Below, piece after piece: positions 1 to 64,000 of a DNA stretch of 64,000 bases (its first letter is position 1; the number at the start of each line of letters is the position of its first letter). The DNA comes from Candidatus Omnitrophota bacterium (GTDB lineage: Bacteria > Omnitrophota > Gorgyraeia > Gygaellales > Profunditerraquicolaceae). The DNA lies in the NCBI GenBank assembly GCA_041661605.1, contig JBAZUE010000001.1, positions 734,928 through 798,927 of the forward strand. The letters run 5' to 3'. A program made the translations under genes and the position numbers. The notes under the pieces are model-generated. The model made no database searches. It worked only from the letters and a program-made list of their open reading frames with translations, and was not told the DNA's origin.

Positions 1-832
1 GCATACGCAGAGAATTATTAAAAAGATCCCTGATAGTGATCTCGCCTTTTCCTTCAATATTGGGCGGCTTGGTCTCAAGCCTGACTACATGATCCTGGGC
101 CATATACAACTCAGCCGTATCTTCGATAACAATGGTACGCTCATCATTATCAATATAGCTGGAAAGCACACTGACGGTAGTAGTTTTACCGCTGCCTGTT
201 GCGCCGGAGAATATCATGTTCACCTTGCTTTTTATGCAGGTAACCAGGAAATCCGCCATTCTCTTATCCAGCGTATCCAGGCGAATAAGATCTTCTACTT
301 TTTGGATTAGCTTAAGGAATTTACGGATAGTTATTGTCGGCCCATCTATGGCTAACGGGGGAATAATAATATTTACTCGCGAACCATCCGGCAGGCAAAC
401 ATCCGTATAAGGCTGGGCCTCGTCCACACGCTTCCTGGTAGGCGCCAATATCTTTTGGATAACATACATAATCTGTTGGTTGCTGTCAAACTTAATACCG
501 GTCATCATTTTCTTGCCATTTTTTTCTATGTAAACATTATGCCTGCCATTGATCATGATCTCGGTAACTTCCTGATCCATCATCAACTTCTCGATAGGCC
601 CAAGACCGGCAAGCTCATCAACTAATTCATTAACAATCGCTTCCTTATCCCGAACAATAGCATCTCTGTCTTTATCTTTAAGCAGGCTGCGCGGCTGGTT
701 AAGAATTTCCCCTACAATCTTCCTGATCGTAGCCGCTACTTCTGTTTTATTACCGGCGTTTTTAGACAAGTCACTGCTGTATTGAGCAATGAAATATTCA
801 CGTACCGTGTTTTTCAGCGCTTGATTAATCAC
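1..832 (-). CDS. CpaF/TadA-family secretion ATPase (Tad/Flp-pilus type); N-terminal part only, the 3' end lies beyond the window start
   Basis: Absent from the ORF track because there is no stop inside the window. My minus-strand translation from GTG 832 reads VINQALKNTVREYF...KVNMIFSGATGSGKTTTVSVLSSYIDNDERTIVIEDTAELYMAQDHVVRLETKPPNIEGKGEITIRDLFNNSLRM. Walker A (GATGSGKTT), IEDTAEL and RLET.PPN.EGKGE blocks are typical of CpaF/VirB11-like ATPases. An in-frame stop at 848-850 bounds the start. The GTG overlaps the ispG stop as GTGA. Confidence 0.8.
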   Translation of the reverse strand, partial: MINQALKNTVREYFIAQYSSDLSKNAGNKTEVAATIRKIVGEILNQPRSLLKDKDRDAIVRDKEAIVNELVDELAGLGPIEKLMMDQEVTEIMINGRHNVYIEKNGKKMMTGIKFDSNQQIMYVIQKILAPTRKRVDEAQPYTDVCLPDGSRVNIIIPPLAIDGPTITIRKFLKLIQKVEDLIRLDTLDKRMADFLVTCIKSKVNMIFSGATGSGKTTTVSVLSSYIDNDERTIVIEDTAELYMAQDHVVRLETKPPNIEGKGEITIRDLFNNSLRM

Positions 833-1902
833 GCCTTCCCCCCGGCTTCAAGTTCCTCTAATACAATCCGCGCGCAGGCCCCTGGCTTTATTTTCCTGAC
901 AATTTTACCGCGCCTGAACAGGACTCCTTCGTTTTTGCCAAAAGCAACCCCTATATCGGCTTCCTTAGCCTCCCCCGGCCCGTTAACCACACAGCCCATT
1001 ATAGCCAATTTTACCGGCCTGGACAATGGTTTATAGGCGACAGACGATAATTTGGTCTCCAGTTCTTTGACTATAGCCACCAGATTAACCTTACAACGGC
1101 CGCAAGTAGGACAACTGATGATCTGCGGACCGAAACTGCCTAAACCCAAAGACTCTAATATACATTTAGCCACCCTAACCTCTTCTACCGGCTCTTCGGT
1201 CAAAGACACCCTCATTGTATCACCTATGCCCTCCAGAAGCAAAGCCCCCAAAGCCACGCTGGACTTGATAATCCCGTTATAAACAGAACCGGTAGCAGTC
1301 AAACCGAGATGCAAAGGATAGCTGCAAACCCTGGAAACTTTGCGATAAGCATCAAGCGTATCCAATACATTGTTGGCCTTAAGCGAAATTACTATGTCGT
1401 TAAATTTAAACCCTTCAACCATCTTTACATAATTCATGCAGGCAGAGACTAATTTATCGCTCATCGGAGCTTTCTTTAACCCTGTATCCTTAACCGAGCC
1501 GGAGTTAAGCCCTATGCGCAAAGGGATCCCGGTTGCCTTTAACGCTGAGATAACCGCCCCTATCTGCTGCTTTTTATCAATATTACCTGGGTTCAGCCTT
1601 ATTTTATCCGCTCCATTTTCGATAGCGGCAATTGCCAGGCGCCAATCAAAATGGATATCCGCTACCAAAGGCAGCTTTACTTTCGCTTTAATTTTTTTTA
1701 AAGAGGCGGCGTCGTTAAAATCATTGATTGCCAGGCGCACAATTTGACATCCCGCTTTTTTCAATTCATTGATCTGAATAATGGTATTTTCTACATCACT
1801 AGTCCTGGTCTTGGTCATTGACTGGATAACTATGGGGTTAGCCCCGCCTATCGGGAGACCGCCGATTTTTATAATCTTGCATTTTCTTCTTGCTATATTC
1901 AT
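829..1902 (-). CDS. ispG: 4-hydroxy-3-methylbut-2-en-1-yl diphosphate synthase (MEP pathway)
   Basis: ORF 829..1935. RRKCKIIKIGGLPIGGANPIVIQSMT N-terminus and a C-terminal CPTCGRC Fe-S motif. Start placed at ATG 1902 (MNIARRK), 1 nt after the rseP stop; GTG 1935 is the alternative. Confidence 0.9.
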   Translation of the reverse strand: MNIARRKCKIIKIGGLPIGGANPIVIQSMTKTRTSDVENTIIQINELKKAGCQIVRLAINDFNDAASLKKIKAKVKLPLVADIHFDWRLAIAAIENGADKIRLNPGNIDKKQQIGAVISALKATGIPLRIGLNSGSVKDTGLKKAPMSDKLVSACMNYVKMVEGFKFNDIVISLKANNVLDTLDAYRKVSRVCSYPLHLGLTATGSVYNGIIKSSVALGALLLEGIGDTMRVSLTEEPVEEVRVAKCILESLGLGSFGPQIISCPTCGRCKVNLVAIVKELETKLSSVAYKPLSRPVKLAIMGCVVNGPGEAKEADIGVAFGKNEGVLFRRGKIVRKIKPGACARIVLEELEAGGKA

Positions 1903-1903
1903 A

Positions 1904-2986
1904 TTACCTGCCCATAAATTTGCTGATCTTTTCACCGTAAAGCCTTAGTATATCATTATAAGTGACAAACAAGGCTATTGTAATCATCAGGGTAAAACCA
2001 ATGTTATTGACTATCTGCTCTGCTTTAACCCCCAGCGCTTTCTTCCTTAGTTTTTCCAAGCCCAGCAGAAATATATGCCCGCCATCAAGGATAGGCAGGG
2101 GCAAAAGGTTGAATATTGCAAGGCTTACGCTTAAAACCGCGATCAAATGCATAACCGCGATTATCCCTAGTTTTGCCGTCTTAGAAGTAATATAAAATAT
2201 ACCCAAGGGCCCGGTTACAGAATCGCGCATGGACATCTTGCCGCTAATCAACATCCAGAGCCCCTTGTAAGTCATAATAGTCAAATCTATGGTCTTCTGA
2301 ATTCCAAGATAGGCCGATTCAAATAAACCATGTCTGATTTCAACAATTTCATCAAGGGGGGTGATGCCGATAATACCTAAGGACTTCTTCTCCCCTAATT
2401 CATTGCCCAAAATTTTATCTTTAATCGATACTTTAAATTTCAACTCCTGATTACCGCGCAAAACCAAAAGCTCCACGCTTTCCTTCTCTTTTCTTTTCTG
2501 GATCTGGCGCTGCAGGTCATCCCATAAATCAACCTTCTGGCCGTCTATAACAATAATCTTATCCCCTGCCGCTAAACCCGCCTCTTTAGCTCCGTAGCCG
2601 TCAACTAATCCTCCAACCTTACTGGTCAAGCTGGGATAGCCCACAAAGAAAATACACCAAAAAAACAAGAAACCGAGCAGATAATTTAAAAACGGGCCAA
2701 AGAAGATAATCTGGAACCGCTGGCCGACACTTTTAGTAAAATATTCATCGCTCTTTCCCTTATATTCCGATTGGCTGTCTCCGGCCATTTTTACGTAGCC
2801 GCCTAAGGGGATCAAGCTTATGCTGTATTCGGTATCATTTTTCTTCTTTTTAAATACCTGCGGGCCAAACCCCAAAGAAAAATTCTCGACACGCACCCCA
2901 TTTCTTCGTGCGGCAAAGAAATGCCCGGACTCATGCACGATAATGAGCAGGCTTAAGATAAATGTAAAAATAAGTATGGCAATCAT
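1904..2986 (-). CDS. rseP: RIP site-2 zinc metalloprotease (M50 family, RseP-like)
   Basis: ORF 1904..3040. HESGHFF (HExxH) in the first TM, a PDZ-like middle (GLAAGDKIIVIDGQKV) and a C-terminal NLLPLPILDGGH motif. Start set at ATG 2986 (MIAILIF) to avoid a 41-nt overlap with dxr. Confidence 0.85.
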   Translation of the reverse strand: MIAILIFTFILSLLIIVHESGHFFAARRNGVRVENFSLGFGPQVFKKKKNDTEYSISLIPLGGYVKMAGDSQSEYKGKSDEYFTKSVGQRFQIIFFGPFLNYLLGFLFFWCIFFVGYPSLTSKVGGLVDGYGAKEAGLAAGDKIIVIDGQKVDLWDDLQRQIQKRKEKESVELLVLRGNQELKFKVSIKDKILGNELGEKKSLGIIGITPLDEIVEIRHGLFESAYLGIQKTIDLTIMTYKGLWMLISGKMSMRDSVTGPLGIFYITSKTAKLGIIAVMHLIAVLSVSLAIFNLLPLPILDGGHIFLLGLEKLRKKALGVKAEQIVNNIGFTLMITIALFVTYNDILRLYGEKISKFMGR

Positions 2987-2999
2987 GTTTAATTTAAAA

Positions 3000-4145
3000 T
3001 TATCCGCACATGCGGACAGCTTCTTCCCTGGCCCAGGCATCGGCAGCCATTATGCCCGGCAGGTCCGGATTAACTATCTTTGTGTGCCGCCGCATCACCT
3101 TTTCCACAATTTTCGGTATAGACAAAAAACCAATACGCTTGTTTAGAAAATGGTTCACAGTAACTTCATTAGCCGCATTTAAAACCGCAGGCATAGTCCC
3201 TAAATCTTTAGCTGCCTGATAAGCAAGCCTGAGACAGGGAAATTTCTCCAGATCCGGTTTCTCAAAATGCAACTCTTTGAGATTATAAAAATCAATTCCC
3301 GGCAGTTTATTAACCAGCCTTCGCGGATAAGATAAAGCATACTGTATCGGTATACGCATATCCGCCGCTGAAAGCTGAGCCATAATTACCCCGTCGTTAA
3401 ACTCAACCATAGAATGGATCAAGGCTTCAGGATGAATCAATACCTTGATTTTTTCTGCTTCTAAACCAAATAAAAACATCGCCTCAAGCAGCTCTAACCC
3501 TTTATTCATCAAAGTTGCCGAATCAACCGTTATTTTCCTTCCCATCTTCCAACGGGGGTGCCGCAATACTTCCTTAAGGCTGACCCTCTTAAATTTACTA
3601 AGCGGCAGGTTTCTTAAAGGCCCGCCGGAAGCAGTCAGATATACCCTCCTGACATCAGGCTCCCGGAAACCTCCCAGGCCCTGCCAAATAGCTGATTGTT
3701 CACTATCAACCGGCAGGATCCTAACCTTGTATTTTTTTGCCAGCCGCATAACTAAGGGTCCGGCCATTACCAATGCTTCTTTGTTAGCCAAAGCAATATC
3801 TTTGCCATTCCTGATTGCGCTGAGCAACGGATTAAGCGCGGCAGAACCGGAGATGGCGAACATTACCAGTTCGATCTTGGCATCTTTAACCATCTCGGCC
3901 AAACCTTCTTCTGCGCAAAAAACCTTTACTGACGAACCTAAATCAACGCGTAATTTAGAGGCCGCTTCTTCATTTCTTACACACACAAATGACGGCTTAA
4001 ATTCTTTTATCTGTTGTTTTAGCTTAATAATATCCGAATTAACGCTTAAAGCCTCAACTTTAAATTGCTGCGGCAGGCTTCTAACCACAGAAAGCGTACT
4101 CTGGCCGATTGATCCGCTGGAACCTAAAACCGCTATTTTTTTCAC
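3000..4145 (-). CDS. dxr: 1-deoxy-D-xylulose 5-phosphate reductoisomerase
   Basis: MKKIAVLGSSGSIGQSTL NADPH-binding N-terminus, LANKEALV, HPRWKMGRKITVDSATLMNKGLE block. Sits in the conserved uppS-cdsA-dxr-rseP neighbourhood. Confidence 0.93.
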   Translation of the reverse strand: MKKIAVLGSSGSIGQSTLSVVRSLPQQFKVEALSVNSDIIKLKQQIKEFKPSFVCVRNEEAASKLRVDLGSSVKVFCAEEGLAEMVKDAKIELVMFAISGSAALNPLLSAIRNGKDIALANKEALVMAGPLVMRLAKKYKVRILPVDSEQSAIWQGLGGFREPDVRRVYLTASGGPLRNLPLSKFKRVSLKEVLRHPRWKMGRKITVDSATLMNKGLELLEAMFLFGLEAEKIKVLIHPEALIHSMVEFNDGVIMAQLSAADMRIPIQYALSYPRRLVNKLPGIDFYNLKELHFEKPDLEKFPCLRLAYQAAKDLGTMPAVLNAANEVTVNHFLNKRIGFLSIPKIVEKVMRRHTKIVNPDLPGIMAADAWAREEAVRMCG

Positions 4146-4936
4146 TTTACGATTACGCTAAGGTAGAAATAAAATACCGGAGCAGTAAATAATAAACTGT
4201 CGATCTGATCCAACACCCCGCCCATCCCCGGAAAAATACTTCCTGAATCTTTGATTCGACAGTCCCGTTTAAGTAACGATTCGGAAAGATCCCCTAATTG
4301 GCCAAGAACCCCCAAGCCAATCGCGGTCAATAATAACTGTCCATAGCCAAATGGCAAGAAAGACTTGCTGATTAAAGCGCCTAAGACACTGAATAATAGC
4401 CCGCCGATAGCTCCTTCAACGGTCTTTTTTGGGCTTATATGCTGCATTAAAGGCCTCTTTCCCCAGCGGCTTCCCACTAAAAATGCCCCGATATCCCCCA
4501 GCTTAACGATTAACAATAAAGCGATTAGAAAACCAAGCCCTCCGGAAAGATAACGTATCTTTATGATAAAGCTGAAAAACCAGGAAACATATAGTATGCC
4601 AAAGACAGTAGTCGAAATATCCACGATCACCCCGGAGGAATCACGGCGTTTAAACTGCATAATCAGGATAAAGAACAAAGCCAAAACAATAAAGAGAAGC
4701 TCCCAGCTTTTTGTCGGCTCAAACCTGAGCATGATAGATAAAGGAATAACCGTCCCCATCCCGATGCCGAAATATTTATAGATATTTATCCCTTTCTTCT
4801 CCAACATCACAAAATATTCATATAATCCGGCGACAATAAAAATAGTAGCCACTAATCCGCAGAGCCAGTCAAAAAAGATCACCGTCGAGATAATACTGAT
4901 AAGCACAGTAGAGCTGATTACTCTTTTAAGAAACAT
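4142..4936 (-). CDS. cdsA: phosphatidate cytidylyltransferase
   Basis: Multi-pass membrane protein. The C-terminal SLLKRDCRIKDSGSIFPGMGGVLDQIDS matches the CDP-diglyceride synthase signature. Flanked by uppS and dxr. Confidence 0.85.
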   Translation of the reverse strand: MFLKRVISSTVLISIISTVIFFDWLCGLVATIFIVAGLYEYFVMLEKKGINIYKYFGIGMGTVIPLSIMLRFEPTKSWELLFIVLALFFILIMQFKRRDSSGVIVDISTTVFGILYVSWFFSFIIKIRYLSGGLGFLIALLLIVKLGDIGAFLVGSRWGKRPLMQHISPKKTVEGAIGGLLFSVLGALISKSFLPFGYGQLLLTAIGLGVLGQLGDLSESLLKRDCRIKDSGSIFPGMGGVLDQIDSLLFTAPVFYFYLSVIVK

Positions 4937-5645
4937 TTAGGCCTCCAAACCTGCGTTCTCTTTTTTGGTATTCCTTAATCGCTTCCTTTAACTCTTCAAT
5001 CCCGAAATCCGGCCAGTATTTTTTGGAAAAATAAAATTCGGAGTATGAAAGCTGCCAGAGCAGAAAATTACTAATGCGCATCTCTTCGCTGGTGCGGATT
5101 AACAAGTCCGGGTCCGGGATATCCGCAGCATAAAAATAACGGCTAAACTGCTCTGCCTCCAGGCTCGCAGGGTCTGACTTGCCGGTTAATACATCTTGAG
5201 CAAATTTTTTAGCGGCATCCAGGATCTCCTGCCTGCCCCCGTAATTTATAGCCAAAATAACCTTTAAGCCGGTATTACCAATGGTCTGCTCCCGGGCTTT
5301 TTTAATCTTAGCCTGGAGATATTTAGGGATAGGATCATCCCTGCCGATAACCATAAAACGCATATTGTTCTTATGCAATTCGGCGACTTCCTTATCCAGG
5401 AAATTACCCAGGTAACGCATCAGGAAATTAACTTCATTCTTTGGCCGGGACCAATTTTCCGTTGAAAAAGCGAAGAAAGTAACTACCTGAATTTTTAATT
5501 GGCTTGCCCCGCGGATAATCTCTTTTACGCGTTTTATCCCCTCCCGATGCCCGCAAGTACGGCTTAGGCCTTTTTCTTTTGCCCAGCGGCCGTTACCATC
5601 CATAATAAAAGCTATATGCTTAGGGATTTTGAGATTGTCCTGCAT
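4926..5645 (-). CDS. uppS: isoprenyl transferase (undecaprenyl diphosphate synthase)
   Basis: HIAFIMDGNGRWAKEKGL, FAFSTENWSRP and RTSEEMRISNFLLWQLSYSE motifs of cis-prenyltransferases. Confidence 0.93.
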   Translation of the reverse strand: MQDNLKIPKHIAFIMDGNGRWAKEKGLSRTCGHREGIKRVKEIIRGASQLKIQVVTFFAFSTENWSRPKNEVNFLMRYLGNFLDKEVAELHKNNMRFMVIGRDDPIPKYLQAKIKKAREQTIGNTGLKVILAINYGGRQEILDAAKKFAQDVLTGKSDPASLEAEQFSRYFYAADIPDPDLLIRTSEEMRISNFLLWQLSYSEFYFSKKYWPDFGIEELKEAIKEYQKRERRFGGLNVS

Positions 5646-5646
5646 G

Positions 5647-7227
5647 CTACTGATGTACCTGGTAATCTATATTAGGGAAGAGATTATCTTTATACTCAAT
5701 ATCCGAGAGCCAGCTCTCGTTAATATTACTGGACTTGATATCTTCATAAATACGGTTAAACCTTAAAAGGTGATCTTTGGTGCGGCGCACCGCATAACTG
5801 GTATGCGTGCCCGTGCCAAGGATAAATGCCCAATCCGAACTTTGCGCCAAAAGTAACTCGCGTAAAGCCTGATTTAAGGCCCGGCGCAATAAGCCTTCGG
5901 CCCTGGGAAAATTCCTGACCAATTCACTCATCCGTTCTGAAGCCGCATGCAAATGCCGGTAGATCCAGTCATTTGAGCCTTGCAGCCACATCTCCGAATA
6001 CCCTTTATATCCCCAGCTGGAAAGCGACGGAGTAATTACCTGATTTCGCGGATTCTCTGTTAAGTATTCCGAAGGAGTAATCATGCGTATTTCATTCTGG
6101 TCACAGGCAACTTTGCGGAAAAGAAAATCCAGCCACATCGGCCCCTCATACCACCAATGCCCAAAAAGTTCAGCGTCATAAGGCGAGACAATTATCGGCG
6201 GCTTGCCCATAAGGTCATTAAGATAACTGGCCTGTTTCTGACGGTTAAACATAAAATTACCGGCGTGATCTGCCGCGCGATCCCTTGCCCACTCCGATAC
6301 ATAGGGCTCTTTATGATTGCTTGTGCCGGTAATACGATAATACTTTATTCCTGTGTTAATCCGCACTCCGTCAGGATGAATATAGGGCTTGATATAATCA
6401 AACTCCAGATCAAAACCAATATCACGGTAAAATTCCCGGTAGTTATAATCTCCGGGGTATCCTTCGATAGAAGACCAGACCTGCTTTGATGACTCCAGAT
6501 CCCTGCCAAAGGCGGCTACTCCCGTGCCTTTGCAATAAACCGGGGCAAATACTCCGTATTTAGGACGGGGCGTGCCATGCAGTAACCCGTGAGAATCAGT
6601 AAAGAAATAACGAATTTGGGCCTCGCGAAGTATCTCATCATGCCCGGGGCAAAAACCGCACTCCGGCAGCCAGATACCGCGCGGCCTTCTGCCAAATACA
6701 CTTTCATAATGATTCGCCGCCACCTTGACCTGAGCGCGCACCGAATCCCGGCAAACATCCATAAGCGGGAAAAATCCATGCGTAGCCCCGCAGGTAATTA
6801 TCTCTAGCTTGCCTAAATCCTGAAATTTCTTAAAAGCATTTACCAGGTTGCAGTTATATTTCTGGAATATATCCCGGGCGTGCGAGAACCTGTTGAAATA
6901 CATCTCCGCCAGGCGCCTGAATGACTCCTGCCACCTTGTCCTTTCCATTTCTTTCTGCGACAACTCAATAAGCTTATTTATATGTTTTAAATAACGCTCC
7001 TGCAGCAGAGAGTCTGAAAGCATGGAGATAAGCGTGGGGCTCAAGGTCATGGTGATCCGGAAGTCTATCCCGTCGGCAACGAGCCCTTCAAAAACAGTTA
7101 TAAGCGGAACATAAGTTTCGGTAATTGCTTCATAAAGCCAATCCTCCTCCAGGAAATTCTCGTGTTCCGGGTGGCGCACAAAAGGCAGGTGTCCGTGTAA
7201 AACTAAACAAAGGTATCCTTTAGGCAT
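5647..7227 (-). CDS. glycoside hydrolase family 57 enzyme, probable 1,4-alpha-glucan branching enzyme
   Basis: LVLHGHLPFVRHPE N-terminus, GIWLPECGF (nucleophile region) and YDAELFGHWWYEG blocks characteristic of GH57 branching enzymes. Confidence 0.8.
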   Translation of the reverse strand: MPKGYLCLVLHGHLPFVRHPEHENFLEEDWLYEAITETYVPLITVFEGLVADGIDFRITMTLSPTLISMLSDSLLQERYLKHINKLIELSQKEMERTRWQESFRRLAEMYFNRFSHARDIFQKYNCNLVNAFKKFQDLGKLEIITCGATHGFFPLMDVCRDSVRAQVKVAANHYESVFGRRPRGIWLPECGFCPGHDEILREAQIRYFFTDSHGLLHGTPRPKYGVFAPVYCKGTGVAAFGRDLESSKQVWSSIEGYPGDYNYREFYRDIGFDLEFDYIKPYIHPDGVRINTGIKYYRITGTSNHKEPYVSEWARDRAADHAGNFMFNRQKQASYLNDLMGKPPIIVSPYDAELFGHWWYEGPMWLDFLFRKVACDQNEIRMITPSEYLTENPRNQVITPSLSSWGYKGYSEMWLQGSNDWIYRHLHAASERMSELVRNFPRAEGLLRRALNQALRELLLAQSSDWAFILGTGTHTSYAVRRTKDHLLRFNRIYEDIKSSNINESWLSDIEYKDNLFPNIDYQVHQ

Positions 7228-7231
7228 GGGC

Positions 7232-8203
7232 TTATCTGGTCTCTCGGGTTACGATTGGAGTAATAGTACGTTCGTCTATCCCATCGGCGGAAGTCGCCTT
7301 AACCGGAATCACCTGTTTACTATCCGGCAAATAATATCGCAGGGTAAAGGTGCCGTCAGGTCTTAAATTAATCGGCTGCCCCTGCACTGTAACTTTTGCG
7401 TCAGGCTCAGTGGCCCCGTAAACAATTAATTCACAATCTACTTTCATCCAAAAACTTCTTTCCTTAACCTCTTTTCTTACCGGGCTTGAGGATACGCCTG
7501 AGCTGAACAACCCCTGTTTTAAGCGTTGCTGCCAGCCGCGGCCTACGGGCGAACTCTTGCCTAAACCAAAACCCATGCCATAAAGCCTGGCAAATATATC
7601 TTCGGGAATCATCCATTCTTCATCAGTAATCCATGACGGGCTATCCAGAGGGGTAGAAACAACATTAGAACGTAAGATGGTGATAAACCTGCCGTCGGTT
7701 AACATCAGCCCCAAATCCACACACCAGGAACGCCCCGGCCCTGCCGTATCGATATACCAGCTGTTGGCAAAATCATTGTACTGGATATCAAAGAAACTAT
7801 TGGCGTTAGAACCGTTAAAGACAATATTAGTAACATCATAAACCCTTAAAATCTTTTTGGCGCGGTAGAAATCATCTCCCAGTTTATTTTTTAAACCCTC
7901 AATAGTCTGGTTTCTTAACTCCCAATAAGTATGCAGCCAGCGCGGATCGCGCACCTGCAAAATAATCTTATCCTGTTCATAAGAAGAAGGAAGCTCCTGC
8001 GGCATAACAGTCCTGGCACGCATATCTTCCGGGTGAGAAAATTTTGTATTGACGGCAATAGTCTCCTGGAAACCCGGGATATCCCTGGTTGCCAAGGCCC
8101 CCCGCTCGGCAGCAGCCGATTTATTTTTCTTTGTTTTTAGAGAAACAGGCTTAGCACGGATGATTTTCTTTAGCTTTTCCTTTACTTTATTTAATATCTT
8201 CAT
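7232..8203 (-). CDS. DUF4912-like protein (commonly partnered with GH57 enzymes), function unknown
   Basis: Basic N-terminus, then the LPSSYEQDKIILQVRDPRWLHTYWEL block that I recognise as the DUF4912 core. Strong SD GGGAGGTGG 3 nt before ATG 8203. 4-nt gap to the GH57 gene. Confidence 0.55.
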   Translation of the reverse strand: MKILNKVKEKLKKIIRAKPVSLKTKKNKSAAAERGALATRDIPGFQETIAVNTKFSHPEDMRARTVMPQELPSSYEQDKIILQVRDPRWLHTYWELRNQTIEGLKNKLGDDFYRAKKILRVYDVTNIVFNGSNANSFFDIQYNDFANSWYIDTAGPGRSWCVDLGLMLTDGRFITILRSNVVSTPLDSPSWITDEEWMIPEDIFARLYGMGFGLGKSSPVGRGWQQRLKQGLFSSGVSSSPVRKEVKERSFWMKVDCELIVYGATEPDAKVTVQGQPINLRPDGTFTLRYYLPDSKQVIPVKATSADGIDERTITPIVTRETR

Positions 8204-8223
8204 AAGCCACCTCCCTCTAATAA

Positions 8224-8246
8224 AAAAGGGGATAATCTCCCCTTTT
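8224..8246 (-). terminator. Rho-independent terminator after the OmpA-like/coiled-coil gene pair
   Basis: On the minus strand, AAAAGGGGA-GATTA-TCCCCTTTT (9-bp stem, 5-nt loop) running into a T-tract (TCCCCTTTTTTATT), 48 nt after the stop at 8294. Confidence 0.6.
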
Positions 8247-8293
8247 CACAAAACAATTGCTGCATTCATTCAATCTCCCTTTATTTCATTAAA

Positions 8294-8635
8294 TTATTTC
8301 CCTGAAGGCTCTTTAAGTTTACTTGCCTTTTGCAGTTCATCTGTAAGGTTTTGGTTAGCCAGTTGCTCCTGGGCTAAAACTTTTTTGGCCTCCTCAAGCG
8401 CTGCTTTTGCCTCTTCAGCCTCTTTTTCCTTCGCCTTGGCCCTTTCCTCTAAAGCCGATCTCTCCTGAGAAAACTTATTCATTTTCTCTTCCATCTGAAG
8501 GCGCGCAGCCATTTCTTTATCGCGTCCGGCTTTTTGACGCATTGCGCTATTACATGAACTAAGCGTGCCAAAGAAAAATATACACGATAATACCGCTAAA
8601 ATAATTACTATGCGGTTCTTTAAATTATCATCCAT
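8294..8635 (-). CDS. hypothetical membrane-anchored coiled-coil protein
   Basis: 113 aa. N-terminal TM/signal (IVIILAVLSCIFFFGTLSSC, possible lipobox), then a Lys/Glu/Ala-rich heptad-like region. ATG directly abuts the stop of the upstream OmpA-like gene. C-terminal LKEPSGK echoes the EPSGLKEP tail of that neighbour. Confidence 0.5.
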   Translation of the reverse strand: MDDNLKNRIVIILAVLSCIFFFGTLSSCNSAMRQKAGRDKEMAARLQMEEKMNKFSQERSALEERAKAKEKEAEEAKAALEEAKKVLAQEQLANQNLTDELQKASKLKEPSGK

Positions 8636-9328
8636 TTATTTAAGATTCTCTATAGGCTCTTTGAGCCCGGATGGCTCCATATTAGAATCCTCTTCGGGAG
8701 CCTTCGTTTCGGATATATCTTTAGAGCCGCCTTTAACTTTAGTAACATTAGGCAAGATAACAATCTCTACCCTGCGGTTCTGCTTACGGCCATCTGCGGT
8801 TTCATTAGAATCTACCGGCCTGTATTCTCCGTAACCGATTGCGGATAAACGCTCAGGCGCAATCCCCTGTTCCTTGACTAAATAATGTAAAACGCTTAAG
8901 GCGCGGGCGCTAGAAAGTTCCCAGTTAGATTTCCAGCTGGAAAGCTTAATCGGAACATTATCAGTATGGCCTTCAATTCCCACATTAAATTGCGACATAT
9001 TATCTTTTAAAACCGACGATACCTTGTTTAATAAATTATAAGCCTCAGGCCTGATACTTGACTTACCGGAATCAAACAAAAGATCTCCTACAACGGTAAT
9101 AACCAGCCCCTTTTCCATCATCTGAAGCTTTATCTGTTTATCATTTATCTCCTGCCCAAACTTCTGTTCAAGCAGACTCTTGGAACGGGAAAGTTCATCC
9201 AGTTGGGCGTTCAGCTCTTCGATTTTCTGGGCATCAGATCTCCTGCCGCTTTGAAAAACAAAACTGCATCCGGCTAAACCTAAAGTTATGGATAAAACCA
9301 GCGCGAATTTGAAAAAAATATTTCTCAT
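8636..9328 (-). CDS. OmpA/MotB-family peptidoglycan-binding lipoprotein
   Basis: Lipobox LAGCS, a coiled-coil linker, and an OmpA-like domain: GHTDNVPI...SNWELSSARALSVLHYLV...GYGEYRPV...NRRVEIVI. Confidence 0.8.
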   Translation of the reverse strand: MRNIFFKFALVLSITLGLAGCSFVFQSGRRSDAQKIEELNAQLDELSRSKSLLEQKFGQEINDKQIKLQMMEKGLVITVVGDLLFDSGKSSIRPEAYNLLNKVSSVLKDNMSQFNVGIEGHTDNVPIKLSSWKSNWELSSARALSVLHYLVKEQGIAPERLSAIGYGEYRPVDSNETADGRKQNRRVEIVILPNVTKVKGGSKDISETKAPEEDSNMEPSGLKEPIENLK

Positions 9329-9375
9329 CTTACTCTCCTTGGCCCTCTAGCCTGTTTACTTTAAATTGAAGTTTA

Positions 9376-9404
9376 AATATAACATAACCCATTATTCTAG
9401 TCAA
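9376..9404 (-). promoter_or_regulatory. sigma70-like promoter for the OmpA-like operon
   Basis: Minus strand TTGACT (9404-9399), 17-nt spacer, TATATT (9381-9376), about 48 nt upstream of ATG 9328, which has SD AAGGAGAG. Confidence 0.45.
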
Positions 9405-9424
9405 GAGTTTTATGGGGTTATAAC

Positions 9425-10705
<1,281 letters not shown>

Positions 10706-11944
10706 TTATGGCGTCATTGTAAAAATCTTATGCGCGATATCCGGGTATTTGGCGATAAAATTCAACTCATCATCAACCAAAGGTTTCTGATTATGCACAT
10801 TAGCATACCTGACCAATTCCAATATACGGGTAGCCTCGGCATCATCCTTAAAAGCCACCTCCAATTTTTCATAAACATTGCGAAACCCTTTAATCCCGGA
10901 ATACTCTCCGGCGGTAATCTTCCTGCCGGTTTCAATTATTTCCGGCTCGCCCCGGCCAAGCTCCTCATAATCATAAAGCTCATAATTGCGCCTGTCTTTC
11001 AATGCCCCGTCGGCATGAATACCGGACTCATGGGCAAAGGCATTGGCCCCCACTCCGGGCTGGTTAATAGGTATCGGAACACCGAAAGCATAAGAAGCAT
11101 ATTTACAGATCTTCCAGGACATCTTCAAATCCACCTTTTCATCTAAATGATAATCCTGCATCCCATGGCCGAATTTAATCGCTAAAATTACCGAAACCAA
11201 ATCCGCGTTACCGGCACGTTCGCCCATGCCGTTAACACAAGTGTTGATATAAGCATCTACTCCGGCATCATTTGCCGCCTTGGCTCCGGCAATGGAATTA
11301 GCTACCACCAGACCCAGATCATTGTGGCAGTGCACCTCAATAGGCAAACCTACAGCTTCAGCCAGTGATTTTATGCGCTCGTAGATGCTAAAAGGAGTGT
11401 CGCATCCTAATGTATCACAATAACGGATTCTGCTTGCGCCGGCTTGTTTGGCTTTTACGGCAAATTCAATAAGATAATCCATGCCGGTGCGCGAGGCATC
11501 TTCGGCATTTACTCCAATAATCTCTGCGCCGGAATTTATTGCTTCTTTTACCGATTCCTCCATCTCCTGGATTACCGATTGATGATCCAACTTCCCTCTA
11601 AATTTATGAACAATCATCTGGTCGCTGGTTGAGATAGAGAGATTGATGTATTTTAAATGCGGCACCAGTTTAAAAGCAGCCCTTACATCATCTTTTGTCG
11701 CCCGCAGCCATCCGCTTAAGCGGATATTGGAAAATCCCCCTAATTTAACCAACTCTAAATTAGCATTCAGATAATTTGTTTCATGGCGCGTGAGCGGAAA
11801 GCCAAACTCCGACTGGGAAACACCCATTTGATCCAGGTACCAGTTAATCATAGTTTTCTGCAGCTTGGATAAACATATCCGCGAAGTCTGCACTCCGTCG
11901 CGGTTCGTTACATCCAACAGATAAATCTTCGGTGTATGTGCCAT
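10706..11944 (-). CDS. HMGL-like (DRE-TIM) homocitrate/citramalate/2-isopropylmalate synthase family enzyme, short form without a LeuA regulatory domain
   Basis: LLDVTNRDGVQT substrate/metal motif, VHCHNDLGLVVANSIAG and TCVNGMGERAGNADL blocks. 412 aa. Exact substrate is not resolvable by eye. Confidence 0.7.
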   Translation of the reverse strand: MAHTPKIYLLDVTNRDGVQTSRICLSKLQKTMINWYLDQMGVSQSEFGFPLTRHETNYLNANLELVKLGGFSNIRLSGWLRATKDDVRAAFKLVPHLKYINLSISTSDQMIVHKFRGKLDHQSVIQEMEESVKEAINSGAEIIGVNAEDASRTGMDYLIEFAVKAKQAGASRIRYCDTLGCDTPFSIYERIKSLAEAVGLPIEVHCHNDLGLVVANSIAGAKAANDAGVDAYINTCVNGMGERAGNADLVSVILAIKFGHGMQDYHLDEKVDLKMSWKICKYASYAFGVPIPINQPGVGANAFAHESGIHADGALKDRRNYELYDYEELGRGEPEIIETGRKITAGEYSGIKGFRNVYEKLEVAFKDDAEATRILELVRYANVHNQKPLVDDELNFIAKYPDIAHKIFTMTP

Positions 11945-11952
11945 ATTTGCTC

Positions 11953-13674
11953 CTATTTTTTTATTATTTCCCTGAGTTCTTTCCTGTCCGGCGTCCCGCG
12001 TGAAGAAAACATCTGATAATTATCCAAAAGGTAACTTAAGGAAAAACTAACCTCTACTTCTTTATTTAAAGCAATATTTTCGTTAAGCAGGAGCGCCCCT
12101 TCAGGTCCCCTGGCGCAGGCCTTTATTTTATCCGTATCAACCCCTTCAAGGCAATCCTCCCACCAGGAACTATTTATGTTCTTGGCGCGGCAAATTAAAT
12201 AATCCCAGAACTTCTGCGGATAATACTTCTGGACACATACCCCGCGCAGGCACTCTTCTACTTCAGGCGTACCGTTCTTGGCGGAGAATCCTTTATAACT
12301 ACCCACTGCCAGAAAATGCAGGCTTGGATTAAATTCTCTTATTACCAAAAGGACCCCGGCGGCATCTTTATCAAATATACTAAAAAATAAATCCAGGCTC
12401 CCTTTTTTAACCTGGCGGCCGATAAAATAAGAAATTCCGCCTATCTGCGGCTTAAGCATATACACGCCGCCAATTAGCTCCAGGTTATTTTTAAAGCTGT
12501 CAAAGTTACTCTCATTTTCTATTTCTTTCCCGATAATGTAAGCTGGTAAGGTCTTAATCGATAAATCTTTCACCAGCTTTTGCGCCCGCTTCAAATCAAT
12601 ATATTCGGCGCTAATACCGGGGAATTGCTTTTTTAACAGATCCAGGATAGGCTCCGTATTACAGACAACGCAGTCCTTTGCGCTTATCACAGTCAACTTC
12701 AATTTATTCGGCTCAGGGAACAAACAGCTGGCTTTAAGCTCTCCGGGATTCTGACAATTACCTGTCAACCCGTCCTTTTTACAGTTGGCATCGGAATAAC
12801 AACGCGGCAATATTGCAAGTATATCCGGGTCATCGGCTATTTTATCCGACAGCCGGATCTCTTCAACCTTACAGGTCAAAAGCTTTCCGTTTTTAACATC
12901 CAGAGTCAATTTCCCAAGCTTACGCCCCTGCCAAAAAGGATGCACAATAAAAGTAGAGCCCACCTTAGGCTCTAACTCCTCTCTTACCGGATTATATCCC
13001 ATAAAGAGTATATCTATATCTTTGACTTTAGAAATTAAATCCAAATCTTCTTTTTTACCCAGGGTGCTTAAAACAACCACTACTTCTACGCCTTCATTCT
13101 TAAGACGGCCCACCAACCGGCCTACCTCCTTGGGCGCCTCAACTTTTAAGCCTTCTGATTTCTGACCGGCAGATAAACTAGTTAAACCAATGATCCCTAT
13201 CTTTATCCCGGAGACCTGCTTGACAATATAAGGCTCAACTTTATCCGACTCTAAATTAGCGCTTAAGAAAGCGGGGCTGTCTTTTCCCGAATTCTTTAAG
13301 AAAAAACTCTTCCCAAAATTAAATTCGTCGCTGCTTATGCCCACGGCATCATATTGCATCAACTTCATTGCCTTAAGATTTACTTCAGTGCGCTGCATAT
13401 CCAGAAGGGTATTCTGAGTATATTCATCCATCAGCCCTCCGGCGGTAAAAGCGCCGCAATCTAAAAGCAACAGGCCCGGGGATTTTCTTCTTAACTCTTT
13501 CACCAGGCTCGCCCTGCGGGCGATCCCGCCATCCTGCTCGATAGGACAACTGCAGGGATAAAGCATGGCATGGGTATTGCCGGTATAAAGGATAGTTATT
13601 TCTTTCGCATAAAGGTTACAGACACTCAAGGCGATAAACCCCAAAATAAACAAAACAGATTTAACTTTTTTCAT
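11953..13674 (-). CDS. secreted protein: degenerate 5'-nucleotidase/metallophosphoesterase-like N-half plus Cys-rich and thioredoxin-like C-half
   Basis: Signal peptide MKKVKSVLFILGFIALSVCNLYA. The N-half has the spacing of UshA-type nucleotidases but altered metal motifs (ILYTGNTHAML, LLLDCGAFTAGG, VGISSDEFNFG). The C-half has CVVC and a TLPAYI cis-Pro-like loop. ATGA overlap with serA. Confidence 0.5.
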   Translation of the reverse strand: MKKVKSVLFILGFIALSVCNLYAKEITILYTGNTHAMLYPCSCPIEQDGGIARRASLVKELRRKSPGLLLLDCGAFTAGGLMDEYTQNTLLDMQRTEVNLKAMKLMQYDAVGISSDEFNFGKSFFLKNSGKDSPAFLSANLESDKVEPYIVKQVSGIKIGIIGLTSLSAGQKSEGLKVEAPKEVGRLVGRLKNEGVEVVVVLSTLGKKEDLDLISKVKDIDILFMGYNPVREELEPKVGSTFIVHPFWQGRKLGKLTLDVKNGKLLTCKVEEIRLSDKIADDPDILAILPRCYSDANCKKDGLTGNCQNPGELKASCLFPEPNKLKLTVISAKDCVVCNTEPILDLLKKQFPGISAEYIDLKRAQKLVKDLSIKTLPAYIIGKEIENESNFDSFKNNLELIGGVYMLKPQIGGISYFIGRQVKKGSLDLFFSIFDKDAAGVLLVIREFNPSLHFLAVGSYKGFSAKNGTPEVEECLRGVCVQKYYPQKFWDYLICRAKNINSSWWEDCLEGVDTDKIKACARGPEGALLLNENIALNKEVEVSFSLSYLLDNYQMFSSRGTPDRKELREIIKK

Positions 13675-15257
13675 GTGCGGATAACCTTTACAGTTAAAAT
13701 GTTTTCTAATTCCCGTATCTTATCCTGGATATCCTGGCTGACCTGGCTGTCTACGTTTAATACACTTATTGCCTTTCCTCCCTGCTGGTCCCTGCCAAAG
13801 GTCATCGCGGCGATATTGATTCCGTTCTTGCCCATAAGCGTCCCAAGGCTGCCGATTAAACCGGGTTTATCCCAGTTACGGATAAAAACCATCTCGCCAA
13901 TCGGATATAATTCAAGATAATAATCGTCGATTTTTACAATGCGCGGCTGTTTGTTGCTGGAGAGCGTCCCAAAGACTTTTTTTGCCTCCTTATCCGTCTT
14001 GATTTCTAATTGGATCAGATTTACAAATTCCCCTTCCTGGGCCGACTTTGATTCACGTAATTTTATGCCTCTTTCCTTAAGTAAAGATACGGCATTAACA
14101 AAATTCACCGTTTCTTTCAATATAGGTTCGAGCACCCCTTTGGCAAGAGCCAGAGTTACCGGGCTTAAATCATATTTAGTAATCTCTCCGCTATAATTTA
14201 TAACTAACTCCTGGAACCTTCCCTCTACAAGCTGGGCGGCAAACATTCCCAGTTTTTCACCTAAATTAATATAAGGGTTAAGAATTTTGCAAACCTCAGC
14301 TTCTAAACATGGATAATTAGCGGCATTACGTATACCCCTGCCTAAAAGGGCGTCACGCACAATCTCGGCCACCTCAATTGCCACATTCACCTGCGCCTCT
14401 TCGGTAGAAGCACCCAGATGCGGGGTAATAATTACATTATCAAGCTTTAAAAATTCATTCTCCGCCGATAGCGGCTCGCTCTCAAAAACATCCATGGCTG
14501 CGCCAGCAACCTTAAGTTCTTTTAAGGCCTTAACTAAAGCTACCTCATCGATTATCCCGCCGCGGGCGCAATTTATTATACGCACTCCTTTTTTCATTAA
14601 AGCAAACTCTTTATCTGAAATCATATGCCTGGTTTCATTGGTTAACGGAGTATGTACGGTAATATAATCAGCCTCCTGCAGCACCTTCTTTAATTCCGCG
14701 ACCTCGACGCCAATGCTTTCGGCAACCTCAGCCGACAGAAACGGGTCATATGCCAACACCTTCATTCCAAATGACAAGGCACGCTTGGCCACTTCAGAGC
14801 CGATACGGCCAAAACCTACTATGCCAAGGGATTTTCCGTAGAGTTCGACCCCCATAAATTTTGAGCGCTTCCATTCCCCTTTCTTCGTTGATGCATTAGC
14901 CTGCGGAATATTCCTGGAAAGAGCAAGGATCATACTAAAAGTATGCTCGGCGGTAGAGATAGTATTGCCAGCCGGGGTATTCATAACAATGATACCTTTT
15001 TGCGTAGCTGCCTCCAAATCAACATTATCCAGGCCGACTCCGGCGCGTCCGATAACTTTAAGCTTCTTAGCGGCCTGAATTACGTCTTTAGTTACCTTTG
15101 TTGCGCTGCGTACTACCAGCGCATCATAATCTTTAATTACCTCCTTCAGGGCGTCTGGCTTTAAATCTGTTTTTACATCCACGGTAAGTTCCTTGGATTC
15201 TTTAAATACTTTTAGCCCCTCTTCGGATAAAGCATCGCTGACTAAAACCTTAATCAT
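13671..15257 (-). CDS. serA: D-3-phosphoglycerate dehydrogenase (long form with ASB/ACT domains)
   Basis: GIVGFGRIGSEVAKR NAD site, CARGGIIDE, TPHLGASTEEAQ, 528 aa with a C-terminal ACT-like domain. Confidence 0.92.
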   Translation of the reverse strand: MIKVLVSDALSEEGLKVFKESKELTVDVKTDLKPDALKEVIKDYDALVVRSATKVTKDVIQAAKKLKVIGRAGVGLDNVDLEAATQKGIIVMNTPAGNTISTAEHTFSMILALSRNIPQANASTKKGEWKRSKFMGVELYGKSLGIVGFGRIGSEVAKRALSFGMKVLAYDPFLSAEVAESIGVEVAELKKVLQEADYITVHTPLTNETRHMISDKEFALMKKGVRIINCARGGIIDEVALVKALKELKVAGAAMDVFESEPLSAENEFLKLDNVIITPHLGASTEEAQVNVAIEVAEIVRDALLGRGIRNAANYPCLEAEVCKILNPYINLGEKLGMFAAQLVEGRFQELVINYSGEITKYDLSPVTLALAKGVLEPILKETVNFVNAVSLLKERGIKLRESKSAQEGEFVNLIQLEIKTDKEAKKVFGTLSSNKQPRIVKIDDYYLELYPIGEMVFIRNWDKPGLIGSLGTLMGKNGINIAAMTFGRDQQGGKAISVLNVDSQVSQDIQDKIRELENILTVKVIRT

Positions 15258-15258
15258 T

Positions 15259-16407
15259 TTACCTGCTCTCCTTCTTTAAAAATACCTCTTCAGCCGCGCT
15301 GACACCGGCTCCAAGTTTAAAAACATACCCTGATTCTTTTAAGACTTTCTCAAGACAGGAAATGCCCGCAATGATATCAAATTCTTCAATAAAACCCATG
15401 TGGGCAAACCTGAAAATTTTGCCTTTTAATTCAGCCTGGCCACCGGCTATAGTTACCCCATAGACATCGCGCATGGTCTTAACTAATTTCTCCCCTTCAA
15501 TACCGGCGGGGACCTTTACCGCGGTTACCACATCTGAAGAAGCATCGGGAGCGAATAATTCTAAGCCCAACGCCTTCATGGCAGCCTTAGTGGCGGAAGC
15601 CATTATTTTATGGCGATTGAATATATTTTCCAGGCCATCCTGCTTCATCATTCTCAATACTTCCACTAAAGCAATAACCAGGGAAATAGCCGGAGTAAAA
15701 GGTGTATCTGTCTTTTGAATCGCTTTCTTAGCCACTGTTAAATCAAAATAATACCGCGGACTCTTTGAAACAGAAATCAGCTCCCAGGCCTTTTTACTTA
15801 CGCTTATAAAAGCAAGTCCCGGAGGGAGCATGAAACCTTTTTGTGAGCCTGAAACACAAACATCAACACCCCAGGCATCAGTTTTTAAATCGATAGCTCC
15901 CAGGCCGCTGATTGCATCCACTACTAAGACTGCTTTAAATTTAGCAACCACCTTGCCAATAGCCTCAATATCGCTGACTACTCCGGTAGAGGTTTCACAA
16001 AGAGTGGTAAAAACGGCTTTAATATTAGGGTTGGCCTGAAGCCTTTTTTCTATCTCCTTAGGGTCTACTGCCTTACCCCACTCAACCTTAATCACCTCCG
16101 CTTTAACTCCATAACTTGTACATAACTCTGTCCAACGTTCTCCGAATTTACCGCTTTCTACGGTGATCGCAGTATCCTGCGCAGAAAGCAGGTTAGCTAC
16201 CGCAGCCTCCATCGCGCCTGTACCGGAAGAGGTAAGAATAAAAACTTCTGATTGTGTCTGGAATACATATTTTAACCCCTCAGTAGCTTCTTTAAGTATT
16301 GCCTGAAACTGCGGGGTGCGGTGATGGATAATCGGCTTGCCCAGGGCCTGGCATACTTCAGGCGGAAGCGGAGTCGGACCAGGTGTCAAAAGATAGTTTT
16401 TTCTCAT
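15259..16407 (-). CDS. class V aminotransferase (serine-pyruvate/alanine-glyoxylate family), probable phosphoserine aminotransferase given the serA coupling
   Basis: LLTPGPTPLP N-terminus, SGTGAMEAAVANL, and SGSQKGFMLPPG (PLP-lysine region). 1-nt gap to serA. Confidence 0.8.
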   Translation of the reverse strand: MRKNYLLTPGPTPLPPEVCQALGKPIIHHRTPQFQAILKEATEGLKYVFQTQSEVFILTSSGTGAMEAAVANLLSAQDTAITVESGKFGERWTELCTSYGVKAEVIKVEWGKAVDPKEIEKRLQANPNIKAVFTTLCETSTGVVSDIEAIGKVVAKFKAVLVVDAISGLGAIDLKTDAWGVDVCVSGSQKGFMLPPGLAFISVSKKAWELISVSKSPRYYFDLTVAKKAIQKTDTPFTPAISLVIALVEVLRMMKQDGLENIFNRHKIMASATKAAMKALGLELFAPDASSDVVTAVKVPAGIEGEKLVKTMRDVYGVTIAGGQAELKGKIFRFAHMGFIEEFDIIAGISCLEKVLKESGYVFKLGAGVSAAEEVFLKKESR

Positions 16408-16418
16408 TTTCGTTCCCC

Positions 16419-17030
16419 TTATTTTAATTTCTTGTTGTTTAATACCACTTCATCAATTATACCGTAATCCTTTGCTTCTTGAGCAGACATAAAATAATCC
16501 CTGTCAGTATCCTTTTGTATTTTCTCCAGCGACTGTGCCGTGTGATGCACCAGGATCTCATTAATTTTATCGCGAAGGTGTAAAATCTCCTTAGCCTGTA
16601 TAGATATATCGGCAGCCGCTCCCTGCACCCCTCCCCAGGGCTGGTGGATCATTACCCGTGAGTTAGGAAGGACAAAACGTTTCCCTTTGGTTCCCGCTGC
16701 CAGCAAGACCGCCCCCATACTGGCTGCCTGACCGACGCAATAAGTTGCCACATCGCATTTTATAAACTGAATAGTGTCGTATATCGCCAGACCCGCGGTA
16801 ACCGAGCCCCCGGGCGAGTTAATATAGACATTAATGTCCTTATCTTTCTCTTCCATCTGCAAGAAAAGCATCTGGGCAATCACGAGATTAGCCACATAAT
16901 CATCAATAGGCGTGCCGATAAAGACAATGCGGTCTTTTAAAAGACGCGAGTAAATATCGTAGGCACGCTCATAACCCCTGGCAGTTTGCTCAATTACCAT
17001 AGGAACCAATACCTGCATTTTCGTATCCAT
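16419..17030 (-). CDS. clpP: ATP-dependent Clp protease proteolytic subunit
   Basis: [27 protein letters not shown] (active-site Ser) and MIHQP (His) blocks. Confidence 0.96.
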
Positions 17031-17043
17031 CGTAGCCTCCGTT

Positions 17044-17922
17044 TTAATGAGTCTCCTGCCAATCCGCTTCGCCTAATAAAAATTCCATTACCTTGGCTGG
17101 CATATGATCATCCATGGGAATACCCTCTTTTTTGGCAATCTGGGATAAAACTAAATACACCTTAACCTGTTTTTTAGCCTGAGGCTGTATCCCCTCCAGG
17201 ATCAACTTCTCCTGTTCCTCGATTTTATCACGGGGTAGCCCCTTCATCGCTAAATCCAGTTTTGTCTGACGCAGCATATCCTGAGCCTGCCGGTTAACCA
17301 GGCCTTCGGGAACTTTAAATTCCAAGTCCTTCAGCAGATTATCAATCAATTCATTTTCAATACGCTGGCGTTCCTGATTTTCCTTATTAATAAAAATCTG
17401 TCTCTCTACCGCCTTCTCAAATTCCGCCAGATTTGGATATCCTAAAGAACGGCTGAACTTATCATCTATATTCTCTGCCTTGCGCGATTCCTTAACGGAA
17501 TCGAGCTGCTTCTTTATCTCTTCGGTAGATACCATGACTAATTTGTAATTTATCTTCTTTTTCTTATAGTCCTTAATTGCAATCTCCGGAGTCACTTCTA
17601 CAACCGCCTTAAAAGAAAGATTGCTGCGGTCCAGCTTCACATCGGTTATCTGCGGTAATTCGATCACATCAAGCTTCTCTGCCGTGATCGCCTGGTTATA
17701 CACATCAGGAACCAGCTCTTTTAATACCTGCTCATGGACTGAAGACGCATAATGTTTTTCTAAGACATCCCGCGGAGCCTTGCCCGGACGGAATCCCGGT
17801 ACCTTTGCCTCCTTGGCAACCTGGGAGAAAACTTCTTCAAATTTATTTTTAACTAATTCCCCGCTGACTGTTACGCTTAATTCGCATTTAGTACTATCCA
17901 GTTTCTTTACTTCAGTTTTCAT
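17044..17922 (-). CDS. tig: trigger factor, short form lacking the FKBP-type PPIase domain
   Basis: ORF 17044..17976 begins at a GTG. ATG 17922 (MKTEVKKLD) has SD AGGAAAGGGA. Ribosome-binding signature GFRPGKAP is present. The N-domain runs directly into C-domain-like helices (see finding). Classic tig-clpP adjacency. Confidence 0.8.
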
Positions 17923-18044
17923 TTGAATCCCTTTCCTATTTTTTATATGTATATATGAGATCCTTCGCTTAATCACTTGAAGATTTCTACGAAATCTTCT
18001 GCGTAAGCTCAGGATGATTTCGCCTTCTCAATAAGAGGGCGAAA

Positions 18045-18767
18045 TCACATTCTGAATTTTTCCCCCAGATAAACCTCGCGCGCGCGCGGGTGGCTGATCA
18101 ATTCATGCGCTGTACCTGAAATAAGAATAGACCCGTCGGCAATCAAATAAGCCCGGTCAGTTATAGCCAGGGTCTCACGCACGTTATGATCAGTTAATAA
18201 AATTCCCAACCCCTTAGCTTTTAGCTCTTTGATGATCTCCTGGGCTTCATTGACTACTATAGGGTCAATACCGGAAAATGGCTCGTCCAAAAGTATAAAA
18301 GAAGGATTGGTTACCAACGCGCGGGTAATCTCCAGGCGCCGCCGTTCCCCTCCGCTTAAGGTATACGCTTTATTTTTTGCCAAATGCGCAATATTCAATT
18401 CTTCAAGCAGGGAAATCAACCTGCGTTTTCTTTGTGAACGGCTCAAGGGGAGAGTTTCCAGGATAGCGTTTATGTTTTCCGCAACCGTTAATTTGCGGAA
18501 TATCGAAGCCTCCTGGGAAAGATACCCTATCCCAAAACGCGCGCGTTCGTGAATAGGCAGGTTCGTAATTTCGTGGTTATCAAAAACAATCGTACCGCGG
18601 TTTGGCGGCACAATGCCTACGATCATATAAAAAGTCGTGGTCTTACCGGCGCCATTGGGCCCAAGCAAACCTACGATTTCACCCCGCTTAACCGTGATAT
18701 CTACGCCGTTAACCACGGTACGTCCGTCGTATGATTTAGCTAAACCTTTAGTTTCCAAAAGCTGCAT
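18045..18767 (-). CDS. lptB: LPS export ABC transporter ATP-binding protein
   Basis: GLLGPNGAGKTTTFYM Walker A, LSGGERRRLEITRAL signature, ILLDEPF Walker B. Adjacent to the LptA/C-like gene and the kds genes. Confidence 0.9.
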   Translation of the reverse strand: MQLLETKGLAKSYDGRTVVNGVDITVKRGEIVGLLGPNGAGKTTTFYMIVGIVPPNRGTIVFDNHEITNLPIHERARFGIGYLSQEASIFRKLTVAENINAILETLPLSRSQRKRRLISLLEELNIAHLAKNKAYTLSGGERRRLEITRALVTNPSFILLDEPFSGIDPIVVNEAQEIIKELKAKGLGILLTDHNVRETLAITDRAYLIADGSILISGTAHELISHPRAREVYLGEKFRM

Positions 18768-19644
18768 TCAAATTCTCCGTTTGATAAATCTCTATCTGGG
18801 GCCTGCCGGTCAACACTATCCTCTTATCCAAAGCAGTATAGACCGCCCCCTGGCTAAAAGACGTATTTTCACCGCGCAATATACGCACATTCCCCCGGGC
18901 AACAATCTTATTGATAGAACTGGACATCACCGCAGATCCTTCGTTCTTCTTTGGCCCTTCCTGTTTCGGGGTAAAATAAACTTCCATTTTATCGCTGTAC
19001 ATAGTTAAATCCGGCGTTTCTACTTTAACATTATTATTAAATATGGCAATATTTTTTTCGTAATCTACCTCCAGTGGCCCATCGCAGATAATCATGATCT
19101 TTTCTTTCTTGCCCTTTTGCTTATCTTGCGGCTCGATATCCAAACGCACATCTTTTTCCAATGCCACCTGTTTAAGCTCGGTCTGACCCCTTGCCCCTAC
19201 GCCGGTAAGGTTCATGTCTGAGCGCTGAAGATTGATCTTGTCCAAAGTGCTGACTATCTGTTTTTTCCGGTCCCAATCCAGGGAATTAGTGGTCAACTTT
19301 GATCCACTTGAGGTGGTAATCACCACATTATCTTCTAAATGCACAACCCCGCTTTTCTTGTTAAAATCTCCGTTATCAGCGGTAAGGTTAATGCTGTCTT
19401 TATCCGCGTAATGGTTGCCCACTACTTCCTTAAGCTTGACTACCTCATTAAATATGTCCGCTGATTTTCCGGCCAGGTCCCAGGATTTCTTGCCTTTTTC
19501 GCCGTATCCTGAAAGAGAGAAATCCCCGATTTGCTGGTCAGAATCCTTAGCCTCTTTTACTGTTTTAATGGTTTCAACTGCCAAAGCGCTGGCGGAGAAA
19601 GACACAAACAACAAGATCAAAAATACAAGCTTCTTAAACTCCAT
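18748..19644 (-). CDS. LPS transport periplasmic protein with LptC-like N-half and LptA (OstA)-like C-half
   Basis: Signal/anchor MEFKKLVFLILLFVSFSASALA. First half resembles LptC (LTADNGDFNKKSGVVHLEDNVVITTSSGSKLTTNSLDWD). Second half resembles LptA (ICDGPLEVDYEKNIAIFNNNVKVETPDLTMYSDKMEVYF...ARGNVRILRGENTSFSQGAVYT...LTGRPQ). Similarity judged by eye only. Confidence 0.6.
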   Translation of the reverse strand: MEFKKLVFLILLFVSFSASALAVETIKTVKEAKDSDQQIGDFSLSGYGEKGKKSWDLAGKSADIFNEVVKLKEVVGNHYADKDSINLTADNGDFNKKSGVVHLEDNVVITTSSGSKLTTNSLDWDRKKQIVSTLDKINLQRSDMNLTGVGARGQTELKQVALEKDVRLDIEPQDKQKGKKEKIMIICDGPLEVDYEKNIAIFNNNVKVETPDLTMYSDKMEVYFTPKQEGPKKNEGSAVMSSSINKIVARGNVRILRGENTSFSQGAVYTALDKRIVLTGRPQIEIYQTENLNAAFGN

Positions 19645-20176
19645 AAAATTTTAAAATATCTTTCCATTTACCCTGCGATTTAAGGATCAATTCAGCTACC
19701 TCCCTGACAGCGCCGCGGCCGCCTGTATGGCTGGTTACATAAATTGCGGCCTCTTTTATTTCTCCTGAAGCGTTTCCCACCGCTATCGGCACACCCACTT
19801 TATGCATAAGCGACAGATCCACTAAATCATCCGCCACAAAACAAATTTCGTCTACGAGAACTTTATATTTCTTGATAATTTTACCCAAGACCGCGGTCTT
19901 AGGGAAGACGTCGGCAAAAACTTCAGCCACCCGCATATCTTTGGCGCGCGGAAAGATAGTTTTAGAACTTTTAGCCGTAATCAGGATGGTAGGAATCCCT
20001 GCTTTATTTAAAACATAAACCCCTAAACCGTCGTGCACATCAAAAAACTTCAATTCATTTCCCCGGGAATCATAGACTATCCTGCCGTCAGTCAAAACCC
20101 CGTCTACATCCAATAAGAGCAGTTTGACTTTTCGCAGGCGCCCGTTTAAGCCTTCCCTTGTTTCTTTCTTAAGCAT
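19634..20176 (-). CDS. kdsC: 3-deoxy-D-manno-octulosonate 8-phosphate phosphatase (HAD)
   Basis: LLLLDVDGVLTDGRIVY, DGLGV, ADDLVDL and HTGGRGAVREV blocks typical of KdsC. Located in the kds cluster. Confidence 0.86.
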   Translation of the reverse strand: MLKKETREGLNGRLRKVKLLLLDVDGVLTDGRIVYDSRGNELKFFDVHDGLGVYVLNKAGIPTILITAKSSKTIFPRAKDMRVAEVFADVFPKTAVLGKIIKKYKVLVDEICFVADDLVDLSLMHKVGVPIAVGNASGEIKEAAIYVTSHTGGRGAVREVAELILKSQGKWKDILKFYGV

Positions 20177-20178
20177 AA

Positions 20179-21147
20179 TTAAACCAAACCTGCCTTAAGC
20201 AGGTCCTGAATATCCAGTAAGCCTACCGGCCGCATAAATTTATCCACTACGGGAACCTCATCTATTTTCCTGGCCTGTAATATGCGCATTGCCTCGGCAG
20301 CCAGCATATCCTTATTTACAACGGCCGGATTTTTAGTCATCACCTCTTTAATCAACCGATGCGCCAGGTTCTCATCGCTCTCCAGGTGACGGCGTAAATC
20401 TCCGTCGGTGAATATCCCTTTCAACTTGCCATTCTTATCTACAACCGTTGCTGAACCTGCCCTGGCGCGGGTAATCGCGCATAAAACCTGTGAAACTTTC
20501 TTATTCTCATCTACCACGGCATTTGCCTGTGCCCGGCGCATAATGTCCTCAACTTTTAAAAGCAGCCGCCTGCCTAAAGCTCCTCCAGGATGAAAAAAAG
20601 CAAAATCTTTTTCTTTAAAACCTTTCAGCTCCAGAAGGCATACTGCCAAAGCATCCGCCATGGCCAAAGTAGCGGTGGTCGAAGCTGTAGGAGCCAGGCC
20701 TAAAGGGCAGGCTTCTTTTTCAACCGAAACATCCAAAACCACATCACTGTATTTGGCAAGGACTGATTTTACATTCCCGGTAAGCGAAATGATCGGCGAG
20801 CCTATCTTCTTAAGTATAGGCAACAGCTGCTTCATTTCCTCAGTCGAACCGCTGTTAGAAAGAATAATCACCACATCATCATCGGTAACCTTGCCCAAAT
20901 CTCCATGGATGGCCTCTGCGGTATGCATAAATAAACTGGGCGTCCCGGTAGAAGCAAGTGTCGCGGAGAGTTTCTGCCCGATAATGCCGGTTTTTCCCAT
21001 TCCGCTGACTACGACTCTGCCTTTATTTTTAAGGATTAACTCGATCGCTTTGACAAACCCCTTGTTCAGACGGCCCTTAAGCAGCTTTATTGCCTGCGCC
21101 TCAATATCCAAGACCTCTTTTGCCCGCTTAATCACATTTATTTTCAT
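20179..21147 (-). CDS. kdsD: arabinose 5-phosphate isomerase (SIS + tandem CBS)
   Basis: RVVVSGMGKTGIIGQKLSATLASTGTPS SIS motif, a C-terminal CBS pair, and kds cluster context. Confidence 0.9.
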   Translation of the reverse strand: MKINVIKRAKEVLDIEAQAIKLLKGRLNKGFVKAIELILKNKGRVVVSGMGKTGIIGQKLSATLASTGTPSLFMHTAEAIHGDLGKVTDDDVVIILSNSGSTEEMKQLLPILKKIGSPIISLTGNVKSVLAKYSDVVLDVSVEKEACPLGLAPTASTTATLAMADALAVCLLELKGFKEKDFAFFHPGGALGRRLLLKVEDIMRRAQANAVVDENKKVSQVLCAITRARAGSATVVDKNGKLKGIFTDGDLRRHLESDENLAHRLIKEVMTKNPAVVNKDMLAAEAMRILQARKIDEVPVVDKFMRPVGLLDIQDLLKAGLV

Positions 21148-21956
21148 AGCGCACGCTCAATCTTTTTAATTTGTTTTAACAAGGCTTCCAATTCTTTAAA
21201 ATTAATCATATTCGCTCCATCACAAGGGGCTGTTTTAGGATCGATATGCACCTCCAAAAATAAACCATCACAGCCAAAAGCCACAGCTGCCCTGGATAGA
21301 CCCGCAACAAACTCACTCTGTCCGCCGGAACAAGCGCCCTTGCCTCCGGGAAGCTGCACGCTATGCGTGGCATCATAAATCACAGGATAGCCAAACCCGC
21401 GCATAATCGAAAGAGCCCGGAAATCTGTAACCAGATTATTATAGCCAAAACTTACCCCTCTTTCCGTAATCAAAATATTTTTGTTCCCGGCGGATTCTAC
21501 CTTTTTTATTATCGGTAAAATATCCCATGGCGCCAGGAACTGTCCTTTTTTGATATTCACGGCCTTGCCGGTTCTTGCCGCAGCCAGCATAATATCTGTT
21601 TGACGGCACAAAAATGCCGGGATCTGAATAATATCCAGGACTTTAGCTGCCGCGGGCATATCTTTTGCGCAATGCACATCACTCAAAACAGGTATTTTAA
21701 GCTGCTGTTTTACTTTCTTAAGGATAGCCAATCCCCTGGTTAATCCCGGGCCGCGGTAAGAATCAACTGAAAGCCGGTTGGCCTTATCAAAACTGGACTT
21801 AAAGATAAACGGGACTCCGCATGAAGCTGCGATACCTTTAATCCTGCCGGCAGCTTCAAGGCAGGAGCTTTCCGATTCAATAACGCAAGGTCCGGCAATA
21901 AGTACGAGCGGATTCTTTTCGCCAAACTTTATATTTCCCACATTAACCTGACGCAT
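21144..21956 (-). CDS. kdsA: 3-deoxy-8-phosphooctulonate synthase
   Basis: LIAGPCVIES, FKSSFDKANR, QIPAFLCRQTD, DATHSVQLPGG blocks. Confidence 0.95.
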   Translation of the reverse strand: MRQVNVGNIKFGEKNPLVLIAGPCVIESESSCLEAAGRIKGIAASCGVPFIFKSSFDKANRLSVDSYRGPGLTRGLAILKKVKQQLKIPVLSDVHCAKDMPAAAKVLDIIQIPAFLCRQTDIMLAAARTGKAVNIKKGQFLAPWDILPIIKKVESAGNKNILITERGVSFGYNNLVTDFRALSIMRGFGYPVIYDATHSVQLPGGKGACSGGQSEFVAGLSRAAVAFGCDGLFLEVHIDPKTAPCDGANMINFKELEALLKQIKKIERAL

Positions 21957-22696
21957 TAGCTTATCCCCTTTTGTAATAAAGCTTTAAGCTTCTCTAAATC
22001 TTCAGGAGTATCCACGCTTATAGTGTCAAATTTAGTTTCAATCACTTTAATTTTAAAACCTTCAGCCAAAACACGCAACTGTTCAAGTTTCTCTGTTTTC
22101 TCAAGATTGGAAACAGGCAGGTTCTTATAAATAAAAAGGAAATCTTTGGTATAACCATAAAGGCCGATATGTTTGTAGTAAGTTGTCTCTTTGATCTCTG
22201 CGTTCGGAGCTAAATACGGGATGGGGGCGCGCGAAAAATACAAAGCAAGGTTATTCTTCCCCACCACTACCTTCACCACGTTTGGATCGGTTACCTCTGC
22301 CGGATCAACAATCTTCTTCATAATCGTCGCCATACTAAGAGAGCTGTCTTCTAATAAAGCGCGAGCGACATTATCGATCATCATTGGATGGATCAAAGGC
22401 TCATCACCCTGGATATTGATAACAACCTTAACATCCAAAGGATTAACCACCTCACTGATCCTGTCGGTTCCACAGGTATGTTCTTTAGAGGTCATCACGG
22501 TCTTGGCCCCGAATTTAATTGCTGCTTTTTGGATTATTTCATCGTCGCAGGCAATGATCAAATCATCCAGTATGCGGCTTGACTTAGCCCGTTCCCAGAC
22601 ATGCTGCAACATAGGCTTGCCCATAATATCCGCCAAGACCTTGCCCTTAAACCTGGTAGATGAATACCTGGCCGGTATGACTCCGATTACATCCAT
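21956..22696 (-). CDS. kdsB: 3-deoxy-manno-octulosonate cytidylyltransferase (CMP-KDO synthetase)
   Basis: VIPARYSSTRFKGKVLADIMGKPM N-terminus, NIQGDEPL, and EKLEQLR near the C-terminus. Confidence 0.92.
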   Translation of the reverse strand: MDVIGVIPARYSSTRFKGKVLADIMGKPMLQHVWERAKSSRILDDLIIACDDEIIQKAAIKFGAKTVMTSKEHTCGTDRISEVVNPLDVKVVINIQGDEPLIHPMMIDNVARALLEDSSLSMATIMKKIVDPAEVTDPNVVKVVVGKNNLALYFSRAPIPYLAPNAEIKETTYYKHIGLYGYTKDFLFIYKNLPVSNLEKTEKLEQLRVLAEGFKIKVIETKFDTISVDTPEDLEKLKALLQKGIS

Positions 22697-22697
22697 T

Positions 22698-23711
22698 TTA
22701 TTTAATCCTCTCCAAAAGTTCCCGGGAGCTTGTTACCGCTGTTCCCAATTTGCCCACGACAATACCCGCGGCGAAATTAGCGATATGCGCTGCCTCAAGC
22801 TTTGAGGCGCCGGAGCAAAGCGCCAGGGTAAAACTGCTGATTACCGTATCCCCTGCCCCGGATACATCAAAAACTTCCTGCGCTTGCGTAGGGATATGCG
22901 TCATGCAGCCATTCCTTTCAAACAATTTCATCCCCTGCTCACCCAAAGTTACCAGAATAGAATCCAGGTTTAAATACTCCGTAATCTGCCGGGCCGCTGA
23001 ATCAACATCCTTATCAGTGAATAACCTGTCGGTATTAATCTTAAACCTGTTATTTGTATCTTTTATCTTAAGGTTCCTGATAGCATTCTCTAATTCCCTG
23101 CGGTTAGGAGTTATTGAAGTCACCCCGCGGTAATATTGAAAATTCTCTTCCTTAGGGTCTACGGTAATAATCTTTTTGCAGGCCTGGGCTAAAGAAACAA
23201 GCCGGCCAAGAAGCTCCACATTAATTACCCCTTTGCCGTAATCTTCAATAATAAGAGCGTCAAATGACCTGATGTTCTTTTCGACATATTTCAAGATCTT
23301 TAAATTCAACTCCTCCGGAAGGTCATGCGTATGTTCCCAATCCACCCTTACTACCTGCTGATGCCCGGCAAGGATGCGCGTCTTTACGGTAGTATGCCTT
23401 TTGTTTTCTTTAAAAATACCCCGTGTATTAATCTTTCTTTTTCTTAACTCCGCGAATAATATCCTGGAATTGGCGTCACCCCCTGTAACCCCCACCAAAG
23501 AAACCTCCGCGCCTAGAGAACGGATATTATTTGCAACATTGGCCGTACCCCCGGGGACAAAGGTGCGTTTATTTGCCCAAAGCACAGGAACCGGGGCTTC
23601 CGGAGAGATCCTCTCTACGCTGCCCCATATATACTCATCAAGAATCAGGTCGCCAATCACTAAAATCTTTGCTTTATTGAATTTTCGGATGATCTTGCTT
23701 AGATTCTTCAT
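22698..23711 (-). CDS. hldA: D-glycero-beta-D-manno-heptose-7-phosphate kinase (RfaE domain I only; no adenylyltransferase domain)
   Basis: pfkB-family sugar kinase. ILVIGDLILDEYIWGSVERISPEAPVPV is the RfaE/HldE domain I N-terminus, with DVSGAGDTV near the C-terminus. 337 aa, so kinase only. Confidence 0.8.
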   Translation of the reverse strand: MKNLSKIIRKFNKAKILVIGDLILDEYIWGSVERISPEAPVPVLWANKRTFVPGGTANVANNIRSLGAEVSLVGVTGGDANSRILFAELRKRKINTRGIFKENKRHTTVKTRILAGHQQVVRVDWEHTHDLPEELNLKILKYVEKNIRSFDALIIEDYGKGVINVELLGRLVSLAQACKKIITVDPKEENFQYYRGVTSITPNRRELENAIRNLKIKDTNNRFKINTDRLFTDKDVDSAARQITEYLNLDSILVTLGEQGMKLFERNGCMTHIPTQAQEVFDVSGAGDTVISSFTLALCSGASKLEAAHIANFAAGIVVGKLGTAVTSSRELLERIK

Positions 23712-24640
23712 ATCTTTTCAATTACCGCCTGTGCCAAAAGAGGCAGCATTATCTCATGATGGCCGATAATATAATAACCCCTGCCCCCTGAATTAGTAGG
23801 ACGGGCCACTACATTCTGCGCCGGCCGATAATGATAAATCATATCAAAATTGGCAGTGGTAAAATCCTTAACCTTATTCCCAAGGTTACGTGCCAGATTA
23901 AGCGCCTTTAAGAACACTTCGGGTAAAATAACCGCCGAACCAAAATTTAAAACCACTCCCCCCTGGTTTAACGCGCGGATATTCTCAACAAGAGTATGGA
24001 AATCACGTAATGAGCCTTCGGCGGTAAGCCCGGCGTCAAATGAAGGGTGCTGATGGATTATATCCGTACCGATTCCCACAAAAACACATACCGGCACATT
24101 GTATTTATAAGCGTTATAAAGCAGGCTCAAATTCTTATACGGCAAATTCTCATCGGAAATCATTTTTCCTACCGCTCTTCCCAAACCCAAGCCCTCGCTT
24201 ACCCCGTCTTTAACCGCCTGGTTAATAAAATCAGCGGTTTCTTTACCCATACCGAAGCTTCCGTTTTTAAGGTTTTCAGCAACATCTTCGGAGGTCTTTG
24301 CCTGGAAAGCAATCTCAAAATCATGGATGATCCCGGCGCCATTAAGGCAAATGCAGCTAATCACTTTTTGCTTGATCAACTCAATCAATACCGGATTAAG
24401 CCCGCACTTTATTACATGGGCGCCGGCCATAAAGATTACCGCTTTTTTCTTCTTCCTGGCTGCGGCAATATCCGAAGAAACTACGAGCAAATCTCTGGCC
24501 TTTAATATATCCGGCAGAGAGCTTAAGAACCCCCTAAAACTCTTGAGTTTAGCCGGAGCAAGCGCGAAATCCCCCTTATTTACCTTGCTAAAGCGGGTTT
24601 TAATCGAATATCTTTTTACCTTCGCTAAGTTAATCGTCAT
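23708..24640 (-). CDS. deoxyhypusine synthase-like (DHS-fold) family protein, function unknown
   Basis: By-eye alignment to DHS: [45 protein letters not shown] vs human [65 protein letters not shown] vs [21 protein letters not shown]; C-terminal [10 protein letters not shown] vs LVFPLLVAETF. ATGA overlap with hldA. Confidence 0.45.
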   Translation of the reverse strand: [310 protein letters not shown]

Positions 24641-24664
24641 TGGAATCCTTCGCTTTGCTCAGGA

Positions 24665-24700
24665 CATTAAGCTTTAATGTTTAACTCCAAAAGCTTAATG
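24665..24700 (-). promoter_or_regulatory. AT-rich 11-bp hairpin in the leader of the DHS-like/hldA/kds operon
   Basis: Minus strand CATTAAGCTTT (24700-24690), 14-nt loop, AAAGCTTAATG (24675-24665), perfect complementarity. Followed by TCCTGAGCAAAGCGAAGGATTCCA-ATG. Confidence 0.35.
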
Positions 24701-24735
24701 ATTTTATCACAATTCAACGCTAATTCAAACAGAAA

Positions 24736-24993
24736 TATTTCCCGCGCCTGTCTTGGTTTGTTCTTCGCAGGGACGCTTGTTGCGGCCCAGCGTGCCGCAA
24801 CTTCGCTCGGGTCGGCTGGCGTCGCTCTCACTAGTCCCAATTTAGCCGGTGATCCGTGCCCGCTCCTGGCCTCCACGCCCTGCTCAGAATCAAACCAAGC
24901 CATCCGCTAAGATTTCTGGCTTTTGCTTAAGGCACAATTAGAAAATTTTCGTGCCGTAGCAAAAGACGGAAAGCTTAGCGCACGCGGGCAATA
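24736..24993 (-). ncRNA. candidate structured RNA, family unresolved (strand inferred from context only)
   Basis: GC-rich island in an AT-leaning genome, stop-free on both strands. Five nested helices found by hand: 24983-24993/24736-24746, 24974-24980/24905-24911, 24958-24965/24920-24927 (+24951-24955/24931-24935), 24891-24899/24752-24760, 24794-24801/24779-24786. Confidence 0.5.
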
Positions 24994-25014
24994 CCTTGAA
25001 GAGCAAGACATCAA

Positions 25015-27021
25015 TTAGCCTTTGAGTATGGATTCGGCGGCGGAGAGCACATCCTCTACGCTGATTGCCTTAAGGCAGGCAAACTCTTTTTTGCAATTAT
25101 GCGCCAGGCATTGAATGCAACCTATATCTTTATGCAAGTATTTATCCTGCCTGCCTAACGGCCCCCAGCGCCGCGGGCTAAGCCCGGCTTGATTGCGCCC
25201 AAAGATAGAAATAACCGGAACCCCTAAGCTTGAGGCAATATGCACCGGCCCGGAATCATTAGAAATAAATAAAACGCACCTCTTAAGAATACTGGCCAGC
25301 TGGCTTACCGAAGTCTTGCCTGATAAATTTAACGCCTTATCCCCTATTTTTTCGGCAATCATATTCGCAAGAGGAATATCCTTAGGCCCTGACACAATCA
25401 GGATCTTAAGATTATGCCTGCCGGCTAATATTTCCGCAGCCTGTGCAAAGTTATCTTGCGGCCATATCTTCGAAGGACAACTTGCCCCAGGATTAATCGC
25501 CAGTAATTTATCCGCCTCCTTAATACCGTAGCTGGCAAATAAATCTTTGGTCCACTGCTCTGATTCCGGCCTTATAGGCATAAATAAATCCTGTGCGTTA
25601 CCACTTATGCCTAAGCTAGAAATCAAATCCAGGTTATATTCTGCTTCATGCATGCGGCCTTCTTGTTTTACATGCACTCTTGCAAGGTTATTCAGAAAAC
25701 CAAATTTTCGGTTATAGCCTAAACGCTTGGGGATACCGGCTAAAAAAACTAACAGGTGCATGCGGTTAGTCGGATGCAAAATTACCGCCAAATCAAATTT
25801 CTTGTTTCTTAACCTGCGGGCGAATTTAAGGCAGCGCAGCCAGCTCTTATGTTTAATATCTTTATCATAAATTATAACTTCATCCAAATATGGATTTCCT
25901 TCCACGATATCCCGGGCATAAGGAGCAACCACCATAGAAATATAAGCCTGGGGATATTTTTCCCTTAAGGCTTTAATCACAGGGGTAGACAACAACACAT
26001 CCCCTATGCGGTCAGTACGCACAACTAAAATGCGCCGGTACTCTACCCGGGCGGTTTCCTTTTCCTTATCTTTAAGTAAAAGATTTATCTGTCCAAACAC
26101 ATCATCAACCTTAATGCAGGATAGACATGCAAGGCTGCCAAAACGGCACTGGGCTTTTTCGCATGGACGGCAAAATATATCTTTTTTTATAATTATTTTC
26201 TCCTGCGACCACGGCCCGTATTTATTTTCATCCGTCGGGCCGAATATTGCGGCAACCGGAACATTCAGGTAACTAGCCAAATGCATAACCGCGCTGTCAT
26301 TAGTAATCAAAAGCCTGGCTTTTTTTAGCAAGGCGGCCAGCTGGCTGATCGAGGTTTTAGAGCAAAGATCGATAATCTTTTCCGGATGCGCCTGGCGGAC
26401 ATATGCGCATGCAGGCTCATCGGTTTTATCCCCCACCAAAATTACCTCCCAACCCTCCTTAATAAGCCGGTTGCAAAGCCGGCTAAAATTCTGCTTATCC
26501 CAACGCTTGATCTGGCTCCTTGCCCCGGGAGCCACCACTATCAATTTAGAGGTATCAGATATTTTTTTTTCATTTAAAATTCCTTCAATAAATTTCCTAT
26601 CTTCGGGGGAGATAACCAATGACTGCTGTTTCTTGCTCCTGAAGGGATAATCCGCAAAACCAGCCCAAAATAAATGCCTGTCCTTCATATGTTTGAATTT
26701 CCCGGGTATAAAACGCAGCGGCGAACTTCTTTTTTTAGCAGGCAGGAAAGCTCCGAAAAAACTGTTGCGCAAATCAACAACTATATCAAATTTCTCTTTG
26801 CTCAAAGAAAAAAACAATTTTATCTTATCGGTCAATTTGGCGTGCTTATCAAAGACAATTATTTTATCTACCGCGGGATTATTAACAAAAATCTCCTTAG
26901 GACGCTCAGGCACAAGGCAGCTGATCAAAGCCCCGGGATATTCATTGCGCAATGCGTCTAAAACCGGCAAGGTCAGGATACAGTCGCCGATATTGCTTAA
27001 GGTTATAAAAAGTATCTTCAT
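25015..27021 (-). CDS. tandem glycosyltransferase family 9 (heptosyltransferase-like) fusion protein
   Basis: 668 aa with two complete GT9 units. Unit 1 is MKILFITLSNIGDCILTLPVLDALR...NDSAVMHLA...CRPCEKAQCRFGSLACLSCIKVDDV. Unit 2 is RILVVRTDRIGDVLLSTPVIKALR...NDSGPVHIA...CIQCLAHNCKKEFACLKAISVEDV. Confidence 0.8.
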   Translation of the reverse strand: MKILFITLSNIGDCILTLPVLDALRNEYPGALISCLVPERPKEIFVNNPAVDKIIVFDKHAKLTDKIKLFFSLSKEKFDIVVDLRNSFFGAFLPAKKRSSPLRFIPGKFKHMKDRHLFWAGFADYPFRSKKQQSLVISPEDRKFIEGILNEKKISDTSKLIVVAPGARSQIKRWDKQNFSRLCNRLIKEGWEVILVGDKTDEPACAYVRQAHPEKIIDLCSKTSISQLAALLKKARLLITNDSAVMHLASYLNVPVAAIFGPTDENKYGPWSQEKIIIKKDIFCRPCEKAQCRFGSLACLSCIKVDDVFGQINLLLKDKEKETARVEYRRILVVRTDRIGDVLLSTPVIKALREKYPQAYISMVVAPYARDIVEGNPYLDEVIIYDKDIKHKSWLRCLKFARRLRNKKFDLAVILHPTNRMHLLVFLAGIPKRLGYNRKFGFLNNLARVHVKQEGRMHEAEYNLDLISSLGISGNAQDLFMPIRPESEQWTKDLFASYGIKEADKLLAINPGASCPSKIWPQDNFAQAAEILAGRHNLKILIVSGPKDIPLANMIAEKIGDKALNLSGKTSVSQLASILKRCVLFISNDSGPVHIASSLGVPVISIFGRNQAGLSPRRWGPLGRQDKYLHKDIGCIQCLAHNCKKEFACLKAISVEDVLSAAESILKG

Positions 27022-28055
27022 GATTTTCTGATCTTCTTGACTTGAGCCAGGACATCTTCAGGAGTAACTGCTTTCATACAGCGGTTATCCTTGCAATTTA
27101 CCCTATAACACGGAACCGGGCAGCCGGAATCTTTCTGTAAAATAACCACGTTGGAATCCGGATACGGGCCGGTAATCTCCCTGGCTGTCGGGCCAAAGAT
27201 TGCGATTATCTTTCTGGACCCTACGGCATTGGCAATATGCATTGGCCCGGTATCGGCGGTAATAAATAAATCTACTCTTCTGGCCAAAGCGCCTAAATGT
27301 TTTATATTGAAAACTCCGCAGGCAACCAGAGGCTTTTGTTTCATTTTTTCTTTTATCTGCTTAACCAGCGGCAAATCAGAGATACTTCCGGTTATAATTA
27401 CTTTCACTTTTATTTCACTAATCAATTTATCCGCCAACTGAGCCCAATATTCCCTGGGCCAGCGTTTAGGCAGCCAGTTCCCCCCCGGATTAAGCGCGAC
27501 TATAAAATCATCCTTGCCGGCCATGTTCTTGGCCAAGAAATCATCCACATATTTTGCTTCTTCAGCAGTAAAAATAAAATCCAGATACCTGTCTTCGACG
27601 CGCAGGCCGGCCTTTTCAATAACATTTAGATAAAAATCTATACGATGCAGGGAATCCTGTTTGGGCATATTGATTTTCTTGGTTAGAAGAAAGGAACGTT
27701 TTTTAGTATTATAGCCAATCCTCTGTTCTATGCCCGCCAGCCGGCAGATCAATGCCCGGCTAAATGATCGGTGCAGCAGGAAAACTGTATCAAATCTCCT
27801 GTTTTTAAGCATGCTGATAAAATTAAGCTTTGCCAATATTCCCTTGTGCCTGTCTTTTTCATCGAAGATAATCACTTCATCTAAATACGGATTGCCTTTT
27901 AATATCGGGTAACAACGGCTGGGAATTACACAGGCGATATAGCTTTCGGGGTAGTTCCTGCGCACATTCCTGATGGTTGCGGTAGAAAATAAAACATCCC
28001 CCAGCCAGTTAACATTAAAAATAAGTATACGCTTTAGCTGTTTAACCCTGCTCAT
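27018..28055 (-). CDS. glycosyltransferase family 9 (LPS heptosyltransferase-like)
   Basis: RILIFNVNWLGDVLFSTATIRNVR, TADTGPMHIA, C-terminal CPVPCYRVNCKDNRCMKAVTPEDV. 4-nt overlaps on both sides. Confidence 0.85.
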   Translation of the reverse strand: MSRVKQLKRILIFNVNWLGDVLFSTATIRNVRRNYPESYIACVIPSRCYPILKGNPYLDEVIIFDEKDRHKGILAKLNFISMLKNRRFDTVFLLHRSFSRALICRLAGIEQRIGYNTKKRSFLLTKKINMPKQDSLHRIDFYLNVIEKAGLRVEDRYLDFIFTAEEAKYVDDFLAKNMAGKDDFIVALNPGGNWLPKRWPREYWAQLADKLISEIKVKVIITGSISDLPLVKQIKEKMKQKPLVACGVFNIKHLGALARRVDLFITADTGPMHIANAVGSRKIIAIFGPTAREITGPYPDSNVVILQKDSGCPVPCYRVNCKDNRCMKAVTPEDVLAQVKKIRKS

Positions 28056-28843
28056 TTACGTTTATGCTCCCGGAATGAATTATAGTACCCGCATATTCTT
28101 ACCCAAAAGTCCAGAAAGTTATCCGAAACGGAAGAAATACGTATTCTTTTAATAGCGTATACGTCATCGTTAGGATAATTTCTTCCCAAGGCAACGGTTA
28201 CGGCATATTTATAACCTGCCTGCTTCACCAACTCTTTTATATGAGGAGTAAACATACCCCCCACATAGCAGAATGTATCAACCGGTACCTTAAGTTTATC
28301 CTCAAACATCTTCTTGGAATCAATAATCTGCCTTCTTAGTTCTGCCTCGGATTCTATATCGACCAAAGGCACAGGCCCTAAAGTATGGCTGCCGATACTA
28401 ATTAAGCCGGATTCCTGCATTTCTTTAATTTCATCCCAGCTTAAACGGTCTCCCTGCGGCCTGCCTACTTCATCATAGATGGCAAAAATTGTTGCCGGAA
28501 AACCTAATTTTTTTAAAACCGGGTAAGCATAAATATAATTATCCTTAAACCCGTCATCAAAAGTTATGGCAACTGTTTTATAAGGTATTTTCTTTTTTTC
28601 CTGGATCAGGCGGCCTACTGTTTCAAGGCTGACAACATTATAATGATGGGACTTCAAAAACTGCATCTGCCGGACAAAGATTTCAGGGTTGACTATCAAC
28701 CTATACATCACCGGATCGCTCTTTGGGTTAACCGAGTGATACATCAGCACCGGAACCTGATAAAGGCTGCCCAGATATCCGAATAACGCGATAAACATAA
28801 CAATCGCAAGAGAAACAATGATTATTTTTTTTCTTCTAAGCAT
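28052..28843 (-). CDS. polysaccharide deacetylase (CE4 family), membrane anchored
   Basis: N-terminal TM, then VAITFDDGFKDNYIYAYPVLKKLGFPATIF (NodB motifs 1-2) and SIGSHT. Confidence 0.8.
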   Translation of the reverse strand: MLRRKKIIIVSLAIVMFIALFGYLGSLYQVPVLMYHSVNPKSDPVMYRLIVNPEIFVRQMQFLKSHHYNVVSLETVGRLIQEKKKIPYKTVAITFDDGFKDNYIYAYPVLKKLGFPATIFAIYDEVGRPQGDRLSWDEIKEMQESGLISIGSHTLGPVPLVDIESEAELRRQIIDSKKMFEDKLKVPVDTFCYVGGMFTPHIKELVKQAGYKYAVTVALGRNYPNDDVYAIKRIRISSVSDNFLDFWVRICGYYNSFREHKRK

Positions 28844-29919
28844 TTTTTATAAACCCTTTCTGTAGCATCAACCATTTTTTCTTTAGAAAAATTATCCGCG
28901 ATGAACTTACGCGCATTGACACCTAAATTATTACGCATCCGTTCATCACTAAGCAGGCGTATGAGTGCCTCTGCTAAAACTGCCGGGTTAGCAGGCTCAA
29001 CCAGCAGGCCGTTATACTCATTCTTAATCAAAGTCTTTATCCCGCCTACTGCCGAACCTGCAACAGCCAAGCCCTGCGCCATTGCCTCCATGAGCGCTAA
29101 ACCTAAACCTTCCTGCAATGAAGGCATAACAAAAACATCCATTGCCGCAAGCACATTTTTAGTGCCGCCTACTTGCGGCAAAAATATAACATTATTCTCG
29201 ATTCCTAAATCATCCGCTTCCCTGACAAGAGTATCTTTCATCTTCCCCTCGCCTATAATAAGCAGCTTAACCAAAGGAAAACTCTTTACAACAACCTGCA
29301 TGGCCTGAAGCAAATAAGTGTGCCCCTTAACATCGGATAAGCGGGCAACAATACCAACTAAGGGAATTTCACCTATGCCTAAATCATCCCTCAGCTTTTG
29401 CCGGGATGAGTTATCGCCAAAACTCTGTACGTCTATACCGTTATTAATTACGGTGATCTTCTGCTCATCCAGCTTAAAATCAGAAATCAAGTGCTCCTTT
29501 ACCTGCTCGCTTATAGCAATCATGGCCTTTCCCCAACAGGGAAACATCCTGCGTGATAATTTCGGCTTAAAAAAACCATGGCAGGTAAAAATATGCGGCT
29601 TAGCCGAATAACGGCTCAACAAATTCCCTAAAACCTGGGTAGTCCGGCTGTTAGAATGCACCAAATCAATACTGTATTCTCTAATTACTTTTCTAAGCAT
29701 AAAAAAACTAAAGATGATCTTCGGGCTGATTTCTTTTTTTGTTCTTAAAGGGGCCTTTATATGTTTTATGCCTGCTGCCGAAAATTTTTCTACAAGCTCA
29801 CCGCCACCTGAAGCCACATAAACATTATGGCCATTTTGCTTAAGCCCCTCTGCCAGAGTAAACAGATAGCTGGAAATCCCCCCCACATTAAGATGATTGG
29901 CTAGAAATAATATATTCAT
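28822..29919 (-). CDS. glycosyltransferase family 4
   Basis: MNILFLANHLNVGGISSYL N-terminus and the C-terminal EGLGLALMEAMAQGLAVAGSAVGGI (E-x7-E GT4 motif). Confidence 0.85.
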   Translation of the reverse strand: MNILFLANHLNVGGISSYLFTLAEGLKQNGHNVYVASGGGELVEKFSAAGIKHIKAPLRTKKEISPKIIFSFFMLRKVIREYSIDLVHSNSRTTQVLGNLLSRYSAKPHIFTCHGFFKPKLSRRMFPCWGKAMIAISEQVKEHLISDFKLDEQKITVINNGIDVQSFGDNSSRQKLRDDLGIGEIPLVGIVARLSDVKGHTYLLQAMQVVVKSFPLVKLLIIGEGKMKDTLVREADDLGIENNVIFLPQVGGTKNVLAAMDVFVMPSLQEGLGLALMEAMAQGLAVAGSAVGGIKTLIKNEYNGLLVEPANPAVLAEALIRLLSDERMRNNLGVNARKFIADNFSKEKMVDATERVYKKCLEEKK

Positions 29920-32009
29920 TTGATTAGCTTGTCTATTGCCGCGAGAACTTCCTCCGGGGTAATCTGCGTCATACAGCGTTTACTCCGGCATTTAGTTTTA
30001 TAGCAGGGGCGGCAGTCTAAATCCTTATTAATCACAATACAGTTTTTCCCCGGCGGCAGGTGACGGCGCGCGTCAGTAGGCCCGAATAACGCAATAAAAG
30101 GAGTCCCCACTGCGGAGGCGATATGTAAAGGCGAAGAGTCCGCTGAAATGAATACATGGCATTTCTTAATCAGGGCCGCCAGCTCATTTACGGTGGTTTT
30201 GCCGCAGGCATTAATAATCTTGGCGCCCTTCAGTGAACTTACGAGCAGCTCGGCGTAAACTAAATCCTGGGCTGTACCTGTAATCACTACGCGGATATCG
30301 CGCAACCCCAACTCTTCACAAAGCCGCATCAGGTTTTGTTGCGGCCAAAGCTTGGTGCTCCACCTCTTGGATGCGCTGATATTAATCCCTACTATTTTCT
30401 GCGCCTGGCTTAACCATTGAGCGCTTAAAAGCTCCTCCATATGTTTTACATCCTCGACAGACGGCCAAAGCTCAAGTGAATTGCCCAAAAGATCGATACC
30501 AAGCATTTTTAATATTCTGAACTGATGCGTTACCGGATCAATAGGGGGTTTATCGTCTTTAATACGGTGCCGGAGCAGGAAAGAAAACTTCCCGTTGTCA
30601 TAACCATAACAATTGACGCAGCCGCTTAGATAAGAAAGAATATGGCTGGCCCGGTTATTCTGCAGGTCTATGACTATGTCAAAATTCTTCTTTCTTAAGG
30701 CGCTGCCGATACTCCATAACCCTCTTAGCCCCTTATCGTTATTTTTTAAATCACAGACCAGAAGCTCATCAACATAAGGGCTTCTCAAAAGGACGTCTTT
30801 TGACTCCTCGCCGGTCAAAAAGCTTATCTTATAATTTTCCTGGGAAAACTTCTGCCAGAGAGATCTTAAGGCCGCGGTAGAAAGAATTATATCCCCCAGA
30901 GAACTCAATTTGATTATCAGGATCTTGAAATTACTTAAAGCATCGCGGTAAACATCAAGGGTATTCTTGACCATCAACTCTACCGTATATTTTTCCTTAA
31001 TCTTTATATAAGCATTTTCTGCCAAGCTCTGTGCTAACTGCGTATCTTCAAAAATACGCAGTACGGCATCCGCCATACTTTTATGGTCTGCAGGGGGCAC
31101 CAATAGCCCGTTTTTACCATCTTCAATAATATCGATCACCCCGCCTACTTTAGTAGCCACTACCGGTACCCCGCTTGCCTGGGCCTCAACAACTACCCGG
31201 CCAAACGCTTCATGAGTTGTCGTAGCTAAAACTACCAGGTCCAAATGCGCCAGTATCCCCGGAATATCCCTCTGCGTTCCTAAAAACTCTGTGCAATGCC
31301 AAAGTCCAAGCCGGCGCACCAGCACCTGAACCTCCTCTTTATACGCTTCTTTTGATGCCGGGGCATCGCCGACTATCCAGATTTTTAAACGCGGGACGCT
31401 CCGGGAGATTCGCGCCATAGCCTTAATAAAATGCAGGTGCCCTTTTAAAGGAGTGATCCTGCCGATAATGCCTACATTAAATTCATCTTTTCTCTTTGAC
31501 TTGGGATCAAGGTATTTGAATCTTTCCAGATCCACGCTGCGCGGCACAAGCCTGATCCGTTCATGGGGCACCGCAAAATCCTCAATCATATGCCGGGCAA
31601 TCACATTGCTTAAAACAATCACCCTCTTGGCCCAGCCCATTACCAGGCTGAAAAAGTGTTTTTTATAGTAACCATGGCAGGTAGTTATAAATACGGCCTT
31701 AGTCCTGCGGCAGGCAAAATAAGCAATCCATGCCGGTACGCGCGAACGGGCATGCACAACATCAATCTCCTCCCGCTTGATTATTTCAGCTAACAGGGGA
31801 ATTAATTTATATATCGATAAAATAGATTTCTTGTGCACTGGCAAAGTGTAATGCTTTGCGCCGCTGGCCTCAAGCTCTTTGACCAAGATCCCGCCGGCGG
31901 AAACCACAACTACCTTATGCCCCAGGCGCACCAGATATTTAGATAAATCCAGGGTTCCGGTCTCAACCCCTCCAACATTAAGTTCCGGTAATATTTGAAG
32001 TACCTTCAT
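29916..32009 (-). CDS. GT4-GT9 bifunctional glycosyltransferase fusion
   Basis: 697 aa. N-half is GT4 (MKVLQILPELNVGGVETGTL...EAFGRVVVEAQASGVPVVATKVGGV). C-half is GT9 (KILIIKLSSLGDIILSTAALRSL...ADSSPLHIA...CRPCYKTKCRSKRCMTQITPEEV). Confidence 0.8.
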   Translation of the reverse strand: MKVLQILPELNVGGVETGTLDLSKYLVRLGHKVVVVSAGGILVKELEASGAKHYTLPVHKKSILSIYKLIPLLAEIIKREEIDVVHARSRVPAWIAYFACRRTKAVFITTCHGYYKKHFFSLVMGWAKRVIVLSNVIARHMIEDFAVPHERIRLVPRSVDLERFKYLDPKSKRKDEFNVGIIGRITPLKGHLHFIKAMARISRSVPRLKIWIVGDAPASKEAYKEEVQVLVRRLGLWHCTEFLGTQRDIPGILAHLDLVVLATTTHEAFGRVVVEAQASGVPVVATKVGGVIDIIEDGKNGLLVPPADHKSMADAVLRIFEDTQLAQSLAENAYIKIKEKYTVELMVKNTLDVYRDALSNFKILIIKLSSLGDIILSTAALRSLWQKFSQENYKISFLTGEESKDVLLRSPYVDELLVCDLKNNDKGLRGLWSIGSALRKKNFDIVIDLQNNRASHILSYLSGCVNCYGYDNGKFSFLLRHRIKDDKPPIDPVTHQFRILKMLGIDLLGNSLELWPSVEDVKHMEELLSAQWLSQAQKIVGINISASKRWSTKLWPQQNLMRLCEELGLRDIRVVITGTAQDLVYAELLVSSLKGAKIINACGKTTVNELAALIKKCHVFISADSSPLHIASAVGTPFIALFGPTDARRHLPPGKNCIVINKDLDCRPCYKTKCRSKRCMTQITPEEVLAAIDKLIK

Positions 32010-33967
32010 AGTATTTTATCTAACGCTGCGCTTACTTTTAAGTTATCCCCCGGTAAACTCACCTCAGGATGAATCCGCCATATTTCTTCAATGGAGTTAA
32101 ATAACTCTTTAGTTTGTTTTAAATATATATACCTCTTACTTTGATAGTTTTTCAGGAAACGCTGATGCTTCCTGCTAAGCCCGCAAGCCTGAAATACCAG
32201 AACATATTTTCCTGCCATAACCGCCTCAGAAATCATTGAGATGCTTTCCGGAGAACAGATAATTACCCTGCTTAACCCCAGTATGCCGCCTACAGCATCA
32301 GGGTGATTTTTTTCATTAGCGATAATCAGAAGCTTGCAGCGTTTATAAGCTTCGAATTCATTTTTAATCGCCTGCTCCGCCTCAGGCGGAGTACGCCGGG
32401 AGGTTGAAACCAGGATATCCGCATCCAGCTCTTCGGCGGATTTCTTGATTTGGCCTGCCAACTCTATTATTGCCTGCCGGCTGATTGAAAATTTCCTGCT
32501 ATTGCCCCCGATTAAAAAACCAATGCAGGGTTTTAGCAAAGGGCCTCTTAAAAAATCAGATTGCTGCAGCCTGGCTGATCTTTCTTTTAAATAATCCGCA
32601 TCGACTAAGTTAAGCGCCCCTTCAGTTACCACTATATTTTTAGAAAGCAAACCCTGTCCCTCCGGATTGTCATGAGCGGGGATAATCGCCAGATCAAATT
32701 TTTTCAAACCCAGGCTTGCCGGCCGCATTACAACAATAGACTTGGCCTGGTTTACCTTAGCCAGTATATAATTTACCGCGCTCAATTTATCCCCGGCAGA
32801 GATAACAATATCAAGATTAAGGCCGATTAAACCCTGCCAGCTTTCCCTGGTAAGGGCATGACGCAGATACCGCAGGCAAAAATAGTATTGATACTTGCCG
32901 CTGAAATTAACCAGGCAGCTCAATATGAACCTTCTCAGGTTGCTGCGGAACTTTACCTGGCGGATAGAAAGAGTAGTTTTTACTCCCCGAATGGTCGATT
33001 GCCGGTTAATTAATTTAGCTACGCTTTCAGACTGGTGCAGATGTCCGGCCTTGCCATCGGAAATAATTAAAACCTCTTTTTCCTTGCCATATTTCCAAAT
33101 CTTATAAGTCCAGAGATATTCATAAGGATATTGCCGGATATATTTCTCATAAATACTAACCAGCCTCTGCAGGTTATCCCGCAGGTCTTTTTCCGTATTT
33201 CCGCTTTTAGTTACCGTATAAACCTGATCCAGTATAACTTTTGTGTAAGGCCCTTTTATGCGAGTATAAAAAACAGGAATGATGGAGCAGTCATACTTCA
33301 ATGCCAGCTTTACCGCTCCCGTTGACATAGAGGCAGCTTTGCCAAAGAATTCTACGATCTCTCCGTTTTTACCCCCCTGGTCAGCAGTCAAGCCGATGGA
33401 CTGGTTGCTTTTAAGCGCCTCGATCAATTGGCGCGGCCCGGTTTCTTTATGGATAAGTTTTGCGCCCTGTTTAATCCGGTAAGAATTAAGCAGGGCGTTT
33501 AACCGCGGGAAACCCTGTTCACGGACAAAAAGCATAAAAGGAAATCCCAGATTCGCGCAGATAATATTGGAAAGTTCCCAGCTCCCTTCGTGTGTGGCCA
33601 GAAAAATTACGCCTTTTCCCCTTTTAAAAGCCTCATCAATAAAATGCCTGTTCTCAATATGGATATATTTCTCAAGATATTGCTTATTTATGCGCGGAAT
33701 AAAAGAAATCTCCATAAGGTTCTGGCCAAAAGCCTGGTAAGTCCTGCGGGTAATCTTTGATGCCAGTTGAAAATCATTATTTGCCGCAACGGCCTTTCTG
33801 ATATTTGCGTAAGCGGCTGCGCGGTGTTTAGCATCAAAAAAATAAATAAGATCCCCCAGCCTCCTGCCTAAAAACAGGCTTGCATTTAAAGGCAGAAAAG
33901 AAGAAAAAAAACTGCTGGCCTTAAAGAGAAAACAGCTTAAGTAATCGGCGATCAAATTCTGCTTCAT
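32006..33967 (-). CDS. lipid A late acyltransferase (LpxL/HtrB family) fused to an ELM1/DUF1022-like domain
   Basis: N-half: LPLNASLFLGRRLGDLIYFFD and THEGSWELSN (the HxxxxE acyltransferase motif as in LpxL HFGNWE). C-half: LIISDGKAGHLHQSESV...GFLIGGNSRKF...LVSTSRRTPPEA, the SRRTP signature I associate with Mito_fiss_Elm1/DUF1022. Confidence 0.65.
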   Translation of the reverse strand: MKQNLIADYLSCFLFKASSFFSSFLPLNASLFLGRRLGDLIYFFDAKHRAAAYANIRKAVAANNDFQLASKITRRTYQAFGQNLMEISFIPRINKQYLEKYIHIENRHFIDEAFKRGKGVIFLATHEGSWELSNIICANLGFPFMLFVREQGFPRLNALLNSYRIKQGAKLIHKETGPRQLIEALKSNQSIGLTADQGGKNGEIVEFFGKAASMSTGAVKLALKYDCSIIPVFYTRIKGPYTKVILDQVYTVTKSGNTEKDLRDNLQRLVSIYEKYIRQYPYEYLWTYKIWKYGKEKEVLIISDGKAGHLHQSESVAKLINRQSTIRGVKTTLSIRQVKFRSNLRRFILSCLVNFSGKYQYYFCLRYLRHALTRESWQGLIGLNLDIVISAGDKLSAVNYILAKVNQAKSIVVMRPASLGLKKFDLAIIPAHDNPEGQGLLSKNIVVTEGALNLVDADYLKERSARLQQSDFLRGPLLKPCIGFLIGGNSRKFSISRQAIIELAGQIKKSAEELDADILVSTSRRTPPEAEQAIKNEFEAYKRCKLLIIANEKNHPDAVGGILGLSRVIICSPESISMISEAVMAGKYVLVFQACGLSRKHQRFLKNYQSKRYIYLKQTKELFNSIEEIWRIHPEVSLPGDNLKVSAALDKIL

Positions 33968-34976
33968 TCTTAGTTATATTAAGTTTAATATTCAGAGAAA
34001 ATATACGCGCTTGATCAAATTTTAACCTGGCAATCTTTACAGCGTCCTTTTCAGTCGTAATAATCGTATCCAAATTCCTGATCCTGACGCGTTCAATAAT
34101 ACCGTCTAAATCTGCCTGCGTATAATCATGGTGGTCAGCAAACCTTAAAGCCTCTATAATATCAACTCCCAGAGAGCCAACCGTCTTCTCAAACACCTGC
34201 GGGCTGCCTATGCCTGAGAAAACTACCGCAGATTTTCCTTGAAAGCTATCTGTCCTTAAGAGCTCGGCCGGTTTATTAAGATTACTAAAACTATCCGGCT
34301 TATGGCTTGATTCTACAATCAAGGCCCGGGGGTTAAGCTGTTTTAATCTGTCCGCAATATCTGAAGTATCCTGGCCGGGGTTAACCTGGGTCAGAACAAA
34401 TATATCCGAGCGGCTTAATCCTCCCAGCGGCTCGCGCAAGAAACCTGCGGGAAGCAAGCGGAAATTAGCAAAAGGATTTTGAGCATTAATAGTAACAATT
34501 TCTAAATCTTTGGATATCCTCCACTGCTGCATGCCGTCATCCAGGATCAATGTATCCGCGCCGCAATCTTTGATTGCCCGGGATGCCGACCTCAACCTGT
34601 TTTTATCTACAAGAACGGGAACTTGAGGAAATTTTCTTTGCAGCATCTCCGGCTCATCGCCCATACCTTGCATACCCGGAAGTTTTGCGTCCCTTTTATA
34701 ACCCCGGCTGAGCACCGCTACTTTATTGCCTTTCTGATTGAGTTTAGCAACCAGATATTCTACAAGGGCGGTTTTACCTGTACCGCCCAGGGTAATATTA
34801 CCTACGCTGATCACCTTGCAATTAAAACGCGCCGGATGCAGCCTATAAAAAACAATCAGGATAAACACAACTAAACCATAAACCAAAGAAAACACAAACA
34901 GCAGCCCCCTTAAGAACGCCGCTTGTGGCCCTTTTATTTTACCGGTAACTAAATTATAGAGATAGTCTCTCAACAA
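33921..34976 (-). CDS. lpxK: tetraacyldisaccharide 4'-kinase
   Basis: ISVGNITLGGTGKTALVEYL P-loop, LSRGYKR, LILDDGMQ blocks. Confidence 0.88.
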   Translation of the reverse strand: MLRDYLYNLVTGKIKGPQAAFLRGLLFVFSLVYGLVVFILIVFYRLHPARFNCKVISVGNITLGGTGKTALVEYLVAKLNQKGNKVAVLSRGYKRDAKLPGMQGMGDEPEMLQRKFPQVPVLVDKNRLRSASRAIKDCGADTLILDDGMQQWRISKDLEIVTINAQNPFANFRLLPAGFLREPLGGLSRSDIFVLTQVNPGQDTSDIADRLKQLNPRALIVESSHKPDSFSNLNKPAELLRTDSFQGKSAVVFSGIGSPQVFEKTVGSLGVDIIEALRFADHHDYTQADLDGIIERVRIRNLDTIITTEKDAVKIARLKFDQARIFSLNIKLNITKNEAEFDRRLLKLFSL

Positions 34977-34991
34977 AAATACCCCGGATAT

Positions 34992-35264
34992 CTAAATTAC
35001 TTTAAAAAGCATTAAAAACCCGATAATAATAAACAGGGACGCGCCGATATAGCGGATCAGCTCCGGCCTGATAAATTTAGCCAAAATCGCTCCCAGGAAA
35101 ACCGAGATTATCGTAACAATAACATAAGCCGATACTGAACCTAACCAGACAGAAACCGGCTTGCCGGTCTTAGCCGCCATACCAATACCAACTATCTGGG
35201 TCTTATCCGCTAATTCCGCGAAGAATACCGCGCCAAAAGTAGCCAAAAAAATCTTCCAATCCAT
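34992..35264 (-). CDS. UPF0016 (GDT1/TMEM165) family half-size cation transporter subunit
   Basis: 90 aa, 3 predicted TMs, with the family signature E-x-G-D-K-T rendered as FAELADKTQ in TM1. Confidence 0.75.
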   Translation of the reverse strand: MDWKIFLATFGAVFFAELADKTQIVGIGMAAKTGKPVSVWLGSVSAYVIVTIISVFLGAILAKFIRPELIRYIGASLFIIIGFLMLFKVI

Positions 35265-35304
35265 ACCCCTTCTCCTTTCTGCAAATAAGTTTCTTTAAAT
35301 AAAT

Positions 35305-35333
35305 ATAATAGCACACAAGGCACATCCAGGCAA
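35305..35333 (-). promoter_or_regulatory. possible sigma70-like promoter for the UPF0016 gene
   Basis: Minus strand TTGCCT (35333-35328), 17-nt spacer, TATTAT (35310-35305), 41 nt upstream of ATG 35264, which has SD GAAAGGAGAAGGGG. Confidence 0.35.
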
Positions 35334-35378
35334 ATGGTTTCAAGGATTAAAACGCTAGAATACCAATAAGATATGTAA

Positions 35379-36035
35379 TTAAAGCGGGATATAACCGGAG
35401 ATCTGATCGAGGCGGTTGACTACGATGTCGGCATTAGACAAATACTCTTTAGGAAGACTGGTGGAAATAGCAATACAGGGCATCCCTGCCCTCTTGGCTG
35501 AAATAATACCAAGGGGCGCATTCTCTATAACCAAACAGGCTTGCGGCTCAAGCCCTAATAGCCTGGCTGCCCTAAGATACGGCTCGGGATGAGGCTTGCC
35601 GTTTTTAACCTGATTACCGGCTACGATAGCGGTAAAAAGACCGCGCAGCTTAACCGGCAATATCCTTTTTACTTCATTGAACGGGCTTCCTGTAACTAAG
35701 CCCAGCATAAAACCCTGCTTCTTTAATTCCGCCAATAATTCATAAGCGCCATGGAAGATATGGCGTTTAAAATAACGCTTGAATACTTTCTGGCGCAATC
35801 TAAATATCGCGCTTAAAACTTTCCGCGTCGGCTTGATTTTTCCGCGTTTCAACAGCCCCTTAAGAGTAGTTTCCCAGCGTTCTCCTTCTTGCGCGTAGAC
35901 CTCAAAACAACTCACCCTAACGCCCCAGGGCCTTAAGGCCTCATACCAGGCGATAAAATGATACGGCATAGAATCAACAATCACTCCGTCCATATCAAAA
36001 ATAATTGCCCGGGGTTTATTTTTAAGTTTTTTCAT
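35379..36035 (-). CDS. HAD-IA family hydrolase (beta-phosphoglucomutase-like)
   Basis: ORF 35379..36197 overlaps the upstream gene. A start at ATG 36035 gives MKKLKNKPRAIIFDMDGVIVDS (DxDG motif I), LVTGS (motif II), and GKPHPEPYL...ENAPLGI (motifs III/IV). Confidence 0.8.
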   Translation of the reverse strand: MKKLKNKPRAIIFDMDGVIVDSMPYHFIAWYEALRPWGVRVSCFEVYAQEGERWETTLKGLLKRGKIKPTRKVLSAIFRLRQKVFKRYFKRHIFHGAYELLAELKKQGFMLGLVTGSPFNEVKRILPVKLRGLFTAIVAGNQVKNGKPHPEPYLRAARLLGLEPQACLVIENAPLGIISAKRAGMPCIAISTSLPKEYLSNADIVVNRLDQISGYIPL

Positions 36036-36045
36036 ATTCTTATGA

Positions 36046-36768
36046 TTATTCGGAAGGCATAAAGGAAAGATTACGTTCAATAAAATCAATGAGTTTCTGC
36101 TGTACATCGGCGGAGATGTTGCGGAATTCCACGCCGATCCCCGGATACTCATGCGGCTGCACCTCTTTATCCGGGATCCATACAACGGCCGCCTCAAGAA
36201 TGAGTTCTTCCTGTTTTGGCGCCAGCTTCATACTAAGCACTACTTCGTCGCCAAGCCTGAATTTATCGCAGCCGAATATAAACGCGCCCACCGCGCTTAA
36301 ATTCAATATATCCACTTTAAGGCAGATTGGAGAACCATGTTTTTTAGACTTTAATTCTATTTTTAAATCAATGGGCAGACGCTTGAACCTGCGGCGTAGC
36401 TGCATCTTCTTGATATTTTCAATCGCCTTATCATCCTTAAAACTATTCAAAGCCAGATCCTGCGTAGCGTAAATCTCCATGACCCTGTCCATTCCGGAAA
36501 CAGCAAACACCCCTTTAAGATGCGCCGGGATATTCAGGAACTTCATTCTGCCATGGTTATTGGCCACCTCCTTATAAGCGATGACCACCACGGATATCCC
36601 CATGTAATCAATACCCTCGACCTCCTCTAAATTACAAAGTATGTCTGTATATCCTTCACGCAGGCACTGGCCGACCACCTCCACAAGGTTGGCGGAATTC
36701 ACATCTATACGGCCGGACAAGTCTATAATGATTATGCTATCTTTTTGCCTTAGCTTGATCTCTAACAT
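36046..36768 (-). CDS. STAS (anti-sigma-factor antagonist-like) domain fused to a PilZ c-di-GMP-binding domain
   Basis: N-half is SpoIIAA-like (IIDLSGRIDVNSANLVEVV...EGIDYMGISVVV...LNIPAHLKGVFAVSGMDRV). C-half has both PilZ motifs: RRRFKR (RxxxR) and DILNLSAVG (D/NxSxxG). Confidence 0.7.
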   Translation of the reverse strand: MLEIKLRQKDSIIIIDLSGRIDVNSANLVEVVGQCLREGYTDILCNLEEVEGIDYMGISVVVIAYKEVANNHGRMKFLNIPAHLKGVFAVSGMDRVMEIYATQDLALNSFKDDKAIENIKKMQLRRRFKRLPIDLKIELKSKKHGSPICLKVDILNLSAVGAFIFGCDKFRLGDEVVLSMKLAPKQEELILEAAVVWIPDKEVQPHEYPGIGVEFRNISADVQQKLIDFIERNLSFMPSE

Positions 36769-37145
36769 GCCAATTTAAATTCTATTGAAGGGCCTGCCTT
36801 TAAAGTATTATGCACAGGGCAGTTTTTAATAAATTCCAACAAAGCCTTTTGCCTGCGCTCATCGATCAGGGGAGATTTTAAATCTATCTCAACGCTGATC
36901 TGCTTAAAACATAACACAGGCTCCTTAGAAAGCTCGGCAGTTACATTGACCTTAAAATTCTGCAGGTCTAATTTTGAACCCTCGGCGTATTTACGGATGT
37001 AAACACCGACGCAAGTTCCCAATCCGGCCAAAAGCGCATCCAAAGGAGTCAACCCCTTGCCTTTGGCATCGACGGTAAATTCACTTTCGCCTGCCTTAAC
37101 GCTAAAAGTCATCTCCTGATTATGCACAACTTCTATTCTATACAT
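36762..37145 (-). CDS. OsmC/Ohr-family peroxiredoxin-like protein
   Basis: 127 aa. LLAGLGTCVGVY (first Cys) and IKNCPVHNTL (second Cys) match the OsmC family two-Cys pattern. Confidence 0.75.
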   Translation of the reverse strand: MYRIEVVHNQEMTFSVKAGESEFTVDAKGKGLTPLDALLAGLGTCVGVYIRKYAEGSKLDLQNFKVNVTAELSKEPVLCFKQISVEIDLKSPLIDERRQKALLEFIKNCPVHNTLKAGPSIEFKLAC

Positions 37146-37166
37146 TTGCCCCCCTCTTTCTGCAGA

Positions 37167-37646
37167 TTAATAAGTCCTGGCCGATTCATGCTTGCGCCAA
37201 AAATTAAAAAGTTCGGTATTTTCTTTTACTGATATTGCCGGAGAGATCCTGACTTTACTTTTTGCCATCTGCCTTAACTGCAGGTTAGAAACCCGTAATT
37301 CATTAAAACCATAACTCTTGGCAACATTAATTGTACAGCCAAAAACAATACGCCGGATCCTTGCCCAATGGCAGGCCGCAAAACACATCGGGCACGGTTC
37401 ACACGTAGAATAAATAACGCAGCTGGACAAATCAACTTTCTTAAGCTTTTTACATGCCTGGCGGATTGCCGTTATTTCAGCATGAGCGGTAATATCGCTA
37501 TTTTCCCAGACAAGATTATGGCAGCAGGCAACGACCCTGCCTCCTTTCACAATGCAGGCGCCAAAAGGAGCCTGGCCCTTCTTTACCCCTTCTTTGGCCT
37601 TTTCTATAGCCATGCGCATAAATTTTTCATCCTGTTTTTTTATCAA
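37167..37646 (-). CDS. guaD: CDA-fold guanine deaminase (GuaD-like)
   Basis: Close by-eye match to Bacillus GuaD throughout: PFGACIVKGG, DITAHAEITAIRQACKKL, YSTCEPCPMCFAACHWARI, C-terminal FNFWRKHESARTY. A tRNA adenosine deaminase is the alternative. Confidence 0.65.
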   Translation of the reverse strand: MIKKQDEKFMRMAIEKAKEGVKKGQAPFGACIVKGGRVVACCHNLVWENSDITAHAEITAIRQACKKLKKVDLSSCVIYSTCEPCPMCFAACHWARIRRIVFGCTINVAKSYGFNELRVSNLQLRQMAKSKVRISPAISVKENTELFNFWRKHESARTY

Positions 37647-37650
37647 CTTT

Positions 37651-38562
37651 TCACCTTGCCTTACTGAATAGTAAACCCAATATACAGGACAAAGATGTCC
37701 CTAAATTAACCAGGATAGTCATTGCGCACATTCTTTCAAGCAGCAACCTGTTCTTATATGCCCCCCTGAGCATTAAAAATGCTACTGCCGCAGCGGCAAT
37801 CAATACAGGAAAATAAAAAAACGCGCTCTCCAAGGGCAGGCCTTTAGTTAATGCCAGCCAAAAACTTATCGCCGCGCAAACAACAAGCAAGGAATAAACA
37901 AAAGCACCTTTTCCCTCTCCCAGGCGTACCAATAAATTTCTTTTAGCCGCTTCTTTGTCCGCCAGGTAATCCGGGTATTCATTAATCAATATTATATTTA
38001 CCACGGCACAGACAACGGGTAATGATACAAAAAGAGCTAAAATATCAAACTTGGAAGCCTGGATATAGAATCCGGCAAGCACAGCTAAAAAACCAAAACT
38101 ATAAGCAATGAAAATCTCGCCTAAGCCTCTGCTCACCCAGCGCAGGGGCGGCTTAGAGTAAAATAACCCGCAGATTATTCCTGAAGCACCCAATAAAAGG
38201 GTCCATTCCCCGGTTTTAAAATAGAACTGCAGGATTGCTCCTATTGCCAGGGCCAGCAAAACAACCGCGCGGATAAGAACTTTTACTTTTCCCTCGGGAA
38301 TTAAATTCTTAACCAATACCTGGCTGCCGCCGCTAAACGGGTTTTTACCTAAGTATTGCGCCAGGCGGTCTTCTTTAATATCATAGACCTCTCCGCTGTA
38401 ATGGGCGGATAATTGTATAAGGATTGCACCCAATAAGCCCAGCCAGAAAATAGCCGGGCTAAATTGTCCCGTAAGCCGCTGCGCAAGCAGCGCTCCTAAA
38501 ATATAAGGCAGAATAACCACGCTTAGAAATGGAAGGCGCGAAAGCAAAATCCAATATTTCAT
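37651..38562 (-). CDS. UbiA-family aromatic prenyltransferase (MenA-like)
   Basis: About 8-9 TMs. Asp-rich motifs EVYDIKEDRL and NEYPDYLADKEAAKRNLLV, as in 1,4-dihydroxy-2-naphthoate prenyltransferases. Confidence 0.7.
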   Translation of the reverse strand: MKYWILLSRLPFLSVVILPYILGALLAQRLTGQFSPAIFWLGLLGAILIQLSAHYSGEVYDIKEDRLAQYLGKNPFSGGSQVLVKNLIPEGKVKVLIRAVVLLALAIGAILQFYFKTGEWTLLLGASGIICGLFYSKPPLRWVSRGLGEIFIAYSFGFLAVLAGFYIQASKFDILALFVSLPVVCAVVNIILINEYPDYLADKEAAKRNLLVRLGEGKGAFVYSLLVVCAAISFWLALTKGLPLESAFFYFPVLIAAAAVAFLMLRGAYKNRLLLERMCAMTILVNLGTSLSCILGLLFSKAR

Positions 38563-38729
38563 CAGGTCAAATCCTTATTATTGCTCCGACGGATAGCTTT
38601 CACCATACGCTCGTAAGCTTCCTGCGCTGACTTACCTTCGGTAAGGTGATCAAAGCAGACAGCGGCATACCCTTTGCGGTTTTTGATCTTGAAAATCTGT
38701 ACCTTAAGATGGCCGATCCTCTCCATCAT
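38562..38729 (-). CDS. small 55-aa protein, HicB/UPF0150-like pattern (tentative)
   Basis: Below the ORF-track size cut-off. My translation: MMERIGHLKVQIFKIKNRKGYAAVCFDHLTEGKSAQEAYERMVKAIRRSNNKDLT. The ATG is 2 nt after the upstream stop and the TGA shares its A with the downstream ATG (TGATG). It fills the whole gap. GY.A....L.EG.S..EA......AI resembles HicB-type antitoxin N-domains. Confidence 0.45.
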   Translation of the reverse strand: MMERIGHLKVQIFKIKNRKGYAAVCFDHLTEGKSAQEAYERMVKAIRRSNNKDLT

Positions 38730-38731
38730 AT

Positions 38732-39175
38732 TTACCTGCCTATATCCTCATTCCATATGCGCGGGTTATTTTTAATAAACTCCCTCATCAATTGCTTGCA
38801 ATCTGCTGAATCTAAATTGACGATTCTTACCCCTTTTCTTTTTGCATAATTCTCAGGGCCTTTGAAAGTTTTATTTTCCCCGATTACCACCTTGGGTATT
38901 TTATAAAGCAGTATTGCGCCCATGCACATATCGCAGGGTGAAAGAGTGGAATAAATAACACACTTTTTATAATCTGCGCTTTTTAATCTGCCGGCATTCT
39001 CCAGGCAATCCATCTCCGCATGCAAAATCGCCGAACTCTTTTGTATGCGCCGGTTATGGCCCCTGGCGATAATTAAACTGTCTTTAACCAATACCGCTCC
39101 GATAGGGATTCCCCGTTCAGCTAAACTTTTTTTCGCTTCTTTAATCGCCTCCTGCATGAATTTTTCCATAAACAC
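38732..39175 (-). CDS. Fcy1-type cytosine deaminase (CDA fold)
   Basis: Near-colinear by-eye match to yeast Fcy1: IPIGAVLV, RGHNRRIQKSSAILHAEMDCLENAGRL, YSTLSPCDMCMGAILLYKIPKVVIGEN, C-terminal NPRIWNEDIGR (Fcy1 has RPQDWFEDIGE). Confidence 0.7.
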   Translation of the reverse strand: MFMEKFMQEAIKEAKKSLAERGIPIGAVLVKDSLIIARGHNRRIQKSSAILHAEMDCLENAGRLKSADYKKCVIYSTLSPCDMCMGAILLYKIPKVVIGENKTFKGPENYAKRKGVRIVNLDSADCKQLMREFIKNNPRIWNEDIGR

Positions 39176-39646
39176 CTAACGCGATATTTTAATTATTTTA
39201 TATTTCAACAGGCCGGCCGGAACCTTTATTTCCACAACTTCATTTTCCTTATGCCCCAACAAACCTGCTCCCACCGGAGAAGTCACTGAAATCTTGTTTT
39301 GATTATAATCCGCCTCGAGCTCCGAAACCAGCGTATATTCCATCTCCTCTTCCGTATCCATGTCTGTCAACTTTACTTTCGCCCCGATTAATACTTGATC
39401 CTGGGGTATATCTTTATCCAGTATACGTGCCCGGGAAAGTTTCTCCTCAAGCTCTGCGATCTGCTTTTCATTATGCCCCTGGGCATCCTTAGCCGCATCA
39501 TACTCGGCATTCTCGCTGATATCGCCATGCGAGCGGGCTTCGCCTACCGCTTTAGAAAGCTGCCGGCGTTTAATCGTCTTTAAATGCTCCAGATCACTGA
39601 CTAATTTCTCATAACCTTCCTGAGTTAGATAAATATCTCCAGACAT
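39176..39646 (-). CDS. greA: transcription elongation factor GreA
   Basis: ATG 39646 has a perfect SD AAGGAG 6 nt upstream. YLTQEGYEKLVSDLEHL, GDISENAEYDAAKDAQ, and the C-terminal SPVGAGLLGHK block. Confidence 0.93.
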   Translation of the reverse strand: MSGDIYLTQEGYEKLVSDLEHLKTIKRRQLSKAVGEARSHGDISENAEYDAAKDAQGHNEKQIAELEEKLSRARILDKDIPQDQVLIGAKVKLTDMDTEEEMEYTLVSELEADYNQNKISVTSPVGAGLLGHKENEVVEIKVPAGLLKYKIIKISR

Positions 39647-39732
39647 GCTTAGCTCCTTTACCCACAAGGGTACACGACGCAGAAGCGTCGCACTTGTTTT
39701 TCAAATAAAACAATGTGCCGGCCACTCGTGTG

Positions 39733-41016
39733 TCAATCCGTTAACAGCTGCTTAATAACCTCAATATTCCTTCTGGTTGCGCCCCTGTTACTGACGATTA
39801 AATCATACGCGCGCTCAACCAGTTGTTTAGCCAGTAAACTGCTTTCCAGTATTTCTTTTGCCTTCGCTGCCAGTTCATCGGCATCATGAACCATAATACC
39901 GGCTTTCTTTTCCAGAAACAGACGGCTGATATCCCGGAAATTATGCATATACGGGCCGAAAAATACCGGTTTTCTTTGGCTGGCCGGCTCAAGGATATTG
40001 TGCCCGCCGGTTTTGACCAGGCTGCCGCCGACAAAGACAATATCCGCCGCAGAATAATAATTTAACAACTCGCCCATAACATCAAGGATGAATACGGGAT
40101 GGTTTATGCAAGTAGGACATGAGCCGGATATATTCGAAACAAATACCGGCATAAAATGATTATCCGAAACCAACCTGCCTATATCCTCGCTGCGTTCCGG
40201 TTTCCGCGGGGCAAGAAGGAGTTTCAGTTTTGGGAAACTGACTAAAATCTTCTTATAGGCCTTAATAATTATTTCTTCTTCATGCGCATGCGTACTGCCG
40301 CAAACCCATAATTTATCATCTAAGCCCAGCCAAAGCTTCTGCCGGAATACCAAAGTATCCAGCCCTGCCATCGTCTCCAAATTAATGTCAAACTTTACAT
40401 TCCCGGTAACCTGGATATTTTCTTTAGCCACACCCAGACTCTTCAGGCGCGCCTCATCAATATCTGATTGCACGCAGAACTGCCTGACCCTGCGCAAAAT
40501 CGGCCGGATCAATAATTTTATCGCACGGTAGCCGGAATAAGAACCGTCTGAAATCCTGCCGTTAACTGTCACAACCGGTATATTCTGTTTATACAAACAG
40601 GTAATTAAATTCGGCCAGATCTCAGTTTCGACGATGATAAACAAACAGGGGTTAACTTTTTTAATTACTTTTCTCACAATAAAGCTAAAATCCAGCGGAA
40701 GATAGGTCAAAAGGTCGCCATCGTTGACTAAACCTCTGGCAATCTTATTACCTGTGGCAGTTACCGTAGAGATAACTATTTTTTTATTAGGATAGGCCTT
40801 TCTTAATTCATCAACCAGCCCTTTTATTGAAACAGCCTCTCCCACGCTTACCGCATGGACCCAGATAGGCCTGTCCAGGTTTAAACCATCCGGCAAAGAT
40901 CCCAGCCTCCTGAAGAAACCCCGGTGAAACTTACCCTTGAATAAATATACCGGCAGGTAAACCAAAACAAAGATTAAGAATATAAAATCATATATTATAA
41001 ACATCTCCATCCCCAC
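39733..41016 (-). CDS. waaA: 3-deoxy-D-manno-octulosonic acid transferase
   Basis: N-terminal TM, WVHAVSVGEAVS motif, and GGSLVKTGGHNILEPA near the C-terminus. Confidence 0.88.
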   Translation of the reverse strand: MGMEMFIIYDFIFLIFVLVYLPVYLFKGKFHRGFFRRLGSLPDGLNLDRPIWVHAVSVGEAVSIKGLVDELRKAYPNKKIVISTVTATGNKIARGLVNDGDLLTYLPLDFSFIVRKVIKKVNPCLFIIVETEIWPNLITCLYKQNIPVVTVNGRISDGSYSGYRAIKLLIRPILRRVRQFCVQSDIDEARLKSLGVAKENIQVTGNVKFDINLETMAGLDTLVFRQKLWLGLDDKLWVCGSTHAHEEEIIIKAYKKILVSFPKLKLLLAPRKPERSEDIGRLVSDNHFMPVFVSNISGSCPTCINHPVFILDVMGELLNYYSAADIVFVGGSLVKTGGHNILEPASQRKPVFFGPYMHNFRDISRLFLEKKAGIMVHDADELAAKAKEILESSLLAKQLVERAYDLIVSNRGATRRNIEVIKQLLTD

Positions 41017-41034
41017 CTGATATCTGCTGCTGTT

Positions 41035-41910
41035 CTACGCATGCGGATGCGCCTTATCATAAACACTCTTTAATTTTTCAGTTGTTAAATGCGTATAAAT
41101 CTGCGTCGTAGAAAGGTTGGCATGACCCAGGAGCTCCTGCACCGTACGCAGGTCCGCCCCGCGGTTTAAAAGATGCGTGGCAAAAGAATGCCGGAAGGTA
41201 TGGGCGGAGACTCCCGGTTTTATTTCAGCCAATTTCAAATATTTCCCCAGGGCGAAACGGACCCCGCGCGTAGTAATGCGCGATGAGTTTTTATTTAAGA
41301 ATATCGCGGTAGACTGTTTTTTCCTTTTATCCAAATACTTTCTGATAGCCAAAAGCGCTGACTCCCCCATAGGCACAATTCTTTCCTTTTTCCCCTTGCC
41401 CCTGATCTTTACAATGCCGCTGATAAAATCAATATCTTCTGAATTCAAACCCACCAGCTCCGAAATACGCAGGCCGCTGGAGTAAAATGCCTCCAGGATT
41501 GCCCGGTCGCGTAGACCCAAAACATCTTTGTCGTTCTTGGCAAAAGCTGATTCGATAAGCTTCTTAACCTCATCCTCGGTCATAAAAGAAGGTAAATGCT
41601 TATCCAGTTTCGGGCTTGAGAGCATAAGGATGGGGTTTGTCTTAATGTAGCCCTCGCGGGACAAAAATCTGAAGAAACTGCGCAAAGCTGAAAGCCGGCG
41701 GCCGACTGTACGATTGCCTAAATTCTTTTCTTTTAAAACCGCCAGGTATTTCCTGAGCGACAGGTAATCTATCTTTTCCAATTCTGTGCCGGCAAGAAAT
41801 CTCCCAAAATCCTCAAGGTCCAGTTTATAGTTAATAACCGTGTGTACTGAATAATTCTTTTCTATCTCCAGGTAGCGGACAAATTTCTCAATATATTTAT
41901 CCATTTTCAT
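41035..41910 (-). CDS. xerC: tyrosine recombinase XerC/XerD family
   Basis: SAM-like N-domain (YLEIEKNYSVHTVINYKLDL) and catalytic R...HxxR...Y (GLRISELVGL; HTFRHSFATHLL; LGHANLSTTQIYTHL). dprA-topA-xerC order as in Bacillus. The XerC versus XerD assignment is not certain. Confidence 0.8.
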   Translation of the reverse strand: MKMDKYIEKFVRYLEIEKNYSVHTVINYKLDLEDFGRFLAGTELEKIDYLSLRKYLAVLKEKNLGNRTVGRRLSALRSFFRFLSREGYIKTNPILMLSSPKLDKHLPSFMTEDEVKKLIESAFAKNDKDVLGLRDRAILEAFYSSGLRISELVGLNSEDIDFISGIVKIRGKGKKERIVPMGESALLAIRKYLDKRKKQSTAIFLNKNSSRITTRGVRFALGKYLKLAEIKPGVSAHTFRHSFATHLLNRGADLRTVQELLGHANLSTTQIYTHLTTEKLKSVYDKAHPHA

Positions 41911-43900
41911 CTTTGGTTTCCGGTAAGTTGCGCGAGGTAAATGTACACTTGGGAAAGTTTGAACAACCATAGAAGAAACCGCGCTTTGACCTGCGTTCGA
42001 TCAATTCCCCTCCGCAATTCTCCGCCGGGCATTTAACTCCGGAGGTAATAGACTTTGAATTCTTGCACGCCGGAAAACCCGAACAACTCAGGAATTTACC
42101 GCGCCGGCCCCACTTTATGATAAAAGGCTTGCCGCATTTATCGCAAATCTGATCGGTAGTAATAACTTCCTTTTTTATATTTGCCTGGGCAAAATCCAGG
42201 CTCTCTTTGAAAGGCGCGTAAAATTCATTTAATACTTCAATGCGCTTAAGCCTTCCTTCTTCAATTTCATCCAGTTTCTCCTCCATAAGCGCGGTAAACT
42301 TAACATCTATGATCTTCGGGAAATATTCTACCAGCATGTCGCTTACCTTAAAACCCAGCTCCGTGGGATTAAGATAACCTTTAATCCGGCGCACATAATC
42401 ACGCAAAATAAGCGTATAAATTATCGGCGCGTAAGTTGAAGGCCGACCAATCCCCTCCTCTTCCAGCGCCTTGATTAAAGAGCTATCCGAAAACCTCGGC
42501 GGCGGCTTGGTAAAATGTTGGGAAGGAGTAAGTTTATTTAAACCAAGGATTTCGCCTTGAGCTAAAGGAGGAACCACATTTTTGGCTTTTTCTTTCTCAT
42601 TCTCTTCGCCTTCTTTTTCTTCCTCCTCTTCCTTGCTATAAGCGGCCAGAAAACCTTCAAAAAGCAAGTGGCTTCCATTAGCTACAAATAAATATTTATC
42701 CGCGGCGATATCCACAGAAGTAGCCAAAAACTCCGCCGGCTTCATCTGACTGGCTAAGAAACGGTTATAGATAAGTTCATATAAACGGAACTGATCATGA
42801 TTAAGAAAATCCTTCATGCTCTCCGGAGAACGCGAAACATAGCTTGGCCGGATTGCCTCATGCGCCTGTTGAGCTGATTTCTTGGCCTTAAAAACATTGG
42901 GTTTTTCCGGGAGAAAATCCTTGCCAAAAATCCTGCCGATATGCTCACGTACTTCAACAATCGCCTCCGGAGCGGTATTCGGCGAATCCGTACGCATATA
43001 AGTAATTAAGCCTAACGGGTTATCTCCGCCGATATCAATACCTTCATAAAGCTGCTGCGCCACCAGCATAGTCTTGGAAGCATTAAACCTTAATTTATTA
43101 AAAGCCTCCTGCTGCATAGTACTGGTAATAAATGGAGCGGAAGAATAGCGCTTTTTCTCTGTTTGTTTAACCTCCAGAACCTTAAACTCCTTGTCTTTTA
43201 GCTGGTTTACAATCTCTTCTGCATCCTCTTTAGTCTTAATCTCAGCTTTCTTACCATCTATCTTTTCAAGCTTAGCGCAAAAATTACTCTCTCCGGAAAC
43301 TTTGGGCTTAAATAACTCCGCGGCAATCTCCCAATATTCGCTGGCAGTAAACGCCTGGATCTGACGCTCCCTTTCTACAATCAGCCTTAAGGCTACTGAT
43401 TGCACGCGCCCTGCGCTTAAACCCCGGGCAAGCTTTTTCCATAGTAAGGGACTCAAAAAATATCCCACAATACGGTCCAATATCCTGCGGCCTACTTGAG
43501 CCTCAATCATATTGGTGTCAAATTCACGCGCGGCTTTAAAAGCCTCGCCTACTGCATGCGGCGTAATCTCATGGAAACTTACACGTAATACATCCTTGCC
43601 TTTAAAAACCCTTTCTTTTATCTGCCAGCCGATTGCCTCTCCTTCCCGGTCAGGATCGGTAGCCACATATATCTTCTCTTTTGCCTTAGCCTCTTTTCTC
43701 AGTTGAGTTAACAATTTTTTCCTGGCGGGAATAACCACATATTCCGGTTTAAATTTGTTATCTACATCTACCCCCAGCTCTTTTTGCGGCAGGTCAATAA
43801 TATGACCCATAGAAGAAACCACGCTAAAATCCGGACCCAGAATTTTACCTATGGTTTTGGCCTTTGTAGGCGACTCAACAATAACCAGATTTTTGCTCAT
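41897..43900 (-). CDS. topA: DNA topoisomerase I
   Basis: TOPRIM N-terminus LVIVESPTKAKTIGKIL, ITYMRTDS active-site Tyr region, and C-terminal CxxC zinc ribbons (CDKCGKP, CPAENCGG). Confidence 0.96.
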   Translation of the reverse strand: MSKNLVIVESPTKAKTIGKILGPDFSVVSSMGHIIDLPQKELGVDVDNKFKPEYVVIPARKKLLTQLRKEAKAKEKIYVATDPDREGEAIGWQIKERVFKGKDVLRVSFHEITPHAVGEAFKAAREFDTNMIEAQVGRRILDRIVGYFLSPLLWKKLARGLSAGRVQSVALRLIVERERQIQAFTASEYWEIAAELFKPKVSGESNFCAKLEKIDGKKAEIKTKEDAEEIVNQLKDKEFKVLEVKQTEKKRYSSAPFITSTMQQEAFNKLRFNASKTMLVAQQLYEGIDIGGDNPLGLITYMRTDSPNTAPEAIVEVREHIGRIFGKDFLPEKPNVFKAKKSAQQAHEAIRPSYVSRSPESMKDFLNHDQFRLYELIYNRFLASQMKPAEFLATSVDIAADKYLFVANGSHLLFEGFLAAYSKEEEEEKEGEENEKEKAKNVVPPLAQGEILGLNKLTPSQHFTKPPPRFSDSSLIKALEEEGIGRPSTYAPIIYTLILRDYVRRIKGYLNPTELGFKVSDMLVEYFPKIIDVKFTALMEEKLDEIEEGRLKRIEVLNEFYAPFKESLDFAQANIKKEVITTDQICDKCGKPFIIKWGRRGKFLSCSGFPACKNSKSITSGVKCPAENCGGELIERRSKRGFFYGCSNFPKCTFTSRNLPETKDENG

Positions 43901-45004
43901 TTAGCTCCTTATAAACTGCTTACCCGGCAATTCCTTGATTAATTTCTTAAATTGTAATTTTAAAATCAGGGTTGAAATTTTGCTGCTGGTCAAAGATGTT
44001 TGCTCTGCTAAATCGTCGATTGCCACGGCCTTTCGGCTTATGCAATTATAAATCATATCTTCTTCTTTTACAGATAAATTATTTTCTTCTATGTTTTCAC
44101 TCCGCTTTACTACAGAAGGCTCATCTTTACCCGAAACGCTTAAAGCTAAATTCAGTTCTTCGAGTATATCTTCGCTGGAGGTAACCAGCTTTGCGCCTTG
44201 CTTAAGCAACTCATTAGTCCCCATTGAACCGCAGGAATCAATCCTGCCCGGTAAAGCAAAAACCTCTCTGCCCTGCTCCAAAGCAAAATCCACGGTAATT
44301 AAGGCCCCGCTGTTTTTGGCTGCCTCGGTAACCAGGACCCCCAAACTCAAACCGCTGATCAGGCGGTTGCGCCGCGGGAAATTCTGCGCCAAAGGTTTTG
44401 TATCCATGGGAAATTCAGAAACCACTGCTCCGCTCTTGGCAATCTGTGCGGCCAGGGGCCGGTTCTCCGCAGGATAAATATGATTAAAACCGCTTCCCAT
44501 TACCGCGATTGTGCGTCCGGAAACTTTTAAGGCTCCGCGATGGGCATAAGTGTCTACGCCCCGGGCCATACCCGAAACAATAGTCAAGTTGTTTAAAGCC
44601 ATCTCCGCGGCGAATTTTTCCGCGCTGCTTAATCCATAAAGAGAAGCCCGGCGGCTGCCGACAATACCCAGGCTTAAATTATCCTCCCGGGTTATTTTAC
44701 CCGAAACATAAAGCACAATCGGTAAACCGGATATTTGCTTTAAGTTTTGCGGATAATCCGCGTCAAAGAGCGTGACAATCTCAATGCCTGCTTTTTTAGC
44801 TTGAGCCAAATCAGTATCTAAAACCCTGCTATCAAATTCAACAATATCCCGGCTGATCCGGCTGCCTACAACCGCTTCCAGACTCTGACGGCTGGCTTTA
44901 AATATATCTTGCGGCTTATTGAAATACTTAAGTAAATTTCCTAAACGTACACTGCCGATCTGGGGGATAAAGTTTAAGCTTACCAGAGACTCAAAATCAT
45001 TCAT
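43901..45004 (-). CDS. dprA: DNA-processing protein DprA (Smf)
   Basis: IVGSRRASLYG, SGMARGVDTYAHRGAL, FPRRNRLISGLS blocks. Immediately upstream of topA in the transcription direction. Confidence 0.9.
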   Translation of the reverse strand: MNDFESLVSLNFIPQIGSVRLGNLLKYFNKPQDIFKASRQSLEAVVGSRISRDIVEFDSRVLDTDLAQAKKAGIEIVTLFDADYPQNLKQISGLPIVLYVSGKITREDNLSLGIVGSRRASLYGLSSAEKFAAEMALNNLTIVSGMARGVDTYAHRGALKVSGRTIAVMGSGFNHIYPAENRPLAAQIAKSGAVVSEFPMDTKPLAQNFPRRNRLISGLSLGVLVTEAAKNSGALITVDFALEQGREVFALPGRIDSCGSMGTNELLKQGAKLVTSSEDILEELNLALSVSGKDEPSVVKRSENIEENNLSVKEEDMIYNCISRKAVAIDDLAEQTSLTSSKISTLILKLQFKKLIKELPGKQFIRS

Positions 45005-45507
45005 CTTTTTCCGGCAAGTATTTTAGATATTTTCCCAACCACCTGTTTAACCGTTAAATGCGACGTATCAATTATTTTATCGGCTTGCATATAATAAGGC
45101 GCGCGCATTTTCAATAGAAGCTCTATGCGTTTCTGAGGTTTATCTACATTTAAAAGCGGCCGGTCTTTATTCGCAGAAACCCTTTTTAGTATCTCTTCAG
45201 GGGCAGCATAAAGGCAGATCATCATCCCGGTTTTCTTCATCAGTTTGATATTGTCTTTATCTAAAACCACCCCGCCGCCGCAGGCAACCACAAACCGTTT
45301 TTGGGTAGAAACCTGTTTTAAAACCTTTTTCTCGATTTTACGGAAATACGCCTCGCCTTCTTTTGCGAAAATATCCACAATCCTGCGCTGCTCCTGTAAT
45401 TCAATCAATTCATCCAAATCAACAAAGCTTGCCCCTCTCTCTTTAGCCAGTTGGCGGCCGACAGAGGTTTTTCCGGTACCCATAAATCCTACTAAATAAA
45501 TATTCAT
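45001..45507 (-). CDS. aroK: shikimate kinase
   Basis: MNIYLVGFMGTGKTSVGRQLA P-loop, CGGGVV, 168 aa. Confidence 0.9.
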   Translation of the reverse strand: MNIYLVGFMGTGKTSVGRQLAKERGASFVDLDELIELQEQRRIVDIFAKEGEAYFRKIEKKVLKQVSTQKRFVVACGGGVVLDKDNIKLMKKTGMMICLYAAPEEILKRVSANKDRPLLNVDKPQKRIELLLKMRAPYYMQADKIIDTSHLTVKQVVGKISKILAGKR

Positions 45508-45515
45508 CTTATGCG

Positions 45516-45539
45516 GGGGCGGTCTTTAAGGACCGCCCC
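45516..45539 (-). promoter_or_regulatory. GC-rich 9-bp perfect hairpin between spoVG and aroK (terminator-like but with no U-tract)
   Basis: GGGGCGGTC-6 nt loop-GACCGCCCC. On the minus strand it ends 8 nt before the aroK ATG, where an SD would be expected. Confidence 0.3.
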
Positions 45540-45546
45540 ATACTGG

Positions 45547-45798
45547 CTAACTGTTATATGCTTCTAGTACTACTTGGCTTAACTGCTGTTTTAACTCTTT
45601 GGTAACAGGATAAACTGTGTTGTACCATTTTCCATCTTTGCCTTGATGGCGCGGCATACTCACGAATAAACCCTTACTGCCATTTACCACGCTAAAGCCC
45701 TTGACCACAATCCCTGAGATTGAAACATCGACAAAAGCCTTAAGCTTTGAATCAGTGTCTAACTTACAGACACGGCTGACGCTTATCGCCTTCTCCAT
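45547..45798 (-). CDS. spoVG: SpoVG-family protein
   Basis: ATG 45798 has SD AAAGGGGTGA. KLKAFVDVSISGIVVKGFSVVNGSKGLFVSMPRHQGKDGKWYNTVYPVTKELKQQL parallels Bacillus SpoVG ([48 protein letters not shown]). Confidence 0.75.
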   Translation of the reverse strand: MEKAISVSRVCKLDTDSKLKAFVDVSISGIVVKGFSVVNGSKGLFVSMPRHQGKDGKWYNTVYPVTKELKQQLSQVVLEAYNS

Positions 45799-45867
45799 TT
45801 TTATCACCCCTTTCTGCGGCAATAGACGAAAGGAGCGGGATTATCTAACTCTAAATCTTTTAAGAAA

Positions 45868-46155
45868 TCAAAAAGCGGTTTCGGTATAGATATCAAAACG
45901 GTTGATATCCTTGCCTACCTGATCATACTCCAGGTCATCAATAGTTTTTTTAAATGCCTTAGTGGCTCCCGAAGGCAGCCCGTTAACCGTAAAGACCATA
46001 TTGGCTACAGTTACATTCCGGATAAAAAGCACAACACGCACTCCCACGGTAGCATAAGATTTATCGCCATGATTAGAAACTTCGCCCTTAACGACTACCT
46101 CTTTAGAGCTGTCGGATTTCTCAATCACTATATTATGGTAACTAAGATTAGGCAT
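45868..46155 (-). CDS. hypothetical small beta-rich protein
   Basis: 95 aa, alternating-polarity strands (VVVKGEVSNHGDKSYATVGVRVVLF), 8-nt overlap with the aroC 3' end. No motif recognised. Confidence 0.4.
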   Translation of the reverse strand: MPNLSYHNIVIEKSDSSKEVVVKGEVSNHGDKSYATVGVRVVLFIRNVTVANMVFTVNGLPSGATKAFKKTIDDLEYDQVGKDINRFDIYTETAF

Positions 46156-47194
46156 GAGCTATTCTGGCGCTATAACTAGCATAAGCTTTTTTGATATCGC
46201 CTAAGGAATCCGATCCGAATTTCTCAAGGAATGCTTCCGCCAGGACAAGGGCGCATGATGATTCAGCCACTACACCGGCAGATTCCACCACGCATACATC
46301 CGAACGCTCAACCGCGGCCTTAGCGGGTTTCTTGGTAAGAATATTTACCGAATCCAACGGATTCATCAATGTTGCGATCGGTTTCATACAGGCGCGCAGG
46401 AGAATCTCCTGGCCGTTAGATACCCCGCCTTCGATGCCGCCGGCATTATTAGTCCGTCTGGAATACCCGGTGTTCTTATTATAGTAAATCGCGTCGTGCA
46501 CCTCCGAACCGAAACTAACCGCATACCCTAAACCCAGCCCAACCTCAAAAGATTTTATTCCCGGGATAGAAATGACCGCCGCAGCCAGGCGGCTGTCCAG
46601 CCTGCGGTCAGCCTGTACATAACTACCCAGGCCGACGGGTACTTTCTTGGCAGAAATCTCAAAAACCCCTCCTACCGTATCCTTATTCCTAATCGCTTCG
46701 GTTATTTTTGCGGTTATCCCCTTGGCGGTAATTTCTCCGCCTACCGACAAAACCCTGCTTGTAATAGTTATGCCGAATTCATCCAGGAATTCTTTACACA
46801 ATGCGCCTAAACCAACGGTAGCTGCCGTACTGCGCGCAGAAGCCCGTTCCAATACCTCTCTTATATCTGTAAAACCATATTTCAACAACCCGGCTAAATC
46901 CGCATGGCCTGGCCTGGCAGCCATAACCTTATGCAGTTTTTCAATGCTGGTGTCTTTATTCTTTATCAACAAAGTAATCGGGCTGCCAAGAGTAAGATTA
47001 TTCTTCAGGCCGGAGGTTATTTCAACCCGGTCATTTTCTATTTGCATACGCCTGCCCCGGCCAAAGCCGGACTGCCTGCGCTTTAACTCCTTGTTCAGCC
47101 TGTTTACGTCCACCTTAAGTCCGGCGGGAAAACCCTCCAGGATAGCCACAATTGCTTTTCCGTGCGATTCACCTGCGGTTAAATATCTTAACAT
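46148..47194 (-). CDS. aroC: chorismate synthase
   Basis: MLRYLTAGESHGKA N-terminus, GRGRRMQIE, RPGHADL, and NNAGGIEGGVSNGQ blocks. Confidence 0.94.
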   Translation of the reverse strand: MLRYLTAGESHGKAIVAILEGFPAGLKVDVNRLNKELKRRQSGFGRGRRMQIENDRVEITSGLKNNLTLGSPITLLIKNKDTSIEKLHKVMAARPGHADLAGLLKYGFTDIREVLERASARSTAATVGLGALCKEFLDEFGITITSRVLSVGGEITAKGITAKITEAIRNKDTVGGVFEISAKKVPVGLGSYVQADRRLDSRLAAAVISIPGIKSFEVGLGLGYAVSFGSEVHDAIYYNKNTGYSRRTNNAGGIEGGVSNGQEILLRACMKPIATLMNPLDSVNILTKKPAKAAVERSDVCVVESAGVVAESSCALVLAEAFLEKFGSDSLGDIKKAYASYSARIAHA

Positions 47195-47203
47195 ATATTC
47201 CTC

Positions 47204-47788
47204 CTATTGCCCCCAAAGCCCGCGTTTATTTTTGCGGGCCTGCTGGTATAAACTCGAAAATAAATCCGCGTATTTTACATTCGGCGGATAGGTCATCAAC
47301 GAAGCATAGCCCTCCTCGACAATTAAAGCATTCAAAAACCTTCCGTCGGCAAGATAAACATAAGCCAGGATTCTTTTGTATTTGTCATATCTTTCCTTAT
47401 CAAACTCCAGCCTTACGCGCTTGCCCTGCGCCAGTTTCCTGGTAAATTCATAAGACTGCCTGCCAAGCTTTTTAATTTCCCAAACACTCTGCTTGGAACG
47501 CTGGGCATCACGATGAAGCTTAGCTGATTCATGCATCTCCGGAGTATCGATACCTATTAAACGCAGGTATTTTCCGTTTTCCAATTTCAATGTATCGCCA
47601 TCGACAACTCTGGTTACCAGGATATTGTTATAATCGCTGTTGTTTTCAGCAGAGACAAACCGGCCCGATCCTTCTCCAAGATTAGAACGCAGCCATGAGC
47701 TGCCGCTAAAAAAATACCCTGTTAAAGCCAATAACCCCAGGAGCGAGGAATAAATTAATTTTTTCTGAAGGGTCATAGTTTTTCTCAT
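47204..47788 (-). CDS. secreted/membrane-anchored thermonuclease (staphylococcal nuclease homologue)
   Basis: N-terminal hydrophobic anchor, VVDGDTLKL...LRLIGIDTPE Ca-site motif, and the ARKNKRGLW C-terminus. Confidence 0.8.
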   Translation of the reverse strand: MRKTMTLQKKLIYSSLLGLLALTGYFFSGSSWLRSNLGEGSGRFVSAENNSDYNNILVTRVVDGDTLKLENGKYLRLIGIDTPEMHESAKLHRDAQRSKQSVWEIKKLGRQSYEFTRKLAQGKRVRLEFDKERYDKYKRILAYVYLADGRFLNALIVEEGYASLMTYPPNVKYADLFSSLYQQARKNKRGLWGQ

Positions 47789-48342
47789 AGCTGGGAAGCG
47801 ACAATCTGGGCTAATACCACAATATCCTCGGTACAGAAAATATTCTTTATACTTGAGTCAAAATATATATTTGCGTCAGGGGCAAACTCCGCGTCCTGCT
47901 TCCAGAATTTTACCAGCACCGGTACGCCTGCGAATGCCTCTATAACCAGACTGACATCTGCGCCGTCTGAAAGATGCCCCGGAATCCTGGCTGTAATATC
48001 TTTCAAAGCATCAGGATTCCTGCCATATTTACGGATTAGCGGCTCAATAGAACGCCTGCGAAACGCCTCATAATAACCTTCAATCCCGGAAAACTCCCTG
48101 AAGGTAAGCCACTGGCCGCTTGGCGCAGGCAGGCCATTTAATTCTTTCGCCAAATAATGCAAGAGCAAAATACTTATAAATTCTTTTGCCTGGACATTGC
48201 AGGAAGAGGAAATAATCCTCCTTTGCCCGATGTCCACAGTATATTCATCAGCCAGAAACTTAACTAATAAATTCTTGGCATGATTAGGGTTAAGATTAAA
48301 TAAATCCTCCCACGCCTTATTAAGCGCAACCTCATAGCCCAT
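47785..48342 (-). CDS. DUF3786-like protein, function unknown
   Basis: 185 aa. The pattern F.ADEYTVD...W.TFREFSGIEGYY.AF...GD...F..VPV.VKFW..D.EF...ANIYFDSS....TEDIVVL recalls DUF3786, from memory only. ATGA overlap with the nuclease gene. Confidence 0.45.
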   Translation of the reverse strand: MGYEVALNKAWEDLFNLNPNHAKNLLVKFLADEYTVDIGQRRIISSSCNVQAKEFISILLLHYLAKELNGLPAPSGQWLTFREFSGIEGYYEAFRRRSIEPLIRKYGRNPDALKDITARIPGHLSDGADVSLVIEAFAGVPVLVKFWKQDAEFAPDANIYFDSSIKNIFCTEDIVVLAQIVASQL

Positions 48343-48480
48343 ATTTTTATTATATTATTAATATTGGATAAATCAATGATTTTGCGCGGGCAAGGGCTTC
48401 GTCTTGGCAGTCACCCGCTATAAATATACTATACAAAATTTATAAATTTTGCTTAAGGGGAATTTTAGAAGATTATTGTA

Positions 48481-48508
48481 TTGCGGTTGCGGTATTTTAG
48501 CTTATAAT
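48481..48508 (+). promoter_or_regulatory. sigma70-like promoter positioned for a leaderless helicase transcript
   Basis: TTGCGG (48481-48486), 16-nt spacer, consensus TATAAT (48503-48508). Only 7 nt (AGAAATC, no SD) separate the -10 element from ATG 48516. Confidence 0.45.
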
Positions 48509-48515
48509 AGAAATC

Positions 48516-50405
48516 ATGATTTACGACAGGTTCCAGCAGGAAGCCATTGACCACATCAATAACGGCCACTCGGTAATCGTTTCAGCTCCCACCGGCGCGG
48601 GGAAAACCGCTATTGCCGAACATATCATCTCTTCCTGCGTTGCAACTGATAAATGCCCGTCAGGCGTAATCTACACCGCGCCCATCAAAGCCCTCTCCAA
48701 CCAAAAGTTCCGTGACTTTCAGGGACAATTCCAGGATAATATCGGAATTCTTACCGGGGACGTTTCCATCAATCCTCAGGCGCCGGTATTGATCATGACC
48801 ACTGAAATCTTCCGCAACAAGATATTGGATGAACCGGACAGCCTTAACAAATACTCCTGGGTCATCTTTGATGAAATCCATTACATTGATAATCCTGAGC
48901 GCGGCACAGTCTGGGAGGAATCCCTGATCTTCCTGCCCAAACATATGAACCTGCTAGGTTTATCCGCGACAATCCCCAATATCCAGCAATTCGCCTCCTG
49001 GATTGAATCTATCCATAATAAAACCATTAAAGTAGTCATTGAGGAAAACCGGCCGGTGCCTTTGCATTTTCTCTTCCAGTGCCAGAATGAAGTCGTGGAT
49101 AAAATTGAGCGCCTTAAACGGCTTCGCTCAAGTAAACCTAACAGGCTCAATTCCCTGATTGATTATCTGCGCGCAAACGACGGATTACCGGCGATATATT
49201 TTGTCTTTAGCCGTAAACGCGCGGAGGAATTAGCCCAGGATTTATACGGATTTAAATTTTTAGACGCCAAGGAAAGCCGCGCCATCACCCAGATGTATGA
49301 AGATTTATTGGAGCGTTTTAATTTAAAACATGAACAATCGGCGCAGCTGCTTTACCCCTTGGTGCAGCGCGGCATTGCTTATCATCACGCCGGAATGCTG
49401 CCTACGCTAAAAGAGGTAATTGAAAGGCTTTTTACCAGCCGCCTGCTTAAAGTTATTTTTACTACCGAAACCTTTGCATTAGGAATAAACATGCCCAGCC
49501 GTTCAGTAATGTTTGACGGCCTGCGTAAATTTTACGGCACATACGTGCGTAATCTAAAAACGCGCGATTTTTATCAAATGGCAGGCCGCGCCGGAAGGCG
49601 CGGTATAGACAAAGAGGGGTTTGTTTATACGCGGATTAACCCGCAGAGGATAAACTTTGAGGAGGTCTCAAGAATAATCTTCGGCAAACCCGAAGAGGTA
49701 AAAAGCCAGTTCAACACATCTTATGCCACTATCCTTAACCTCTATGAAAAATACCAGGAGGAACTGTTTAAAATCTACCCCCTCTCCCTGCATTATTATC
49801 AGTCGCGTAAAAATGAACAGAAACAGGCCTTAAACCTGCTGGACGCAAAACTAAGGCTGCTTAAGGAATTAGGCTGCATCCACGAAGGCAAGCTCACGGA
49901 AAAAGGCAAGTTTGCCAAGACTGTTTACGGTTATGAGTTGGTCCTGGCGGAGTTATATGACCAAAATATCCTTGAACAATTAGATGAGTTTGAATTAGGA
50001 GTTGTGGCTTCAGCGGTTGTCTTTGAGCCGCGTAAAAACCAGCGCATGCCCTCAAGCATCTCTAAATCTGCCCGCACACTTAAACGCACCTGCGAAGAAA
50101 CTTACGACAGGATAAAAGATAAAGAACGCCGTTATAAAATTTACCCCTTCAGCAAGCTGCCATATTTTCATTTATGCTCAAGTATGGAAGCCTGGCTGCG
50201 CGGGACAAACTTTGACAAGACTTTGCAGATGACTGATTGCGATGAAGGAGAGGTAGTGCGTTATTTCAGGATGAGCGTGCAGGTCTTAAGGGAGATCTCA
50301 CAGGCACCGATTGCTTCTTACCTGCTTAAAGACAAGATCAAAGAAACTATCCGCGTAATTAACCGCGATATTGTTGACGCCGAAAAACAACTCCGCGAAG
50401 GCTAA
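48516..50405 (+). CDS. Ski2-like DExH-box RNA helicase (HelY/Mtr4-like) with a DSHCT-type C-terminal domain
   Basis: FQQEAIDHINNGHSVIVSAPTGAGKT (motif I), DEIHY (DExH), GLSATIPN, HHAGMLP, FTTETFALGINMPSRSV, QMAGRAGRRGID (motif VI), and C-terminal MEAWLRGTNFDKTLQMTDCDEGEVVRYFRM. This is the only plus-strand gene. Confidence 0.85.
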   Translation: MIYDRFQQEAIDHINNGHSVIVSAPTGAGKTAIAEHIISSCVATDKCPSGVIYTAPIKALSNQKFRDFQGQFQDNIGILTGDVSINPQAPVLIMTTEIFRNKILDEPDSLNKYSWVIFDEIHYIDNPERGTVWEESLIFLPKHMNLLGLSATIPNIQQFASWIESIHNKTIKVVIEENRPVPLHFLFQCQNEVVDKIERLKRLRSSKPNRLNSLIDYLRANDGLPAIYFVFSRKRAEELAQDLYGFKFLDAKESRAITQMYEDLLERFNLKHEQSAQLLYPLVQRGIAYHHAGMLPTLKEVIERLFTSRLLKVIFTTETFALGINMPSRSVMFDGLRKFYGTYVRNLKTRDFYQMAGRAGRRGIDKEGFVYTRINPQRINFEEVSRIIFGKPEEVKSQFNTSYATILNLYEKYQEELFKIYPLSLHYYQSRKNEQKQALNLLDAKLRLLKELGCIHEGKLTEKGKFAKTVYGYELVLAELYDQNILEQLDEFELGVVASAVVFEPRKNQRMPSSISKSARTLKRTCEETYDRIKDKERRYKIYPFSKLPYFHLCSSMEAWLRGTNFDKTLQMTDCDEGEVVRYFRMSVQVLREISQAPIASYLLKDKIKETIRVINRDIVDAEKQLREG

Positions 50406-50409
50406 AAGC

Positions 50410-50445
50410 AGGGACGTTTCTCAACCCAATCGGAGAACTGTCCCT
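50410..50445. terminator. bidirectional terminator hairpin between convergent genes
   Basis: AGGGAC-G-TTCTC...GAGAA-CT-GTCCCT interrupted stem (6+5 bp), flanked by A-run 50404-50407 on one side and ATTTCATTTT on the other. Overlaps the TAG of the Macro-Nudix gene. Confidence 0.5.
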
Positions 50446-51394
50446 ATTTCATTTTGAGGTAATCCTGGAGGATATCTTTATGGTCAAAAGCAAAATCGAG
50501 TTTCTTTATTTCAGCCGGCTTGATAATCTTTAAACCAGCGGCATCATCTCCTGCCTTGGGCCTGCCCTTTGCTTTAGCGATAAAAACCGTCCCGATAGTA
50601 TGGAACCTCGGGTCGCGCTCTGGATTTGAATAAGTGTGGAGCTGTTTTATCTCGGTTAAATCTAAATTCGTCTCTTCTTTTGCCTCTCTTTTTACCGCGT
50701 CCTCAAGGCTTTCTCCATAATCCACAAATCCACCGGGGAGAGCCCAGCCAAAAGGCGGGTTGCTCCGCTGAATAATCACTATTCCTTCAGGTAATTCAAT
50801 AATCGCATCCACCGTAACATATGGTCCGCCGGATAACTTTGTAGTCACGTATTCCAGGTAACCTAAGACGCCTTTATTAAAAACCGTAAACGCATCCTGG
50901 TCATAGAGGCAGAAAATAATCTCTTTTAAAACAGTATCTTCCTCGCGCAAGAGTTTTAATACTTCCTGTGCCATAATCTTTGCGGAAGCCAAAAGCGGAA
51001 AACCTCCCGTGCCGCATCCTAAAGCCGGAAAGACAATAGAATTAATCTTCAACTCCACAGCCAGCTTTAGGGAATTCCTGCAGGCATCACGAATCATTAT
51101 TTCATCAGTCTTAAAATCCATGCCCATAGTCGCAGCATGGATCACATATTTGGCCGCCAACTCTCCGGCGGAAGTAGCAACCGCTTCTCCAATTTTTATC
51201 GGGCCCTTCTTAAGCGCCTCCTGCTCAATAATTTTACCACCCTTTTTCTTGATTACCCCGGCTACCCCTCCACCCATAACCAGCTTATTATTAGCGGCAT
51301 TCACAATAGCATCCGCCCTTACCTCCGTAATATCCCCCAGGACAACCTTAATTTCCGTATTTTTTATAATCACAACTTCCTCCTGCATTGGCAA
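50444..51394 (-). CDS. Macro domain - Nudix hydrolase fusion (ADP-ribose processing)
   Basis: N-half Macro: [42 protein letters not shown]-half Nudix box: [24 protein letters not shown]. Confidence 0.8.
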
Positions 51395-51417
51395 AAAACT
51401 ACCTAAGCCACAACCCG

Positions 51418-51834
51418 TTATTCACCTATTATCTTAATTAATACCCGCTTCTTCCGCTGCCCGTCAAATTCCCCGTAAAAGATCTGCTCCCAGGGCCCGA
51501 AATCCAGCTTCCCCTTGGTTATTGCCACCACTACTTCCCTTCCCATGATCGTGCGTTTTAAATGCGCATCCCCGTTATCTTCTCCGGTTAGATTATGCTG
51601 ATATTTATCTTTCCCAAACGGAGCCAGCTTCTCAAGCCAGATGGAGAAATCTTTATGCAGCCCGCTTTCGTCATCATTGATAAAAACACTGGCAGTAATA
51701 TGCATGGGGTTAACCAGGCATAGCCCCTCCTTGATGCCGCTTTTACGCAAAGCTTCCTCTACCTGGTCCGTAATATTGATAAACTCCTGTTTCTTCTCCG
51801 TATTTAAATAAAGGTAATCTGTGTAAGTTTTCAT
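51418..51834 (-). CDS. yjbQ: YjbQ/UPF0047 family protein (secondary thiamine-phosphate synthase-like)
   Basis: 138 aa. [34 protein letters not shown] and [15 protein letters not shown] blocks match the family pattern. Confidence 0.75.
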
Positions 51835-52542
51835 TTACAATTTCTCCAATATTAATTTGTCGTTTTTCTGGTCAATTTTAAAATTAAATTTTTTCAAGAA
51901 AGACATGCCCAGCAGCCCGTCTTCGGGGATAGAAGCGCTTTCCTTTTCAGGCAAAATCGCCGCTTCTATATTTTTGACTTCGGAATCCTGTACGCTAACA
52001 GTATCTAAAATTACCATCTTTGCCTTTATCCTGCGGCCATCGGCCACTATCAACTCTACCGGAGTAGCGCTATTGGCATCAGTATTTATGCCTAAATTAC
52101 CGGCTATTTTATTTGACAATAATATTAAAGAAGCTCCTGTATCCAAAATGAGGTTAGCCTTGACCTTCTTATTCAGAGTAGTCGTCACCATAACATGTCC
52201 GCTTTGCTTATCCACGTTTACTTGTTTAGGCTCATACTCCCTTAGTAACTCCGCTTCTTTTGCCCTTTCCTGCGCTTTGATCTTTTCATCAGCCCATTGT
52301 TGCCTGATCAGTTCAGCCTCCCCGGGAGAAGACCTGTCAATATGGTCTATCTGCTTCTTGGAGAATTTCATTGAACCAAAACTAATCTCCAGGTCAACAT
52401 TGTCCGCATCTTCTTTCTTAACCAACCCCTCAATGCTGCGGCCATTCTTTAAATAAAGGGTGTCTGCGACTGCCTGGTTTTTGAAACCAAATAAATTTAA
52501 AAATAGCAGTGTCAAAAGAATAATTTTGTTAAAAGGTTTCAT
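51835..52542 (-). CDS. secreted retropepsin-like (clan AA) aspartic protease
   Basis: Signal peptide, LILDTGASLILLS (DTG active site), and GLLGMSFLKKF flap/C-terminal motif typical of bacterial single-domain retropepsin-like proteases. Confidence 0.7.
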   Translation of the reverse strand: MKPFNKIILLTLLFLNLFGFKNQAVADTLYLKNGRSIEGLVKKEDADNVDLEISFGSMKFSKKQIDHIDRSSPGEAELIRQQWADEKIKAQERAKEAELLREYEPKQVNVDKQSGHVMVTTTLNKKVKANLILDTGASLILLSNKIAGNLGINTDANSATPVELIVADGRRIKAKMVILDTVSVQDSEVKNIEAAILPEKESASIPEDGLLGMSFLKKFNFKIDQKNDKLILEKL

Positions 52543-52555
52543 TTTTTTACCTAAG

Positions 52556-53209
52556 TTAACGCGATTTATCTACACCTATTCTTTTACAAAACCCGTAAAC
52601 ATTGCATTTGCTGCAAAACGGCGAAACCGGAAGACATATATTCTGGCCGAAGGTCACCAGGATAGTATTTAACTCGATCCATTCCCCCCTGGGAATAATT
52701 TCCTGCAGGGCAAACTCTGTTTCTTCAGGACTGCTCGTTTTTACCCACCCCAGCCGGTTTGAGATCCTGTGCACATGCGTATCTACGCAGATAGCGGGGA
52801 TACCAAATCCCAAACCTAAAACCAGGTTAGCTGTCTTTCTGCCTACTCCCTTTAATCCTAAAAGCTCATTTAGCGTATCCGGGACTTTACCGGAGAAGTC
52901 TTCCAATAACTTTTTACTTAAATCCAATATTATCTTGCTTTTGTTGCGGTAAAACCCCACCGGATAGATTAATTTCTGAATCCTTCCGGCAGTTAATTTT
53001 ATCATACTTTCAGGCTTATCCGCAATCCTAAACAACCTTTGGCTGGCCTGGATTGTAGTCCTGTCTTTTGTACGCAGAGAAAGCAGGCAGGAAATTAGAA
53101 CACGATAAGGGTCTTTGCTCTTAGAAAACTGGGTAACCGAAGGGACAACAAAACTCCTGATCCGGGCTTTAATAAATTTAAAAGTCTTTAATATTCTACT
53201 GGCGCTCAT
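52556..53209 (-). CDS. nth: endonuclease III
   Basis: SLRTKD, Hh[33 protein letters not shown], and the 4Fe-4S cluster [17 protein letters not shown]. Confidence 0.9.
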
Positions 53210-54132
53210 ACCGATATATCCAGTCGCAATTCAGTATATAAACCGTTTTTAATGCCTACCTTGCCCAAATTTTCATCCCTGTATTTAATAGAACGATTGA
53301 AGATGTAGCCTGCGGAAACTGATGTTTGGATATATTTATTCACTTGATATTTAAACCCCGTGCCTAAATGCGTTTCATTATATTCAAGCACCACATTTTT
53401 AAGGTTGTCTTTACCCACCTCAAACTCATCCGCTGACATTTCCGCCTCAAGCAGCAGAGTCAACTTGTCATTTACAGCATAAGTGATTTCCGGCCTGCTG
53501 GGGACAATATTAAAAGTAAGTCTGTCATCAGGCTTGTAGATAAAACCCAGGATCGGCTCGACCACATTTTCAAAATCCGGAAATACGCCTACCCCGCAGA
53601 TAAAAATCCATTTTTTATCCGGCTGATAAATGAAAAAGTAGCGCTGCGGTATGCGAAAGGAGGAAGAATTAAAATTCCAATTATCAGTGTAAAACGACGG
53701 CGCAAGCCCTATGGTAAAATAAGTTTTATCAAAAAATAACGGCAGGGTAGTTTCAGCGCCGACAGATAATTGGGTTAAGCGCGAAGGCAGCTTTACCCCG
53801 GTTGTATTATGTATCCCTATGTACCTTGAGCCGATTGCCAACTCTACCGGTAATTTTCCAAAAGCCTTGAAGTCGTAACTAAACTCGGAAGCTGAATCAG
53901 TAACTGCCACTTTACCCTGCTGGGAACGAGCCCCCCGGGAAGGCATATAGCGCACATAACTGTCCAGCTCATAAGGAGGCTCTTTCTCTTTTTCTTCTAT
54001 AACATGCCCAAGCTTCTGGTGGTAGTCGGCATTTTCTGGAGCTGCGGATTCTTCTGCATACGCCTCCTGCCAATAAGGCCGGAGGAACAAGCCGATAAAT
54101 AACGCAAACAATGCCAACTTACATTTTCTCAT
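53206..54132 (-). CDS. putative outer-membrane beta-barrel protein
   Basis: Signal peptide ending AYA-EE. The remainder has alternating hydrophobic beta-strand periodicity with aromatic girdles and ends in [11 protein letters not shown]. No family recognised. Confidence 0.45.
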
Positions 54133-54142
54133 TTATATCTGG

Positions 54143-56587
54143 TTAAGGCTTCTTGCCAAAAAACGCATCGGTAATCCCTTTGATAATATCGGTTACCGCC
54201 GGCTTGAAAGAATATTTTGGCTCCTGGAGCGAGCCGCTTAATTTAATTACCCCCATTTTACCCGCCTGCCCCATAATTGCGGTAGTGACATCCTTTAATG
54301 TGCCGCTTAAAGGGATCATCTCGCTTAAGATATCCACATCTAAAGCGCCATCGAGGGAACCGTTAAAGCCGATTCTTAACGAACCGGATAGCTCTGCGAC
54401 ATTGCCTTTTAATTTCAGGTTGTCCGTATAAACAAAACTGTTTTTTACCAGGAAACTAGAGGAGCATTCCGAAAGATCAATGCTGCCCAGGTCCCTGGCA
54501 AACAATAGCTTTCCTATCCCCTGGAACAAATTCAGCTCCCAGAGTTTACCTTCTTTAACAGAAAAATCTCCCGAACCGCTGAGCTTATTTAAATCTCCCG
54601 AGAAACCATTAAGCTTTGTCTCCCCCTGAAAAATCCCGGAGATATTCTTATTTTTAGATAGCGTATCCTGCTTCAGCTTCTCCAGCCTGACTCCGGATGC
54701 CTGCAGTTCTATATGATACGGTAAATTAACAGTATCAAGGTTAAGCGAACCAACCCCCTTAATTACCCCGTCGTAAAAAGCAACGGACATTGAAGTTACC
54801 CTGGCTATCTTTTGTTCCTGCAGGTAATCCAGAAGGAACTCTTGTGTGTTTAACCCGTATATAGAAAGGTTGCTGCTGGAAAACTTTGCCTGGATGGAAC
54901 AATTCTTAAGATCATAAATCCGGCCGCTCAAATTAAATTGCGCATCCAATTGCCCCTTTGGCTGTATATTTTTTATAACAGGATATTTCTTTTCCAGCGC
55001 TCCGCTTAAAGCCTCCAGGTTCAGGTTAAGCTTTCCGTCAACATCCCCCTGCGGGCCGGCAGGATCGGAATTATCTATATCTGCGCTGATTAGGAACTGT
55101 GAACCCAGATATTTTCCCTTGGCCTGGGTAATCTTAATCTTCTTATCTATAAATTCAAAAACTCCGGATAAAGATATGTCCCGCGAAGATAACTGCAGTT
55201 TTATCTTAGGTGCGGAGAAATTAGATAGTTCGCCGCTGCTTTCATAATCCATGCCCTGATATTTAAATTTTGCCCCTGACCAGCTAAATCCCTGTTGGCT
55301 GAATTCAAGGGCCGCAGAGATATTTTCAATAGGAACATCATGCTTGGCTAATTTTAACCCCGCGTCTATAATATCCACTCTGCCCTGTATTAGCCAACCC
55401 CCTTTTCCATCCGGATGCAGTTTTATAAATAGATCCGCTTTGCCAAGCGCCGTACTGACATGCGTAAAATTGAATTTCTCTTTGGCGATAGCCGGCAGAA
55501 AGTTCAAGCTTAAACTGGTATTTATATTTAACGCCAGGGTATTGAAATCCTTGATCCCCAGGTTGACCTCAAAAGGGATGCCTAAAATTTCCGCCTTTAA
55601 CCCTTGCGCCACCAAAGAACGCTCGTTAAAAGCAATCTTGCCGTAAAGGTTTTTCAATTCCCCAAAAAAATCCAAGCCGCTTATATCTGCCTGCCGGATA
55701 TCACAATTACCGTCAAAAGATATTTTTTTAGTTTGCAGGTTATAATCGATTTTTGTCCCCATGCCTAAATTTAAACTGACCTTGATCTTGTCTTTTGCAA
55801 AAACCAGTTTATCAGCCTTGGCGTTGGCTTCTATATGCAAAAGCTGATCCTTAAAATTTATTTTTGCCCGGGCATCAACCAGGCCCGAAATCAAATTCAG
55901 GCCGAAGCTGCTGTAATAGGCCTCAAGGTCTTTCGGCAGAAGGTTACTCACCGACAAATTAGCCGACAGCTGGCGGCTTAAAATCTTGTATTCTCCCCAG
56001 GCATAGATAAAAGCCGGAGGGTTATTGGGAAGTTCCCCTTTGAAATTAAACTTTATGCTTGCCGGCAAAGCCAGCCCCAGGCTAAGCTGGATATTTTTTA
56101 TCTCTTTCCTAAACTGGGCTGCCAAAGTGTCATCCTGGAAAGCAATACTGCCGGAAGAGATGTTTATCTTATAAACCGAAACTCTGAATTCAGATTTCTT
56201 TGATTTAGATTCTTTGGGGATAAAAAGATCCTGGAGGTTAAAAGAACCGTCTTTGAAACGCTCTAAGAAAATATACGGGCTTTTAAGATTTATGCTGGGG
56301 ATAATAATTTGTTTCCTGAAAACCGGCCAGATAAAAATAGCGCAATTTGCCTGGCGCGTACTCAGGATTACATTCTGTTTATCGGAGATAACCAGGTCGC
56401 GCAAAACCAGCCCTTTGAATATGTTAAATTCCAAAGACCCCAGGCTGACTTCTTTGCGGGTTTGCTGCGCCAAGGTTGATACGATAACGGATTTTATCTT
56501 TCCGGGCAAGAAAACCTTATTCAAATACACCAGCACGGCAGAAATAAACAAGATCACAATTAAAGCAATTATGATAAACTTTTTCAT
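54143..56587 (-). CDS. AsmA-family / DUF748-like large envelope protein
   Basis: 814 aa. A single N-terminal TM (KKFIIIALIVILFISAVLVYL), then long repetitive beta-rich sequence typical of AsmA/TamB-like proteins. Assignment by architecture only. Confidence 0.55.
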   Translation of the reverse strand: MKKFIIIALIVILFISAVLVYLNKVFLPGKIKSVIVSTLAQQTRKEVSLGSLEFNIFKGLVLRDLVISDKQNVILSTRQANCAIFIWPVFRKQIIIPSINLKSPYIFLERFKDGSFNLQDLFIPKESKSKKSEFRVSVYKINISSGSIAFQDDTLAAQFRKEIKNIQLSLGLALPASIKFNFKGELPNNPPAFIYAWGEYKILSRQLSANLSVSNLLPKDLEAYYSSFGLNLISGLVDARAKINFKDQLLHIEANAKADKLVFAKDKIKVSLNLGMGTKIDYNLQTKKISFDGNCDIRQADISGLDFFGELKNLYGKIAFNERSLVAQGLKAEILGIPFEVNLGIKDFNTLALNINTSLSLNFLPAIAKEKFNFTHVSTALGKADLFIKLHPDGKGGWLIQGRVDIIDAGLKLAKHDVPIENISAALEFSQQGFSWSGAKFKYQGMDYESSGELSNFSAPKIKLQLSSRDISLSGVFEFIDKKIKITQAKGKYLGSQFLISADIDNSDPAGPQGDVDGKLNLNLEALSGALEKKYPVIKNIQPKGQLDAQFNLSGRIYDLKNCSIQAKFSSSNLSIYGLNTQEFLLDYLQEQKIARVTSMSVAFYDGVIKGVGSLNLDTVNLPYHIELQASGVRLEKLKQDTLSKNKNISGIFQGETKLNGFSGDLNKLSGSGDFSVKEGKLWELNLFQGIGKLLFARDLGSIDLSECSSSFLVKNSFVYTDNLKLKGNVAELSGSLRIGFNGSLDGALDVDILSEMIPLSGTLKDVTTAIMGQAGKMGVIKLSGSLQEPKYSFKPAVTDIIKGITDAFFGKKP

Positions 56588-58032
56588 TTCTTTCGCTTAA
56601 TTATGGAGGCTGCCAGTTTCAAAGCTTCTGCCTTATTTTTAACCTTGCCGATAGCCTGGGCTTCTTCCAACTCATCAAGTACCTTGCCGATTAAAGGAGA
56701 AGGCGGTAATTTGAACTTACGCATAAGGTCATTGCCGTTTAAAAGTCGGACTAATTTCTTTTCGTTTTTCTGCTTTAATAACCGGCGGATTAACGCCTTG
56801 ACTGTTTTCTCATGGCGCAGGCGCGAGACTGCCGTAGTCAATGGGCCCTTGGTGGCGCGCTGGTCAGCCAGCGATAATAAAAGTACCGCCAAGGCATCAT
56901 CTCCAGCATCGCGGAAATACCTGAAGATTGCCCGCTCAGTTGGCCGGATGCAATCCGCAAGGTAGCCCGGCCTTAAATGCCAGAGGACTATTCTTTCCAG
57001 GGAACGAATTTCATCATTAGCTAATTTCAGCCTGCGCGAAATTATCCGGGTTAACCCCAGCCCTATCCTTTCATGGCCATGGAAGATAATTTTTCCTTTT
57101 TCCCTGCGCAAGGCCTTAGGTTTTCCTACATCATGCAAAATACAAGCCAGTTTCAAAAGGCTTGACCTTTTACGCTGGCTGGAAAGCTCTTCAGCCAGAT
57201 ATTTGTTTATCTCAGGGTCTTGTTTAACAGAACGCGACAATAACTCAAATTGATTCAAGGTTTCCAGGGTATGCTGCCAGACATCCAGGTGGTGATAGGG
57301 CCCCTGGCCGATGCCGGACATAGGTTTTATCTCGGGAAAAATGATCTCTAAAATCTTTAGCTTATCCAGGACAGCTAAAGAAGTATAGGCTGTAAGGCTG
57401 TCAAAGATTTTAAACAATTCTTCGCGGATGCGCTCGCTTGAGACCGAACTGATCAGATGTTTCTCTTTTTTTGCCAGGCGTAACGTTTCTTTATCCAGGC
57501 TAAAGCCGAGCATACAGCTAAAACTAAAAGCGCGTAAGATCCTTAGGGGGTCTTCTTTAAAAGAATCCTTGCTGCAGACCCGGATAGTCTTGCGCTTAAG
57601 GTCCTCCCTGCCATAATAAGGATCAATAATTAAGCTGTTTAAATCCTGGCCGCTGAAAACATCTTTGAGTTCAATAGCCATGGAGTTTATGGTAAAATCC
57701 CGGTGCAAGAGGTCTTTTTCTAAAGTTTTGGCGCGGAAATCCGTAAAATCAAAGGTATAAACTCTGCCCCCGATCTTCTTTACCAGACGGCAAGCGGCAT
57801 GTTCCTCATCCAGAACCACAAATCCGGCCTTTAATTGACGGGCCAGCTTACGGCCGAAATTTATTGCCCCGGACGGCAGGCAAAAATCAAAATCCGGATT
57901 TTCTTTCCGCCGGTTTAAAATTAAATCGCGCAGGGCTCCGCCGACAAGATATAACTTCGCCTTCCTGGATTTGGCAAAATTATAAACCGGCCTTAAAATA
58001 CCTTTGTCGTTTTCGTTGAAGTTAAGCGCCAT
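56584..58032 (-). CDS. cca: CCA-adding tRNA nucleotidyltransferase with HD domain
   Basis: ATG 58032 (MALNFNEN) avoids overlap with the upstream gene. YLVGGALRDLIL, RDFTINSMA, and HD motif ILHDVGKP. Confidence 0.85.
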   Translation of the reverse strand: MALNFNENDKGILRPVYNFAKSRKAKLYLVGGALRDLILNRRKENPDFDFCLPSGAINFGRKLARQLKAGFVVLDEEHAACRLVKKIGGRVYTFDFTDFRAKTLEKDLLHRDFTINSMAIELKDVFSGQDLNSLIIDPYYGREDLKRKTIRVCSKDSFKEDPLRILRAFSFSCMLGFSLDKETLRLAKKEKHLISSVSSERIREELFKIFDSLTAYTSLAVLDKLKILEIIFPEIKPMSGIGQGPYHHLDVWQHTLETLNQFELLSRSVKQDPEINKYLAEELSSQRKRSSLLKLACILHDVGKPKALRREKGKIIFHGHERIGLGLTRIISRRLKLANDEIRSLERIVLWHLRPGYLADCIRPTERAIFRYFRDAGDDALAVLLLSLADQRATKGPLTTAVSRLRHEKTVKALIRRLLKQKNEKKLVRLLNGNDLMRKFKLPPSPLIGKVLDELEEAQAIGKVKNKAEALKLAASIIKRKK

Positions 58033-58054
58033 AAGTTTTGATCTAAGGGGGGTT

Positions 58055-58474
58055 TTACTGCTTGTCTTTATCAAACACCTCAAACTGCCTGACAATCTCA
58101 TCTTCTACAAATATCGGAGCATGAAACCTCACTGCCAGGGCCACGCTGTCCGAAGGGCGGGCATCAATAAGCTTCAAATCTCCGCTTCCTGTCTTGATAA
58201 CAATCTTGGCATGGAATGTAGTCTCCTCCAGCTTATCAATAATAATCTTCTCTACGCTAGCGTTTAAATCCTTGAGCATTATATAAATCAAGTCGTGGGT
58301 CAACGGCCGGGGAGGGTTAAAACCGCTGATCTTTAATTTTATAGCCGAGGCTTCATTTAATCCGATAACAATCGGCAAAACACGCGAGCCGCCTTTTTCT
58401 TTCAAGACAATCAATTGATCATGCCGCTTTTCATCTATAACAATTTTATTCAACTCCATCTCTACCATCATCAC
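58055..58474 (-). CDS. bifunctional nuclease family protein (DUF151/BFN)
   Basis: 139 aa. LPIVIGLNEASAI, RPLTHDLI, FHAKI and IDARPSDSVALAVR blocks of the DUF151 family. Confidence 0.75.
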   Translation of the reverse strand: MMMVEMELNKIVIDEKRHDQLIVLKEKGGSRVLPIVIGLNEASAIKLKISGFNPPRPLTHDLIYIMLKDLNASVEKIIIDKLEETTFHAKIVIKTGSGDLKLIDARPSDSVALAVRFHAPIFVEDEIVRQFEVFDKDKQ

Positions 58475-58511
58475 TCCTTATATATATGATATTTTGGTCA
58501 AATGTAAAAAT

Positions 58512-58979
58512 CTATTTCTTCTTTTTATCTTTACCCAAAATATCTCTCAACTCAACCATAAACTGCCCCACGTCCTTAAACTGCCGGTATACCGAGGCAA
58601 AACGCACATAAGCGACATCGTCAATCTGTTTAAGCTTCTCCATAACCAGCTCGCCTATCCTGCTGGACAAAACCTCACGGTCATTTTTCTTCTGGATAGC
58701 GTGCTCAACCTGGACAACTACCCCTTCCATCTTTTCCACGCTCACCGGCCGCTTTTCGCAGGCGCGGATTATACCGGCTAAAACCTTCTTGCGGTCAAAA
58801 GGCTCCCTGCGTCCGTCTTTCTTGATCACCAGCAGCGAGACCTCTTCGATATATTCATAAGTAGTGAAACGCTTGCCGCATTTCAAGCATTCTCTTCTAC
58901 GCCTGACCGCCGATTCCTCGGCTGTAGCGCGAGAATCCACTACCTTATCCTCTTTATAACCGCAGAACGGGCATTTCAT
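58512..58979 (-). CDS. nrdR: transcriptional repressor NrdR
   Basis: [17 protein letters not shown] zinc ribbon, [16 protein letters not shown], and a C-terminal ATP-cone. Confidence 0.94.
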
Positions 58980-59437
58980 ATCTTCCTTATCTTTATCTTT
59001 GCCTGTTTTAAGAAACTCAGCGCCAATTTATCCGGGTAACCTTCGGCAATCACAATCTCTTTTATTCCGGCATTAATCAACATCTTAGCGCAGATAACGC
59101 ACGGCTGGTTAGTAGCATAAAGGACAGCCCCTTTGACGCTTATTCCGTGCAGGCATGCCTGGATAAGCGCGTTCTGCTCGGCGTGCAGCGCGCGGCATAA
59201 TTCATGGCGCTCTCCCGAGGGGATCTTCATCTTCTGCCGTATGCAGCCGATTTCAACGCAATGCTTCAGGCCGCTTGGAGCGCCGTTATAACCGGTAGCC
59301 AGGATCCTTTTTTCTTTTACTATTACCGCTCCGACGCTGCGGCGCAGGCAGGTGGATCTTTTAGCCACCAAAGCTGACATCTCCAGAAAATACTCATCCC
59401 ACGTTGGCCTCTTATACGCGATAGTTTTCTTTTTCAT
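58976..59437 (-). CDS. comEB: deoxycytidylate (dCMP) deaminase
   Basis: [49 protein letters not shown]. Confidence 0.88.
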
Positions 59438-59438
59438 A

Positions 59439-60686
59439 TTATTTTAGCAACTCCGGATATAATGGAAACTTTTTGGCTAAAGCGATTGTCTCTTTTTTAA
59501 TTTTAGTCAGCCTCTCTGCGTCAGACTGGTTTTCCAACGCCTCATTGATTAAAGAGGCGATCTCCCGCATCTGGGCCTCTTTCATCTTGCGCGTGCTTAC
59601 TGCCGCAGTTCCCAGGCGGATGCCGCTGGTTACCATAGGGCCCTTCTGATCAAAAGGGATAAGGTTCTTGTTTACCGTAATATTAACCTCCCCTAAAATC
59701 TTTGAGGCATCGCTGCCTGTAACATTCTTGGCGTTTAGATCCACCAGCATTAAATGCGTATCCGTGCCTCCGGAAACAATACGGAAGCCTTTTTTCTCCA
59801 AGGCAGAAGCTAACTCTTTGGCATTTTTAGTCAACTGGATCTGGTATTGCTTGAACTCCGGCTGCATCGCTTCGTGAAAAGCCACAGCTTTAGCGGCAAC
59901 CACATGCATCAATGGCCCTCCCTGGATTCCCGGGAAAATCCTGCTGTCAATCTTCTTGGCAAACTCTTTTTTACAAAGGATAAACCCTCCCCGCGGGCCG
60001 CGCAAAGTCTTGTGCGTCGTGGAAGTAACAAACTCCGCGTAAGGCACCGGCGACGGATGTATCCCGACAGCCACCAGGCCGGCGATATGCGCCATATCCA
60101 CAAACAAGTATGCTCCAACAGTATCGGCAATCTGGCGGAATTTCTTAAAATCAATTGTCCTTGGGTATGCCGAGGCGCCGGCTAAGATCATCTTTGGCTT
60201 ATGTATTTTAGCCAACTCAAGAATAGCATCATAATCTAAGGCTTCGGTCTTTCTATCCACCCCATAACCAACCATTTTATAAAACATGCCGGAAAAATTA
60301 TGCGGATGGCCGTGAGTAAGATGTCCGCCGGCGGATAAATCCATCGCCAAAACCGTATCTCCGGGTTGTATTGCCGCGAAATAAACCGCCATATTCGCCT
60401 GTGAACCGGAATGCGGCTGGACATTGGCATGCTCTGCGCCGAATATCGCTTTGGCCCGCTCAATCGCCAGGCTTTCGGCAATATCAACATACTCACATCC
60501 GCCATACCAGCGCCTGCCGGGATAGCCTTCTGCATACTTATTGGTCAACACCGAGCCCTGGGCCTCTAAAACCCCCAAAGAAGCAAAGTTCTCCGAGGCA
60601 ATCAACTCCAGGTTCTCATCCTGGCGCTTCATTTCTTTCTTAATCGCTGAGTAAATCTCCGGGTCAATCTCCTTTAGATGTTTCAC
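59439..60686 (-). CDS. glyA: serine hydroxymethyltransferase
   Basis: [25 protein letters not shown]-like block, and [14 protein letters not shown] (PLP lysine). Confidence 0.97.
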
Positions 60687-61144
60687 TTGGCACTTCTCCT
60701 TATCTTCTGTTCAATCATATTGATTAATTTCACCCTTTTTAAATGCCTGCCCCCTGAAAATTTTGTATTTAACCAGGTAATCACCATCCTCTTGGCTAAA
60801 TCCGCTTTGACAAATGCCGAACCAAGAACCAGGACATTGCTATCATTATGCTCGCGGCTGAGTTTAGCTGTTTTAATGCTGTAGCAAAGCGCGGCGCGCA
60901 CACCCGGCAGCTTATTGGCAACGATAGAATTACCTATGCCGCTTTTACAAATAAGCACTCCCCTTTTATATTTGCCCGAAGAAACATCTTTCGCCAGATT
61001 ATAAGCGTATTCAGGATAATCACAACGCTCTTTGGAATAAGTTCCCAGGTCTTTTACCCCAAGGCCCTTCTTATCAAGATATTCCTTTAATTTTTCTTTT
61101 AATACAAACCCGGCATGGTCCGAAGCAATCAATAGTTTGCTCAT
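60683..61144 (-). CDS. rpiB: ribose 5-phosphate isomerase B
   Basis: [38 protein letters not shown] blocks. Confidence 0.92.
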
Positions 61145-62202
61145 ATAATTTTACTTATCCTTTCTACGGCATCTTTAATTGTATGAAAAGTATTCTCATA
61201 AAACTCAGGTGACCCTCCTATCGGGTCAATAATATCCAAATCATTATCATCCATTTTAGCAAATTCTTTTAATAAAAAAAGCCTGTTTTTCGCCTCCGGG
61301 GCAAGCTGCAGCACCCTCTTTTCATGCATTGCTTCCATTACTAGTATTATATCCGATCTATCCACCATCTCCCTGGTCAATCGTTGCGAGCGGTGCCCGG
61401 ACACATCAATGCCTTCATTTTTCAAAACTTCCCTGGTCTCTGTGCTTGCGCCAAGCCCGGCAAGGATCATTATGCCCGCCGAGATCACCTCAACATCATT
61501 CCTTTTCTGTTTTTCCAAAAGTTTTTTTAAATATGCTTCAGCCATTACCGAGCGACAGGAGTTTCCCGTGCAGACAAATAACACGATCTTGGATTTTACA
61601 ACCGCGCTTATCTCTTCATCTTTTATTGCCCCGCTCCTGATTATCTTAAGCGGCTCAAGGCTTAAATCCACGATAGTAGATTCTACGCCTATCTTTGCCT
61701 GACCGCCGTCAACGGCTAAATCCACCAGCCCGTCCATATCCTTAATCGCCTGCGTAAAATCAACCGGCGCAGGAGTACCCGCTATATTGGCAGACGGGCA
61801 AGCTACAGGAACAAGCGCCTGTTCAATAATCTTTAAGGCAATCTGGTTATCCGGCATACGCAAACCCACCTTTGCGCCGTTTATTGCTTTTAACAAAATA
61901 GTAAGCGGCCCCGGCCAGAATTTATGCATTAACTTATAAGCAGCTACCGGTATATCGCAAGCAAACTCCTCAGCCTTAAATTTATCCGCGATAAGCATCG
62001 CGAAAGGCTTGTCTTTAGAACGCTTCTTAATTTCATAGAGCTTATCCAGCGCCTTTTTATCCAGGGAGTTAGCCGCAATGCCGTAAACCGTTTCCGTAGG
62101 AATAATTACCAGGCCGCCTGCGGCAATAGTCTTAGCTGCTTGAGCGATATAATCCTCTTCGGGAGCTAACGGATTTATTTTTATTATTTTCGTCAAACTC
62201 AT
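61141..62202 (-). CDS. L-threonylcarbamoyladenylate synthase (TsaC/YwlC) fused to a low-molecular-weight protein phosphatase (YwlE-like)
   Basis: N-half: GGLVIIPTETVYGIAAN, WPGPLTIL, RMPDN. C-half: VLFVCTGNSCRSVMAEAY (CX5R P-loop) and DIIDPIGG (the general acid Asp). Confidence 0.85.
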   Translation of the reverse strand: MSLTKIIKINPLAPEEDYIAQAAKTIAAGGLVIIPTETVYGIAANSLDKKALDKLYEIKKRSKDKPFAMLIADKFKAEEFACDIPVAAYKLMHKFWPGPLTILLKAINGAKVGLRMPDNQIALKIIEQALVPVACPSANIAGTPAPVDFTQAIKDMDGLVDLAVDGGQAKIGVESTIVDLSLEPLKIIRSGAIKDEEISAVVKSKIVLFVCTGNSCRSVMAEAYLKKLLEKQKRNDVEVISAGIMILAGLGASTETREVLKNEGIDVSGHRSQRLTREMVDRSDIILVMEAMHEKRVLQLAPEAKNRLFLLKEFAKMDDNDLDIIDPIGGSPEFYENTFHTIKDAVERISKII

Positions 62203-62681
62203 ACCTTGATTTTTGTCTGCTTAATCTTAAGGCGCATCCGCTTCTTGTAATTACTAAGCTTGGCGCTGATCTTGGGGTCGTTTAAACCAAGTATCTCTAA
62301 AGCAAAAAGCGCGGCGTTCCTGGCCCCGGATTTTCCTATAGACATGCAGGCAACCGGAATCCCCGGAGGCATCTGCACAGTTGATAAAAGAGAATCCAGG
62401 CCTTTTAAATTTTTGGTTTCAACGGGTACGCCGATAACCGGCAAAATAGTATGCGCAGCCACTACCCCGGCTAAAGCCGCAGACATCCCCGCGGCGGCAA
62501 TAAAGACTTTTGTGCCGCCCTTAGGCGCCGCCTCTACATATTGAGCCACCTCTTTAGGCGTACGGTGAGCGGATAAAACCCTGACTTCAAAATCCGCCTT
62601 AAACTCCTTTAGCACTTTCACTGCTTCGCTTACCGTCTCTAGATCAGATTGACTTCCCATAATTATACTGATTTTTGCCAT
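62199..62681 (-). CDS. purE: 5-(carboxyamino)imidazole ribonucleotide mutase
   Basis: ATG 62681 has SD AAGGAGG. MAKISIIMGSQSDL, SAHRTP, AAGMSAALAGVVAAHT blocks. Confidence 0.94.
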   Translation of the reverse strand: MAKISIIMGSQSDLETVSEAVKVLKEFKADFEVRVLSAHRTPKEVAQYVEAAPKGGTKVFIAAAGMSAALAGVVAAHTILPVIGVPVETKNLKGLDSLLSTVQMPPGIPVACMSIGKSGARNAALFALEILGLNDPKISAKLSNYKKRMRLKIKQTKIKV

Positions 62682-62746
62682 GTTGCCTCCTTGTCTACCT
62701 GGACAACACCCGCGCAAGACCTGTTAGCGCGGGGCGCCTACTCCAC

Positions 62747-64000
62747 TTATCTTAAAGCTTTTGATCCAATATCCCGGCGAAAATGCATACCCTCAAAACT
62801 AATCTTGTTTACCGCTTTATATGTCTTATTTATAGCGTCCTCGATTGTAGAGCCTAATCCGGTTACGCCGAGCACCCTGCCTCCGCTGGTCAGTATTTTA
62901 CTCCCAACCTTTTTGGTCCCGGAATGAAAAACTACGATATCTTTTAATGTTTCCGCTTCCTTTAATCCTTTGATTTCTTTATCTTTTGCGTAATTTCCCG
63001 GATAGCCTCCGGATGCGCAGACTACGCATACACAGGCGCGGTTATCCCAGAATAAATTCTTTACTTTTATCAACTGGCCGTCAGTGGCTGCCAGCATTAC
63101 CTCAACTAAGTCGGATTTTAACCTGGGCAATATCGCCTCTGTTTCCGGATCGCCAAAACGCACATTAAACTCCAATGCCTTTGGCCCCTCCTTAGTCAGC
63201 ATTATACCGGCATACAAAACCCCACGGTAACCTATCCCCTCCTTAGCCAGGCCGTCAATAGCGCGATAAATTACCTTTTCCATAACCTCAACTAAAATAT
63301 CGGCGGTAACTATGGAAGCCGGGGAATAAGCGCCCATGCCTCCGGTATTAGCCCCCTGATCATTATCAAAGACCCTTTTATGGTCCTGGGCTGAAGCCAA
63401 AGCCAGCACCTGTTTTGAATCCGTAATTACCATGATCGAGGCCTCCTGGCCGGTAAGGCACTCCTCAACAATTATTTTCTTGCCGGCATCGCCGAAAACC
63501 TTATCCTGCATCATTGAAGTTACGGCATCATTTGCTTCTTTAATTGTTTTGGCTACGACCACTCCTTTTCCCGCGGCAAGGCCGTCGGCCTTAATTACGC
63601 AGGGCGCGCCGGTCTTCTCAATATATTTCTTTGCTTCTTCGGGGTTATCAAAAACTTTAAAAGCCGCTGTAGGCACATTATATTTTGCCATCAGCTGTTT
63701 GCTGAAAACCTTGCTTGCCTCTAAATTCGCCGCTTTTTTATTCGGGCCGAAAATCTTCAATCCCGCTTTTATAAATTCATTCACAATACCTAAGGCTAAC
63801 GGTATCTCCGGGCCGACCACAGTCAGGTCAATTTTTTCTTTGCGCGCAAATTCCAGCAAACCAAAAATATCATCGGCTTTTATATCAATGCATTCTGCCA
63901 GCTGCGCGATACCGCCGTTTCCCGGAGCGCAAAAAATCTTATCCACAAGCTTTGATTGAGCAATCTTCCAGACCAACGCGTGCTCTCTTCCGCCTGAGCC
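62747..64000 (-). CDS. purD: phosphoribosylamine-glycine ligase; the N-terminal ~10 codons lie beyond the window end
   Basis: The reading frame continues upstream of the listed ORF to the window edge (GSGGREHALVWKIAQS). ATP-grasp blocks VIKADGLAAGKGV, EECLTGQEAS, GPKALEFNVRFGDPE. Confidence 0.94.
   Translation of the reverse strand, partial: GSGGREHALVWKIAQSKLVDKIFCAPGNGGIAQLAECIDIKADDIFGLLEFARKEKIDLTVVGPEIPLALGIVNEFIKAGLKIFGPNKKAANLEASKVFSKQLMAKYNVPTAAFKVFDNPEEAKKYIEKTGAPCVIKADGLAAGKGVVVAKTIKEANDAVTSMMQDKVFGDAGKKIIVEECLTGQEASIMVITDSKQVLALASAQDHKRVFDNDQGANTGGMGAYSPASIVTADILVEVMEKVIYRAIDGLAKEGIGYRGVLYAGIMLTKEGPKALEFNVRFGDPETEAILPRLKSDLVEVMLAATDGQLIKVKNLFWDNRACVCVVCASGGYPGNYAKDKEIKGLKEAETLKDIVVFHSGTKKVGSKILTSGGRVLGVTGLGSTIEDAINKTYKAVNKISFEGMHFRRDIGSKALR

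Follow-up and report, generated by a model that had tools for sequence, protein, structure and literature searches.

A candidate family of three-way-junction elements in bacterial intergenic regions, with a copy beside an LPS sugar-precursor operon of Candidatus Omnitrophota

Several described systems resemble the structured element that occupies an intergenic gap of the Candidatus Omnitrophota DNA analysed here (the window, in what follows, is the whole 64-kb stretch). The RAYT-associated REP, REPIN and BIME sequences are interspersed near gene ends, in orientations independent of their neighbours and with several types per genome; they occur as singletons and inverted doublets, keep a compensated fold, mostly have no adjacent transposase and are patchily distributed among relatives. 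The element shares all of these traits, with inverted doublets at loci L031, L138 and L192. REPs, however, are lineage-specific simple hairpins of 20-40 nt with a GTAG head, whereas the element measures 165-175 nt, folds around a three-way junction, has unpaired motifs conserved across phyla and yielded no near-identical copies in this analysis. Orphan structured ncRNA classes, such as raiA, HEARO and the mobile/repeat and sRNA categories of Narunsky et al. 2024 (PMC11109978), are defined by covariation and conserved nucleotides and have no known function. In that study, mobile/repeat candidates are those with no consistent gene association, multiple copies and inconsistent orientation, and the element has each of these properties; it differs from the orphan classes in matching no Rfam 15 model in sequence or structure, and from HEARO and the omega-RNAs in having no accompanying nuclease or transposase gene. 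Integron attC sites likewise conserve structure over stem sequence, with a variable terminal hairpin and strand-specific conserved mismatches, and the likeness extends to copies of the element that flank ORFan cassettes and to its few wobble pairs, as expected of folded DNA. In contrast to attC sites, the element has no R''/R' core sites (RYYYAAC / GTTRRRY) and ends in UUAGCG...CGCUAA, its loops are strongly conserved, its orientation is mixed without co-oriented arrays, and its neighbours are mostly housekeeping genes with no integrase seen. Riboswitches and leaders, finally, have in common with it a multi-helix junction, conserved unpaired nucleotides and, for the window copy, a position upstream of a sugar-precursor operon, but the element has neither a fixed gene position and orientation nor an expression platform.

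The gap that contains the element is a non-coding stretch of 374 nt (24641-25014) between two minus-strand ORFs. The upstream gene (25015-27021, minus strand) encodes a 668-aa protein with two GT9 heptosyltransferase domains (Pfam PF01075, E = 3.5e-76), and the downstream gene (23708-24640, minus strand) encodes a 310-aa protein of the deoxyhypusine-synthase family (Pfam PF01916) and heads a PfkB / KdsB-like (cytidylyltransferase) operon. The latter protein, whose Omnitrophota homologues are 70-97% identical to it, supports the assignment of the window to Candidatus Omnitrophota. The original prediction had singled out this gap as the only long one in the window and had described in it a GC-rich core, two overlapping stop-free ORFs and five helices, P1 to P5, nested into one RNA of 258 nt. 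The gap is present as described, and the statement that it is the sole long one was essentially right: the remaining gaps of more than 200 nt hold plausible small genes, so that 24641-25014 is the longest truly non-coding stretch of the window. Such small genes include those for a 90-aa membrane protein and a SpoVG-like protein. The GC content in 100-nt windows reaches 62% at 24750-24899, compared with 44% for the whole window, and the two ORFs were recovered at 24667-24903 (minus strand, 78 aa) and 24677-24910 (plus strand, 77 aa). The gap folds more stably than shuffled sequences on both strands (z = -3.6 on the minus strand and -5.6 on the plus strand), and all five helices exist as inverted repeats within it: P1 is repeat I5 (91%), P5 is I10 (8/8), P4 lies inside I3, and P2 and P3 lie inside I1, with arms at 24905-27 and 24958-80. 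As shown below, these helices do not all belong to the same conserved unit.

The conserved unit is a three-way-junction core of 164 nt on the minus strand (24744-24907), with its outer stem lengthened by UUA at 24908-24910. This copy scored 181.6 bits across all 184 positions of our model R1, every motif and helix of the family could be located in it, and the MFE fold of the isolated core matches the consensus structure. In the layout common to the family, a long closing stem, P1-P1b-P2, leads to a three-way junction from which the arms P3'-P3b and P5 extend. The 5' strands of P1 and P1b occupy 24886-24907, with P1 at 24905-24907 and P1b at 24886-24899, and pair with 24744-24746 and 24752-24764, respectively; the P4 of the earlier description (24891-24899 with 24752-24760) is part of P1b. 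P2, the junction-closing helix (24767-24883; 24875-24883 paired with 24767-24776), terminates in a U-G pair (24875/24776) that is almost invariant, with 85 of 93 sequences having it, after which a conserved A-GCG (24774-24777) stands at the top of the helix. The long arm (24811-24874) is formed by P3' (approximately 24866-24874 with 24811-24821), an internal loop in which GAGCGGGCACGG (24854-24865) faces GAGCGA (24822-24827), and the apical hairpin P3b (24828-24853). The loop of P3b measures from 7 to 50 nt among homologues, and the variable-length hairpin ranges from 5 to 19 bp in an alignment of 15 sequences. The remaining segment (24779-24810) comprises the junction strand CCGAGCGAA (24802-24810) and the hairpin P5 (24794-24801 with 24779-24786), identical to the P5 already described, whose loop ACGCUGG (24787-24793) corresponds to the consensus CnCGCnGGG. 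Three unpaired motifs do not vary: GAGCGGGCAnGG and GAGCGA, which face each other in the internal loop, and CGAGCG, which lies in the junction. The element has the consensus ends UUAGCGG...GACGCUAA, and its terminal inversion is limited to the P1 stem (UUUAGCG/CGCUAAA). Because it contains two conserved U-G pairs and asymmetric loops, we assign the window copy to the minus strand.

Evidence for this fold comes from two alignments: A1, which contains 15 sequences aligned with MAFFT and not selected by motif, and A2, which contains 93 sequences and whose metagenome set was fetched using the conserved motifs, so that the invariance of those motifs in A2 is partly imposed by the search; the loop motifs were already invariant in A1. 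RNAalifold identified compensatory changes in 23 of the 43 pairs in A1, and the structure was refined from that result to P1, P1b, P2, P3' with its internal loop, P3b and P5. With the refined structure, 89.7% of the cells in A1 were paired, as opposed to 31-47% with slid partners, and none of 500 shuffles reached the observed values. The larger alignment gave 91.6% paired cells versus 32-49% in slid controls, and double changes affected 39 of its 43 pairs. At the level of individual helices, double changes were found in 11 of the 21 pairs of helix 2 in A1 and, in A2, in 12/12 pairs of P1b and 7/8 pairs of P5 (96.8% of cells paired), while P2 showed compensatory changes in 7/9 pairs. The closing pair of P3' alternates between G-C and C-G with an 8:7 split in A1, and one example column of P3b in A2 contains CG 46 times, UA 30 times and GC 16 times. 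Members at 78%, 73%, 47% and 38% GC keep the same loops on compensated stems. The helices originally numbered P4 and P5 are thus proven by compensatory changes within the core, whereas P1, which joins the two edges of the block of hairpin and core, found no support beyond the closest relatives and P2 and P3 belong to a separate conserved hairpin. The five-helix architecture of 258 nt did not survive the comparison: conservation is confined to 24744-24907, and copies outside this locus share no sequence beyond that unit. The core is a genuine copy of an uncatalogued, widespread family of structured elements of approximately 165-175 nt.

The way in which the stems vary deserves separate mention. 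Two U-G pairs are near-invariant in A2, and outside them wobble pairs are rare, with G·U in 94 of 3307 cells (2.8%) and A·C in 51 (1.5%); P5 is almost purely Watson-Crick despite its heavy covariation. So few wobble pairs would not normally be expected if the constraint acted on RNA alone, which leaves room for a function as folded ssDNA, or for a constraint that acts on both strands.

The helices formerly designated P2 and P3 form the base of a separate, truncated hairpin element beside the core, hairpin H (24905-24980), which corresponds to inverted repeat I1 and whose 3' end, CUUAGCG, overlaps the 5' strand of the core P1. In relatives (L004, L006, L002, L018 and L034), the region 5' of the core contains the full-length version, an imperfect hairpin of about 200 nt with a consensus fold of 63 predicted pairs, 6 of them compensatory; the same hairpin also precedes the core at L189 and L085, which are unrelated loci. 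By comparison with the full-length sequences, hairpin H of the window is a deletion derivative, produced through an internal deletion between CGAAAAUYUUC repeats.

The original prediction had also found no known RNA class in the gap, and a scan of the region against Rfam bore this out. At gathering thresholds, the 4227 covariance models of Rfam 15 gave no hits in the whole window; at E<=10, the interval 24400-25250 produced only spurious miRNA and snoRNA matches, located on the AT-rich hairpin H; and at E<=1, none of 15 diverse family members had a match on the element. ARAGORN reported no tRNA or tmRNA gene in the window, and our literature searches on the motif and on structured RNAs in Omnitrophota returned no description of it. 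The ORFs of the core are not conserved in frame and have no Pfam match, which removes a small or decayed protein gene from consideration. In the ORF region of 14 homologues, most indels are not multiples of 3 and shift the frame, and stops or missing starts occur in most sequences. The absence of stops in the two ORFs follows from the GC-rich folded sequence, as had been suspected when the ORFs were read as the footprint of a structured RNA. Neither blastn nor the covariance model detected a second copy in the window. Searches by blastn against phage and plasmid collections found no similar DNA, and a phage or plasmid origin was discarded, the nine viral pattern matches being chance matches inside GC-rich coding sequence.

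We collected 80 species-level Omnitrophota loci by means of the deoxyhypusine-synthase-like flanking protein and compared them using blastn and nhmmer. Model R1 detected the element in the corresponding gap of 17 of the 80 species, in both orientations (9 copies are in the opposite orientation); the other 63 keep the operon and lack the element. An exact-pattern scan of metagenome contigs for the conserved loops returned at least 120 contigs, about 105 of which R1 confirmed among the matches listed, with GC contents from 38% to 78%. Neighbouring proteins gave few taxonomic labels, namely Omnitrophota, a Patescibacteria-labelled MAG, an 'Actinobacteria'-labelled MAG and an Aminicenantes/Acidobacteriota-like lineage, the MAG labels being only as reliable as the binning behind them. 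Across 89 other loci, the nearest upstream gene was co-oriented with the element in 41 cases and opposed in 43, and the nearest downstream gene in 39 and 41 cases, respectively. The 556 ORFs within 7 kb of these loci contained no recurrent partner protein, the largest cluster covering 5 loci, and no transposase or recombinase was recurrent or nearby within the same distance. The neighbours are ordinary housekeeping genes, with MurJ, Tgt, EtfA, NRAMP and XerC-type genes among the upstream co-oriented examples. Neither the identity nor the orientation of the adjacent genes is linked to the element. Spacers are longer on its 5' side (medians of 119-129 nt) than on its 3' side (27-66 nt). At two loci, co-oriented tRNA genes lie about 100 nt downstream of the element; a general linkage to tRNA genes was dismissed, since the 2 loci of 60 with a tRNA within 120 nt are no more than chance could produce.

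Several contigs have two or three copies within a few kb, and these belong to divergent sequence types with compensated stems. Pairs of copies are mostly head-to-head, in some cases only 13-160 nt apart (L031, L192 and L138), and in the LPS gap itself two head-to-head copies occur in L040 and L031. Other pairs surround one or two ORFans (L040, L145 and L114), and among the flanked ORFans one resembles a PADLOC defence candidate and another is a DUF5677 protein. A transposon with structured ends and cargo was rejected: homologues of the cargo ORF of L040 adjoin Eco57I, PIN and HNH genes, in defence-island-like contexts, with no element nearby, and because they occur without it, the element is not part of the mobile unit of that cargo. 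Deletion derivatives (L006 and L016) and a nested insertion (L004) were also found, and within the Aminicenantes-like lineage two relatives have the element, while a third, whose PhoU neighbour is 97% identical, has unrelated sequence at the site. The longest direct repeat between the two flanks averaged 4.9 nt, compared with 4.7 nt for shuffled flank pairs, and thus gave no sign of a target-site duplication. Copies with unrelated flanks are at most 89% identical, and since no near-identical copies occur at different loci, recent mobility is not demonstrated. A MITE or IS-type element was rejected for the want of a target-site duplication, of terminal repeats beyond P1, of a transposase and of near-identical copies, and a transposon guide RNA (TnpB/IscB omega-RNA or IS110 bridge RNA) for the want of a recurrent protein among the 556 ORFs at 89 loci.

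Two explanations of the element concern the LPS locus in particular. The position directly upstream of the operon, in the same orientation, together with the complex conserved fold, had suggested a riboswitch or cis-regulatory leader for the downstream deoxyhypusine-synthase-like / heptose / KDO genes. The operon, however, has a sigma-70-like promoter of its own on the minus strand at 24701-24728 (TTGAAT, 16-nt spacer and TG-extended TAAAAT, located by promoter scan), which lies 3' of the element, and a 5'UTR (24646-24700, minus strand) with a 5'-terminal hairpin at 24665-24700 (inverted repeat I4) and a small hairpin at 24646-24664, in which UCCU pairs with AGGA of the Shine-Dalgarno sequence. 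The promoter and both hairpins are kept in nine species, with or without the element, and in the 5'UTR consensus fold of these species one pair is compensated, 3 sequences having CG in place of UA. The orthologous gap, moreover, has the element in either orientation or lacks it, and 63 of 80 species keep the operon without it. At other loci, 41 of 80 downstream genes run against the element, their functions are unrelated, and no gene family recurs. Mixed orientation, unrelated neighbours and patchy presence exclude a riboswitch, and we give this explanation a negligible probability. The LPS sugar-precursor operon is not controlled by the element and has its own conserved promoter and leader downstream; read-through transcription of the glycosyltransferase genes upstream would simply extend across the window element, and no terminator follows it. 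The other locus-specific explanation is an inverton, in which a segment between short inverted repeats at the gap edges would flip and alter expression of the LPS operon. Consistent with inversion, the block of hairpin and core is oppositely oriented in L002 and L003, each with a flanking protein 97% identical to that of the window, the core of L003 is 87% identical to the core of L181 and inverted at the same locus, and short AAATATTT-type repeats stand at the borders. The inverted copies are nevertheless of different sequence types, L002 resembling L009, no promoter was found inside the segment, and the family elsewhere consists mostly of single copies. The best account of the two arrangements at the LPS locus is that two head-to-head copies, separated by the long hairpin or cargo, were ancestral and that one of them was later lost; L040 and L031 still keep both. 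Because the oppositely oriented copies are of different types, this differential loss is favoured over active inversion, and for the same reason, together with the retention of head-to-head pairs in some genomes, the inverton was set aside as the main reading and appears very improbable to us. A sponge function suggested by the motif GAGCGAAG, common to the element and the operon 5'UTR, was considered and dropped, the motif not being enriched in the window and the window UTR reading GAGCAAAG.

The reading that we put forward, tentatively and with a confidence a little short of even, is that of an interspersed structured repeat, recognised in its folded, single-stranded form (either RNA or ssDNA) by a trans-acting factor. 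Here we infer a recognising factor, the chemistry of the active strand and, if there is any, mobility: the folded single strand would be the acting form of the element, a trans-encoded factor would recognise the GAGCG-type conserved loops together with the two conserved U·G (T·G) pairs, and the element would be gained, lost, duplicated head-to-head and left to decay in a REP/REPIN-like manner. Against such a repeat speak the missing target-site duplication, the lack of terminal repeats beyond the P1 stem and the lack of a transposase or recombinase nearby. Copies on the same contig are, moreover, old paralogues that keep the fold, and the unpaired nucleotides are conserved across phyla; fold-keeping paralogues and cross-phylum loops are more usual in cellular RNAs, RNP scaffolds or ribozymes for instance, than in REP or MITE repeats. 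The roomier 5' flank and a promoter at L189 would likewise fit an independently transcribed RNA gene. A trans-acting family of cellular small RNAs, serving as RNP scaffold or as protein sponge through the GAGCG loops, with its own promoter or processed from longer transcripts and with several paralogues per genome, is the main rival, and a somewhat less likely one. It would account for the high conservation of junction and loop nucleotides with extensive cross-phylum covariation, for the retention of the element in the same gap where the flanking protein is only 77% identical, for the greater room on its 5' side, for diverged paralogues of one contig that keep the fold, and for the two loci with co-oriented tRNA genes downstream; at L189, a sense-strand sigma-70-like promoter (TTGAAA, 17-nt spacer, TAAAAT) lies upstream of hairpin and core. 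However, no promoter signal (-10/-35) at a fixed distance appeared across 92 copies, there is no terminator, head-to-head pairs whose 5' ends are only 13-27 nt apart could not accommodate promoters, presence is patchy with decay in close relatives, and few G·U pairs occur. By comparison, a new ribozyme, self-cleaving or with some other catalytic activity and scattered like hammerhead and twister near ORFan or accessory genes, seems improbable: the three-way junction, the concentration of invariant nucleotides in junction and internal loop, the absence of the family from Rfam and the scattered, multi-copy, orientation-independent occurrence, sometimes beside ORFan or defence-like genes, would suit it, but the element exceeds the known small self-cleavers in size, offers no inferable cleavage site and has a scarcity of wobble pairs that is atypical for RNA.

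If upheld, the family would be a large and very well supported addition to the few widespread bacterial RNA-like folds without a function, with 43 base pairs that nearly all covary and with loops invariant from 38 to 78% GC. Its host phyla are nearly absent from curated RNA catalogues, and the calibrated model and more than 90 examples make copy number, phyletic partners and expression directly testable. For the window, the analysis corrects the annotation, since the tempting assignment of LPS operon control to the element is wrong.

A broader interpretation, which we regard as unlikely though worth stating, is that the family is the signature of an undescribed system in uncultivated, often ultra-small bacteria (Omnitrophota, Aminicenantes-like and Patescibacteria-labelled). 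It might then represent a new class of catalytic or protein-recruiting RNA, or a folded single-strand site of recombination or mobility without a cis-encoded enzyme, and would mark insertion points of accessory or defence-type ORFans between housekeeping genes.

Structured repeats have a hot spot in the intergenic region that separates the GT9 heptosyltransferase gene from the deoxyhypusine-synthase-family gene (the LPS gap, 24641-25014). In several Omnitrophota, the three-way-junction element is preceded on its 5' side by a separate, conserved and imperfect hairpin of about 200 nt (63 predicted pairs), and this arrangement recurs at loci that have no relation to the LPS cluster. Among the loci collected for comparison, each numbered in its own coordinates, the full hairpin was located in L004 (3434-3618), L006 (3736-3917), L002 (431-621), L018 (3671-3863) and L189 (1620-1753). 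The window retains only a 76-nt deletion derivative (24905-24980), which at its 3' end has bases in common with the 5' strand of P1, the outermost closing stem of the core. Because this segment is shared, pairing within the hairpin and pairing of P1 are mutually exclusive.

A third conserved hairpin, of small size, was identified in the LPS gap of relatives. Followed by UAGAUAAAGACUAUAAGGUG, it fills the otherwise "empty" gaps upstream of position 4001 in L008 and L012, and in L004 (3640-3700) it is a nested insertion within the internal loop of the element's P1.

On the other side of the element, the minus-strand region 24646-24728 is the control region of the deoxyhypusine-synthase-like/heptose/KDO operon and is conserved in nine species. 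Its sigma-70 promoter is TG-extended, and the mRNA begins with a hairpin; a second, small hairpin pairs UCCU with AGGA in the ribosome-binding site and has the loop GAGCRAAGCGA. This region may be the real cis-regulatory leader of the operon. The first gene of this operon (23708-24640, minus strand) encodes a deoxyhypusine-synthase-family protein with a weak match to PF01916 over residues 48-117 and very high conservation across Omnitrophota (70-97% identity); its gene always comes first in an operon with the genes for a PfkB-type kinase and KDO cytidylyltransferase, and the operon adjoins the heptosyltransferases. Upstream of the deoxyhypusine-synthase-like gene of L020 (approximately 3930-3990), where the other species have a sigma-70 promoter, we noted by eye only a sigma-54-like sequence (TGGCAC, a 5-nt spacer and GTGC).

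Three divergent copies of the element occur within 4.3 kb at L114 (676-4939), just upstream of tgt, where they separate pairs of ORFans, one of which resembles the PADLOC candidate PDC-S31, another being a DUF5677 protein. This segment has the appearance of a small, variable island in which copies of the element serve as punctuation. At one intergenic site in an Aminicenantes-like lineage (6210-6568 of L215/L216 versus 7630-7990 of L087 and 6270-6660 of L217), the element is present in two relatives and an unrelated sequence of similar length is found in a third, in which the flanking PhoU is 97% identical.
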